A stretch of DNA of 64,000 nucleotides from Octopus vulgaris. Lineage: Eukaryota. The stretch is taken from contig OX597833.1 in the NCBI GenBank assembly GCA_951406725.2, positions 1,612,001 through 1,676,000 of the forward strand. Direction: 5' to 3'. Positions 1 through 64,000 of this stretch are shown piece by piece; within the stretch, counting starts at the first letter, position 1; each line of letters starts with the position of its first letter. The notes beneath the pieces were generated by a model. The model saw nothing but the letters and a program-made list of their open reading frames with translations. It was not told the DNA's origin and did not search any database. The position numbers were made by a program, and so were the translations under genes.

Positions 1-127
1 GCAGCTCTGTACGCATGTACATGGGTATGTACGAGTAAATGAATACATGTATACGTATATAAATGTATATATATATGTATGTATGTACGAGTATAAATAA
101 ATAAATATATATATATATTCTTTTCCT

Positions 128-385
128 TTTTTTACTTGTTTTAGTCATTTGACTGGAGCCATGCTGGGGCACCGCCTTAGTCGAAGAAATCGACCCCAGG
201 CCTTGTTCTTTGTAAGCCCAGTACTTATTCTATCGGTCTCTTTTACCAAACTGCTAAGTTACCGGGTCATATAGCCCGAGGCAATAGTAGAATACAGTTG
301 CCGAAGGTGCCACGCAGTGGGACTGAACCCTTGACCATGTGGGTTGAGAAGCAAGCTTCTTACCACACAACCACTCCCGCGCCGC
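128..385 (-). mobile_element. Family A tRNA-derived SINE, internally deleted copy
   Basis: Matches the tail (ttttacttgttttagtcatttgactg) and head (cgcagtgggactgaaccc...cttaccacacaaccactcc) of the full copy at 21738-22150. Confidence 0.8.
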
Positions 386-399
386 GTCTGTCCCGTTTT

Positions 400-517
<118 letters not shown>

Positions 518-1195
518 GAGATGAGGGCAATGGAAGCGCATTGCAAAAACTCTAATCAATTAACGCGCTTTTCTGTTATCAATGTTCGTTTCTGTGTGTA
601 GATACACACACACATATATATATACACATGTATAGAGACATTAATATGTAGACATGAATGTCTGCCTATCTTGTGGTCCGCACCGCTGCTTCAAAACCCT
701 GTTAGTTGGTTTACGTCGAAGTAACTATCAGGTCGGCATATGCGACCAATTCAATAAGTACCAATATTAAATCTTCAATAGATGCTGATATCGATTCCTG
801 CGACTGAAGCCCTTAACCAGTCCAATGACTTACACGAAATACAAGGATATAAGCTAACCTATCTTAAAGCAAATACACCCACACACCCACATATATCTAT
901 ATATATACACATACATATATACACATATACATACATATATACATATACACATATATATATATATATATATTTGTTTGTGTTTGCGTGTGTATGAGTTTGT
1001 GTCTGTAGGTGTATATATTAAATTTAGGTTTCTCAGTCTATTTATATACATGTCTATATATTTATAATTTTTATACACACACTCACGTAACTCAATATTT
1101 TATGTTTGTATGTACGTACATACGCATGCAAATACTTATGTATATATCTATCGTCTACCTTTGTCTCTCTAAATATATATATACATTATATATAT

Positions 1196-1277
<82 letters not shown>

Positions 1278-1359
1278 CATACATACACACACACACACAT
1301 ATATATATATACATACATTCATACACACACACACACACATATATATATATACATACATT

Positions 1360-1409
<50 letters not shown>

Positions 1410-1869
1410 TACACGCATACATGCACATATATATAGGCATTCTTTTGAAGCAATACAAATATGAAAGGTTTTTCTTTGATCGTTTGTGTGTGTATATGTA
1501 TAAATACATACATACATACACACAAACATATATATATATATATAATATATATATATATATTATGTATATATATATATGTATATATATATATATGGATGAA
1601 TATGATTATATATATAGATTTCTGCTATATCAATAATTTTATACACTTTTATATAAAGCCTCACTTTCATTTCAATATGGATTTATGAGACTTTTTCAAT
1701 AAAATATATGTTTCTTGGGAAATAACGAGCTGTTTCACAGATATAATTGGTAAACTGCAATTTTTTTCACGTACATCATTTTTTTGGTATACGCATATGT
1801 ACAGTACATACACACTCACACATATACATACAAATATTTACTACTTTATCTATTCCCATATACATACAT

Positions 1870-1918
<49 letters not shown>

Positions 1919-2553
1919 AATATAGATCATTTATGTGTGTATACTTATATATATATATATATATATATACATAAATATAGATCATTTATGTGTGTATATG
2001 TATATATATATATATATATATAAATATAGATCATTTATATGTGTGTATACGCATATATATATATATTTATATATATATATATATATATATAAATATATAT
2101 ACATACATAAACATAGATAATTTATATGTGTATATATATATATATATATAAATATATATCATTTATATGTGTGTATACATATATATATATATATAGATAG
2201 ATAGATATATATATTGGTGAATGTATGTGTGTTTGTGTGTGTGTGCATCTAAATGTTTTCTTTGTGTATATATATGTATGGATGTGTACTTCCCAAGATA
2301 TGAACTCAGCGATTTGCTGGAACATCTGCAGATTCATAAAACCGAACGATTCCGCCATGAAAATCTCGATTATCCTCACTTGTATCGTAGTATATGTATC
2401 GTCGCCCCTCTCTCTATCAAACAACTCTGGAAGATTATTTTATTATTTCACATATCTTACCATCCTTTCCCCCTTCATCGTCCCCGTTTACGTATACAAA
2501 ATGCATACATACACACACATACACACGCACACTCACACATAGTTATATATATA

Positions 2554-2730
2554 TAGGTGGGGGAGAGTTCATGAAAAAACAAAAGACGAAGACACGTGGT
2601 GTAGATGTATTTTGTATAACGCTCAGGAATAGAAAAAGTCTTTTACGTTTCGAGCCTACGCTCTTCTACAGAAAGGGACACCGAAAAAAACAAGGAGAGA
2701 AAAAATGTGTGTAGTGGCTACGGATCTATC
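2554..2730 (-). mobile_element. PLE pseudo-LTR-like element (family D2) with minimal hammerhead-like motif
   Basis: Minus strand reads cttt-CTGTAGA-a-gagc-gtag-gctc-GAAA-c-GTA-aaag; homologous to 24935-25125 and 26262-26428; flanked by TA-rich repeats. Confidence 0.7.
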
Positions 2731-2772
2731 ATATATATATATACATACATATATATATATATACATACATAC

Positions 2773-2817
<45 letters not shown>

Positions 2818-2968
2818 CATATATATATATATATACATACATATATATATATATACATACATATATATATATACATACATATATATATATACATACATAT
2901 ATATATACATACATATATATATATATACATACATATATATATACATACATATATATATATATACATAC

Positions 2969-3027
<59 letters not shown>

Positions 3028-3028
3028 C

Positions 3029-3059
<31 letters not shown>

Positions 3060-3111
3060 CATATACATACATATATGTATGTATGTATATATATATATGT
3101 ATGTATATGTA
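2730..3111. repeat. Compound (TA)n/(TACA)n microsatellite
   Basis: Seen directly. Confidence 0.95.
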
Positions 3112-4004
3112 TACTAAGCGCTACACAAAATAACCGGAACCCTTCTCTTGAATAAACCCCTTGTAGTTTGTGCTTCTGCCACTAGAAACGTCTTGATGGA
3201 ACCCTTAAACTGACGTCTTAGGGCGTCAGTCTACCGACCGGCCTTGTTCCGTGAGGTCGTACTGCCACCTGGTGTGCCTTTGTTTTGCAGTGTTTTCCCC
3301 GTATATGTGCGATGCCTGCAACGTAGTAACTGCGTGCTCCTGTGAAATCCTGTGTTCTCCCAAGGAAAATGGCAGCTGAAACAATTGTCATGCTTCAAAC
3401 AGCTTACAGGGATGCTACCATGAGCAAGACAAAATTTACTAGTGGTTTTCACGCTGTAGTAACGGTTACTTCCCGTTTGAAACCCAACCTCGTTCAGGGC
3501 GACCGTCGACCTCTCGAAGGAATGAAAACATCATAAAAATTCATGATCTTGGAGGACCGTTACCAAACAATTGACAAACTTGTTGATATGATTGGTGTGT
3601 CTTGGTGCTCCTGCCAACGAACTTTGAGTGAGGAACTGCAGATGTAACGAGTTTTAGCAAAATGTGTGCCTCGCTTGGTCATGGAAGATCAAAAGCATTC
3701 ATGACTGAATGCGTGTTGTGAAATGAAAGAACAGTTGGAAGATGATCCAGAAATTTTTATCGAAGGGCATGACTGGTGATGAAAGCTGGTGCCACGGAAT
3801 TTGCAGATGTGGAAGAGGTGAAGGAAAAAAAGGACATCACTTCGCAAGAGCCCCAGCACTGCTTCAAACAGTGGAGAACGCGTCTGGATTGATGCATTGC
3901 TTCAAATGGAGAATATTTTGAAGGGGATAAAAGTGTAAACGTGTCAGACTAAGGGAATAAAATGATATTACAAAATTCTGGTTTCTTTTGGGTTCCCCCA
4001 CGTA
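3112..4004 (+). mobile_element. Mariner-type DNA transposon remnant with internally deleted transposase pseudogene
   Basis: Translates, with stops and frameshifts, to AAETIVMLQTAYRDATMS, QPRSGRPSTS, AKCVPRLV, TGDESWCH, then jumps to FADVEEVKE and CIASNGEYFEG. Degenerate TIRs at about 3112-3140 and 3972-4004. Confidence 0.9.
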
Positions 4005-4098
4005 TATATGTCAAAATTAAGAGAAGATCAAGTATAACTTGTTAGTTCCTACGTACCAACTGCTATGTTGAAACGTACAGAAGAACTAATAACTCATG

Positions 4099-4183
<85 letters not shown>

Positions 4184-4715
4184 TTATTGAGCGACCCTAT
4201 ATATATATATATTCATAAAACAATGCGAACGCATTGATATATATATATAATATGCTTCCCTATATATGCTCTGTATAATATACCTAGTAACTCTACTAAA
4301 TACTGTCATAAACTAACCACGATGCTGGAAGCGAGTGGATAATAGTAATCAGCGTGGGTCGCTAGGTCATGCACAAAAAGATCATTTGCCTAATTGTACA
4401 CAGCCATTTCAGTCGCCGTACTATCTTCTGGTTCATCCTCAGTGTTCCCTTCAAACAAACGCACATCTCTTAAGAAACATTAAATCCTCCAAACTAATTA
4501 TTCTGTCTAGTGCCGGGAAATAATTTATCCTCTAGTTAGTACTGAAGGATTATAAACGCTTGTAGGGTCCCTAATGTATATATTACTTTTACATATTGGT
4601 GCAATATATATAAAACAACTGGTGATACAGTTCTATATCTAAGAGATAAGGAATTATGTACATTATTTACATTATTTACATTTCACGGATATCTGTCCTC
4701 ATCTCGTTTGTTGTT

Positions 4716-4761
4716 AACACAACGTTTCGGCTGATATACCCTCCAGCCTTCTTCAGGTGTC
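4716..4761 (-). ncRNA. Type I minimal hammerhead ribozyme motif
   Basis: gacac-CTGAAGA-a-ggctg-gagggtatat-cagcc-GAAA-c-GTT-gtgtt: helix I and helix II pair fully, core intact, helix III is a loopless palindrome. Confidence 0.8.
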
Positions 4762-4857
4762 TTGGGGAAATTTCGAACCTGGGTTCTCATTCCTAAGGTA
4801 TTTTTTGATATTATTATTATTATTATTACTATTATTATTATTATTATTATTGTTGTT

Positions 4858-4932
4858 CAGGTCACTGCTTGGAATCGAACTCGGAATCTTGGGGTTAGTA
4901 GTCCGCGCTCTTAACCACTACGCCATATGCCC
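4858..4932 (-). promoter_or_regulatory. tRNA-derived Pol III head (A and B boxes)
   Basis: Minus strand has A box tggcgtagtggt and B box gagttcgattcc at tRNA-like spacing; no intact acceptor stem. Confidence 0.8.
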
Positions 4933-6557
4933 GTGGACATATGTCGTAGTGGTTAATTGGTTCTTCAGGTGTCTTCCTCAAGACACCTGAAGAAATTCGG
5001 AGGGTATATCAGCTGAAATGTTGTGTTAACAACAAACAAGATGAGGACAAATATCCGTCGAAGTAAATAATGTAAGTAATGTAAATAATGTAATTAACTG
5101 GTGACTTTTCAATTAAAATAAGTATCAGATTCAAACCTAACTAAACTGGCAGAGGTATTTAAAAAACACGTGATGTACTGTACTGCATCGAATAAAGGCG
5201 TATACACCAGCAGGCAAAATCCTCGTGAATGTCCATGCTTTCATTTAGTATGAACCCAATTCCACAGTCGCCTCTAAACGTAAAAGCACAGAAAAGTTTT
5301 TCGCTCAAACTCATGAAATATAAACCAAGCAACATCAAGAATGTAAGACTATAACATGCGTGAATAGTGAAAGGGGGGATCAGCTTTGAACGAGATCAAT
5401 TAGTCGTTCCCATCGACATTAGTTCTCGATTAGTGTTTTATTTTAAGTACAAGGCATGAATGAAAAGTAAATTTAACCACGGAAGAATTTGAAAGAGTAA
5501 AGAACTGCAATATATATCACCATAATTATTTCCTAATGTTTAACGATTGTGTCTATCCTGCGCCCTTCATCCATTAATAGTTAAAAACACATTCATAAAT
5601 TGAACACAAAATTTAACAGATATATGAAAGCAATTGCTGCTCTCTCTGAAAGCGTTTGCCTAATCAACGGTGACTGCTATAAAAATACACTCAGCCAACG
5701 ATACGTCTTATGAAAGAATATTGATTATATTGGGGAGTGGGATGACTACAAATCAATTTAAAAACATACTCTGTTGACATTCTTATACATTTTGAACTTT
5801 ACAAAGTGGAATTGACAAAGCGAGATCAATAAATTTCCGGGTTATAAAAAATAAAAATACACACTGCATTATGAAATGGTGATTCTTAAATGAAAGAGTA
5901 GATTGTTCATAATCAAGTGCTTTCTGTCGAATTTGCACGCTAGGAAATTTATCAATCTTGAATTTTGAATCACTAATCCTAAAACATTGAATAAACATAT
6001 AGAATGAATTTGATTATGCCTCCATGCAAGGAGAAATCTCATTGAATCCAATAACCGCATTCGATCAGTTACAACAACGGCAAAAAAACAAAGAATATCT
6101 AAAAATAAAAACACAAGTGTTTCTCTTCCCACGTCAAATGTATTTAATGTTGTAATTCTTAATAATGTCATAGTGACTCGCCATACATTGCTGTCTTGGC
6201 AGAATTCTTAGAATGAATATACGAATTCAATAAACCGCATTATTCATTTCCGAAATAGCTCGCCTTTATATGAAGGTGACCTATTTTTTGTCACAAAGGG
6301 AAGCATTTGACTTTTAACTTTTTTCTATTTTTACACCCACACATGTCATTGCCATCGGGCTATTTTTATCAGACAAACACACTCATTCAGCTCGACATTC
6401 ACACATATGAAACCGTTTAAAATTTTTCACAGACACATACCTACACACTGACACAAATATAGAAATACACAGAGGCGGGAATGGAAACGTTTAAACTAAT
6501 ACCGAGACATGAAACAAGAATAAACGCAACAGTCAGTGAGTACATATATGCTAAACC

Positions 6558-6944
6558 GTGGAGGCGCAATGGCCCAGTGGTTAGGGCAGCGGACTCGCGG
6601 TCATAGGATCGCGATTTCGATTCCCAGACCGGGCGTTGTGAGTGTTTATTGAGCAAAAACACCTAAAGCTCCACGATGCTGCGGCAGGGGATGGTGGTGA
6701 TCCCTGCTGTACTCTTTCACCACAACTTTCTCTCACTCTTACTTCCTGTTTCTGTTGTACCTGTATTTCAAGGGGCCGGCCTTGTCACTCTCTGTGTCAC
6801 GCTGAATATCCCCGAGAACTACGTTAAGGCTACACGTGTCTGTGGAGTACTCAGCCACTTACACGTTAATTTCACGAGCAGGCTGTTCCGTTGATTCGGA
6901 TCAACCGGAACCCTCGTCGTCGTAACCGACGGAGTGCTTCCCCC
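6558..6944 (+). mobile_element. Family B tRNA(Arg)-like SINE, full length, tail type 1
   Basis: A box tggcccagtggt, B box tttcgattccc, TCG in the anticodon-like loop; 13-bp TSD tatatgctaaacc at 6545-6557 and 6945-6957. Probably an octopus OR-type SINE (not verified). Confidence 0.9.
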
Positions 6945-7479
6945 TATATGCTAAACCAAACGATATACAACCAGACATCACAGTCGAGTTCCTTTGCCTT
7001 TACAGAATCAAAATATGAAGGCAAATTTATGAATTACGGAGATCACGGATTTTTGTCAGTGAACAGGTCGCGGTCTTACAGCGACGAAAATATTTTGACA
7101 AATTAAACTTAAATGTTGAAGTGAATCGAACGGCTTTTGTGTGTTTCTTAAATGGCTTACAAACACCTTGCACGCTGAAAATTTATGAATCTTTTACGAT
7201 ATTGTCTATAAATGCAAGTAATATAGGAATTAATTCAGCCTCAGCCTATATTCAACACAACTGAAATAAATAAGAATCATAGAGCGACATATTTTCTTCT
7301 ATCACAGCCATTTATTCAGTATATTTAAACCAAATCTCTGTTCGACAGAAGTTTAAATCAAATGTATTCTATAAATGTCCGACATAATAAAAACTGAAGA
7401 GCTGTATAACAGTTTTTATTTATTTGAAATGATTTTTACACACGCTGACACACACACACACATATCTATATACAGGAGT

Positions 7480-7690
7480 AAAAAAAAATAGTACTTGAAA
7501 ACAAAGGTAGAGTAATGCGCTTTTTTTTTATTACAAAAACATCACAGAAAACTGTTACTCTGAGGTTCGCATTTCCGTTCGTCGGACAACTGTGATGAAG
7601 ACTCTTGATCACAGTTTTCCGGTGAATGGAAACGTGAAACTCAGAGTAACAATTTTAGTGAGGTGCCTTGCAACTTTAATAAAAAGTGTA
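7480..7690. mobile_element. Inverted-repeat PLE-like fragment with degenerate hammerhead motifs in both arms
   Basis: Arms 7541-7596 and 7608-7661 are reverse complements; homologue at 11453-11570. Confidence 0.6.
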
Positions 7691-7735
7691 CATACATACA
7701 TACATATTTATACATACATATACATAGATATACAC

Positions 7736-7785
<50 letters not shown>

Positions 7786-7788
<3 letters not shown>

Positions 7789-8046
7789 GAGGCGCAATGT
7801 CCCAGTGGTTAGGGCAGAGGACTCGCGGTCGTAGGATCGTGGTTTCGATTTCCAGACCGGGCGTTGTGAGTGTTTATGGAGCGAAAACTCCTAAAAGCTC
7901 CACGAGGCTCCGTCATGGGGTGGTGTCGATCCCTGCTGTACTCTTTCGCCACAACTTTCTCTCACTCTTTCTTCTGTTGGCCTGCTCGCTTAGCCAGCGG
8001 GGTGGCGTCATCCGAAGGCTGAAACAATGCGAACGTATTGTGACCA
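7786..8046 (+). mobile_element. Family B SINE, tail type 2
   Basis: Same head and body as 6558 up to tctctcactct, then a different 3' end (ggcctgctcgcttagccagcgggg...aacaatgcgaacgtattg). Confidence 0.85.
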
Positions 8047-8083
8047 CGTGATCACGAGATATATATATATGTATGTATGTTTG

Positions 8084-8174
<91 letters not shown>

Positions 8175-8178
<4 letters not shown>

Positions 8179-8253
8179 AGATCTCAGTAAAACCACAGCA
8201 CTTGAAAGGCAAACACAGCCTTTCAAGTGCTGTGGTTTTACTGAGATCTCCCT
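8175..8253. repeat. Perfect 36-bp inverted repeat with 7-nt loop
   Basis: agggagatctcagtaaaaccacagcacttgaaaggc / aaacaca / exact reverse complement. Confidence 0.95.
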
Positions 8254-8449
8254 TTTAGTAGAAAGAATAGCTATAACTCTTTGACTGCTATTTCTAAATT
8301 CGGTGTGTGGTGAGGCAAATCGTTGCTAAACTCTTAATTACTTAGTATTACTTAAACTTTCCTTGAATGGGGCTTTTACATGCCGAAATCTACTTGGTGA
8401 AATTAATGATTATTCCAAATTAATTAATTAATTTCACCCTATATTATTA

Positions 8450-8528
<79 letters not shown>

Positions 8529-8789
8529 CTATATATACTGTATTTGATGGTCTATAAGACGCACGAGTACGTAAAACGCACCATAGCCTAGGCTATACTT
8601 TTGGAAAATATATTGCGACGATTCAGTAGAAGGCAGCACACGTTTTGTAAACAAAAGCCGTAAAGTGTTTACGACGCCGTTACAGATATCGGATAACAAA
8701 ATATCAATAACAACATGTATAATAATTATAACAACATACAATAATTATGCTATTAGGAATAGTAATCGTGATGATGATAATATGATGAT

Positions 8790-8806
8790 GATAAATAATA
8801 ATAATG

Positions 8807-8843
<37 letters not shown>

Positions 8844-8994
8844 TAATAATAATGATAATAATAATAATAATAATAATAATAACTATAATAATAATAATAA
8901 CAATAATAACAATAATAATAATAACAATAGTAACAATAATAATAATGATGATAACAATAACAACAATAATAATAACAATAATAATAACAATAAC

Positions 8995-9053
<59 letters not shown>

Positions 9054-9057
9054 TAAC
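8790..9057. repeat. (AAT)n/(AAC)n microsatellite
   Basis: Seen directly. Confidence 0.95.
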
Positions 9058-9559
9058 CTAATGTTCTTTTTTAAAAAAATGGGCTATTACAATATCACAA
9101 AGGGTTAGGCTAGGCTACTGGACTACATCTACAACATCTCTGATGTATAATTTCCGCCAACCTTGGGCGCAGGGGGGTGAGGTTAAAGCTATTTTGGGGT
9201 ATGAAAAATGTGTCTAATAGGCAATCAAACACAGTATATATATATTGTATACGCGTGGAAATGGCGGTTACAACGGAACGCTTTCGTTAAGAAAAGAGAA
9301 ACACGTCTGAGTTTGTCGTAGGTTACACTATACGTTGTTGAATCTCCTCCAGAAATTCTCACTGAGGATATTCAAAATTCAATGGTTTTGTATATGGAAT
9401 TCTATATCTGAAATTAAGGAATTGTGTATGGAAACAGCTGTAGGTTGGAATTTCTTTGTATAATTTGAATGACTTTAGATAAAACCATCTGCCTGAATTT
9501 TCTTTCCCTTTTCTTATTTTAAAAATTATATATATATTTATATATATATGGTCTTTCAA

Positions 9560-9770
9560 TATGTGACCTAGTGAGTACCGCTGCCGATTTTTTTCCCTCT
9601 GTCTTCCCTTCTCGGGATCTTTCCTTCTCCTATGTTTCCGACGAAGAGTTCCGCTCGAAACGTTAAACCCTCCTTCTTCCCTTCTTTCCTGAGCGTCCAA
9701 TAATACTTTATTTGTTCCACGTCCTCGCGTTCCTGTGTTTGTTTGTTTTTCTGTGTTTTCTTGTTTGGAT

Positions 9771-9776
<6 letters not shown>
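9560..9776 (+). mobile_element. PLE pseudo-LTR-like element (family D1) with hammerhead-like motif at 9634-9668
   Basis: gttt-CCGACGA-a-gagt-tcc-gctc-GAAA-c-GTT-aaac; ends ttgtttggattaac followed by (TA)n. Confidence 0.75.
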
Positions 9777-9833
<57 letters not shown>

Positions 9834-10874
9834 TTCAACAGTTTCTGCCTTTCAAATACCGTTCAGAAATTATAAGGGAAACTTTGGGTGACATAGTCGA
9901 CACCTTTCAAAAAGTGACGCTCATAGGGATCGAAATGCGGTTCACACGCCTGTAGTTTTAAAACAAACGTCTTAAGCGACACAGCCATACTTGGTTGTAA
10001 TCATCTCACATCAACGTAATGCGAGATTATTTACATAATGGAATGTAAACATTGAGATTCTAGGAAGCAAATGGCGGTATATGCTGGCAATTAGTAGGAA
10101 TAAATAATTGAAAAGAGAAATAAATTGGTTCGCTTTGAGGAAGAGGAAAGGTTAAACGTGACATTTAACGATTTGTAGGAGAGATGAATGCATGATGTAA
10201 TGGTTATGTCCAAATGTTAGACTTTTCCCCATTCTCAGGCCACACCAGGAACAATTTATTTCACCTTTTGAACTGCTTGTTGTTATGATGCACTTCACTC
10301 TGCTATAATTTTGAATCACCCTGACACTTATTCGCACTTAAATCTGCAATAAATGGTTACGCTATCGACTGACGTGTTATAAATTATCACACGGAATTTA
10401 TTCAACGTAAATATTATATCTTCGTTTTTTTTTTCTTCGTCTATATTCCTAGACGGTACTACAGATCTGCATGTATCAGTGAGCAATGAAACAGTCGAAC
10501 GAGGTGTCTAAGTGAAATCAAATAAAAAGGTTATGTATGGTGTATAACACAAATTTTACATTTATTGTGTTGAGGCTTTCATCATCGTACTTACACCAAC
10601 CACGATTATACAAACAGATTCTCTTTTTTTTCATTTTTGTCATTAAAATGTGTGTAGGAAGACGGCAGGTTATCAGTTGTTAGTCCGTGGGATCTGTGAA
10701 ATTTGCTGCGATTTTCTGTGCTTTTGATTTCAAATTTCAATCGCATCGAATTTAGCTCGCTGCACTTCGAGCCAAATTCGATGCCAGAGACTATAAGAGT
10801 TTTGGAATTGGATTTCTTTCTGCTGTCTCTCTCTTCCCTCATATACGTTCTGGAAATTGACTATAAGCGATAAT

Positions 10875-11093
10875 AAGTAGCGAGGTGTAGTTTTAGGGGT
10901 CTTGAAAGAGCGCCTGGACAAGTTTCTATCTGAAACAACGCCAGCTAAACCTACATCGGGGCACTAGGTACAAAGAAAAGCAGCCCCGCCAGACTTGCAT
11001 TGTTGACGAAAACAGTACTGACAAGAAACCCAAATATACTGAAGGGCGGTGCTCCAGCATGGCCCCAGCATCTGGCTGAAATTAGTAAAAGAT
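10875..11093 (+). mobile_element. Degenerate CR1/L2-type LINE 3' end
   Basis: GVVLGVLKERLDKFLSETTPAKPTS aligns with GVDADVFKMKLDLFLSGVPDEPTS at about 59560; ends in the same ggcggtgctccagcatggcc tail. Confidence 0.7.
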
Positions 11094-11188
11094 GATATAT
11101 ATATTTTCACTTCCCGAGCGTTATACTAATACATGTTTGTTGTCTACACCACCTGTCTTCGTCTTTGGTTTTTGTTTTGTGAATTCTC

Positions 11189-11261
<73 letters not shown>

Positions 11262-11285
11262 TATACGTATATGTATATGTATGTA

Positions 11286-11429
<144 letters not shown>

Positions 11430-11828
11430 TGAGTAAGCAAAAGAAATTGTTAAAAAATAGTGCTCGAATACCGAAGATAGAGTAATATTTTTTTTTACTT
11501 AAACCTGAGAAAATATCACAAAAACTACTTCTCGGCTTCACGTTCCCGTTCGTCAGGCAAATGTGATCGAGAATGCAACAAAGTTGTATTGGTACACGTA
11601 ATATATGATTTGTATAATCCATTATAATTGGTTCGTTAATAAAAAATTATATAGACAGACACACAGAGTCATTATGCCAATATAATAAACACACACATAC
11701 ACACACACACAAACACACACACACACTGGTTCAATTCTACTCATTAAAAAATTTCGATCGTGTTGGTTTCGCCTGTCAAAGCTGTTTCGTTGCTCTTTGC
11801 AGCCTTCGCAGATTATCAATGGCCACGT

Positions 11829-12217
11829 TTTTTTTTGGAAGCACTCCGTCGGTTACGACGGCGAGGGTTCCGGTTGATCCGATCAACGGAACAGCCTGCT
11901 CGTGAAATTAACGTGTAAGTGGCTGAGCACTCCACAGACACGTGTACCCTTAACGTAGTTCTCGGGGATATTCAGCGTGACACAGAGAGTGACAAGGCCG
12001 GCCCCTTGAAATACAGGTACAACAGAAACAGGAAGTAAGAGTGAGAGAAAGTTGTGGTGAAAGAGTACAGCAGGGAACACCACCATCCCCTGCCGGAGCC
12101 TCGTGGAGCTTTAGGTGTTTTCGCTCAATAAACACTCACAACGCGCGGTCTGGGAATTGAAACCGCGATCCTATGACCGCGAGTCCGCTGCCCTAACCAC
12201 TGGGCCATTGCGCCTCC
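11829..12217 (-). mobile_element. Family B SINE, full length, tail type 1
   Basis: Reverse complement of 6558-6944; short poly(A); TSD aat(g/a)gccacgt at 11818-11828 and 12218-12228. Confidence 0.9.
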
Positions 12218-12369
12218 AATAGCCACGTAGAAGGTTGACAGATGCAACGAAATCACTTTCACAAGCAAAAACGAAAGGATCGGATAATTAGGAAATTAGT
12301 TGAAAGGATCCAGTATGAGTGCTTATTATATTGACATAGTGGCTCTCCCTAGACACAGTAAGATTATAT

Positions 12370-12740
12370 ACTCTTTTACTCTCTCTTTTACTTGCTTCAG
12401 TCATTTGACTGTGGCCATGCTGGAGTACCGCCTTTCAATCGAGCAAATCGACCTCGGGACTTATTCTTTGTAAGCCCAGTACTTATTCTATCGGTCTCTT
12501 TTGCCGAACCGCTAAGTGACGGGGACGTAAACACACCAACATCGGTTGTCCAGCAATGCTAGTAGGACAAACACAGACACACAAACACATACACACACAT
12601 ACATGTATACGACAGGCTTCTTTCAGTTTCCGTCTACCAAATCCACTCACTTGGCTTTGGTCGGCCCGGGGCTATAGCAGAAGAACCCGGAACCATGTGG
12701 TTGGTTAGCAAGCTACTTACCACAGCCACTCCTGCGCCTA
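12370..12740 (-). mobile_element. Family A SINE
   Basis: Reverse complement of 21738-22150 with a small internal deletion. Confidence 0.9.
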
Positions 12741-12762
12741 TATATATATATATATATATATA

Positions 12763-12955
12763 AAGTTAATCCAAACAAGAAAGCACAAAAAAAAAACACA
12801 ACAACGCGAGGACGTGGAACAAATATAGTATTATTGGACGCTCAGGAACGAAGGAGGATTTAACGTTTCGAGCGGAGCTCTTCGTCGGAAACATAGGAGA
12901 AGGAAAGATCCAGAGAAGGGAAGACAGAGGAAAAAAAAATCGCCAACGGTACACA
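12763..12955 (-). mobile_element. Family D1 hammerhead-bearing element (core 12859-12892)
   Basis: Reverse complement of 9560-9776; abuts (TA)n. Confidence 0.75.
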
Positions 12956-13122
12956 CGTATGTATAAGTATAACTCGTAATCAAGATAGCAATCCTATCCT
13001 CTCTCTGTCAAACACATAGTTTACAGTAAAGGACGAGACAAGTACCGCACATCAGACGATATAGTGCAAGGAAACAAAGATGTATTTGGAACTAAATTAT
13101 TCGTAGCAGTTCTTGCTTTTCT

Positions 13123-13159
<37 letters not shown>

Positions 13160-13489
13160 GAAATGAGAGCGATGAGGAGAGAGTGAGATACAGAGAGAAA
13201 GAGATTAATAAATGCATAGAGATATACTTACCAATACAAATATACTCCTGTTTAGCCCCAATGTGTAAAATGATTTATAGCACGCAACCGTTGTTATTAA
13301 AATCATTATTTAGTTAAGGAAATTGCATAATTAAAACTTTCTAGATAAAAGAGGTAGACATTTGCTAATACATCAAAAATATTTCCTATGTTATTCATTA
13401 AATATTAATCTAAATGTCGTTCGTTCAATTTCCCTTCGGTTATATTTTTCCACTCTTAATGTTTTACTCAAGTACAGCAGATTGCTGGA

Positions 13490-13682
13490 CGACTCATTAC
13501 CGCGGCGGAAAAAGGTCTTGCAGCATTTCTATTAACGTTCTGAGATTAAATTCCGCCGAGGTCGAATTATCATTTCCTCATTTCGGGGTCAATGAAATAC
13601 GTTGAAAACTGGGGATCAATGTCTTCTTGTAGCACCCTGCCCCAAGTTTCCAGGCCTTGGGTCAATGGTGGAAATTATTATT
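13490..13682 (+). mobile_element. Family C SINE, degenerate
   Basis: acgttctgagattaaattccgccgaggtcga...tttcggggtc matches the reverse complement of the 184-bp unit at 56913-58048. Confidence 0.7.
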
Positions 13683-13899
13683 TTACTCAAGAGTTCATGG
13701 TTTCTTATTTTTGTTTCAAAGAAGACTTATTTGTTATTTTTAGCTCCTGAAATATTGTAGAAAACGTAAGCCTGAACTTATGACGTAAGTTAGCACCAGA
13801 TCAGCCGAGCCGAATAATAATTAAAGAAACGAGATTTAAATTTGGAATTTTCCCTATTTCTATATCTAAGCGAGGACATATGCTGTGTGTACCTTAACC

Positions 13900-14480
13900 T
13901 GAAGATCATTGACCGTCATCCCGTGTAGTGCCTTGTGGTTCCATCTCTTGATGTGAAGGGGGCTCTGTTGATTACAACCTTTGAGAGCTGGTAGGGTTTC
14001 GGAATCTACAGGTTAGATTTGGGGGTTGTGCATGTGAGTGTTTCCGTTTGGTCGGGTGCAATGTTAGAATTGATACTATCTAACCTGGAGTCGCTCATTT
14101 TGACGTTATATGGATTGAAGAGCTTATAGTAGTCTGCGACCACCGTGGAAACATTTATTGATTAACGACAGGAAGCTCCTGACCACTTTAATGGAAAGGT
14201 CTAGGTTACGTGCTGAGTTGAACAAAGTGGGGATTCTCGTTCTAGTTGTCTTCGAGCAGAGTATGGGTCTTCTATATATATGCCAACTTCTGGATAAATG
14301 CACTCTTCACTAGTGGGCCATTCTAGTGGTGGTACTCTATTGAATGTTTTCCAATCGGCTGAAAGCTTGTATATTCTCCTGCTTACACCTGATACTGTGG
14401 GCGGCGTAGTAGGTGATTGAAGCTTCTGTGACGGAAAATTTCGTTGAGCACCACTTTGATACTTCTTTGCCGTCTCTCAA
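13900..14480 (-). pseudogene. Penelope-like retroelement ORF remnant (RT thumb to endonuclease linker)
   Basis: TRTRIPTLFNSARNLDLSIKVVRSFLSLINKCF / YYKLFNPYNVKMSDSRLDSINSNIA resembles the PLE linker pattern RKRxIIWFNPP...FLxLIDKHF...KIFNRNTVKVSYSCMPN (recalled, not searched). Confidence 0.7.
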
Positions 14481-14738
14481 GATTTCATTTTCGTTGAATG
14501 AAATTCTCGCATGAATAAGAAAAGACGAAAAACTCAGGTGAAGAAAGCAATTAACGGAGGCATTCATTTCAATTCTTAAAGCAAAATCGTAACTAACCAA
14601 AGTTGTGAAAAACATCTGCGCATGACACGAGTATTTACAATAATGTCTTTCAATGTTTTAATACCACCATTTAGTCTCTAACAAGTGGTAGTATCAATGG
14701 ACTTTCTTTACATTACTAACGCTGTTCTATTTAATTTG

Positions 14739-14786
<48 letters not shown>

Positions 14787-14856
14787 CACCGCATTTAGTC
14801 TGTGTATAATTATCTCAGAATTGCTTACGTACCATCATACATATGTCTGAATGGTA

Positions 14857-16475
<1,619 letters not shown>

Positions 16476-17580
16476 ATAGAATTTGGATATATTCTATTTA
16501 TAGTCGTTTACTCAAAAACTTATATTGATTATATTTATCTTGCATGTGAACTCAATGCTTATGCTTTTGTTTATCTTTATTTTATTTACTGAGTTCGCCC
16601 TTCCATAAGATACCTATTTAGGGCCATTTACTTGTTAGTTACTCTGATTAATCTTTATTTATGTACCTTCATATTTGATTACTTCTGAAAAACTTGTACT
16701 ACTTTGATATCGATTATTATCGCCTGACTGTATATCAACGGGGTAATATAGGTTGTAGCTATCGAACCTCCTTGTTTCTGTTCATATTAATTACGAAATT
16801 CTCCCTCCGACAAAACTAAGGAAATTATGAACATTTTCTGTAAGGTTTCTCTACATATTTATTACGGAATTCTTCCCTCGATAAACTAAATTAAATAAAG
16901 AGCATTTTTCCTGTTAGATACGCTACGCAATCTTTTTTTGATATCTATAACTTTGTTTGGATTAACTATATATATATATATATATATATAGTGTGATAAA
17001 TAAAATATATGCATACATACAAACATATATGTACGTACCGACACCTACATGTATATATACATGCATATATAAATATATATACGTAGAGGACATCACAGGA
17101 AGACGAAAAAATGAACAGAACGAAAACGGAAAGGACATTTTGTTACAACAGAAGGACAGAGACGTGGAACAAGACGAAACGAAAACGAAAACGGGAAAAA
17201 CAATTATGTGCAGCAGAAAAACGAAGTACAGGATATATATATACGTATACATTAGACAATGAACAAGCAAAGAAGCGGACATGATGCGGAAAGTGGATTT
17301 TTGGCAAACTATAGAAGAGCGCGGGTGGAAATCCAAAGGGGTATGAACAGCCTGCGCACCCAACAATAAAAACAGACGATATGCATAGGTATGCGCGTAT
17401 GTATGTGAGAGTGCGTGTATGAGAGCAATTATGCATGCTTATTAGTATATGTAAATAAAAGTGATATTAGCTGAAAGCATTTAACAGAACATCGGAACCT
17501 CTCGTTCCCTATTGGATCTAGGGTCACTATAGTTTCGACACTTGTGACATACCCCACAAATATATATACACACTTATATA

Positions 17581-17615
<35 letters not shown>

Positions 17616-17623
17616 ATATATAA

Positions 17624-17660
<37 letters not shown>

Positions 17661-17727
17661 TCATATGTATAGATACATACGTACACACTCTCTCTCACTC
17701 TTTCTTTCTCTCTCTAACATATACACA

Positions 17728-17782
<55 letters not shown>

Positions 17783-18355
17783 ACACATACATATTGCCAT
17801 GTGCTGAGTTGCAGGAAGAAGCAGTGTTCAAACAGCTTCAAGTTACCTCCCAGACAATTGAGAACAAAATGTTTAATGTTTCTCATTAACTACAGGAATT
17901 ATATCACCAGGAAAGCAATATCGATGGATAGGAGGCCGGGATGTCTACAGATATTTAAAGAGAAGAAGCAAATTGCCCAGCATGTTCCATCCGACATTGT
18001 TTTTTAGCATTGTTTTTTAGCAAAGGAAAATCACAGATTCAGCTCACAATAAATACTGACGCAAGAACAGCCCGAATAGTTAGAGAAAAATGTACTGCTT
18101 TTCAAGACACACATATACCCCGGGTTGTAAGCTAGGTGGCAACGCGATATGGTTGTATTGGTATCTACATACACGCTATTTGACAGTAAACTGCAACTAA
18201 CATGCACTTATGTCGTAAATAATCCGTTCTGTTGATTTCGTTTTAAATATAAACACAAGTGGAAACGAATCGGATGGTCGGAGACACGGCAGTATGTGCG
18301 CATGCGTATGTGTGGTTATATAATTGGTTATATAAAGGATCATATACATACGTAC

Positions 18356-18388
<33 letters not shown>

Positions 18389-18536
18389 CATATATATATA
18401 CGTACATATATATATACGTACATATATATATATATATACGTACATATATATATATATATACGTACATATATATATATATATTATGTATATATACATACAT
18501 ATATACGTACATATATACATACATATATATACGTAC

Positions 18537-18569
<33 letters not shown>

Positions 18570-18795
18570 CATACATATATACACATATATACGTACATAT
18601 ATACATACATATATATATACATACATATACATACATATATATATATACATACATATATATATATATACGTACATATATATACACATACATATATATATAT
18701 ACACATATATATATATACATACATATATATATATACATATATATATACATACATATATATACACATACATATAATATATATATACACACATACAT

Positions 18796-18830
<35 letters not shown>

Positions 18831-19406
18831 TACATATACATACATAATTTGATACGCACTTAAACTTATTTATATGTCTGTGAGTGTGTGCATAAAATAT
18901 ATATATCTATATATATATATATATATGAGTGTGTGTGTATATATATATAGCATGCACAGATATGCGTATAAATGTTTGCTTGAATGTATGTATACGCTCA
19001 CAGCCACACACAAATTCTGTTTGTTATAGTAATAAATATTAACGATCGTTAAATGAGAATAAAAATAAATTCCGTTTAATCTTTCCAGCATCAATGTGCA
19101 ATTTAAACATGAGTGTTATCTTTCGTGTCCAACATATATAATTATAGTTTATCATATATTTCAGATTTACTTTCACTTTTTTAGATCTTTTTTATTGATA
19201 TAATATCTCTTAGTCACGACAGTTGGTAAATATCACCCTCAAACATTCTCTTTAGCATTTCGCGTTTGTTTTAGGCGATCCTGCTGCGCTTTCACTATCA
19301 GTAGAACCATCGATACAGCGGTGACCGTTCGACTGGCTAGAAATAGCAGCCAAATCACTTTCATATTTAGTCCTATCCATTTCGAGAGACCACAGTTCCA
19401 TTATCA

Positions 19407-19410
<4 letters not shown>

Positions 19411-19437
<27 letters not shown>

Positions 19438-19654
19438 GTACTTGTTTCAGTCATTTGACTGCGGCCATGCTGGAGCACCGCCTTTAGAGTGGTGAAAGAG
19501 TACAGCAGGGATCACCACCTCCTGCCGGAGCCTCGTGGAGCTTTTAGGTGTTTTTTTCGCTCAATAAACACACACAACGCCCGGTCTGGGAATCGAAACC
19601 GCGATCCTCCGACCGCAAGTCCGCTGCCCTAACCACTAGGCCATTGCGCCTCCA
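19411..19654 (-). mobile_element. Chimeric SINE: family B head plus family A/LINE tail (tail type 3) with 27-nt poly(A)
   Basis: Minus strand: ggaggcgcaatggcctagtggtt...ctgtactctttcaccac joined to tctaaaggcggtgctccagcatggccgcagtcaaatgactgaaacaag. Confidence 0.85.
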
Positions 19655-19669
19655 GATGCCTTTCATCTT

Positions 19670-20113
19670 TTATCTTTCATCTGTTTTAGTCATTAGCCCG
19701 CGGTCATGCTGGGGCATCGCCTTGAACAGCATTTGTTTTGTCGAATGAATCGACGGCAGTACTTATATTTTGTTAAGCATGGTACTTATTCTATCGGCTC
19801 CTTATGCCAAACCATTGAGTTACGGGACGTAAACACACCAACACCGGTCGTGAAGCTGTGGCGGGGTACAAACACATACACAAAGACTCCTGCACACACA
19901 CACACATATGCACACACACATACACACGCATACACACACATACATATATATGACAGGCTCGTTTCAGCTTCCGTCAACCGAATCCACTGAAAAGGCTTTG
20001 GTCGGCCCTAGGTAACAGTAGAGGACACCTGACCAAGGTGACACGCTGTGGGAATGAACCTGGAAGCATGTGGATAGAAAGGAACCTTCTTACCACACAT
20101 TCACACCTGCGTC
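19670..20113 (-). mobile_element. Family A SINE, diverged
   Basis: Collinear similarity to 42020-42470. Confidence 0.8.
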
Positions 20114-20454
20114 TATATGTTTATAATGTTAAAGTAAGGAATCGCAAAAAGAAAAATTCTTCAAGCTGTGCTAACCTGCAGTAGAGTTGGGGATAAACCA
20201 AGGATGAGATGATTACAAAAATCCCTGAATTTAATTTTGTAACGCTTGGGGATCCAACCGGAAAGTATAATGAAAATGGAGATCCTGCGGAGGAATAATT
20301 GAGGAGTCTACGCTCAAGAACCTACCAGAAATTGTGACAGACAAGAACGGTGAGATGGAGATGATTAAAAGGTATTTAGTTCTACCTTGAAAAATATAAG
20401 CCTGGAGAATACACAAGAATCTCTATTTTTTTCACGCACCATCTTGGGCTACAT

Positions 20455-20672
20455 ATTGGTTTCAAATTTTGGCACAAGGGCAGCAATTTCTTGGAAGTGG
20501 GTAAGTCGATTACATCGATCCCGGTGCTCGATTGGTATTTTTTTTATCGACCCCGAAACGGTTAAAGGAAAATGTCGACCTCGGAGGAATTAGAACTCAG
20601 AATGTAAAGACGGCTGAGATTCTACTAAACATTTCTCCCGACGTCCTAACGATTCTGCGAGCTTGCCGCCTT
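20455..20672 (-). mobile_element. Family C SINE
   Basis: aagtcgattacatcga...ttatcgaccccgaaa...gtcgacctcgg...gaactcagaa. Confidence 0.8.
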
Positions 20673-20689
20673 GATTTGCGCTAAATATC

Positions 20690-21225
20690 AATGGGCTTTC
20701 TTGCTGGTTCAAGCTTTTTTCTTGAGGTGTCCGTTCATTGTTTGGAGTCCCATGTAACAATATAGCGTGTAAGAATAAATGATCATAGTAATGTGGTAGA
20801 CGTTACCCGTTCTACTTGGCCATCAAGTGCTTTTAACAGAGACCTATATGTCACAAACAAATGAGCCAGGCCTGCGGTCTGAGTATAGAAGAGGCCCTTC
20901 GAGTTTTTGAATTCTTGCCTGGTGAGCCATCAAAATTCTCATAGAAATCGACCCATGATAAACAATGATGTGGCTATTAAAATTCATAACAGAATGTAAG
21001 TAACATGCGGAAGGATGTGCCTCTCAGTTGGAGGTCTAAAAGGACATGTTAAGAGAGTGCATATGGTGGCACCTGTTTCTCATGCTAGCCAGCACAGTTG
21101 TCTAGTATGTAAAAGCTTGACCGGGCTTAAAAGTCATATAAGGGCATCACATGGCAACAATCATGAATCATTTCAGTAAGTCTTATTGGCAATGGATTTT
21201 CTCGTGTAACGAGGATGCAGCTGTG
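20690..21225 (+). pseudogene. RTE-clade LINE remnant, internally deleted
   Basis: C-terminal zinc-finger-like CKSLTGLKSHIRA followed by a short RTE-like end (ctcgtgtaacgagga); upstream INNDVAIKIHNR resembles the RT thumb. Confidence 0.55.
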
Positions 21226-21234
21226 ATATATATA

Positions 21235-21279
<45 letters not shown>

Positions 21280-21737
21280 GGAGAGAGAGAGAATAAGAGA
21301 GAAATAACCGCTTTCATTCTCTCCGACTAGAAGTTACAAATAATATAAAATCTGTACCGAATTTTCCTCCTTCGATCAGGCCATAAAGAATGCACTTTTC
21401 TTTTATTCTGTTTCTAGCAGTGTGTTTTCTATACACGTGGTCCTTTGAGGAGGTTTGGCTGCTATTTCTAACAAACAGTCCTTATATACAAACGCTCTCA
21501 ATAACAGTAACACCCGACTTGTGTAGGAAATTTGTTATGTCCTGTGGCAATCGATGTGCAGGGGAGATCTCTAACAAACGTCTGCAAACATCATACTAAG
21601 TGTATTTAGTTCATATTTACATATCTTTCGATTAATATTACAGTTTTGAATTAATTGAAGCATCTTGGGGTTTGATCGTTCTCTCATTTTGCACATGTGA
21701 CATCCAGACGAAACTAGTTCTACGGTTATTAATATTT

Positions 21738-22150
21738 AGGCGCAGGAGTGGCTGTGTGGTAAGTAGCTTGCTTACCAACCACATGGTTCCGGGTTCAGTC
21801 CCACTGCGTGGCACCTTGACCAAGTGTCTTCTACTATAACCTTGGGCCGACCAAAGCCAAGTGAGTGGATTTGGTAGACGGAAACTGAAAGAAGCCCGTC
21901 GCATATATGTATATATATATATGTGTGTGCGCGCGTATGTTTGGGTGTCTGTGTTTGTCCCGCTTACATCGCTTGACAACCGATGCTGGTGTGCTTATGT
22001 CCCCGTGACTTAGCGGATCGGCAAAAGAGACCGATAGAATAAGTACTAGGCTAACAAAGAATAAGTCCCGGGGTCGAGTTGCTCGACTAAAGGCGGTGCT
22101 CCAGCATGGCCGCAGTCAACTGACTGAAACAAGTAAAAGAGTAAAAGAGT
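21738..22150 (+). mobile_element. Family A tRNA-derived SINE, full length
   Basis: A-box-like tggctgtgtggt, B box ggttcagtccc, internal TA/TG microsatellite, 3' tail ggcggtgctccagcatggccgcagtcaactgactgaaac ending in (gtaaaaga)n. Confidence 0.9.
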
Positions 22151-22362
22151 ATTTATTAAGACCATTGCACAAACTTAGATTTTTCACAGAATTTAGCAAA
22201 TGGTTGATCGTATTTTTGAAACCAATTGCGAATTTGCACGTTTACAAGCTTTTCCGAAATTAAAAAAAAATATAAATCATTCTCCTTTTTTGTTCGCTAC
22301 TCTATGTGTATATACATATAGATACATACATACATACATATATGCATGTATGTGTGAGAACG

Positions 22363-22562
22363 TGTGTACCGTTGGCGATTTTTTTCCCTCCGTCTTCCCT
22401 TCTTTGGATCTTTCCTTTTCCTATGTTTCTGACGAAGAGCTCCGCTCGAAACGTTAAATCCTCCTTCTTTCTTTCCTTTCCTGAGCGTCCAATAATACTG
22501 TACTTGTTCCTCGTCCTCGCGTTGTTGTGTTTTCTCTTTGTGTTTTCATGTTTAGATTAACT
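22363..22562 (+). mobile_element. Family D1 hammerhead-bearing element (core 22425-22459)
   Basis: gttt-CTGACGA-a-gagc-tcc-gctc-GAAA-c-GTT-aaat; canonical CUGAnGA core. Confidence 0.8.
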
Positions 22563-22972
22563 TTATATATACACACATACATTCATACGTTCTCACACAT
22601 ACACACATATATATATATATATATACACACATATTTATCTATATGATTTAGGTGTGTATACATATGCTCATAATCTATTTCTGTCTATTATGTATTATTC
22701 GTTCTGTGTGTGTGTGTGTGTGTGTGTATGTGTTTGTATATGTATGTGTTTGTGTGTGCACGCGTATATGAGTGTATACGAAGAAAACAAGAAACAGAAA
22801 TGTTTAAGGAGCTAAGCGACTAGACTCTTCATGTATCGATATTGAACACTAATTGAGAAGGTTTTCCTTGCTAAAACTTTCAATGATGGAAATTTGATTC
22901 TCGTTATATTCATGTTATGCTATTAGTGCGAGATGTTATTTCGCATTTTCACATTCATGTATATATACACAC

Positions 22973-23053
<81 letters not shown>

Positions 23054-23247
23054 TATATATATATATATATATGTATAGATATATATATATATATATATAT
23101 ATGTATTTATGCATAGGTGCTATTTTGCAATGTGCGTGCACCTCATTAGTCGAGCGCATTTAAACAAAAATTTCTTGAAAATTCAGTTGGATCGGAAACA
23201 ATTATCGTTGTGTGTGTATATATGTGTGCATATGTATATGCAAATAT

Positions 23248-23295
<48 letters not shown>

Positions 23296-23328
23296 GTATA
23301 TAAACATGCATAAATCTATATTTAAAAA

Positions 23329-23384
<56 letters not shown>

Positions 23385-24190
23385 GTGTGTGCGCGCGTGT
23401 ATGTGCATTTAAATTTGTATTTTCAGATAGTGATCGCCAGAGACAGTCACAACGAATAATTTTGCATCTGAAATTGTGTTGTCGAATTACAATAATCTTC
23501 CTCACGAATCTTTAATCACTATTTCTAGTAAGAATTATATCTGTGTGTGTCTGTGCATGTGTATATGCGCTTGTCTATGTCTCTACGGCGTATATAATTG
23601 TGTACAGCTCAACGTATGTGCTTATATATTTACAGATATATATATATAGATCTCCGCTTACAAATAGATATTCGTGTTAAATCCTGTCGCAAACATACAC
23701 GCATATGCACGAGATTTTCCTTACAAATAAACATTTCAACATCCTCGCAGGCACACACACGCGCACATACACACACACAAACACAAAAGAAATGGAAATA
23801 CACACGATGCTGATATATAGATATTTTATAAATACCTTCAGATTAATATATGAATCAGCATATATTTCTTACAAAAATGTAAAAATTTAAGATCTACTCT
23901 TCTTTATATTTAATATACAAATATTTTTATATGAACATATTTGTTTAATATTTGCAAATGCATGCAATGCGTGTATATATATATACATATATGTATATAA
24001 CAATTTTAGACCATAGAACGCAGAGTAGATAAACGAAAGACTTTAAAAGAGTTAAATCGAAGGAAATTAAAGATCCTGAAGAAACTGCACCAGTATTATA
24101 GAAGGGCTGCAATTGTAACGGTTGCTAAGCAATGCAGGAGAAACATGTGTACGTCTGTGTAAAGCAGTATATATATATATTATATGTATG

Positions 24191-24260
<70 letters not shown>

Positions 24261-24264
24261 TATG

Positions 24265-24311
<47 letters not shown>

Positions 24312-24578
24312 GTAAATGTAATATGTGACAGTTATTCGGTAGCCAAAATAAAACTCCGAGTTTCGAATGCCGAGGTGGAAATTCACGCCACCATCTTTTC
24401 AGTTATCTGGCCATCGGAAAAACGCTATGAAAAATGACCATTATACAAAAGGAAATTACTGTGTTATTGACCGCTATTAAGACAAAAGAGCCATTTGAAT
24501 GACCTCCAAGTAAGATAAGGGGTTAAAAAGTTCATAGGATTCGTGTAAGCGCGTCTGTTCATACCTACACGTTTTTAT

Positions 24579-24653
<75 letters not shown>

Positions 24654-24934
24654 TGTATGCATATTGAACAAAAGGTAATGTTATGCCTCTTGTTTTTATT
24701 ATTGTTTATATATATATAGCTGAAGAATTAAATTTTATATTAATCAAAGGACACACTGAGTATGTCTACCTGCTGGAAATAATAGTCAATATCCATATTT
24801 AAACCGCTGAAAATGAAAAAAAGACACTGGTAATAACTACAGAAATAAACCGTCAACGAGAGTTAATGGTAACTTCGCAAACATTTTCTTGTGAATTAAA
24901 AAGGCATTAAAACAGAATCATTCTCTTCAGACAT

Positions 24935-25125
24935 CCACTACACACATTTTTTTATCTCTCCTTGTTTCTCTGTTGCTTTTTTATTTCTGTGTCCTTTTCT
25001 GTAGCAGAGCGTAGGCTCGAAACGTAAAAGACTTTTTCGATTCCTGAGCGTTATACTAATACATCTGTTTGCTTTGTACACCACCTGTCTTCGTCTTTTG
25101 TTGCTTTTTTTCGTAAGCTCTCCCT
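24935..25125 (+). mobile_element. Family D2 element (hammerhead-like core 24991-25032)
   Basis: Homologous to 2554-2730; ends ctctccc followed by (TA)n. Confidence 0.7.
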
Positions 25126-26194
25126 ATATATATATATATATATATATAATGTTAAGAGTGACATAATCGAGTGAGTATTTGTTGCCTCCTTTCACTGTCC
25201 GTATTACCGTAAGACGCCGGGCATATAATAAGGAGATAGTCCCGTGTGCAGAATACGGGTCATGTAAACAATATTAATAAAATATATTGAAGGAATAACT
25301 ATGTAAACCTTAGAGATACGGGGAGATTATAATGAATGGAATCATATTCTGAAGTTTATAATAAATTTCCTGATTAAAAGGACTTGAAATATCCTCCGAA
25401 GGTCTTTTCAATTTGTGAAACAAAACTCTGTCTCCGATTATTACAATGCGCGTTCGTTATGTCTTTAGGTATGTTTGAAGAATATTACGTAATGTTACAG
25501 TAGGGGAGGAGAAAAATTAATCACGGATTAAAATGTACGTATTTAAATGTTAAATGCAGCGGTTGAAAGATGGAGGCAAAGAGTTGGTTTGAAAAATACG
25601 CAAACAATTACACAGAAAGATGAGGGGAGGAGGCGGGGGAATAGGTAGGATGTGAGAGGGATGGCAAAGAGACAGTAAGAGAAATCACACAAACAACTGC
25701 GTTCATCATGACAAAATGCATAATTTTACGATATTTTCTGATCTTAAATTTTAGATATAATTATAAAATTAAGTTATATACATACATGCGTATAAAAATT
25801 GTCCATATATATATGTGTGTGTTTGTGTGTGTGTGTGTGTGTGTTTACATATATAAATATATATAAATATGTATAAACATACACGCACATATATAGAGAT
25901 AGTTAGATATGTATATACGTACATAAATATATATAAATATGTATATACATATATATATATATATAAAATATACAAATGTGTATATTTTGTGTTGTTTAGA
26001 AATATTTCGTTATCCAGCATGTACGTAAAATTAAGATTATATCAAACGATGAATAATGAATATAATGAAAAATAAGGAAAAATATAATTTTTTTCCACAT
26101 GTACACAACGCAAACACTAAACAATTTCCATATTTATTATATATTCATACATACATATTTATATATCTATGATTTGTTTATACAAACACACACA

Positions 26195-26261
<67 letters not shown>

Positions 26262-26263
<2 letters not shown>

Positions 26264-26422
26264 CGGGGAGGTTTACGAAAATAAACAAAAGACGAAGGCA
26301 GGTGGAGTACAAACAAGCAAATGTATTAGTATGGCGCTTAGGAATAGAAATAGAACAAGTCTTTTACGTTTCGAGCCTACGCTCTTCGGCAGAAAGACAC
26401 ACAGAAAAGAAACCAGGAGAGA

Positions 26423-26428
<6 letters not shown>
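26262..26428 (-). mobile_element. Family D2 element (hammerhead-like core 26359-26398)
   Basis: gtcttt-CTGCCGA-a-gagc-gtag-gctc-GAAA-c-GTA-aaagac; 6-bp helix I; (TA)n on both sides. Confidence 0.7.
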
Positions 26429-26479
<51 letters not shown>

Positions 26480-27171
26480 ATAAATATAAAAAAACACAAA
26501 CTGGGACAAGAACGCAAAACATTTTAGAAGACGATACAAAAAAACGGATGGGACATTCGAAGCCTTCGATCTTCAGGCAAAAACCGGATCATCTTCGCAA
26601 TTTCGGCTGATTAATATACATGTAAATTTATTCACACAACATAAAAAAGAGTATACGCATATAAGGTAAAGGAATAAGACAGGTGCCTTATCAGCACTCT
26701 GATGTTGTGGTTTCAAATTTTAGCAGAAGGGGTTGGGGCCCATCATTCAAATTGTACTTATTTTATCGACTTCAAAACGACGAAGGAGCACTCTGATATA
26801 CTCCAGTTCTAGCTAACCAAACCAAATTATAGGCAACACATGAATCTGTTTAAAGATAAATAATTACACTGTACTTCAGTCAGTCAGCAATATATAGTGT
26901 TCACTTCATCAGATTTCATACAAAATACAGGTTATACACAAGATATGAGGAAGAATGGAGAATTATACATCTTTAAAATTTGTGTATTATAACATTATTG
27001 CCATTAAACTAACATCAGATTCCAGCGTGACACATGTTTGTGTTGCATAAATGTCCTTAAATGCTACATCGAAATATATTAGAATGCTTATGCGACAGAA
27101 ACACGTGTGGGATTGGTACCTGAAGTGAATTTAATAAAAATGATACTCTCATAATCACATGCATATACATG

Positions 27172-27216
<45 letters not shown>

Positions 27217-27240
27217 TTTATATATACGTATGTCTATATC

Positions 27241-27293
<53 letters not shown>

Positions 27294-27427
27294 CTTTTAT
27301 ATATATATATTAAACTTTTAATATATATTTAAAATAATATAAATTAATTAATTTTATGTATTGGCTTATGTTTTTCCTTGTTTGATTTGCCTAATAGTGG
27401 TTTTATCTCTAATTTAATATATATATA

Positions 27428-27475
<48 letters not shown>

Positions 27476-27497
27476 GTATATCTATATATATACACGT

Positions 27498-27538
<41 letters not shown>

Positions 27539-27557
27539 CGTACATATATATATACAC

Positions 27558-27614
<57 letters not shown>

Positions 27615-28019
27615 TACATATATCAAAATGTACGAAAACAAAACATGTAGTAGCTTTCGTTGTTTTCGTAGTAACACGACAAATATTTTTAGCAAAAGAA
27701 TACCATTTTCAGATCCAATTGTGTTTCGTAACAATTTTCTCCTTTCTTTTCTTTCACAATATACAAATCTTTTGAGTAGGCAGTGATTTAATTTTTAGAC
27801 TATAATCGTGTTGTGAAATCCGACTTGTTATGTAAAAGAAAGCAGATACAAAATATAATGAATTTTATCATTCCATTTCATATTTCTTCAGAAGAAAATA
27901 CTCAAATGAACTTTTTTCAAATAAAGACACACAAACAAACGTTGCAATATATTTTTAAATACTTCTTTCAATGGAAATAGATTATTCTCCTCTCTATCTT
28001 TCTGCCTTCCTCAAGTTTT

Positions 28020-28072
<53 letters not shown>

Positions 28073-28123
28073 TATATATATATGCACACACACACAGGCA
28101 CACACACACATATATATATATAT

Positions 28124-28170
<47 letters not shown>

Positions 28171-28269
28171 TGTATATATTTCCACATATATATATATATA
28201 CACATACGTATATATACACATACGTATATATACACATACGTATATACACATACGTATATATACACATAC

Positions 28270-28313
<44 letters not shown>

Positions 28314-28403
28314 GTGTATATATATATATATATATACACACATAAACATATGTATGCATAGATTTATCGATAACCATATATCTATAACCATATAGAGATA
28401 TGC

Positions 28404-28434
<31 letters not shown>

Positions 28435-29215
28435 TGTTTATAGATGACGATATATCTATATCTAGGCATATACAAATATGTACTTATGTATGCATGTGTA
28501 TGTGTGTGTGTCTATGTGTGTGTGTGTGTGTGTGTTTACGTGTGCATTCGTATTTCTCTTTGTTGGAAAGATGAAAAGAAACAGATGGCGACGGTGTTAC
28601 AGTCTTTGTTAAGTTTAACCAACGATGCGGTGATTGTTAAAGAAATAAAGCTGCAGTGTTTAGTATAAAGTAGATTAGATTAGATTAGTTTTATACTTAG
28701 ATTTAGATTTACATTATATTAAATTGAATTGGACGAACAAGCGTTTCTGCCCGGCTTGCTGGTGCGTCGGTTTGTCGGTCGGTTCCTTTCTTGCTTTGTC
28801 GCTTGTTAAACGTTCATATTGTTGTACAGATTCATAATGTTGTTTTATTGTAAGCGGACGTTGGCTGTGGTATGATCTTGTCAGTGTGTGTAGTAACTGG
28901 TTTTGAACATTCGTTGCTATTTTTGGCTACTTTTGTTGGTTGCAATTAGAGACTGTGGTTAATTTTGGTTGGCGGGGTGGCATACTTCTTATGACGTTGA
29001 GCCCTTCATAGAATCGCTGATGAATTACCATCCCAAAGTCATGTAAATTTCCATTCTAAAATCAAAATGTATAATTGAGAAAAAAAAATCTATTCATTTA
29101 CATTCCCCGTTCTTTTATGTCATTATAGCTTTTAAATTAAAAAAATACATGTGGAAATTTAGTGAAAATGCTTAACAAAATTGATAAGGAGCAATAAAAA
29201 ATTTAGTCAAATATA

Positions 29216-29402
29216 GTGGGGGCACAATGTTCCAGTGGTTAGGCAGCGGACTCGCGTTCGTAGGATCACAGTTTCGATTTCCAGACCGGGCGTTGTGAGT
29301 CTTTATCAAGCGAAAACACCTAAAGCACCACGAGGCTCCGGCAGGAGGTGGTGGTGAAACCTGCTGTACTCTTTCACCACAACTTTCTCTCACACTTTCT
29401 TC
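29216..29402 (+). mobile_element. Family B SINE, 3'-truncated
   Basis: Head and body match 6558. Confidence 0.85.
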
Positions 29403-29900
29403 GAGGCCAGCAAAAGACGGGTATGGTCTATCACAGACTGTGTACACAAAAAGGTCATAGTCACTCACCTTCCCGATCGTTACATTCTTCCTTAGATCTC
29501 TTTTGAGTCTTACTTGCGTTATCCTAGCGTCTGCAAATGCTTTCACTGCACTCCACACATTTGTTCGCCATCCAACTCGATTCGAAGCAAGGGTTTCTAT
29601 ATCTTCTGGAACCATTCCAAGTGACTTCATAGTAGTTCTTATGCCGTCCTTAATCCTTTTTTTAGGTTTACATCGATAGCAAGCTCACCATAAAACACCT
29701 TTTCCGTCATGCGCTAATCTGCCATTCGAACAGTATGGCCACACCATCACAATTGATTTCTCAAAATCATAGCTTTAATTGAGGTGATGCCTGCAAATGC
29801 AAGGACATCTGTGTCTGGAATAAAAGAACTCCATTTAATATTTAAAATGCGATGAAGGCATTTTTAGTAGAATTGATCTAACTATTTGAAATGCCTTTCT
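29403..29900 (-). pseudogene. RTE-clade LINE C-terminal remnant
   Basis: WCGHTVRMAD, KPKKRIKDG, IETLASNRVGWRTNVWSAVKAF and a decayed zinc finger VCDRPYPSFAGL, typical of RTE ORF ends. Confidence 0.8.
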
Positions 29901-29965
29901 TAACAAGTCCAAGTTTCACAGGAATACAACAGTGATGGTAAAACATATGGTATGTAAAGATCCAG

Positions 29966-29997
<32 letters not shown>

Positions 29998-30067
29998 TAC
30001 ATAACTATATCTATATACATCATATACATGCATACATATATTTACACACACACATACACACACTTAT

Positions 30068-30458
30068 GTATGTGGTAAGTAGCTTGCTAACCAACCACAT
30101 GGTTCCGGGTTCAGTCCCACTGCGTGGCATCTTGAGCAAGTGTCTTCTGCTATAGCCTCGGGCCGATCAAAGCCTTGTGAGTGGATTTGGTAGACGGAAA
30201 CTGAAAGAAACCTGTCGTATATATGTATATATATATGTGTGTGTGTATGTGTTTGTGTGTCTGTGTTTGTCCCTCTAGCATTGCTTGACAACCGATGCTG
30301 GTGTGTTTACGTCCCCGTCACTTAACGGTTCGGCAAAAGAGACCGATAGAATAAGTACTGGGCTTACAAAGAATAAGTCCCGGGGTCGATTTGCTCGTCT
30401 AAAAGGCGGTGCTCCAGCATGGTCGCAGTCAAATGACTGAAACAAGTAAAAAAAAAAT
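30068..30458 (+). mobile_element. Family A SINE, slightly 5'-truncated
   Basis: Near-identical to 21738-22150; poly(A) end. Confidence 0.9.
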
Positions 30459-30468
30459 TTATATATAA

Positions 30469-30501
<33 letters not shown>

Positions 30502-30713
30502 TTTTGTAGTTTCAGCTCAGAGCTGCGGTCATACTGATGCACCGCCGTTTAAGTGGTGAAAGAGTACAGCAGGGATCACCACCCCCTGCCGGAGCCTCGT
30601 GGAGCTTTTAGGTGTTTTCGCTCAATAAACACTCACAACGTCCGGTCTGGGAATCGAAACCGCGATCCTACGACCGCGAGTCCGCTGCCCTAACCACTAG
30701 GCCATTGCTCCTC
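30502..30713 (-). mobile_element. Chimeric SINE: family B head plus LINE-type tail (tail type 3)
   Basis: Same junction as 19411-19654; tail hairpin variant cagctctgagctgaaacta matches the LINE at 59761. Confidence 0.85.
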
Positions 30714-31502
30714 AATATATATATGTATATATATATGCAGATACGTAGACACGCACTCGCAAAAATATACATACACACATATAATTACACGCTCACACAC
30801 ACGCCCGCACACGCACACTCGCATATGGGAATTGAGTAGAGAATTAAATGATATAAAGGAGAAAAGAATTATTAGGCACAAAGTTGTGGGTAAATTTCGT
30901 TTGTCTGCAAACAAATTATCTCCCAAAGAAATTTTGCCGAGAATTGATAAAATCCACGATTAAGAAAGAGTACAATCAATAGATTGAATTAATAAACTAG
31001 AAAGACACAATAACATTTTGTGCTGATCTCGTACACTAATACCTCATACAATAGAAGCAACACAACGTATATGCCTCTAGACATTTTCAACTCCAACTTG
31101 TCGTTCGTCTGCGCATGTGTTGAAACGAAATACAATTATATTCAGCGCTTTCTTACAATATTTTAAACCACGCTGAAAGACATCAACGCAGATACTTACA
31201 TAAAAAAAAAGTTATTTATTTCAGCATACAGATAAGACAAATAATTTCATCCATATATAAATATATGAAGGTATGTTAATATATAGGAAGTGGACAGACT
31301 CCAGCACACACACATAAACGGTATATATATACAGTCACATATAAATTTACGCAATCATATTTACACACAAGCACACATGAACACAACACGACCACACAAA
31401 TATGTTCACACAAAAAGAAACACATTTACAGCCATATGTAGGCAATATTAAGTAACATATTCACATACAGATGAAATATTCATGGACATCTGTCTCTCTC
31501 TC

Positions 31503-31577
<75 letters not shown>

Positions 31578-31581
<4 letters not shown>

Positions 31582-31790
31582 GTAATCCAAACATGAAAAC
31601 ACAAAGAGAAAATACAACAACGCGAGGACGTGGAACACGTGTAGTGTTATTGGACGCTCAGGAAAGGAAAGGAAAGAAGGAGGATTTAACGTTTCGAGCG
31701 GAGCTCTTCGTCAGAAACATAGGAAAAGGATCGATCCAAGGAAGGGAAGACGGGGGAAGAAATCGCTAACGATTCACACGCGGTCACATT
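31578..31790 (-). mobile_element. Family D1 element (hammerhead core 31684-31718)
   Basis: CTGACGA core; abuts (TA)n. Confidence 0.8.
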
Positions 31791-32024
31791 TTGAATGACC
31801 GGAAGTCCTAGGCTTCGGTAGGCAATGCAAAGGAGAAAAGCGTCTGCGAATATACCAACTCCACTGACCTGTAATCTTTATACTTGCAACATCTGTGGCT
31901 TTCTTTACAAATCGGCAGCGCGACTTAAATGTCTCATTCGACATAAGCATTATGACTGACAAAGAAAGGTACCATGTCGGAGTCTCATGTCGAAACTGAC
32001 AGGAGAGCACGTTATATATATATA

Positions 32025-32218
32025 TGACCTCGTGTGTACAGTTGGCGATTTTTTTCCTCTGTCTTCCCTTCTCGGGATCTTTCCGACGAAGAGCTCCGCT
32101 CGAAACGTTAGACCCTCCTTCTTTCCTTCTTTCCTGAGCGTCCAATAATACTTTATTTGTTCCACGTCCTCGCGTTGTTGTGATTTTTTGTTTTTTTTGT
32201 GTTTTCTTGTTTGGATTA

Positions 32219-32222
<4 letters not shown>
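32025..32222 (+). mobile_element. Family D1 element (hammerhead core about 32078-32113)
   Basis: CCGACGA core; inverted partner of 31578-31790; abuts (TA)n. Confidence 0.75.
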
Positions 32223-32298
<76 letters not shown>

Positions 32299-32395
32299 TG
32301 ATAAGAAAATGGAGGAAAAATAACAATAAAAAGTGTGTCTTTTTGCGCTAGGAAGCCATTAAGTAATTATCTAAGAAAAGTGAGAGGAAAGGTGA

Positions 32396-32480
32396 GTTTA
32401 CGATCGTTTCGGTGTTCCATCGTAAGGAATATATATATTCATATTTTAGCCTTGTTGCAAATGGCAGACATCATCAGAAC
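32396..32480 (-). ncRNA. Type I hammerhead motif with long helix II
   Basis: gtt-CTGATGA-tgtctgccat...atggaacacc-GAAA-cgatc-GTA-aac; palindromic helix III; short helix I. Confidence 0.55.
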
Positions 32481-32758
32481 GACGAAGTCAGAAGTAGGGA
32501 ACGGAAACGTTTATTTGTTCGTTAATACAGAAACTTGAGTTTGGGGTTAACTGTAAGTAATTTTTGTTTTCATTCTCTTTGGAATTACTTTTCCTCGTGG
32601 TTTGAGTTTGGCTGCGCTTTCTAGCATGTAATCTATCTATCTATCTATCTATCTCGTTAGCTAGCTACCTAGCCAAGTATCCCTATCGATCTGTCTGTTA
32701 TTCTATCAGGTGATCTCTGTCTATCTCTCCCAATCTTTATCACTCTCTCTCTCTCTCT

Positions 32759-34206
<1,448 letters not shown>

Positions 34207-34615
34207 AGCGAGAATGAAGCAACAAGAATGGATAGGTTTTTAGTACAATCGTTTCATACAAGGACAGGTTTTATTAAAAGTTGCAAAAATTACAGCATAT
34301 AAACGTGTCCCGTACTCATCAGCTAAAATACATGTGAGTTCTCTAGACATCCTAGTGGTTGAGGCTATACTCATGAAGTAATGTAGATAATTAAGTAACA
34401 TAAACAGATTTCAAAAGTTCTTTAAAGATGATGTACAGTCTTATCACAGAATTTTAAAAAGTCTTAATAGCATCACAGAGAAGGTGACGCAATCCATAGT
34501 GCACATATGAATTTCCAGAGATATGATGAGGGATTACATACTCACAGAAGGCAAATTTATCCATTGTTAATTACAACGAGGTGGGTTTCAATTCCTGCTT
34601 ATTAGCATTACAGCA
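34207..34615 (-). mobile_element. Penelope-like 3' end/pseudo-LTR flanked by (TA)n
   Basis: QELKPT...N.Q-like GIY-YIG C-terminal remnant at about 34565-34605, followed by a hammerhead. Confidence 0.6.
34238..34328 (-). ncRNA. Type I hammerhead ribozyme motif, canonical core
   Basis: ttttag-CTGATGA-gtacgggaca...tgtccttgtat-GAAA-cgatt-GTA-ctaaaa: 6-bp helix I, long helix II, GUA site. Confidence 0.8.
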
Positions 34616-34631
34616 TTATATATATATAAAT

Positions 34632-34740
<109 letters not shown>

Positions 34741-34752
34741 GGGGTGTGGGGG

Positions 34753-34860
<108 letters not shown>

Positions 34861-35856
34861 GGGGGGTGCGTGTGTGTATGTATGTATATATATCATATAT
34901 ATATATATGTGTGTATATATATATGTGTAAATATATATGATTAATAATAAATTCTCGTATATTCCTTCTTCCGTCTTCCATTTGTCATATATATATATAT
35001 ATAAGTTACAAACAATTCGGCAGATTAAACTACTTAGCTATGTGTCTAAACATGGTCTGCATTTAGACCAGGAAATAAACCTAAATATGTAAGTGACAGC
35101 AAAGAATCTGACACAATCAATACATGAACAGATCGTACATTTATTAAGCGGCATATATCTCTGTTGAGCAAAGAAACATCAACGAACTCAAATGATATGC
35201 TTCATGTAGCAACGGCATCTCTCAAAAGAGGTAATATTGACTCAGTCCTAACTAACAGGATTATTTGAAAGACATCAAGAAAGATACAATATGGCCGCCT
35301 GTCCGGATCACAATTGCAAATAATACACTATATACATTAAACAAAATGTCTGCCATTTGTAAAGGAAATTCCGAATATAGAGACCAAGGATATTGGTTGT
35401 GTATAGATGCTTGACTAGGATTTTGTATGAGATAAAATCTCAATCGTATTGTCAAAAAGAAGCGTCTATTTCCGTTGAAGTAATTCGATTTCACAAATCT
35501 GTTATTAAGTATCTTTCTGGTCGAAGGAACTGGTCGTCTTTCCGGTTTGTTTGTTCCTTCTTCGTGTCACTGTTCTAATAAATACATGGAAGAACTTTGC
35601 GGAAGGGATTTAGAAGTTATCGAAGTTCTTGATACGTTAATTTGTTGCGAATATTAAACAATCTGACGGTTCTTTTTATTTGGTTCCAGTTCTCGGTCTG
35701 GCTGCGTGAAAGAGAAATAGGAATCTTTACTCGGTCAAACAAAACACAGAAACAGACTAACAGACAGACAAATAAAGAAAGGGAAAGTGATGCGACATTG
35801 AAGGAAGTGATGTGTTGAACAAAGAGTATCTGAAACATATTAAACTAGATTACAGG

Positions 35857-36067
35857 AAGGAATTATCGTACATTATTTAAATTATTTAAATTTAACGGAT
35901 ATTTGTCCTTCATCAGGTGTCTTGGGGAAATTCCGAACCTGGGTTCCTGTTTCTAAGGTATGCCCACGAGCATATGGCGTAATGGTTAAGAGCACGGGCT
36001 ACTAACCCCCAAGATTCCGAGTTCGATTCCAGGCAGTGAGCTGAATAATAATAATAATAATGATAAC

Positions 36068-36120
<53 letters not shown>
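35857..36120. mobile_element. Second copy of the palindromic tRNA-head/hammerhead element (left arm deleted internally)
   Basis: Left arm matches 4648-4800; centre tatgcccacgagcatatg; plus-strand tRNA head 35969-36044; then (AAT)n. Confidence 0.8.
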
Positions 36121-36122
<2 letters not shown>

Positions 36123-37110
36123 GACCTGATGCAGTACCAGGCAGTGGCTCTCATGGCTTCTGATCTTAACTAATTGAAGGTGTTATCATGTACATTGTTT
36201 TGTCTTGGTATAAAAGATGAGCTACAGCAAATATTCTGCTTAATACCACAGACTTGCTTGTCAGTTGTTTGACCTTAACCAGTTGAGCATGTCCCTTAGT
36301 GGCTGACGATATGTGCATCTCTGATCACGAGAAGAAGTAGTGGATGAGTATCATAGATACATACATACAATCGTATAGTTGTAGACATTAGATTGCCCAA
36401 AGGGTATAAACGTTCCTACTCGTAATCAGGCAGAAGGAGACTATTTATCGAAAAACAAAATGCTTCGAAAGGTACCACTTCTGCATCGTGATTGTAAAAT
36501 CATATTTATTCCGAGAAGCATTGGTGTAATTGTTTGTGTTGGTCAATAAAAAAGGGGGAGTCAGAAAAAATATCTTAAAACGGCCAGATTTTCAAGCAGG
36601 GAAAGAACTGCCACCATTCGCTTCGCAAATGAATACTTTTACCAATACAGTAAAAATGAGGAAGAATTTAATTCTTATCGACTTTGTCAGAAAGTTCTTC
36701 GCCGCAGGAAACCTTCAAACAATTAAAACAATAATGTACGAAAGACATGCTTACACATACATGTACACAGATACACACGAATATGTGTGTGTGTGTGTGT
36801 GTGTGTGTATGTTTGTGTGTGAGAGGGAGAGAGATAGAGAGTGTGTGTGTGTGTGTGTGTGTGTTAATGTGCATGTGTGTCTATAAGTGTGTATCTGCAT
36901 ATGTGTATATCTGTGTACGTGGGTGCATACCAGATATCAAAAGAACATTACAAAAAACAGTTTTGTTTAGAAAAATACCAAATCATCACTGTCGTCATCA
37001 TCATCATCATCATCATCTCAATGATAATTAAATATTGACGACAAATAAGACATCTAAACGACTCATTAGAATTTTAACGAAAATTAATGACTAATGATTT
37101 AGATATCATG

Positions 37111-37144
<34 letters not shown>

Positions 37145-37529
37145 AATGCATACATGTATACACAAATATATATATTTGCATTGGTAGATGTATATATGTA
37201 ATTTATTTGTTTATGTATTGTACTCCAATATATGTTTGATGTGAGATAAATTTATATGAAACTACAGATAAGACAACATAATTTATTTTTATCATGAGAA
37301 ATGGATATCTTTGATATTTTTCTAAAATCATATTTTTTCGGGAACGTGCTTCAAATAAACGTAGATTAGTCTGTGTTTGTTACTAAGTAAACCCAAACTT
37401 TAACGCAGCGGGGTCGATCTCGGAACAAGAGAATACGTATCCATCTCCTGTTCCTCACGTGCTGGATAGCGACATCGGAGTTAAAAGAAATCATGGCGAA
37501 TGACTAAATGAAAACCTATAGACACAAGT

Positions 37530-37800
37530 CTTTGAAATATAGCGGGACCCCAGTGTTCGACTAATATTTATTTTGCCGACCCCTAAAGAATGAAAGTCAG
37601 AATAAATCTCGGCGGAATTTGAACTCAGAACGGAAATTGTATCGACACCTGTATTTGACTGGCGTTTTAGATTCTCGACCCCAATGAAAGACAAGGTTGA
37701 CCTTGGTGGACTTATATCTCAGAACGTAAAGAACTGAAAGAAATACTTCTAAGCATTTTGTTCGAGGTGCAAATGATTTTGCAAGGTCACAGTTTTATTA
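37530..37800 (-). mobile_element. Family C SINE fragments (two partial units)
   Basis: ctcggcggaatttgaactcagaacg and tcgaccccaatgaaag motifs. Confidence 0.6.
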
Positions 37801-38482
37801 CAGCTTCAAATGTTTTGAAAAGGCCACAAAATTTAGTGAGAGGGAATTAGTTCGATTTCTTCCATTGAACCGCTTCAACGACACATTATTTTATAGCCCC
37901 GAAACTAATGACATGCAAACATTATGATATAAAATGACATAAAATATAGATTGCAGATAACATTGATATAAAGGAAGAGATGAAAGCGATGAGGAGTTGA
38001 GGGTCAAAGCGACAAAGATCTAAAATTCGAAAAGTTCAAATAGCAACAGGACAGTTGATCCACATGCCTTACAAATGCATTAAAAAACAGCAGATTGAAT
38101 CGTGATGATTCATTCTTACACAATGGGACAATTGACCCAAGCATATTAGAAATAATTCTTTTATTATTTTCACATGGTACATTTCCAAATACAGCCAGGA
38201 GCAACGGATAAATCGACAGAATAACTAAGTGGATTATGAAATAAAATGGAAAGGAAAAGATGAGAGAAAAGACAAATAGGAAATCTGGAGGCTAATAAGA
38301 AATCAGCTGCATGCCGTTCATGTGATATAACACAAAGGAAAGTTGATGGAGCGCAGGAGCTAAATGCGATGCTATATTTACTTTCCGGTCAAAGAATACA
38401 ATTGCGAAATACGTTCACACAATGGCGTATATATATACGTATGTATGTGTGTGTCTGTGTACGGATGTGTGCTGTATGCATG

Positions 38483-38534
<52 letters not shown>

Positions 38535-38711
38535 GTTGTTGTCTCTTTTCCATTCTCACTAATATAGAATAACGCAGTTTAATTCGATGTTTTCTGTTTG
38601 CAATCGATGAGGCTTCAGTTAGACTGAGTATTGAAGAAAATTTATGTAAATGCATGTCCGTGGTGCTCCGATATTAACTCCAAAATACCATTAGTACCGA
38701 TATATAATAAA

Positions 38712-38749
38712 AATAACAACAACAACAACAATAATAATAATAATAATAT

Positions 38750-38819
<70 letters not shown>
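38712..38819. repeat. (AAT)n microsatellite
   Basis: Seen directly. Confidence 0.95.
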
Positions 38820-38823
38820 GACG

Positions 38824-39087
38824 GATATTACTGTCCCAGTTGATATAAACGTATCTGTCAAGACCTACCAGAAACTGAGTAAATATAAAGATCTTGAAAT
38901 AGAAATCAGCAAAATGTGGAACCTGAAGACTAAGACAGTACCTGTTGTCATAGGTGCCCTGGGAATGATAGCAAAAGGGGCTGATTGCTATCTAACTCAG
39001 ATACCAGGAAACCCCAAAATGGCAGAAATTCAAAAGGTAGTGCTCATGGGAACTGCTCATATCCTACGCAAAATACTTTGTATGTAA
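38824..39087 (+). pseudogene. 5'-truncated R4/Dong-type LINE, restriction-like endonuclease C-terminus
   Basis: Open frame DITVPVDINVSVKTYQKLSKYKDLEIEISKMWNLKTKTVPVVIGALG...IQKVVLMGTAHILRKIL*, directly after (AAT)n. Confidence 0.9.
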
Positions 39088-39220
39088 TCTCAAGTTTAAA
39101 ACTAAACATAATTTTCGTATGGTTTTTTTAGGCATTCACTAGTACAACACTAAGTACAAAACCAAATATATGGCACCCTAGGCATAACACCAACATGAAT
39201 TTCCAACTTGTTGTCTCTTG

Positions 39221-39310
39221 AACCCTCAAGCCTTCATCAGGTGTCTTGGGGAAATTTCCGACCTGGGTTCTCATTCCTAAGGTATTTTTTCGATGTTGTT
39301 GCTGTTAGTA

Positions 39311-39359
<49 letters not shown>

Positions 39360-39401
39360 TTAGGTTATTACCTGGAATCGAGCTCGGAATCTTGGGGTTA
39401 G
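39221..39401 (-). mobile_element. Third copy (one arm) of the tRNA-head/hammerhead element
   Basis: Matches 4737-4898; carries the CTGATGAAGGCT half-core and a B-box remnant. Confidence 0.8.
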
Positions 39402-39700
39402 ATGGCCCGTGTATGGAAAATTAAGAAGGCGAAGACAAGGCGAATTATTATTACATCTGTGGAGAGAGTATCAGGAGGTATCAAGAAGAATATAAAGGAA
39501 GTCGGAATAGAGTGGCCAGTAGAACTCTTACGAAAGATTTGCCTTCTCTGCCACGAGCAGAATAATCAGGGAAGTATTCGGTAGTTGAAAACTATAGAAA
39601 GCAGGCTACCGTAGGCTGCAGTGAGCAAGCTTTCTACATATGCAAGACTAAGAGTTCTAATAAAACCTGAGTTAAAAGAATGATGATAATGATAATCGTA
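39402..39700 (+). pseudogene. Degenerate R4/Dong LINE 3' end (second family)
   Basis: ARVWKIKK...NIKEVGIEWPVELLRKICLL; homologous to 49930-50215. Confidence 0.7.
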
Positions 39701-40214
39701 AACACCGAAAATAGAGGTTTCTCTATTCAAAAGACCGACTGAAAACAAGTATTTTATGAACCCTCGACGCTCGATATAATTGAGTATTTAGGTTTGTTCG
39801 GTGAGACAGGCTTTTTCAAGGTCCGTGTAATGCGCCATGGGACGAATTTGTTTATATTGCCCCAAACAATTCAGCTTAATTTGTTTCTTTTTTACGGATG
39901 ACATGCTTTATGTCACTATTTTTCCGAGGATTGGTTGCTACGTTTGAATTTTTGTATGAAGGCTAAGGCAATCGTATTCTGGTTCAAATAGCCATCGATT
40001 ATATCGCTCACTTGTAGATTTATGGTATTACTTTTCATCAGAGTCGACATAGATAAGAGCAAATAGTCATCGGTGAAAACGTTCGACATTGGAACTTGAG
40101 ATAAAATTTAAAATGGTGTAACCTGCGTAATCTGCGATCAGGATGACAACTTTTATGTAATCACTGATTCCTAAAGAATGTAATATTTTGAAAAAATAAA
40201 GTTGGAAAAATATC

Positions 40215-40430
40215 CGAAATATTGCTACAGTAAGGGGTTACTAGAAAATAGATATATAAAACAAAAGCGCGATTTTCTCTGGTCAACGGTTGCGAATTTT
40301 AGGCATGAATACAGGAAAAATTTAGGATCAGATCTCAAGCAGTCTTTTATTTTATGGGACATGCGTGGTATCATTGACTTCAGTATCATGAAGGCTAAGA
40401 TTTTGATTACGTAACGAAACGATTGTCAAG
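40215..40430 (+). pseudogene. Possible highly decayed mariner transposase fragment
   Basis: FILWDMRGIIDFSIMK resembles the mariner WWDxxGIIxxELL motif. Confidence 0.35.
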
Positions 40431-41070
40431 GAATATAAATATCCTACGTGTTCTGTTTATGGATGGCGATTTGATGGTGTTCCAGAAGAAGTGATATGAA
40501 TTACACTCTTTTGTGCAAAGCAATACATAAGATTTATGGATGAAAACCGCTTGGATTTTGGGATTAAACCATTTTAATTTCTCGTAATGAAAAATGATGA
40601 ATAATGGAAGACTGCAGAAGGTAATGGAAAATAACTTCCAGATAATGGCATCGTAAAATAAAACACGAAAGCGAGAAGCGTTATAAAGGTGTAGATAGAT
40701 CGTAAAAATAAAGCAAAATAACAACGAGGGGATATATTTTGAGGGGAATACGTTCTTGATTGATCTGCGGGTTTAAATCAGAGAGAAATGGTTAGCATGA
40801 CGTGTTCTGGTCATTAAGATATAAAGACCTCTCTCTTTCTCGCCAGAGTGAAGCTATCTTAAAATGACATAAAGACCAGCTTCGGTTCTATAATAAAACT
40901 GTTGAGATAAACGATGGAAAAAAGCAGAAGAAAACATAACTATTATAAATGGGGCATTATATTCCAAGGGTTGGCAATGAGAAGTATATGTATATATATA
41001 CATTATATATACACACATACCTATATACATATACATACTTTTATATGTATATATATACATATACACATAA

Positions 41071-41141
<71 letters not shown>

Positions 41142-41632
41142 GATATATATAGATATATGTGTGTATGCGTGTGAGCGTGTGCGTGTATGCCAGTGCGTGT
41201 GTGGATAGAAATATGTGTATATATAATGCATGTGTATAAATATATGAATAGATATATACATAGCTATTCTAGAAACATTTATGAACATATGCATATATAC
41301 ATATACACATATAACACATATGCAAATACATGCATAATATATATATACATATATATACATATATATATATATATATACATATATATACATATATATACAT
41401 ATATATACATATACACATATATACACATACATACATATATATATATATACATATATACACATACATACATATATATACATATATAAATATATATACAAAT
41501 ACATATATATACATGTACATATATATACATATATATATACATATACATATATATACATGTATATACATATACATATATATACATATATATACATATATAT
41601 ATACATGCATACATATATATATATATATATAT

Positions 41633-41672
<40 letters not shown>

Positions 41673-42019
41673 ATATATATATATACATATATAATACATT
41701 TGCGTGAGTAAATTGAATAAATATGTATATACAGGTGTGTGTGAGTAGATATATAGATATATATGTAGATACATATACACACTTTCCCACATATACACCC
41801 CTGCTCAGGCGCATGCACACGCACACACACACATGCATGCTAAACGCTTTGTTTAGCATGTGTACTGAAATAATTTTTTCCCTGTGTAGGAATAAAATGA
41901 CATGAAAGATTTTGCTTAAACCCAAAACTCACCACTCGATCAAAGAACCCAACCCTCTGATCCTACGGTCGTCAATTTAATACCCGACCCAGCAATCCAC
42001 CACCAACATTCACCCATTG

Positions 42020-42470
42020 TTTACTCTCTTTACTCTTCTACTCTTTTACTTGTTTCAGTCATCTGACTGCGGCCATGCTGGAGCACCGCCTTTAGTCGAG
42101 CAAATCGACCCCGGGACTTATTATTCTTTGTAAGCCCAGTACTTATTCTATCGGTCTCTTTTTGCCGAACCGCTAGGTGACGGGGACGTAAACACACCAG
42201 CATCGGTTGTCAAGCAATGCTAGGAGGGACAAACACAGACACACAAACATATACACACACATACATATATATATGCATACATATATACGACGGGTTTCTT
42301 TCAGTTTCCGTCTACCAAATCCACTCATAAGGCATTGGTCGGCCCGAGGCTATAGTAGAAGACACTTGCCCAAGATGCCACGCAGTGGGACTGAACCCGG
42401 AACCATGTGGTTGGTAAGCAAGCTACTTACCACACAGCCATTCCTGCGCCTATAGCCACTCCTGCGCCTG
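42020..42470 (-). mobile_element. Family A SINE, full length
   Basis: Reverse complement of 21738-22150; short duplication of the 5' end (agccactcctgcgcct). Confidence 0.9.
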
Positions 42471-42522
42471 TTTAGGAACATTAATAATACAATATTAATT
42501 AAATACACCGTATTTGATAACG

Positions 42523-42670
42523 GGTACTCCGTAAATTACGGGGTCAAGGTTTCCAGTTGATCCGATGAACGGAACAGCCTGTTTGTGAAATTAATGTGCA
42601 AGAGGATGAGTACTCCACAGACACGCGTACCCTTACAGTAGTCTCAGGGAGATTCAGCGTGACACCGAAC
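42523..42670 (-). mobile_element. Family B SINE 3' fragment (tail type 1)
   Basis: Matches 11840-11990. Confidence 0.75.
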
Positions 42671-43090
42671 GACCAGGTCGACCCTATTGAAGGATAGGGA
42701 CTACTCATTTTTGTCATCTGAATAGATTTGAGGAACTTGAAATAAAAAGGCTTGCTCAAGGACAAGTTGCAGGGTATCGAACTCACGAATCAACGACTCA
42801 TAGTCACACCGTATTTGATTCTGCTGAATTGTAAACCACTAATTAAAGTAGAATTGTTCTTATGGCTTCATCAATACTCGCTAATTAATATATCGGTAGA
42901 CATAACAATAAACCTGATGCTATTCGGCATACTAAAATATTTCTCCTATTTATATATTTTCTTTTCAATCGTTCATTCAAATATGGAATCGTAAAATTGC
43001 TGCTAAGACATATGACCTTCTTGGGAAGTATACAATGAATATAAGTCATTAAAAATTGATATACTATATGTATATAAATTTTTAATGACT

Positions 43091-43800
<710 letters not shown>

Positions 43801-44458
43801 ATATATAAACAAATACAAAATGGGACAAGATATACACATATATACATATATATATGTTGAGTTCAGCTAGAGCTAATGATTCCGCTCTATTCTAATATAC
43901 CATGAGCTATATTTTAGATACATCAATAATATTTCTTACAAATACCTTTCAGTCGAAAACCGATGATCACAATTAAAGTAAGCATAATTAATTTATATAA
44001 GATGACGCTTTGACATTCATTACAAAGCATGCAACAAATTCAAAGAGGTGGTCACATCGCTACTTTTATCATTTAAAAATTATTTTACATTTTCTATTGT
44101 TTTATTTACATTTCTTTATTTCCTTCACTTTTGTGGCGTCTGCGATTGTGTTCTTTCATTTGTCAAGCTTTTCTGCGTTTAACCGCTCTTGATTCCGCTC
44201 AGATTCTTTGCGTGGTTCACAGCTCAAAACTATTAAAAGAACATAAATATTGTTTAAAGAATTCGTGACCTTTATTATCGCTTTTATCCCTCCCAAAGAA
44301 ATCGTTTGATAGTTTATTTTATTACTATTTTCAGTTAAAATTTTCTAAATATGACAGTTTTTTGCTTAAATTGCCTTATGATTAGGAAATTAAATAATCA
44401 ATTAATTATGAAAATGGAAATACGAATCTCTTATCTCTAAACATTATATACATGTATA

Positions 44459-44519
<61 letters not shown>

Positions 44520-44712
44520 GACTGTGTGCCTGTGTTTGTCCTCCCAACATCGCTTGATGCTGGTGTGTTTACATCCCCGTCACTTAGCAGTTCGTCAAGA
44601 TAACCGATAGAATAAGTACTAGGCTTACAAAGAATAAGTCCTTGGGTCGATTTGCTCGACTAAAGGCGGTGCTCCAGCATGGCCACAGCCAAATGACTGA
44701 AGCAAATAAAAG
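44520..44712 (+). mobile_element. Family A SINE 3' half
   Basis: Matches 21945-22140. Confidence 0.85.
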
Positions 44713-44965
44713 AATACATAAATACATATATACACACACACATGTATAATTAAAGCAGAATAAAATTTTTTCGTTAAAAAAATTTTATCAATGGCCAGCA
44801 TATCAAAAAATACCTTTAAAGATTAAATTTATAAATGATTTACAAGATAAGGGCAAACGAAAAATTATAATGCCAAATATGCCGAAAAAAGACAAAAATT
44901 GTCAATAACGATTATAATTTATGCGTCTCGAAACAAACCGATAGAAATTTCTAAAAAATTCGTTA

Positions 44966-45025
44966 TTACCGCATTGGTTCAATTTCGGGGTTAATTCATA
45001 AGGATTTTCCCCCCTTCAGCGGCAA
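44966..45025 (-). ncRNA. Hammerhead-like motif with two core deviations
   Basis: ttgccg-CTGAAGG-gggg...cccc-GAAA-ttg-aac-caa-TG-cggtaa: all three helices pair, but A9 and H17 are both G. Confidence 0.55.
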
Positions 45026-45382
45026 ATACGCGAGATATAAGTGAAATACTTACTCATACCCACGTATATGCATGTAAATGTAAATATATAATTGTGTACA
45101 GCTGTACATATAACACGTTTTCTATTGCATAATTTGGAAAAGAACTCAGGCGCCACAAATTGCGGAACGATAGCAATTGAGCTACCATTGACGTGTTTCA
45201 CAAAAATATTAAAAAAAGAAAGAAAGAATATAGAAAATAATGAGGTTATGTTGAGTAATAAATCGCATGAAATATGTATGAAGATTTTCGAAGCTTCCCC
45301 AAATTATATTGCACTTAGTGTATGTTTGTGTATTTATGTCATCATATATATGTACATGTGTGTGTATTAATGTATATCTATA

Positions 45383-45430
<48 letters not shown>

Positions 45431-45559
45431 ATACTCACGCATATATATATTTTCGTAATTGTGTGAATAAATTTAAAACATTATGGTTTTAACGTCATTT
45501 CTTCTGGTATTTTAACACAATTAGCGCTTTCATACATAACGTACTCATATGATGTCAAA

Positions 45560-45905
45560 TGTATATGTATGTATGTATATATGTATGTATGTATGTATGC
45601 ATGTATGCATGTATGCATGTATGTATGTATGTATGCATGTATGTGTATGTATGTGTGTATGTATGTATGTATGTGTATGTATGTGTGTATGCATGTATGT
45701 ATGTATGTATGCATGTATGTGTATGTATGTGTGTATGCATGTATGTATGCATGTATGTATGTATGTATGCATGTATGTGTATGTATGTGTGTATGCATGT
45801 ATGTATGCATGTATGTATGTATGTGTATGTATGTATGAATGTATGTATGTATGTATGTACGTATGTATATATGTATGCATGTATGCATGTATGTATGTAT
45901 GTATG
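45560..45905. repeat. (ATGT)n/(ATGC)n tetranucleotide satellite
   Basis: Seen directly. Confidence 0.95.
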
Positions 45906-46043
45906 GTGCGTCTTTGTCAGTGTCTATGCAAGTGGCAATATGTCTTCTTCATATTTTTGGTGTATATGCATAAGGTGCATATATATATATATACATATAC
46001 ACACATACCATACGCATGCATATTTTGAGAGTGTATACATAAG

Positions 46044-46088
<45 letters not shown>

Positions 46089-46347
46089 AACACGCATACC
46101 ATACGCATATATATATTCAAATGGGTTTCTGGTACATACACATAAGTCTTACACACATATTTACACCAATAGACGCAAAAGCACGTGACATAAATTTCTT
46201 CACAAAATAATTGCAAAACCATGCACAGGTGATTATTCTACAATGATATATAGGTAAGTACATATACACAGATGCATACACAGGTAAGCACATATACATT
46301 TATACATACATACATAGATACGTACATACATACACACACATACATAC

Positions 46348-46398
<51 letters not shown>

Positions 46399-46859
46399 CA
46401 TATAGATAGATTGATAGTTTTAAGAGACAGAACCACCTTCGAGAAACTCAGTCAACATTGAACGACATTATCTACAATATAAAACTATATATTATCAAAA
46501 TTGATATCTGCAATTACTATTCTGAATCATATATTAAATTACATAGACAACGCGCGTTTCATGACAATATATCAATTGGTATTGCTGAAATAGAAGGTCT
46601 CGAAATTCTATACAATATCAGTCCGACTGTACTGCCAATCTTCAGGTCTGGATTATATAAAACTATTTTACTATTTATAACCTGTATAACGCCATGACAA
46701 TCAAAATTATACAACTAGAAATCGTCGCAATAATAAGGAATAAAATTAGAAATAATAAAGATAAGAAAAAGTAATATTATTATTATCTTTTTGGAAATTC
46801 TGTCGCCGCGAATCAATGATGGCTTCTAAGTGAACAGCGTATTATCCAACCTTGAGATC

Positions 46860-47150
46860 TCTGTTGTAGTACTGCTGGTGTCTTTGTCAGTGCAGAACAT
46901 TCCACTCTTATGTGGCCCTTCTGGCAACATCTCTAGCAGCCTGGATTTCTGCCCTCCACTATAAATCTTAATACCACCACCTCACCCACCGTTATGGTGC
47001 CGACCATTCTTTCAGTGTCCACCGGTTCAGCCTGGATGATTATCTCCAGAGTCTGCCCTTGCCAATTCTTTGGTGGCGATCTCGTGACTTGGAGGACCTC
47101 TATCTTCTCTTCTACATTCAGTAGTATTGCAGCCACCTCCTGGGAATTTC
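46860..47150 (-). pseudogene. Gag-like LINE ORF1 remnant with CCHC zinc knuckle
   Basis: RFIVEGRNPG-C*RCCQKGHIRVEC (CX2CX4HX4C at 46897-46938) with an in-frame stop. Confidence 0.6.
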
Positions 47151-47569
47151 TACTTTCATGTGTATTTCCTATATTTCGCTCTTTTGCAACACGTTAAATT
47201 GCTTGGGATGTTCCTATCCGAATTTTGGCGCGTCACTTGGGTTTGTTCCTATAATAAAAGTTTCATTTTATAATACGTTACGTGTAACGTTTCGTCTATT
47301 TGGATCGTTGTTTTCGCTAGTGGTGTTTTTAATAGGTTAGGCTTTATCAAATAGAGCTGTATAACGCAGTTATTTGCTTGAGTTCCGTGAAGCATTTTAG
47401 AGAGGATCAGCAAACTCCAAGGTTCGGACGAAGTTCAATATGTTGCTTCACCTGTGGACGCTACAAAACGTCGAAAGATCCTCACGAGAGGACGCGCGTC
47501 TATGCAGTCACACAGTTTGCTAGAAAGCTTTAATCTTCTACAAATAATATATGCACATATGATATTATT

Positions 47570-47745
47570 TTAGTTGTTTCGTTTGTTTTTATGTTCTGAG
47601 TTCAAATTCAACCGCGGTGGACTTTGCCTTTCATCCTTTCGGGGTCGATAAATTAAGTACCAATTTCGTACCAGAGTCGATCTAATCGACTGTCCTCCTC
47701 CCCCAAATTTCGGGCTTTGTGCCTGGAGTAGAAACGAATATTATA
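47570..47745 (+). mobile_element. Family C SINE
   Basis: gttctgagttcaaatt...gactttgcctttcatcctttcggggtcgataaattaagtacca. Confidence 0.8.
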
Positions 47746-47920
47746 GTTATGTTCAATTACAGTTCATTTCCGCATGGCGGCTTATTGGAAACAACAATAT
47801 CAGGCTAATGTTACACTTCAGTAAGAAGACAGTTAAATCTGAATGTGCAATTTCCCTTCTTTTGCCATATTTGTTTTTGGATTCATGGGGCGAGTTCAGT
47901 GACTTTTGAACTGTGAATCA

Positions 47921-48160
47921 TACAGGGTGTTTAAAAAGTCTCTCCGCAATGAAGGAAGTGCTCACGTGGCAGTAAAAATGTAATTAAATTTTATGTGTTG
48001 AGAAATGAAGGACGACACTTTCAACACTTCTTATAAAGGTTTTTAAAGTTTTGTAAAGTCTAATATATTCTTTTGTAGTCTTTTACCATCTTATAAATAT
48101 TTATTTGCTTTATTTTGCAATAAAATACTTACTGTGGAGAGACTTCTGGAAAAACCTGTA
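47921..48160. mobile_element. Tc1/mariner-type MITE
   Basis: Imperfect TIRs tacagggtgtttaaaaagtctctccgca and tgtggagagacttctggaaaaacctgta with TA ends. Confidence 0.7.
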
Positions 48161-49619
48161 TAATAAACCGTGAAAAATATAAAGATGTAAATTCTTATAT
48201 AAACATAAGTAGCATCTATTATATTACTTTTGAGAGTCATGGGCTTAAGGCGCAAAATCAAATTCAATGAATCTATAACAATATGACGATAAAATTCAAT
48301 AAGCCAATAACGGGTTTCAACTTCAATGTAATTTGATGAAGTGACAAGGGCGTATGTCAAGCAATTTTTATGGTTAATATAATTACAATTTTGAAATCTT
48401 CGAGAGATTCGAAAGAAATTAATTATAAAAGTGGAACTCAGAGTACGTAAAGCTGTAAATAAAAGCGTGAAGTATATTTGGGATTAAAAAAGTTGTGCAG
48501 GAAAATAGTCTGATGACTACCTTAAAGGAAATATCTTCGTGTCCCATGGGCAACCTTTGATATTTTTGTATACATCTGCTTTTTTGTTATCCAATATTCT
48601 ACATGATATTATTTATCTATTTCAATTTCCACTGCTAGATATGATTTACTTCGTTTTTATTTTGCATATTTTGAGGTTCAACGAAAGTTGAACTTAGAAA
48701 AACTCCAGAATACAATGCATTTTTATTAGTTTATTTTGGAACATAAAAACATTAATGAAACAAAGCAAACCTGGATGAAATCGAAACCTAAACACATAAA
48801 TTAGATTTTAAATTAGTTACGCGAACGCTATTTGTTGTGTTTATTTTGGGGTTAAAAATTTTAAAAGATAAAGCAGACTATGGTGAAATTCGAAACAAAC
48901 AAATTTATAAGAATGTAACAGAAATATCGAGGTGCATTTATACTACAATTTTTATATCTGTGTCCGGGAGTTGAAGAGAGGTCAAATCATCATCGATGAA
49001 ATTCCAACCAAAAATTGAAATAAAAATCGTGGCTAATTTGCGCTAATGGATTTTGTTATTCTTTTTGAATTCTATGTTTAATTACGCTACACGCTATCTT
49101 TTCTAGCATTTCATTAAGCATCTCCCATATTTCCATTTGAAACTCTATCATACACAATTAGAATTCAACATCATAAATAACACCGCTTTTTTCAACGTCT
49201 CATTTGAACAAAGACGGAAATAGAATATCATATCCAGATGGTGGCATTAACAGAGATGACGGGCAGAGGCTGGTGGCGGATTTATAAATCACATATAAAA
49301 TGTAATAGACAAATACGTAAAAATATAATAACAAATATCAACACGAAGTCATATCAGCAATTCGTATTTGAAATATAACTATGCTAATAAGATATTTTAA
49401 TTTAAAATCATCACGACTGACGGCCTGTCTTTTATAGTATTTCTAAATGTATGTGTATATGTCTGTGCGTCCTTTAATCTCAGCCTGTCTCAATTTACAG
49501 TATTTTTACAATAAAAGTTTCCATTTTTATTCTCATTCATTTGCTGACATTTGACGTTGTTGTTGTTGTTGTCGTTCCTGTTGATGCCTTAGCAGTTCTT
49601 AAAATGAGACTGCATCAAT

Positions 49620-49778
49620 TATGATGCTGCTGCTGCTGCTGCTGCCGCGGTTGTTGTTGGTAGTGGCAGTGGGGACAGGAATAACAACAATTATAACAAT
49701 AAGAACAACAATAAAAAATAACAGCAATAATGATAATAACAACAGTAGTAATACTACTACTACTACTACTACTACTAC

Positions 49779-49811
<33 letters not shown>

Positions 49812-49935
49812 GAAGAAGAAAAAGAAGAAGAAGAAGAAGAAGAAGAAGAAGAAGAAGAACAACAACAACAACAACAACAAGACGAACAAGAAGAAGAACA
49901 AGACGAACAAGAAGAAGAAGAAGAAGATTGATAAT
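49620..49935. repeat. Compound trinucleotide tract (CTG, TTG, AAC, TAC, AAT, AAG)
   Basis: Seen directly. Confidence 0.9.
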
Positions 49936-50215
49936 AAATAAGTACGAAATAGCCCGGCTATGGAAAATGAAGAAGGTGAAGATAGTTCCAATTATTGTTG
50001 GGTCCTTGGAAACAGAATCGGAAGAAATCGAGAGGAATATAAAGGAAATTGGAATAAAGTGACCAGCAGAACTGTTACAAAGGTTTACCTCTTTGGCACG
50101 GTCAGAAAAATCAGGAAAGCATTAGATATCTGAAAAGAATCGATAGCATGGTACTGTAGGCTGCAGGTAGTGAGCCCACTAGGCATGCAAGACTCCAGGT
50201 GCTCCAACAAAACCT
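49930..50215 (+). pseudogene. R4/Dong LINE 3' end remnant
   Basis: KYEIARLWKMKKVKIVPIIVGSL...IKEIGIK following AAT/AAG repeats. Confidence 0.8.
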
Positions 50216-50224
50216 GTGATAAAA

Positions 50225-50555
50225 GATCGTGGTTTCATTCCCAGATCGGGTGTTGTGAGTGTTTATTGAGCGAAAACACTTAAAGCTCCTCGAAGCTCCG
50301 GCAGAGGGGTGGCAACCCCTACTGTACTCTTTCACAAAAACTTTTTCTCACTCTTTCTTCCTGTTTCTGTTGTACCCGTATTTCAAAGGAACCAGCATTG
50401 TCACATTCTGTGTCATGCTGAATTGCGCCGAGAACCTACGTTAAGGGTACACGCGTCTGTGGAGTGTTCAGCCACTTGCACCTTAATTTCACGAGCGGGC
50501 TGTTCCGTTGATCGGATCACCTGGAACCCACGTCGTCGTAACTGACGGAGTGCCA
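50225..50555 (+). mobile_element. Family B SINE, 5'-truncated, tail type 1
   Basis: Matches 6605-6938. Confidence 0.85.
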
Positions 50556-51190
50556 CGTAATTGCTGTTTTTGTTAGTGGTCGTGCTAGTAATTGTGATGG
50601 TTCTGTAGTGGTAATAGCAGTAGTAGTAGTAGTAGTTGCTGTTAAAATTGCGCTTAACAATATTCCTATCATTTTATTGTTCATATATTGGGTTATAATT
50701 TTCATTCCAATGTTGTGAATATTTGTTTCCCTTTTTTCTTGAAGAGTTTGTGTATATATATGTGTGTGTATGTGTGTGTGTGTGTGCACGTGTGTGTGTA
50801 TAAATATGTATGTATATATATGTGTATGTATGTGAGTGTATCTGACTACACGCATATATATATATATATATATATATATTTGTAAATTGTTTGTTAGAGC
50901 TGCCTAGATGAGCTAAAGCTCATAAATGTATATAATAATTTATCATGGTAGTTTTATTAAGGAATCCATTCATAATAAATTTTTTTTAAGTAGTGTTGGT
51001 TTGCCACGTGGATATAGTTTTTAGTTCCATTTATTCTATTTCTCCATTCATAATTTTAAATGACGTTTACTTTCCATGGCGCGTATTCTTTTTATACATA
51101 AGTTATATTTCTATGGTAACGTAATTTTGATTTTTTTAACGGCTTAGAATTTAATTTCACTTCATAATTTGAAACTGACTTATTGGAAGT

Positions 51191-51233
51191 CCACCTGAAG
51201 ATTGTCGATCAAGACAAGAAACAATTGTAGTGG
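51191..51233 (+). ncRNA. Type I minimal hammerhead ribozyme motif
   Basis: ccac-CTGAAGA-ttgtc-gatcaa-gacaa-GAAA-caatt-GTA-gtgg; all helices pair; palindromic helix III. Confidence 0.85.
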
Positions 51234-51320
51234 CGGTTTTTTTGACTATTTATTAAAATTTTATGTATTGATTAAGTCTTTCCTTGTTTGTTTTGCAAAA
51301 TAGTGGTTTTGTCTCTAATA

Positions 51321-51352
<32 letters not shown>

Positions 51353-52225
51353 CATGAATGGTGTCTGTCTGTCTGTCTGTGAGGTCAGGGTTACTCTAAC
51401 TCTTAACATACTGTCCAACATATTTTACGGACTTTTGACACATAGGTAGATCACATGCCCAAAAGTTCAAAGAAGGCTGGAATTTTTAGAAAACTCGATA
51501 ATGCTGAGTTGGCATCGATTTTTGTGAGCTCAATTAGGCGTTTGAATGGAAATTCCCATAACGATGTTATTTTTCCAGCAGCTTTTACATTTTTTGTCTG
51601 ATTTTGATGAAAATCGATGAGTGGGCGAGGCACATGGCAGTAGGTACATGTCAGTATATAGCGTTGATAAGAAATTGATAATTGCGCCTGAGTAGTGGTT
51701 TTATAAAATTAACAGGGTTTTTTGTGTGGATTTTATTTTTGGCCGTAACTTTTATATTTTTCATTCAATTTTAATGAAATTTGAGATGTAGGTAAATTTT
51801 CTGTTTAGGAGAAACGGTAAAAGTTTTAATTTAACTCCAGAGGAATCGGAAGGGCACTAGCGTACATAAGCTTTTCCAGAGACTATTCTATCGATTTTTA
51901 AGATATGTTACACGTGATTTCAGTTCAAGCCCATAAGGTGAATGCGGCATGTAGAATTGAAAAAAAAATCGATAATTGCGCGTAATTAGGGGAATATAAA
52001 ATTTTATTTTCCATATTTATTTTCATGTTTTTATAATAATTACTGGCATCCTTATATATTACTATATTTTATATCTTATATGTTATATGTAAAGAACAAT
52101 ATGTTATATGTTATACGTATGTATATTATTGTAATTATCAGTTTAGTAAATAAAGAAATAAGTTAACATTATATAATGTCTAAAAGTTTATGAACCACCC
52201 ATTGTTCTCCTCCATTTAAATATTG

Positions 52226-52228
<3 letters not shown>

Positions 52229-52286
<58 letters not shown>

Positions 52287-52323
52287 TATACATATATATA
52301 CATATATATACATATATATATGC

Positions 52324-52372
<49 letters not shown>

Positions 52373-52642
52373 TATACATATATATATGCATATATATACA
52401 TATATATATATAATATATATATACATAAATATACATATATATACACATATATACATATATTTATATATATATATATACATATATATACATATATATACAT
52501 ATATATATGCATATATATACATATATATATAATATATATATACACATATATACATATATATAATATATTTATACACATATATACATATATATATACGTAT
52601 ATATACATAAATATACATATATGTATAATATATATATATATG

Positions 52643-52677
<35 letters not shown>

Positions 52678-52750
52678 AATATATATATAATATATATAAT
52701 ATACATATATATATTTATATTTATAATATATATATATAATATATATGTAC

Positions 52751-52786
<36 letters not shown>
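52229..52786. repeat. Long (TA)n/(TACA) tract
   Basis: Seen directly. Confidence 0.95.
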
Positions 52787-52789
<3 letters not shown>

Positions 52790-53206
52790 GAGAGAGAGAG
52801 AGAGAGAGAGGAAAGATGAGCGGGAAAACAGAGTAACAGATTGATATAGATTTAACGTTTAACTTAGTTTGTGTGTACATTATTATGCGATCTTATGTCT
52901 TGATTTAAAATGGGGTGTTTTTCCGGTTTAAAAAATTCTTTCATTATATATTTCTTTAAATATTTTGTTTATTCGACACATATTTTGTTTTCTTTATTCG
53001 AGATATTTTTTTGTTCCAAATGGTAATTTCTGTTTTTTTTTTTTTTTTCATGTTTTATTTCTAAACACAGATAATGGATCCAAGCCATAAATAACTTTTA
53101 TCATGGAAATCTTAATAAAGAATTTAGAGATCGGTAGAAAATGAAATTTTAAAAATTAAGTAAACCTTGTATTCTCTCCTTCAGGCTCCATCTCTCTCTC
53201 TCTCTG

Positions 53207-53270
<64 letters not shown>

Positions 53271-53332
53271 TTCTCTTAAACACACGAATACATGCGTAAT
53301 TATACACACACAGAGAGACACACACAAGCGCA

Positions 53333-53384
<52 letters not shown>

Positions 53385-53760
53385 CATACATACACATGTA
53401 TTATATATGTGTGTGTGTGTGTGTCGTATCGTGTGTGGGTATCGTGTCGTGTGTATGTGTGTGTCTAGGAACAAATATATATTCAAGTAGGTACACGTGC
53501 ACCATGAACACATCCATGTGCACAAACTCCCCACACACACATGCGCACACAGTCTAAACATATTTAATTTGTAGTGATGCCTTTCACGCACCCTCGTTCC
53601 TTCATGCATGGCCAATATACTTCCTATTATCTCCCTTTCTCATTTTCTCTATACTCTCTTTCTTCCCCCCCCCCATCATTTCTTAGATTCCTGCAAATTA
53701 TATGTATCTTTTCTCTCATTCAGAATATAGCAATCAACACACAGTTAATACACATTAGCA

Positions 53761-53822
<62 letters not shown>

Positions 53823-54699
53823 ATACACGAACATATACATATCTATATATATATATACACAAACATATACATACATATAGGTATATATATATGTATGTGT
53901 AAAGACATACGTGCATAAACTTTTTGATAGATAATTCAGTGCCAAATCTATCACCTCCAAATACAAAGCTGTAACATCATCAAAAGCTATTACTGCCACA
54001 CCACCGCATTTACCCAACCATCAACCGCTTCCCCCCCCCCCCCCAGCGCTACCATCAACAACAACATTCGACTTAAATGGCAATAATACCGCCATTAGCC
54101 GACTCTATGCGTCAATTATACCATTAAAATACGTGGCGCCACTATCGATATCGTATGCAATAAACCGCTCCCACGAGCGCCCTCGCCAACTCTGGCACTA
54201 TCGTAAGGTTGGTAGAAGTATAATGGTTGTTTTTAAACGTGGAAATAAAAGCAATATATCTCATCGCAGAGAAGACAATATAATACAAATAATCACCATT
54301 AAACCGATTTATTTACAGAGGTAACATAGGATTTTGAAGTTTTGGAATCGAAAAATAATCTGAAGAATTTTGAGCTGTTTGTTGCAGGAAGAGGGAGGGA
54401 AACTATAAAATGTTTATTTGCTGAAGTTACACGAAAACAATGCAGAAGAATTTAGATTCACTTATGAATCTAAGAAAACCTTCAGCTTTTGTTATTGTAG
54501 TGTTTCATGCTGACGAGACCCAAGGATGCCGAAATACTGGATGTCCCAGAATCCATTAAACTTATGAATCATATGTGTTATGAAGACATATTGATTGTAA
54601 AGAAAAAGTTGTTCTCCTGAGAAGAAACACAGCAACGATTAGAATATTCCTGCACGAATCTCCTGGTTTCGGTCGGCCTTCATATTTTCTAGATAAATT

Positions 54700-55850
54700 A
54701 GTAAAAAAAGAGTTGCCTCTTTGGTTTGCCACTTGGTCAAAGGATGCATAGTTCATGTTTATGTTATTTGGTGTTATGACTTTCCCATAGTTCCGTTCTC
54801 GTTCTTTGGTTGTAGGAGGTGAAATGTGGTTGCATTTTGTTTTTGTTGTTGTCGTAGGTCTCCTCTGTTGCTGTTTATAGTTATTTTTCGATCGTTTTGT
54901 GCCCTTTAGATGGTGGTGGTTGCATTCTGGGTTCAAGCACATCCTTAGTGACACAGAAATTTGGCACAATTTAGAATGGAAGAAGGTGCCTCCATATTTA
55001 GTATCAGGGCCATTGACTCTGTATTTAGGACAGTATTTGGGGTGGAAGTAAGGGCAGTTTTTCCCGTTATACCATATGGACAGGTGCCCTTAACAAGTCT
55101 ACGGCATAAGGTAGGATGGAAAAAAGCACAGCGTCCCTTGTTGGTGCCGCTGGGGCCAAATCTACATTTGCCTTCAGAATGGTAACGACAAAGTTTTTGA
55201 CGTGGGCATAGTAGAGGTTTTTCTATACTCGCAAGCTCGATAGTCAGTCAGTGGTCCTATTGTAGTATCAGTAGCAGACTTGTTGTTGTTGATGTTGCTG
55301 TAGTGGCTGTGAAACTTGACTTGCAACAGTAGGGTTGGGTGGAATCAGGCCAGATAGTGGTGCCAAACAAGGTGCTGCCAATGTAGTGGCAGTAGCAGGC
55401 TGTTGTTGTGGTAGTGAGTCTTGGCTTGCCAAGGTAGTGTTGGGTGGAATTAGGTCAGATAGCGATATTAATGAGGATGCTGTTTGTTGCTGGCTAGCGG
55501 GTTGTTGAAGTGACCCCTGACCTGCTTGAGTTGGGTCAGTTGGTGCACTACATCCATTGACATGTATAGCTTCTAGTGTTGCCATGTGCGCGTGTGAATG
55601 ATGAAATGATCTTATGATTTCTTTTGTTGTTTTCGATCTGTTTTACAGATCTGTAAAAGGATTGTTTTGCTAATTTTTCAGCGATTTTTCCGTAGACATT
55701 AGCTATTACAAATTCGTTATGGTGAGTGTACCAAGCGTTTAAGAGTGCATTGATTTCGGTTCCTAGCCAGTGGCTTTTTAGAATATTATTGGCCATATTC
55801 TGTGGGACAGTATTATACAATGTGCGTCTGTTATTGATGACTTGATGTAT
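54700..55850 (-). pseudogene. LINE ORF1-like remnant with tandem CCCH zinc fingers
   Basis: 54895-55205 translates (one frameshift) to KLCRYHSEGKCRFG...RCAFFHPTLCRRLVKGTCPYG...NCPYFHPKYCPKY...FFHSKLCQIS...CLNPECNHHHLKGTKR. Confidence 0.75.
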
Positions 55851-56247
55851 AATCGTGAATGCACCGTTGAAAAGTTAGTGTCGATATATTCGGAAATATA
55901 TCTGGGTGTGTGTGGGAGAGTTCAGTGTATTTAGTACAAATCAGAACGAGCGGTGTGTTTAATACAAATCAAGAGAATAGAATTGTACTCACGGGACTAG
56001 TTTTAAAACTAGACTTGGGTTTAGTTTTGGTTTATATTTGTTTCTTCAGATTGTATATAAATTTGTGTAAATTTATCCTTCGATGATAGTAAAATAGTAG
56101 AACTAGTACTAGTAGGACTAAAAACAAGGAAAGTTACTGCTGGTATCAGTTATGTATATATAAACGCACATTTTCAGGTTAGAAGATACATATACATATA
56201 TAAAACCTCAAGATATCTATGTATTATATATATATATATATCTTGAG

Positions 56248-56295
<48 letters not shown>

Positions 56296-56687
56296 TATAA
56301 TATTAAATTAGAGATAAAACCACTATTAGGCAAATCAAACAATGAAAAACATAAGCCAATACATAAAATTAATTTAATTTATATTATTTTAAATATATAT
56401 CAAAAGTATTAAATTCGCACATATATACGAAGAAAAATCTGGACCTGCATTTCAACCATTGGGTTATTTAATCGGAATAATTCGGCAGCAAATATATTTG
56501 TGGAGTGAATTAATATATATTTATACATAATTAGGCTAAAGTCATTATTTAATGATTTATCGGTGACCAGCGTATTAACAAGACCATAATGGCCTAATTT
56601 ATATTTTTAATTATAATTGGCCCCGGAAGGGTAAAAGACAAAGTCTGGATTTGAACTAAAAGCATAAAGATTGAAGGATTGCTTCTA

Positions 56688-58206
56688 GTCTTTTACTTGT
56701 TTCAGTCATTTGCCTGCGGACATGCTGGAGCATAGCCTTGAAGCGTTTTAGTCAGAGAAATCGATTCCAGGAATTTTTAATGCTTGGTTCTTAATCTATC
56801 GGTATCTTTTGCCGAAACGCTAAGTTACGACGGCATAAACACCGGTTGTCAAATGGTAGTGCAGAAACACAGACACAAACACCTACACACACACGCACAG
56901 AATGTATGTACGTATTTCTATACTATCCACAAGGGGCTAAACACAGAGGGGACGAACAAGGACAGACAAACTGATTAAGTCGATTACATCGACCCCAGTG
57001 CGTAACTGGTACTTAATTTATCGACCCCGAAAGGATGAATGGCTAAGTCGACCTCGGCGGAATTTGAACTCAGAACGTAGTGACAGACGAAATACCTATT
57101 TCTTTATTACCCACAAGGGGCTAAACATAGAGGGGACAAACAAGGACAGACATAGGTATTAAGTCGATTACATCGACCCCAGTGCGTAACTGGTACTTAA
57201 TTTATCGACCCCGAAAGGATGAATGGCAAAGTCGACCTCGGCGGAATTTGAACTCAGAACGTAGTGACAGACGAAATACCTATTTCTTTACTACCCACAA
57301 GGGGCTAAACACAGAGGGGACGAACAAGGACAGACAAACTGATTAAGTCGATTACATCGACCCCAGTGTGTAACTGGTACTTAATTTATCGACCCCGAAA
57401 GGATGAATGGCTAAGTCGACCTCGGCGGAATTTGAACTCGGAACGTAGCGACAGACGAAATACCTATTTCTTTACTACCCACAAGGGGCTAAACATAGAG
57501 GGGACAAACAAGGACAGACATAGGTATTAAGTCGATTACATCGACCCCAGTGCGTAACTGGTACTTAATTTATCGACCCCGAAAGGATGAATGGCAAAGT
57601 CGACCTCGGCGGAATTTGAACTCAGAACGTAGTGACAGACGAAATACCTATTTCTTTATTACCCACAAGGGGCTAAACATAGAGGGGACAAACAAGGACA
57701 GACATAGGTATTAAGTCGATTACATCGACCCCAGTGCGTAACTGGTACTTAATTTATCGACCCCGAAAGGATGAAAGGCAAAGTCGACCTCGGCGGAGTT
57801 TGAACTCAGAACGTAGCGACAGACGAAATACCTATTTCTTTATTACCCACAAGGGGCTAAACATAGAGGGGACAAACAAGGACAGACATAGGTATTAAGT
57901 CGATTACATCGACCCCAGTGCGTAACTGGTACTTAATTTATCAACCCCGAAAGGATGAATGGCAAAGGATGAATTTGAACTCAGAACGTAGCGACAGACG
58001 AAATACCGCCAAGCATTTCGTCCGACGTGCTAACGTTTCTGCCAGCTCAGGCTTCTTTGGGCTTCCATTTGCCAAATCCATTCACCAGGCTTTAGTCGGG
58101 CCGAGGCCATATTAGATGGCAGTTGCTCAAGGTGTCACACATTGCAACGAAACCCGGAACCACGTGACTGGGAAGCAAGCTTCTCGCCATACATCAACGC
58201 CTGCGC
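56688..58206 (-). mobile_element. Old family A SINE split (56688-56912 and 58049-58206) by a nested insertion
   Basis: The tail half ends at ...gtatgtacg and the head half resumes at aggcttcttt, adjacent positions in intact copies. Confidence 0.75.
56913..58048 (-). repeat. Tandem array, 6 x 184 bp, of family C SINE body plus a single head
   Basis: Unit starts at 56913, 57097, 57281, 57465, 57649 and 57833; SINE 5' head only at about 58007-58048. Confidence 0.95.
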
Positions 58207-58487
58207 AAACGCTATATTAGTAAAAAAAACATAGTTAAGCATTCAGAATCAGGTCCGATACGAAGCATCAGCTGTATGCTTATCTACTTTGCAGTCTTAT
58301 GTTTTCAAGTTCTGTAATAAATAATTATAAGGTTATAAATGAAACGATGTTTGTTGTAAATAGTTTTTTTCTTTTCGAGAACTTAATCCCAAGAGTCTGG
58401 AAAATAACAAGTAAATATGATGAGCGGCATTATCTGTTCTAACTTTTCTTTCCCTTTTATTCACTGAAAGGTAGATAGATAAATAGA

Positions 58488-58523
<36 letters not shown>

Positions 58524-58550
58524 TATATAGTTACATAGACGGATAGACAC

Positions 58551-58611
<61 letters not shown>

Positions 58612-58863
58612 CAAGCAGACAAATATATTACTAGACAGATTAATATACATATACGCATATATATATGTATATATATATATACATATACGTGTGTGTGTGT
58701 GTGTGTGTGTAGACACTCATGGTTGGTATAGAAAGAAAGAAAGAATTTCTGAGTACGATCCGAGAGCTAGATTAGCATCTGTTTCAGGTCTCTGGAGTCT
58801 GTGGTTACTGACAAATACGGACGCATCAGTTCACGTACATAAGCAAACACACACACACACACA

Positions 58864-58929
<66 letters not shown>

Positions 58930-58974
58930 TCTCTGAAGCACAGAATCGCATAAATGTAAATATATATTGATTAT

Positions 58975-59193
58975 TTTCAAAGTTTTGGCAAATGTTCACC
59001 TGCTACTTATTGTATCAACCCCTACAAACTGAAAGTCGAAGTTGATCTCGGTGGAATTTGAACTCAGAACGTAAAAAAAAAAACGGGCGAAATGTCGCTC
59101 AGCATTTCGCCCGGCGTGCTAAAGGTTCTGCCATCTCGCCGCCCTGAATACCAATTTAACATTTTGGCACTAGGGTAGCAACACACACAGACA

Positions 59194-59241
<48 letters not shown>

Positions 59242-59385
59242 CACACACACACAATACCGAGTTTTCAACTCGTACTTACGCTATCGATCCCGAACAGGTA
59301 AAAGGCGGAATATGAACTCAGAACGTAATGACGGACGAAACGCAGCTAAGGACATTTTCCGGCATGCTGACGTTTATACTTCACT
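58975..59385 (-). mobile_element. Two degenerate family C SINE copies
   Basis: ggaatttgaactcagaacgta and agcatttcgcccggcgtgctaa motifs, twice. Confidence 0.7.
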
Positions 59386-59419
59386 CTTTTATCAAGATTT
59401 TCTTTCCTTCCTCTATTCT

Positions 59420-59805
59420 ACAAATGCCAGAACTGGGCGCTACTGCGTGGTGACAAGGTCTCCAAATTTGCCATCAAGATGTAGGACGAGATACTGTGAT
59501 AGCCTGGGCTTCCGAGGCCCACAGCTCTTCAATATCCTCCCGAAGAACCTAAGAGACCTGCATGGGGTGGATGCAGATGTCTTTAAAATGAAACTGGATC
59601 TCTTCCTGTCAGGTGTCCCAGATGAACCAACTTCACGGCAGGAGGTGCAGATGAGGGCAGCTACATCGAACTCTCTCATGCACCAAATGGCAGTTGCTAA
59701 AAAGCTTTCGTGAAGTAAAACCATGTAGCAACACCAAATGGCGGTGCCCCAGCATGGCCACAGCTCATGAGCTGAAACTAGAATCAATCAATCAATCAAT
59801 CAATC
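59420..59805 (+). mobile_element. 5'-truncated CR1/L2-type LINE 3' end (RT C-terminus, 3' UTR, (AATC)n tail)
   Basis: SLGFRGPQLFNILPKNLRDLHGVDADVFKMKLDLFLSGVPDEPT...RAATSNSL, stop at 59711-59713, tail ggcggtgccccagcatggccacagctcatgagctgaaac. Confidence 0.85.
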
Positions 59806-59973
59806 ATATATATATATATATTTGTAATGCGCATGGTAAAATTTTGGAGGGAAAAGTTACGGATTGAAACGTCTATATAGGTTTGGGCCATGCTTGCTCT
59901 CTTCCACTATTTGGATGTCGCCTGATCGAGAAGTGGAGGTACGTAGCATTTGATAAATCTATTTTAGCGGAGG

Positions 59974-60040
59974 TTTACGCTGACGAAGGACATGGGATTG
60001 ATATTTTATTATATTCCTAATCTAGAAACTCGTTCGTAAA
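59974..60040 (+). ncRNA. Type I hammerhead motif
   Basis: tttacg-CTGACGA-(imperfect long helix II)-GAAA-ctc-GTT-cgtaaa; 6-bp helix I. Confidence 0.6.
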
Positions 60041-60239
60041 TAACCGTTAGACTTTGTTTTCGTTATTTCTTCCTTCTGTTTTGCATATGTGAATTACAGG
60101 GATATGTCGTATGTGGAGTCTTATTTGTAGAAAATAGAAATAGACAGTCTTTGACTGCTATTTCTAATTTTTTCAGTATGTGGCTAAGCAACCTGTTGCC
60201 TGCCTTTTTTATTTATATACAATATATATATATAATAAA

Positions 60240-61030
60240 TTAATAAATAAAACATATGCATATATACATACATATATGTACGTACCTACCTCTACATGTA
60301 TATATACATGCATATATGAGTACAGGAGACCAAAAAAAACGTCGAACACAAAGAGAAACGAAAACATAAACACAAAACCAAGGAAATGGACATTTCTTTT
60401 AAACAACGAAAAAATAGAGTACAGGACATACAAAACAAGGAAAATTCCCCTTCTTCAGTCGCCTTAGTTTCATCTACTCCACGTTTCGAAGGTCAAGGCG
60501 ATACATGACTTCAATAAAACTTTCCTTCCCGCGAAAATCAAATTAAATAAAATTTGAGATTTTTTGCGGAGGGGTAAAAATGGTAACAAAAACAGGACAG
60601 TAACGACAGTACAAAATATAAACAGTAAAAGACAGGACACGGAGAATAACAGTAACACAAACAAGATAAAAAAAACGAGATAAAAAATTAAAAAAAATTT
60701 TTTTTTTACGAACGCTATTTTTTGAGAACGGCGGAGAGCAACAGATTTTACCATCTCTACTTGAAGGAAGCCAGGAGAAGAAAGGCAGTGGGACCCATCC
60801 CATCACGTGACCGCGACGGGAGGGAGGAGGAATGTGTGTGTGTGTACATGCATATATGGGTACAGGACATTAAGAAAACGTAGAACACAATGAGAACGAA
60901 AACATAAAAGCAAAAACAGAGAAAGGAACTTTATTTTGTAACAACGAAAAAAACCCCAGAGAAACGTGACATACAACATAAAGAATATTCCCCTTCTTCA
61001 GTTGTCCCTGTTTCATCTACTCCGCGTTTC
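60240..61030. mobile_element. Unclassified repeat with internal direct repeats (60306-60488 and 60846-61030)
   Basis: Both copies share acatgcatatat...gtacagga...ttccccttcttcagt...tttcatctactcc; left end matches 16998-17100. Confidence 0.6.
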
Positions 61031-61429
61031 GTCCCAACCACATGGTTCCGGGTTCAGTCCTACTGACACCTTGGGTAAGTGTCCTCTCCTATATATATTC
61101 GGGCTATTTGTTGTTTGGTAAGACGAGTAAATATCGGAAATTCAACTTCAAAGACTCCAGTATCAAATTCCATTATCATCCCCATGACGGTAATTTCGCG
61201 TGTTTACTATTTTTATTGTAGACGGAATCGAATATTATTTCCATTACGGTGACCGGCAATAATTAGCGATGTTTTTTTTCAAAAAAGTTCTTTATAATAA
61301 TAAATGTATATTTCTGATCAAGATCTTATCTGAGAAAGGTTTCTCCTGAAGCTGTTTTCGTTATATATTTAGCATAATCGCCGGATGAGACAAAAAACGT
61401 TAAAGTTAATAATTAATTATTTATCTTAT

Positions 61430-61719
61430 ATCTTTTACTTATTTCAGTCATTAGACTGCGGCCAAGCTGGAGCAGTGACTTGAAGAGTTCTTAGTCAAAA
61501 TTACCATCCACAGATGCAATTTTTTAAAAACCTGGTACTTGTTCCTATCGTTCTCTTTTGTCGAATCACTAAGTTACGAGAACGTAAACACGCCATCACC
61601 TGTTGATGGAGGACATACAGACAGACAGACACACACACACAGACACACACACGCACACACACACACACACACGCACACACATACACAGACAGACACACAC
61701 ACACACAGACACACACACG

Positions 61720-61774
<55 letters not shown>

Positions 61775-61920
61775 CGGGCTTCTTTCAGTTTCCGTCTACT
61801 AAATCCACTCAAGATTTTGGTCGTTTCGAAGATTGCTACCGTATGTGCTACACAGTAGGCCTGAACCCGGAACCATGTGGTTTGGAAGAAAATCTCCTAT
61901 TACACAGTCATGGCGGCGTC
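61430..61920 (-). mobile_element. Family A SINE, diverged, expanded internal (CA)n/(TA)n
   Basis: Collinear with 42020-42470. Confidence 0.8.
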
Positions 61921-62179
61921 TAATATCGTATAATTAAATTAAATATGGTGACAATTTATTGCTGTGTTAAATTAAAACCATCAACAAGAAAAATACACCA
62001 CCCAGTGAGCGATAAATATCCCTTAATGCATACAACAGAAAGATACCAGCTACTGATAGTTTCTGCCTGTGATGACAGACGTGTAGCCAAGTGTTTCAGA
62101 TTGCTGAGAGAAAACTTGCCTGGACACGTGTCTTCACTGCATGAAACTAATACTAGCCTGTATCTTTATACCATACTAT

Positions 62180-62541
62180 TTTTTTACTCTTTTACTCTTG
62201 TTTCAGTCATTTGACTGTGGCCATGCTGCAGCACCGCCTTTAGTCGAGCAAATCGACCCCAGGACTTATTCTTTGTAAGCCTAGTACTTATTCTATCGGT
62301 CTATTTTGCCGAACCGCTATGTTACGGGACGTAAACACACCAGCGTCGGTTGTCAAGGGATGTTGGGTGGGTGGGGTTACAAACACAGACACACAAATAC
62401 ACACACATATACATATAGATACATATGTACGACGGGCTTCTTTCAGTTTCCGTCTCCCAGATCCACTGACAAGGGTTTGGTCGGCCCGAGGCTATAGTAG
62501 AAGATACTCGCTCAAGGTGCCACGCAGTGGGACTGAACCCA
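62180..62541 (-). mobile_element. Family A SINE, 5'-truncated
   Basis: Collinear with 42020-42400. Confidence 0.85.
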
Positions 62542-63154
62542 GATATGTTGATATTTAGATATATATTCTTGCAAAATTTATGCAATATATTTCTTTGTAG
62601 AGTAAGTTCTCTGATGCTATAAAAGATTTGATTTTGATGGAGGCAGTAGGCTGTGTAGGTCGAGATGTGTTATGACGTATCCAGATACGAAGACATGGTA
62701 TGTGTATGTATGTGTGTGTATGTGTGTGGGTGTGCTCACGTGTGTAGCAGCTCTAAATCTGCTTGCAAATGCATCAATGTTTGTTCCTTGTTGATATTAC
62801 ACCAAGTTTGTGTCCCCGTTGGTGCCTTGTCATGCCGCAAAGTTTCTGCATCTTGTTTATTCTCTTCACCATGCATTCAGGGACCCAACTGTTAATTTAC
62901 AGAAATATTATATTACACAATTGCTATAAGAATCAATTCACTTCGGATCTAAAGGGAAGAGTCTGGTGGGAGATTTGCTGTATAACATGATTATGACTGG
63001 TAACAAAATTTCATTAATGGCTCGCATCATATATCATTGGTTGTTTGGATGGTTTGGCAGAAGCTCTAAGGGAACACGAGAGACTTATCCCTGCTTTTGG
63101 TATAAAAAAGTAGTCACTTCCAAAATAAAAATGCCCTACTGTTGTCGTCGTCGT

Positions 63155-63533
63155 GGCACTCCGTCGGTTACGACGACGAGGGTTCCAGTTGAACCGATCA
63201 ATGGAATAACCTGTTCGTGAAATTAACGTGCAAGTGGCCGAGCCCTCCACAGACACGCGTACATTTAGCGTGGTTCTCGGGGAGATTCAGCGTGACACAG
63301 AGCATGACAAAGCTGGTCCTTTGAAATACAGGTACGACAGAAACAGGAAGAAAGAGTGAGAGAAATTTGCGGTGAGAGTGTACAGCAGGGTTCGCCATCA
63401 CACCCTGCCAGAGCCTCGGGGTGCTTTAGGTGTTTTCGGACAATAAACACTAAGAACACCCGGTCTGGGAATCGAAACAGCGATCCTAAGACCGCGAGTC
63501 CGCTGCCGTAACTACTGAGCCATTGCGCCTCCA
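63155..63533 (-). mobile_element. Family B SINE, full length, tail type 1
   Basis: Reverse complement of 6558-6940. Confidence 0.9.
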
Positions 63534-64000
63534 CACCCTACTGTACCCCATGCTGAGTGAACAATTGCCCACATTGTTCAGCTTCTAGTATCAAATTTCT
63601 TTGACGATGTTCATTTAAGTGATGAGGAATTGTGGAGTCTTCATGTATGCAAACAAATTTATGGATCGCTCTGAACATTGACCAATTAATCCCGCAGCTG
63701 TCGATTCTGTTGCTACACCCACACCGGCTGCGCAAAGCAAAACAAATTAATAGCTTTATGAAAAAAATGCAGATTCGTTAGCCCAGAGTCAAACACACAC
63801 GTTAAAAGGATCTGATTTAGATCCGTTTACTGAATACAATTACCATCGCACTTGTACAGGGATTTCAAGGTAAATCCCTGTACGAATCTGTTATTTAATC
63901 CAAAACTTCTCTAAAACGTGTCTAGGGATAACTAGTCATGTAGTTTTTCGAGGTCCACAATGCAAGTATAAATCATGTTAATACATCCAAGTTTTTGCGA

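What the first reader, a model, noticed from the sequence alone, without database searches (positions are those of the whole stretch)
4626..5095. Palindromic element with back-to-back tRNA-like Pol III heads and hammerhead ribozyme tails: candidate Penelope-mobilised ribozyme SINE
Seen: on the minus strand a tRNA-like head (A box tggcgtagtggt, B box gagttcgattcc) is followed by (AAT)n, a short linker and an intact type I hammerhead (4716-4761). At the centre the head folds back on an inverted copy of its own 5' part (4911-4956). The right arm lacks the B box and (AAT)n but carries a second, decayed hammerhead on the plus strand (4982-5027). A 9-bp direct repeat (aactggtga) flanks the whole unit, so it appears to have inserted as one piece. 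Established: minimal type I HHRs with palindromic helix III occur in PLE pseudo-LTRs and are thought to cleave as dimers; SINEs normally borrow LINE tails. Inference: a non-autonomous element with its own divergent Pol III promoters and self-cleaving ends that parasitises PLE reverse transcriptase. I do not know of a described family with this layout.
Basis: partly seen in the sequence, partly recalled or inferred. Interest (0 to 1): 0.9.

Follow-up and report, generated by a model that had tools for sequence, protein, structure and literature searches.

The report
Penelope retroelement end with tRNA promoter
This is the short end-piece of a Penelope-type jumping gene, inserted with the mirror-image partner that such elements often carry; unusually, it begins with a tRNA-derived stretch that likely acts as its promoter.

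Summary
The motifs are real, but the unit is not a palindromic SINE. Head, (AAT)n, hammerhead and tail (4626-4939, minus strand) are the pseudo-LTR of a Penelope/Poseidon-type retroelement. In longer copies the head follows the stop codon of an RT + GIY-YIG-type ORF, and the hammerhead and tail encode that ORF's first ~55 codons. The right arm is the known inverted, 5'-truncated partner: 43 of 87 sampled copies have one, with widely scattered breakpoints. Its 'head' is a 22-nt fold-back without a B box, and its hammerhead is broken. The layout (inverted pLTR, one-sided tail, 9-bp TSD, palindromic junction) is in print for rotifer Penelope.

Not found in nine literature searches: a tRNA-derived A/B-box head inside a PLE pLTR. 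Of 69 copies that reach the head's first bases, 54 stop there, which suggests Pol III transcripts; a native hairpin at the same spot is a live rival. In 21 of 25 paired insertions exactly one arm has the tail (never both), and the arms share source variants. This fits priming of both target ends on one RNA. New variant of a known kind.

The parts
4617..4625 (.). Left target-site duplication (9 bp)
   Evidence: family-wide TSD test
4626..4652 (-). PLE 'tail' (about 27 bp), present on the left arm only; in long copies it runs on into the ORF
4626..4790 (-). First 55 codons of the PLE ORF (one stop codon in this copy); contains the hammerhead
   Evidence: 50% identity to residues 18-59 of the intact 847-aa homologue P0004, E 8e-10
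4716..4761 (-). Intact minimal type I hammerhead; predicted cut after GUU, between 4721 and 4720
   Evidence: architecture as in PMC4209133
4809..4857 (-). (AAT)n tract of variable length between head and start codon
4860..4932 (-). tRNA-Arg-like head; A box 4925-4915, B box 4882-4871; likely Pol III promoter
   Evidence: pile-up of 5' ends
4928..4939 (.). Native 5-bp micro-palindrome at the head start; centre of the fold-back
   Evidence: present in ORF-linked copies; 238 exact head-to-head centres genome-wide
4935..4956 (+). 22-nt fold-back copy of the head's 5' end; no B box, so not a complete type 2 promoter
   Evidence: fold-back length varies among 15 other exact-centre loci
4961..4994 (.). 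Second short fold-back (15-bp arms) at the inner end of the right arm
4980..5095 (+). Inverted, 5'-truncated partner pLTR without tail; broken hammerhead at 4982-5027
5096..5104 (.). Right target-site duplication (9 bp)

Best explanation
The element is a lone pseudo-LTR of a Penelope/Poseidon-type retroelement, inserted with an inverted partner arm and likely copied from an RNA that began at a tRNA-derived Pol III promoter inside the pLTR. Shown: the order ORF stop, 29 nt, tRNA head, (AAT)n, start codon, hammerhead, tail, rest of ORF; the TSD; the one-sided tail. Inferred, step by step: (1) transcription starts just before the head; (2) the RNA is used uncut by the hammerhead; (3) the endonuclease makes a staggered cut (9 bp here) and both DNA ends prime reverse transcription on the same RNA, at two internal sites about 128 and 156 nt after the start codon, so only one arm gets the tail; (4) each cDNA ends in a short fold-back (22 and 15 nt here) and the two are joined head to head. 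Starting inside the ORF's 5' part and running to the RNA's 5' end gives exactly a head-to-tail stub, which would explain why stubs far outnumber ORF-bearing copies. The stub is probably a dead end, because it lacks the ORF sequence beyond the tail.
For: PLE identity: 24 of 30 loci picked by the ORF's 3' end have the head directly behind it, as do 24 of 30 picked by the ORF body (three of these being the query and two near-identical copies). The tail runs into the ORF N-terminus in about 21 of 30 loci, counted by eye. RVT_1 hit; 273 longer homologues, including an 836-aa Anolis carolinensis protein. 5' ends: 54 of 69 head-anchored copies that reach +5 stop at -7..+5 (50 directly, 4 with a perfect fold-back), and 16 of 19 in a sample anchored 3' of the hammerhead (six loci shared with the first sample). 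Exact 20-mer counts fall from 11770 to 8740, 4372 and 1078 going 5', steepest across the head start. Perfect fold-back at the 5-bp palindrome occurs 238 times; fold-back after reading through the longer native hairpin 3 times. Twin priming: 3' ends are bimodal; 21 of 25 pairs have exactly one tail and none has two (Fisher p 5e-4; L118 and L122 are one duplicated locus); in 11 of the 21 the tail-less arm reaches further 5', so neither arm can be a plain DNA copy of the other; arms of one locus share minority variants 3.3 times as often as arms of different loci, and agree in 22 of 22 pairs at one diagnostic column. In vitro precedent: both strands cut and extended, two RT start sites that define the tail, uncut RNA as main template (PMC11167929).
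Against: No RNA evidence: no transcription start, polymerase or cleavage was observed. The strongest 30-nt RNA hairpin in 490 positions (-10.8 kcal/mol) and the strongest cDNA 3' hairpin both sit at the head start, so structure alone could cause the pile-up. The one mapped Penelope promoter that I read about is LINE-like, with Inr, DPE and an intron. The lack of T4 runs along the element is not significant once codons are held (P 0.09-0.24 for the ORF body, 0.4-0.6 for the N-terminal part). A and B boxes are not better conserved among copies than their surroundings (expected for dead copies, so uninformative). Asymmetric arms could also arise from later deletion at a palindrome centre, and shared variants from gene conversion between arms. 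Samples are the first matches on contig C1 with an exact 20-mer, so they lean to younger copies, and the head anchor favours long 5' extents in one arm.
Confidence: 0.62

Rival explanations
1. Same PLE pLTR, but the tRNA segment is a passenger. Long Pol II or read-through RNAs are copied, and reverse transcription stalls or folds back at the native hairpin at the head start.
For: The native imperfect palindrome at -17..+8 is the most stable local RNA structure and gives the best cDNA hairpin. Palindromes at inverted junctions are known in other PLEs (PMC3846280). PMC10886601 argues that autonomous partners of Pol III-driven elements must use Pol II.
Against: Fold-backs form at -6/-7, where the cDNA hairpin is weak (ranks 21-61 of 490), and almost never after the full hairpin (3 against 238). 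The next two hairpins (-9.4 and -8.4 kcal/mol) show no comparable pile-up.
Confidence: 0.27
2. A self-propagating, PLE-dependent SINE has split off: lone pLTR stubs are re-transcribed by Pol III and mobilised in trans.
For: Heads outnumber ORF ends roughly 6- to 15-fold (estimates 20,000-24,000 against 1,700-3,200). The stub has A and B boxes and no T4 run. pLTRs alone can mobilise sequence in trans.
Against: No stub-specific variants and equal divergence in 52 stubs and 45 ORF-linked copies. In PAc the template needs ORF sequence beyond the RT start sites, which stubs lack.
Confidence: 0.08
3. One reading: a fixed palindromic SINE with two divergent Pol III promoters and self-cleaving ends.
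For: 238 exact head-to-head centres; several near-full two-armed copies; TSDs around the whole unit.
Against: 44 of 87 copies have no inverted arm and breakpoints scatter. The right head lacks a B box. Element ends lie 50-90 nt 3' of the cleavage site. The left arm is part of the autonomous element.
Confidence: 0.02

Closest known systems
Penelope/Poseidon PLE insertions: Adineta vaga Pen2a (PMC3846280, passages read) and the general PLE layout (PMC8557442, passages read)
   Same: Inverted 5'-truncated pLTR next to the 5' end, 8-10 bp TSD, 30-40 bp tail at one end, ORF start inside the pLTR, palindrome at the inverted junction, head-to-head polarity.
   Different: Their pLTRs have TATA/Inr-like motifs; 'tRNA' does not occur in PMC3846280. 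Here a tRNA-Arg-like head and an (AAT)n tract lead the pLTR, and 5' ends pile up at the head.
PAc, Poseidon of Anolis carolinensis (PMC11167929, parts 1-2 of 4 read)
   Same: Hammerhead overlaps the ORF start; two RT start sites inside the ORF define the tail; uncut RNA is the main template; both strands are extended.
   Different: No tRNA head is described. There the ORF starts at stem II; here it starts 11 codons before the catalytic core.
Minimal hammerheads of metazoan PLEs (PMC4209133, parts 1-2 of 4 read)
   Same: Long helix II, short helix I, extra base after A9, palindromic helix III; opposite-strand pairs 100-700 bp apart; single motifs read as truncated PLEs.
   Different: None for the ribozyme itself.
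TRIMp3: Cassandra, Helenus, Ajax (PMC10886601, passages read)
   Same: A small-RNA-derived Pol III promoter inside a terminal repeat.
   Different: Those are non-autonomous LTR elements without ORF; here the repeat belongs to an ORF-bearing PLE.
Schistosoma SMalpha (PMC8490949, passages read) and non-LTR retrozymes (bioRxiv 10.64898/2026.07.22.740005, parts 1-3 of 5 read)
   Same: Short repeats with a type I hammerhead; SMalpha is called SINE-like (its tRNA-type promoter is recalled, not seen in a call); retrozymes are proposed to derive from pLTRs.
   Different: Retrozymes are head-to-tail arrays; here copies are dispersed, single or head to head, and show no lineage apart from the autonomous element.

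Membership tests
Penelope-like element (EN+, Penelope/Poseidon type) | Single ORF with RT and C-terminal GIY-YIG endonuclease linked to the repeat | tested here: met
   RVT_1 in linked ORF pieces; homologues with RT and some with PF01541; the C-terminal part resembles P0001/P0004/P0057 by eye. Pfam GIY-YIG itself did not score on the decayed copies.
Penelope-like element (EN+, Penelope/Poseidon type) | pLTR on both sides of the ORF, containing the ORF start | tested here: met
   3' side. 5' side: (L201 and L212 show ORF end, head, hammerhead, ORF start in tandem). Coding match.
Penelope-like element (EN+, Penelope/Poseidon type) | Minimal type I hammerhead in the pLTR | tested here: met
   core intact in 32 of 64 copies, 19 also with the palindromic helix III.
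Penelope-like element (EN+, Penelope/Poseidon type) | Inverted truncated partner, one-sided tail, short TSD | tested here: met
   43 of 87; 21 of 25; 13 of 25 against 1 of 95.
Penelope-like element (EN+, Penelope/Poseidon type) | Placement in the Penelope/Poseidon clade by RT phylogeny | not tested
   No tree was built. The clade name rests on 38% identity to an 836-aa Anolis protein that I take to be PAc-like, and on recalled motifs.
tRNA-derived SINE | tRNA-derived head with A and B boxes at the 5' end of most copies | tested here: met
tRNA-derived SINE | Head not shared with the autonomous partner; own lineage | tested here: not met
   The head is part of the autonomous element; no stub-specific variants.
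tRNA-derived SINE | Transcription by RNA polymerase III | not testable with these tools
   Only assembled contigs were offered; they cannot show starts.
Non-LTR retrozyme | Head-to-tail tandem arrays of hammerhead units | tested here: not met
   Copies are single or inverted pairs; a few loci hold a second direct fragment (e.g. L056, L058), no arrays were seen.
TRIMp3 (Cassandra, Helenus, Ajax) | Two LTRs with PBS and PPT, no ORF | tested here: not met
   The repeat flanks and overlaps an RT ORF and carries PLE insertion marks; PBS and PPT were not searched for.

The most novel reading that the evidence does not exclude
An autonomous, protein-coding retroelement run by RNA polymerase III: a captured tRNA-Arg head in the pLTR starts the RNA, the ~2.9-kb element has no T4 terminator so Pol III can read it through, and internal RT priming turns most transcripts into tens of thousands of SINE-like stubs. 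It would be a PLE with a built-in SINE, caught at the step where a SINE could be born, and its paired stubs would record twin priming on one RNA.
Probability: 0.22. Interest if true: 0.82.

Novelty: new variant of a known kind. Interest (0 to 1): 0.55.

Why it matters
How PLEs make inverted repeats and one-sided tails is called unresolved in PMC8557442. This family offers an estimated 37,000 short arms on which twin priming can be tested by counting. If the head is the working promoter, it is a counter-example to the stated expectation that coding retroelements need Pol II (PMC10886601), and a direct route from a PLE terminal repeat to a SINE. It also warns that some repeats labelled tRNA-SINE in such genomes may be PLE ends.

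Tried and rejected
Rfam on the window and on the element: only microsatellite-driven miRNA hits among the 150 rows shown, no tRNA or hammerhead on the element. ARAGORN: none. The Pfam GIY-YIG search of the genome returned other PLE families; none of its 30 loci linked to this pLTR. The partner was found instead through copies that run on 5'. Hammerhead-cut RNA as template: only 3 of 78 arms begin near the cut site, rejected. Selection against Pol III terminators: no T4 run in 2266 and 769 majority columns against 6 in 1800 for a second PLE, but G4 runs are absent too and the codon-aware test is not significant; permissive only. Expression: no RNA holder listed; no verdict. Empty-site test: contigs of four runs from four other organisms hold the family, three show the head running into the ORF end, and one holds both flanks of this locus, but none bridged an empty site; no verdict. 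PDB: no PLE structure, weak RT hits only. Earlier scan findings: none. PMC5785218 was not held; only its title was seen in a reference list. Dfam, Repbase and the repeat library and supplement of PMC13282606 were not seen; the family may be listed there as a Penelope or SINE entry.

Full report
Setting. The window is G000:C20:1612001-1676000 in a 2.8-Gb, microsatellite-rich animal genome. It holds no N. Positions written +n or -n count from the first G of the tRNA-like head (window 4932) on a yardstick copy with a short (AAT)n tract.

Observation. The head aligns from first to last base with a genomic tRNA-Arg(TCG) (49 of 75 columns); other isotypes also score, and only six were sampled, so 'Arg' is a best fit. 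The left hammerhead has the minimal type I form described for metazoan PLEs (PMC4209133) and pairs helix III only as a dimer. The right arm is patchwork: a 22-nt fold-back of the head, 4 filler bases, a second 15-bp fold-back (4961-4994), then +128 to +235 with a broken hammerhead.

The unit is the left arm. It is abundant: exact 20-mers occur 11770 (+186), 8740 (+147) and 4372 (+30) times, for rough estimates of 37,000 3' parts and 20,000-24,000 heads (small denominators). I sampled 90 copies by an exact B-box 20-mer, taken in order along contig C1 from 3831 matches, and dropped three duplicates for most counts. The hammerhead follows the head in 66 of 87, so this is not chance nesting. An inverted arm abuts the 5' end in 43 of 87, with inner ends from -200 to +200. 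In 15 of the 238 loci with an exact head-to-head centre the second arm ranged from about 10 nt to nearly full length.

It belongs to an autonomous PLE. Fifteen of the 90 copies run on 5' of the head; 13 carried the ORF-end motif and translate to an endonuclease-type C-terminus. Long copies hold RT, thumb and endonuclease regions, all broken by stops or frameshifts. The head lies 29 nt after the stop codon. At the other end the tail continues into the ORF's N-terminus. Window 4790-4626 translates to 55 codons with one stop and matches the N-terminus of the intact homologue P0004 (E 8e-10); six long copies extend this match across the junction at 41-47% identity. So hammerhead and tail are coding sequence, as in PAc (PMC11167929), and the window element is a lone pLTR.

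The layout is known. PMC3846280 describes an adjacent inverted pLTR, a 9-bp TSD, a 31-bp tail on one pLTR, the ORF start within the pLTR and palindromes at the junction. PMC8557442 gives the same as general PLE features. PMC4209133 notes opposite-strand hammerhead pairs 100-700 bp apart.

What the copies say about mechanism. 3' ends cluster near +225-236 and +257-266. Among 25 pairs with both outer ends mapped (24 independent), 21 have exactly one tail, 4 have none and none has two; 13 have a TSD of 8-13 bp against 1 of 95 controls. In 11 of the 21 the tail-less arm reaches further 5' than the tailed arm, in 7 the reverse, in 3 they are equal. Plain snap-back copying of one cDNA cannot give the 11. 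Arms of one locus share minority variants (31 in 2860 sites, 3.3 times the between-locus rate, 0 of 2000 permutations as high), although they differ overall at 10.6% of sites against 11.9% between loci. I infer that both target ends prime on one RNA at the two start sites, then fold back briefly and join. Later deletion at the palindrome centre and gene conversion are not excluded. PMC3846280 prefers self-priming on an antisense template.

What is unusual. 5' ends pile up at the head start: 54 of 69 copies that reach +5 stop at -7..+5, and 16 of 19 in a second, partly overlapping sample of 78 arms. The ORF-end 20-mer occurs only 1078 times. A start near -6 would lie 13 nt before the A box, which is usual for type 2 Pol III promoters (own knowledge). 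The rival is a native hairpin at -17..+8, the strongest local structure. Against it, fold-back after reading through that hairpin is found 3 times and fold-back at the inner 5-bp palindrome 238 times (the two patterns are similar, not identical, in strictness). The element has no T4 run, so Pol III read-through is possible, but this is not significant after holding codons. I put a Pol III start at about even odds or slightly better, and full-length Pol III transcription at about 0.2.

Novelty. Nine full-text searches listed no paper on a tRNA-derived promoter in a PLE pLTR; most hits were seen as listings only, and subscription papers, Repbase and Dfam were not searched. Read in part: PMC11167929, PMC4209133, PMC13282606 (parts 1-2 of 3; family-level structure not described there; supplement not opened) and the 2026 retrozyme preprint. 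Read as passages: PMC8557442, PMC3846280, PMC10886601, PMC8490949, PMC8967140, PMC6962438, PMC2377424 (with abstract). Cephalopod papers were consulted because the repeats looked familiar from recall; the host of G000 was not established.

Verdict. A real element of a known class and known insertion layout, misread as a designed palindromic SINE. The tRNA-headed pLTR and the statistics on paired arms are the parts worth following.

Noticed in passing
window 9550-9832, 12739-12958, 22353-22643, 31503-31789, 32020-32274: Five copies of a second repeat with a hammerhead-like core and a palindromic helix III, each ending at a (TA)n tract; probably the pLTR of another PLE. In at least three copies a substitution or deletion touches the core. 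Partner ORF not found; predicted folds did not clearly give a hammerhead.
   Followed up: partly
window 35857-36052 and 39222-39409: Two more copies of the studied family: one with an internally deleted inverted arm joined to a head, one truncated at both ends.
   Followed up: partly
L082, L087 and others: A younger PLE family with an intact 781-aa frame in 16 of 148 GIY-YIG matches, followed by a short tandem repeat; it has T4 and T5 runs and served as control.
   Followed up: partly
yardstick -17..+8 (window equivalent 4924-4939 and beyond in long copies): The native imperfect palindrome at the head start may itself be the fossil of the fold-back that joined the tRNA head to the PLE 3' UTR.
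   Followed up: no
L319-L388: 29 of 78 arms end 5' in or at the (AAT)n tract, more than its length suggests; this may be truncation by microhomology, later breakage, or my mapping failing across long tracts.
   Followed up: no
window 4995-4998: Four adjacent mismatches in helix II of the right hammerhead look like a junction or filler, not point decay.
   Followed up: no
window 56909-58007: Tandem array with a period of about 184 bp, built from part of a dispersed repeat.
   Followed up: no
window 6559-6941, 11837-12218, 21737-22151, 30071-30451, 42031-42452, 63156-63533: At least two other dispersed repeat families of about 380-420 bp, SINE-like by appearance.
   Followed up: no
window 54503-54545: A lone hammerhead-like core motif that does not fold as a hammerhead.
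   Followed up: partly
L093: A GIY-YIG match unlike the PLE ones, resembling a host SLX1-type nuclease (recalled).
   Followed up: no

What the first reader, a model, noticed from the sequence alone, without database searches (positions are those of the whole stretch)
35857..36120. Independent copy confirms the head-to-head centre is a family trait
This copy has the hammerhead arm on the minus strand and a complete tRNA head on the plus strand, joined by tatgcccacgagcatatg. That is the same central hairpin as 4924-4943, with the loop in the opposite orientation (consensus catatgcccacgggcatatg). The left arm lost the GAAA half of the hammerhead, apparently by microhomology deletion (cctcatc/cttcatc). 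Different arms are damaged in the two copies, as expected for an unstable ancestral palindrome. A third one-arm copy at 39221-39401 has a CTGATGA core.
Basis: partly seen in the sequence, partly recalled or inferred. Interest (0 to 1): 0.7.

Follow-up and report, generated by a model that had tools for sequence, protein, structure and literature searches.

The report
Penelope-style inverted tRNA-headed octopus retroposon
This is a small octopus jumping element that lands as two copies joined head to head, a layout already known from Penelope-like retrotransposons; the new touch is that a tRNA-type promoter pins the fold-back point to one fixed spot.

Summary
The sequence description is right. 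Two of two copies that keep the 5' end (A 4626-5095, B 35857-36120) have an inverted arm of the same family joined at the same 2-nt loop; 0 of 11 other tRNA-SINE heads in the window do. B is simply A in reverse orientation, so the SAME arm lacks the head in both. No copy is a full palindrome (fold-back 22 nt in A, 7 nt in B). Copy C lacks the centre and is uninformative. New here: A is bounded by a 9-bp direct repeat, with a 33-nt extension at one end only. Minimal type-I hammerhead, head-to-head truncated copy, junction palindrome, one-sided ~30-bp tail and 8-10-bp duplication are the published insertion signature of Penelope-like elements (PMC3846280, PMC8557442). Best reading: a one-arm Pol III RNA borrows Penelope enzymes, and the inverted unit is rebuilt at each insertion. 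The host is Octopus-like. No autonomous partner or outside copies could be searched. Verdict: new variant of a known kind; modest interest.

The parts
35857..35965 (-). Copy B, inverted head-less arm: 7 nt of head, then body from arm position 132, half hammerhead, 9-nt repeats, tail remnant
35857..35868 (-). B: remnant (11-12 nt) of the 3' tail seen in full in copy A; 35851-35855 also equals the outer 5 nt of A's tail (suggestive, not tested)
35907..35909 (-). B: junction of the 50-nt deletion that removed hammerhead stem II, GAAA, cleavage site and stem I 3' strand; 3-nt exact microhomology
35910..35916 (-). B: surviving CUGAUGA half of the hammerhead core
35959..35974 (.). B: central hairpin, 7-nt arms (6 of 7 pairs) around the 2-nt loop at 35966-35967; joined to the body by 3-nt microhomology with 127 nt skipped
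35968..36044 (+). B: tRNA-like head; A-box-like motif 35975-35985, B-box-like motif about 36020-36030
   Evidence: consensus quoted in PMC8969392
36044..36120 (+). B: (AAT)n tract; family sequence stops here and non-family sequence follows from about 36121
4617..4625 (+). Copy A: left copy of 9-bp direct repeat (candidate target-site duplication)
4626..4658 (-). A: 33-nt tail, present on the long arm only
4626..4932 (-). A: complete 307-nt arm: tRNA-like head (4932-4857), (AAT)n, body, hammerhead, 9-nt repeats, tail; no T4 run on the sense strand
4716..4761 (-). A: intact minimal type-I hammerhead (5-bp stem I, stem II, no helix III, cleavage triplet GUU)
4911..4956 (.). A: central palindrome, 22-nt arms (20 of 22 pairs) around the same 2-nt loop (4933-4934)
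4961..4994 (.). A: second fold-back, 15-nt arms around a 4-nt loop, at the 5' truncation point of the short arm
4976..5095 (+). A: short arm, 3' part of the element with broken hammerhead, one extra 9-nt unit, no tail
5096..5104 (+). A: right copy of the 9-bp direct repeat
39222..39401 (-). Copy C: internal fragment, truncated at both ends, between two non-LTR retrotransposon ORF-end fragments; no centre

Best explanation
A non-coding, tRNA-headed passenger of Penelope-like elements (PLEs). Steps: (1) Pol III makes a one-arm ~310-nt RNA from the A/B boxes, starting a few nt inside the central hairpin [inferred]. (2) A PLE RT-endonuclease recognises the pLTR-like 3' half (minimal hammerhead, 9-nt repeats, tail) and makes a staggered cut, leaving a 9-bp duplication [duplication shown in A; enzyme inferred]. 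(3) cDNA is primed at both cut ends, once from the tail start and once from the inner start, giving a full arm and a 5'-truncated inverted arm [structure shown; two-ended priming inferred by analogy with the anole PLE in vitro]. (4) Each cDNA 3' end folds back and copies itself briefly (22 and 15 nt in A, 7 nt in B), and the two ends are joined by microhomology [junctions shown; order inferred]. Because the RNA 5' end is fixed by the promoter, the fold-back centre is identical in independent insertions and rebuilds the leader for the next round. Within this model I put about 60% on two-ended priming and 40% on one cDNA snapping back over its whole length, with later loss in the copied arm. B later lost 50 nt of its hammerhead and the 3' half of its head arm.
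For: 9-bp direct repeat around both arms of A (null 85-160 of 20,000 random segment pairs) and a 33-nt one-sided tail. Rotifer Pen2a has an adjacent inverted pLTR, a 9-bp TSD and a 31-bp tail on one arm; related families have 18- and 38-bp junction palindromes; head-to-head is the most frequent arrangement (PMC3846280). An adjacent inverted 5'-truncated copy and a 30-40-bp one-sided tail are general PLE features (PMC8557442). The anole PLE cuts and extends both strands and has two RT start sites whose spacing is the tail (PMC11167929). Minimal type-I hammerhead as in PLE pLTRs (PMC4209133); descriptor hits in 0 of 100 shuffles. Same polarity in A and B. All three A segments carry A at core position 7, where B and C carry T. 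A second fold-back with a 2-nt seed sits at A's truncation point. No T4 run on the sense strand; T6 on the antisense strand. SINE promoters lie about 10-15 nt from the 5' end (PMC8969392), which puts the start 1-6 nt inside the inverted arm.
Against: Only two informative copies. No duplication partner was found for B within 36040-39300, and B's 3' half is missing, so TSD and tail rest on A alone. The TSD null (0.4-0.8%) is modest and its windows were chosen after seeing the ends. No autonomous PLE with a matching 3' end was found in the window, and none could be searched outside it. Same-side polarity has a 1-in-2 chance under the rival. The shared variant is a single site and could be gene conversion. 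The hammerhead fold energy is not unusual (z -1.09; 21 of 200 shuffles as stable). Short leaders give only weak DNA snap-back energies (-0.3 to -3.5 kcal/mol, on the mutated copies). No junction coincides with the hammerhead cleavage site. Transcription is untested.
Confidence: 0.7

Rival explanations
1. One reading: the mobile unit is an inherited full two-arm palindrome, and copies decay afterwards by deletion.
For: Neither short arm derives from the other by deletion: A keeps head 1-22, B keeps body from position 132. Both B junctions have 3-nt microhomology. The centre is the same in both copies.
Against: The same arm is head-less in both. No full palindrome in 2 of 2 copies. The one informative variant sorts by locus, not by arm. 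A's ends are asymmetric (tail on one side). An internal Pol III promoter at the centre would transcribe only one arm, and a read-through would meet T6 in a full inverted arm. A's short arm contains a fold-back inversion, not a plain deletion.
Confidence: 0.15
2. PLE-made, but by self-priming on an antisense or read-through transcript, as proposed for rotifer Penelopes, rather than by cDNA fold-back on a sense Pol III RNA.
For: Published proposal for head-to-head junction palindromes (PMC3846280 Discussion).
Against: The centre coincides with the expected Pol III start in both copies. No antisense promoter is evident. The anole PLE uses sense RNA in vitro.
Confidence: 0.07
3. A MITE or Foldback-type DNA transposon built from two SINE halves, moved by a transposase (9-bp TSD as in Mutator or Foldback; recalled).
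For: Long inverted arms and a 9-bp duplication.
Against: The inverted repeats do not abut the duplication: one end has 33 extra nt. The arms are 5'-truncated differently in the two copies.
Confidence: 0.03
4. An ordinary single-arm SINE with a short terminal hairpin; the opposite arms are unrelated neighbouring insertions, or L1-type twin priming.
For: B's hairpin alone is within background. An inverted pair of another hammerhead family in the window (31583-31800 / 32020-32220) does look like two independent insertions (77% identical).
Against: Zero-gap inverted junction in 2 of 2 copies against 0 of 11 controls; rough chance about 5e-4 per copy. One duplication encloses both arms. Twin priming (recalled) inverts without duplicating the 3' end, whereas both arms of A carry it.
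Confidence: 0.04
5. Sequencing or assembly fold-back artefact.
For: Palindromes are a known long-read artefact (recalled).
Against: A's arms differ at 11 of 85 positions, 7 of them outside a 4-nt scar; the unit is enclosed by a duplication.
Confidence: 0.01

Closest known systems
EN+ Penelope-like elements with inverted pLTRs (rotifer Pen2a_Av / Pen2_Av / Pen3a_Av, PMC3846280; general scheme in PMC8557442)
   Same: Head-to-head full plus 5'-truncated inverted copy, palindrome at the junction, ~30-bp tail on one arm, 8-10-bp TSD, microhomology deletions; hammerhead in the repeat (PMC4209133).
   Different: Here there is no ORF and no direct (tandem) pLTR. The 5' end is a tRNA-derived Pol III head, and the junction centre is the same in independent copies.
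Animal non-LTR retrozymes (bioRxiv 10.64898/2026.07.22.740005; mentioned in PMC8969392)
   Same: Short non-coding elements with a type-I hammerhead, proposed to be PLE-mobilised.
   Different: Defined as head-to-tail tandems with a hammerhead in each unit. These copies are dispersed and inverted and carry a tRNA head; the preprint's main text has 0 hits for 'tRNA' and 'promoter'.
Schistosome Sm-alpha / Sj-alpha (PMC2770079, PMC6765202)
   Same: tRNA-derived, apparently Pol III-transcribed SINE-like element with a hammerhead.
   Different: Described as often tandem, with the promoter left at the 3' end of cleaved monomers. Here the head precedes a minimal hammerhead and the copies are inverted, with a tail and TSD.
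Non-autonomous Chlamys PLEs such as MRC1 (PMC8557442)
   Same: Non-coding PLE derivatives that share 3' ends with autonomous families.
   Different: They form pLTRs and head-to-tail arrays; no tRNA head appears in the passages read; most Chlamys lack canonical hammerheads.
Octopus tRNA-derived SINEs OR1 / OR2 and the third family of Ohshima and Okada 1994
   Same: tRNA-derived retroposons of octopus.
   Different: OR1/OR2 are cited as CORE-SINEs. The original paper is not held, so identity with any of the three is unchecked.

Membership tests
Non-autonomous Penelope-like element | Type-I (minimal) hammerhead near the 3' end | tested here: met
   Intact in A's long arm; broken in A's short arm, half-deleted in B, half in C
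Non-autonomous Penelope-like element | [quoted passage not shown] | tested here: met
   2 of 2 copies with a 5' end; 0 of 11 control SINE heads, where one control gave (TA)n-only hits that were set aside
Non-autonomous Penelope-like element | 30-40-bp tail at one end of the unit | tested here: met
   33 nt in A only, defined by the duplication; B has an 11-12-nt remnant and no other end to compare
Non-autonomous Penelope-like element | Target-site duplication around the whole unit | tested here: inconclusive
   9 bp in A (null 0.4-0.8%); none found for B; C not searched
Non-autonomous Penelope-like element | 3' end shared with the pLTR of an autonomous RT/GIY-YIG element of the same genome | not testable with these tools
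   No eukaryotic genome or repeat library available; no partner in the window
Non-autonomous Penelope-like element | Hammerhead self-cleavage (as dimer or protein-assisted) | not testable with these tools
   Bench assay needed
tRNA-derived SINE | A box and B box 30-35 nt apart near the 5' end | tested here: met
   A: exact A box at arm positions 8-18, B box with one mismatch, 33 nt apart; B similar (consensus)
tRNA-derived SINE | Identifiable parent tRNA or cloverleaf | tested here: inconclusive
   ARAGORN 0; Rfam none; best phage tRNA-Gln match E=0.2; weak matches to other SINE heads, E 0.006 and worse
tRNA-derived SINE | Mobilised by a LINE through a shared 3' tail | not testable with these tools
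   The anatomy points to a PLE instead; partner not searchable
Non-LTR retrozyme | Head-to-tail tandem units, each with a hammerhead | tested here: not met
   Three dispersed loci, inverted or fragmentary
MITE / Foldback DNA transposon | Terminal inverted repeats abutting the TSD | tested here: not met
   33-nt asymmetry at one end
Octopus OR1/OR2 and related SINEs (1994) | Sequence identity with the published consensus | not testable with these tools
   Paper not held

The most novel reading that the evidence does not exclude
A true 'PLE-SINE': a Pol III retroposon carried by Penelope enzymes, whose 5' leader hairpin is self-perpetuating. Every insertion folds back at the same base, rebuilds the inverted centre, and so re-creates the leader that triggers the next fold-back. 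Many genomic copies with a fixed RNA 5' end would then record how PLE head-to-head inversions arise (sense template, two-ended priming, cDNA fold-back), which is still an open question.
Probability: 0.3. Interest if true: 0.62.

Novelty: new variant of a known kind. Interest (0 to 1): 0.4.

Why it matters
What may be new is the passenger: a tRNA-headed Pol III element with the full PLE insertion signature. I found no description of one in ten searches of the open library. Repbase, Dfam, SINEBase and subscription papers were not searchable, so it may already be catalogued. PMC8557442 calls the origin of PLE tandem/inverted structures undefined, and PMC3846280 proposed an antisense template. A family with a promoter-fixed 5' end in a genome with 6.83% Penelope-like DNA (O. 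vulgaris) would let that be tested from sequence alone. It also matters for annotation: such repeats are likely filed as unclassified SINEs.

Tried and rejected
Rfam found neither tRNA nor hammerhead at A or B; the 150 listed of 331 whole-window hits were almost all microsatellite matches to miRNA models. ARAGORN 0. The repeat finder was swamped by microsatellites. No further family copies or remains of B's 3' half by BLAST or nhmmer. No TSD partner for B. Exact-motif scans of the bacterial/archaeal genome collection, in the hope of contaminant contigs, gave 0 and 0; plasmids 0; the phage search gave no parent tRNA. The inverted pair of a second hammerhead family at 31583-32220 was considered as an internal positive control and rejected: its arms are 77% identical and carry different subfamily variants. 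Hammerhead cleavage as the cause of any junction was rejected: no breakpoint lies at the GUU site. Pfam named none of the retroelement fragments tried (4 of 5 proteins without a hit); calling the fragments beside C 'R4/Dong-like' is recalled, not tested. PMC12910113, PMC8967140 and PMC10886601 passages added nothing on this element.

Full report
SETTING. The window is AT-rich and full of microsatellites. A retroelement ORF fragment at 38821-39087 has Octopus bimaculoides proteins as its 18 best hits (best 88% identity), so the host is an octopus or close relative; the species was not determined. BLAST and nhmmer find three loci of the family and no more: A (4626-5095), B (35857-36120) and C (39222-39401).

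ANATOMY OF ONE ARM. A's minus-strand arm 4932-4626 is the only complete one (307 nt). It runs: 76-nt tRNA-like head, (AAT)n, short body, hammerhead, 9-nt repeats, 33-nt tail. The head has an exact A box at arm positions 8-18 and a one-mismatch B box 33 nt later, against the SINE consensus quoted in PMC8969392 (passages). It is not a tRNA gene: ARAGORN 0, no Rfam tRNA hit, fold z 0.40 and 0.66. A descriptor for minimal type-I hammerheads gave 4 hits in the window: this arm, two copies of an unrelated family, and one probable chance hit. It gave none in 100 shuffles. The hammerhead fold is the minimum-energy structure, though its energy is unremarkable (z -1.09). Its form (5-bp stem I, unpaired base before stem II, no helix III, palindromic 15.2-16.2) is that of PLE hammerheads (PMC4209133, parts 1-2 of 4). 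The sense strand has no T4 run; the antisense strand has T6.

CHECK OF THE FINDING. The joint is at 35959-35976; the consensus matches only A and B (0 of 100 shuffles). B's head matches A's at 70 of 76 positions. But read towards the intact head, A(-) and B(+) have the same loop orientation, and the head-less arm lies on the same side. 'Different arms are damaged' is therefore a strand effect. B's head arm ends in (AAT)n, followed by non-family sequence, and its 3' half is absent from the window. Symmetry around the loop is 22 nt in A (20 pairs) and 7 nt in B (6 pairs); the latter is within background for SINE heads. The non-random parts are the 8/9 identity of the upstream 9 nt (background 20 of 127,982) and the adjacent inverted family arm: 2 of 2 against 0 of 11 heads of two other tRNA-SINE families, after setting aside (TA)n-only hits at one control. 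C has no centre and is cut at both ends, so it says nothing.

A 9-bp direct repeat (4617-4625, 5096-5104) encloses both arms of A; random segment pairs share a 9-mer in 85-160 of 20,000 trials. It shows the inverted unit entered as one event, and it defines a 33-nt extension on the long arm only. B's short arm carries 11-12 nt of that tail; no duplication partner was found for B. A's short arm has a second fold-back (4961-4994) at its truncation point. There the opposite strand follows the reference two bases past the loop, enough to seed a 2-bp hairpin. B's centre joins the body by 3-nt microhomology with 127 nt skipped. All three A segments covering core position 7 have A; B and C have T. 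A's short arm has one more 9-nt unit than the long arm. The arms differ at 11 of 85 positions, 4 of them in one scar, which excludes a read artefact.

COMPARISON. PMC3846280 (passages and Discussion) describes rotifer Pen2a: an adjacent inverted pLTR, 9-bp TSD and 31-bp tail on one inverted pLTR. Related families have 18- and 38-bp palindromes and 8-10-bp TSDs, and head-to-head is the usual arrangement, read as self-priming on an antisense template. PMC8557442 (passages) gives the inverted 5'-truncated copy and the one-sided 30-40-bp tail as general PLE features of undefined mechanism. PMC11167929 (parts 1-2 of 4) shows that an anole PLE protein cuts and extends both DNA strands and starts RT at two sites whose spacing is the tail; hammerhead cleavage was not needed in vitro. 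tRNA head plus hammerhead is known from schistosome Sm-alpha (PMC2770079, PMC6765202, passages), and PLE-dependent non-coding elements from retrozymes (bioRxiv 10.64898/2026.07.22.740005, part 1 of 5 and passages). Both are described as tandem, not inverted. O. vulgaris has 190 Penelope-like consensus sequences and 893 recently active unclassified SINE families (PMC13282606, passages and supplement search); the term searches there showed nothing on palindromes or hammerheads. OR1/OR2 are cited as CORE-SINEs (PMC4758252, PMC4824008, passages); the 1994 paper was not available. Supplements of the other papers, including PLE consensus files, were not read and could hold this family.

MECHANISM. 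Shown: one-arm anatomy, polarity, three fold-backs, microhomology joins, and TSD and tail in A. Inferred: Pol III transcription from just inside the hairpin; capture by a PLE protein; priming from both cut ends (tail start and inner start); brief fold-back of each cDNA end; joining. This accounts for B's centre without any deletion, and for a constant centre with variable arms. Confidence 0.7 for PLE-built-per-insertion, 0.15 for an inherited palindrome.

LIMITS. Two informative copies; TSD and tail from one; no partner element; no expression data; no outside copies (searches gave none).

VERDICT. Real feature, partly misread. It works like a PLE insertion; membership is likely, but the partner test is open. 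Ten library searches returned no description of a tRNA-headed, inverted PLE passenger; repeat databases were not searchable. New variant of a known kind, interest 0.4.

Noticed in passing
window 9550-9780(+), 12763-12958(-), 22353-22563(+), 31583-31800(-), 32020-32220(+): A second, unrelated ~220-nt family with a minimal type-I hammerhead, ending in (TA)n; two copies pass the descriptor. The last two lie head to head 220 bp apart but are 77% identical, probably independent insertions.
   Followed up: partly
window 2560-2717(-), 11104-11190(+), 24935-25124(+), 26266-26426(-): A third repeat family ending in (TA)n, with a decayed hammerhead-like core and GAAACG half; no descriptor hit.
   Followed up: partly
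window 36121-36146 versus 36029-36044: The sequence after B's (AAT)n shares a 10-mer with B's head 3' end (null 27 of 4,854) and an 8-mer with A's, in swapped order. Unexplained. The stretch is single-copy in the window; I recall it as a common (AAT)n-targeting octopus repeat (untested).
   Followed up: partly
window 38821-39087 and 39402-39679 (74% to 49949-50226): Two 5'-truncated non-LTR retrotransposon ORF ends flank copy C; the first follows an (AAT)n tract. R4/Dong-like by recollection; no Pfam hit.
   Followed up: partly
window 56909-58007: Tandem array of about six 184-bp units, 87-95% alike, related to dispersed repeat fragments.
   Followed up: no
window 7548-7656 and 8176-8252: Two further self-inverted stretches (83% over 109 nt, 91% over 77 nt).
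   Followed up: no
window 54945-55247(-): ORF with a CCCH zinc-finger-like match below Pfam cut-off.
   Followed up: partly
protein P0020: A UniRef entry labelled Escherichia coli is 81% identical to the octopus retroelement fragment; probably contamination.
   Followed up: no
window 6559-6941, 11837-12218, 63156-63534, 21737-22131 and others: Two abundant tRNA-headed SINE families, used as controls; none has a same-family inverted arm at its 5' end.
   Followed up: partly
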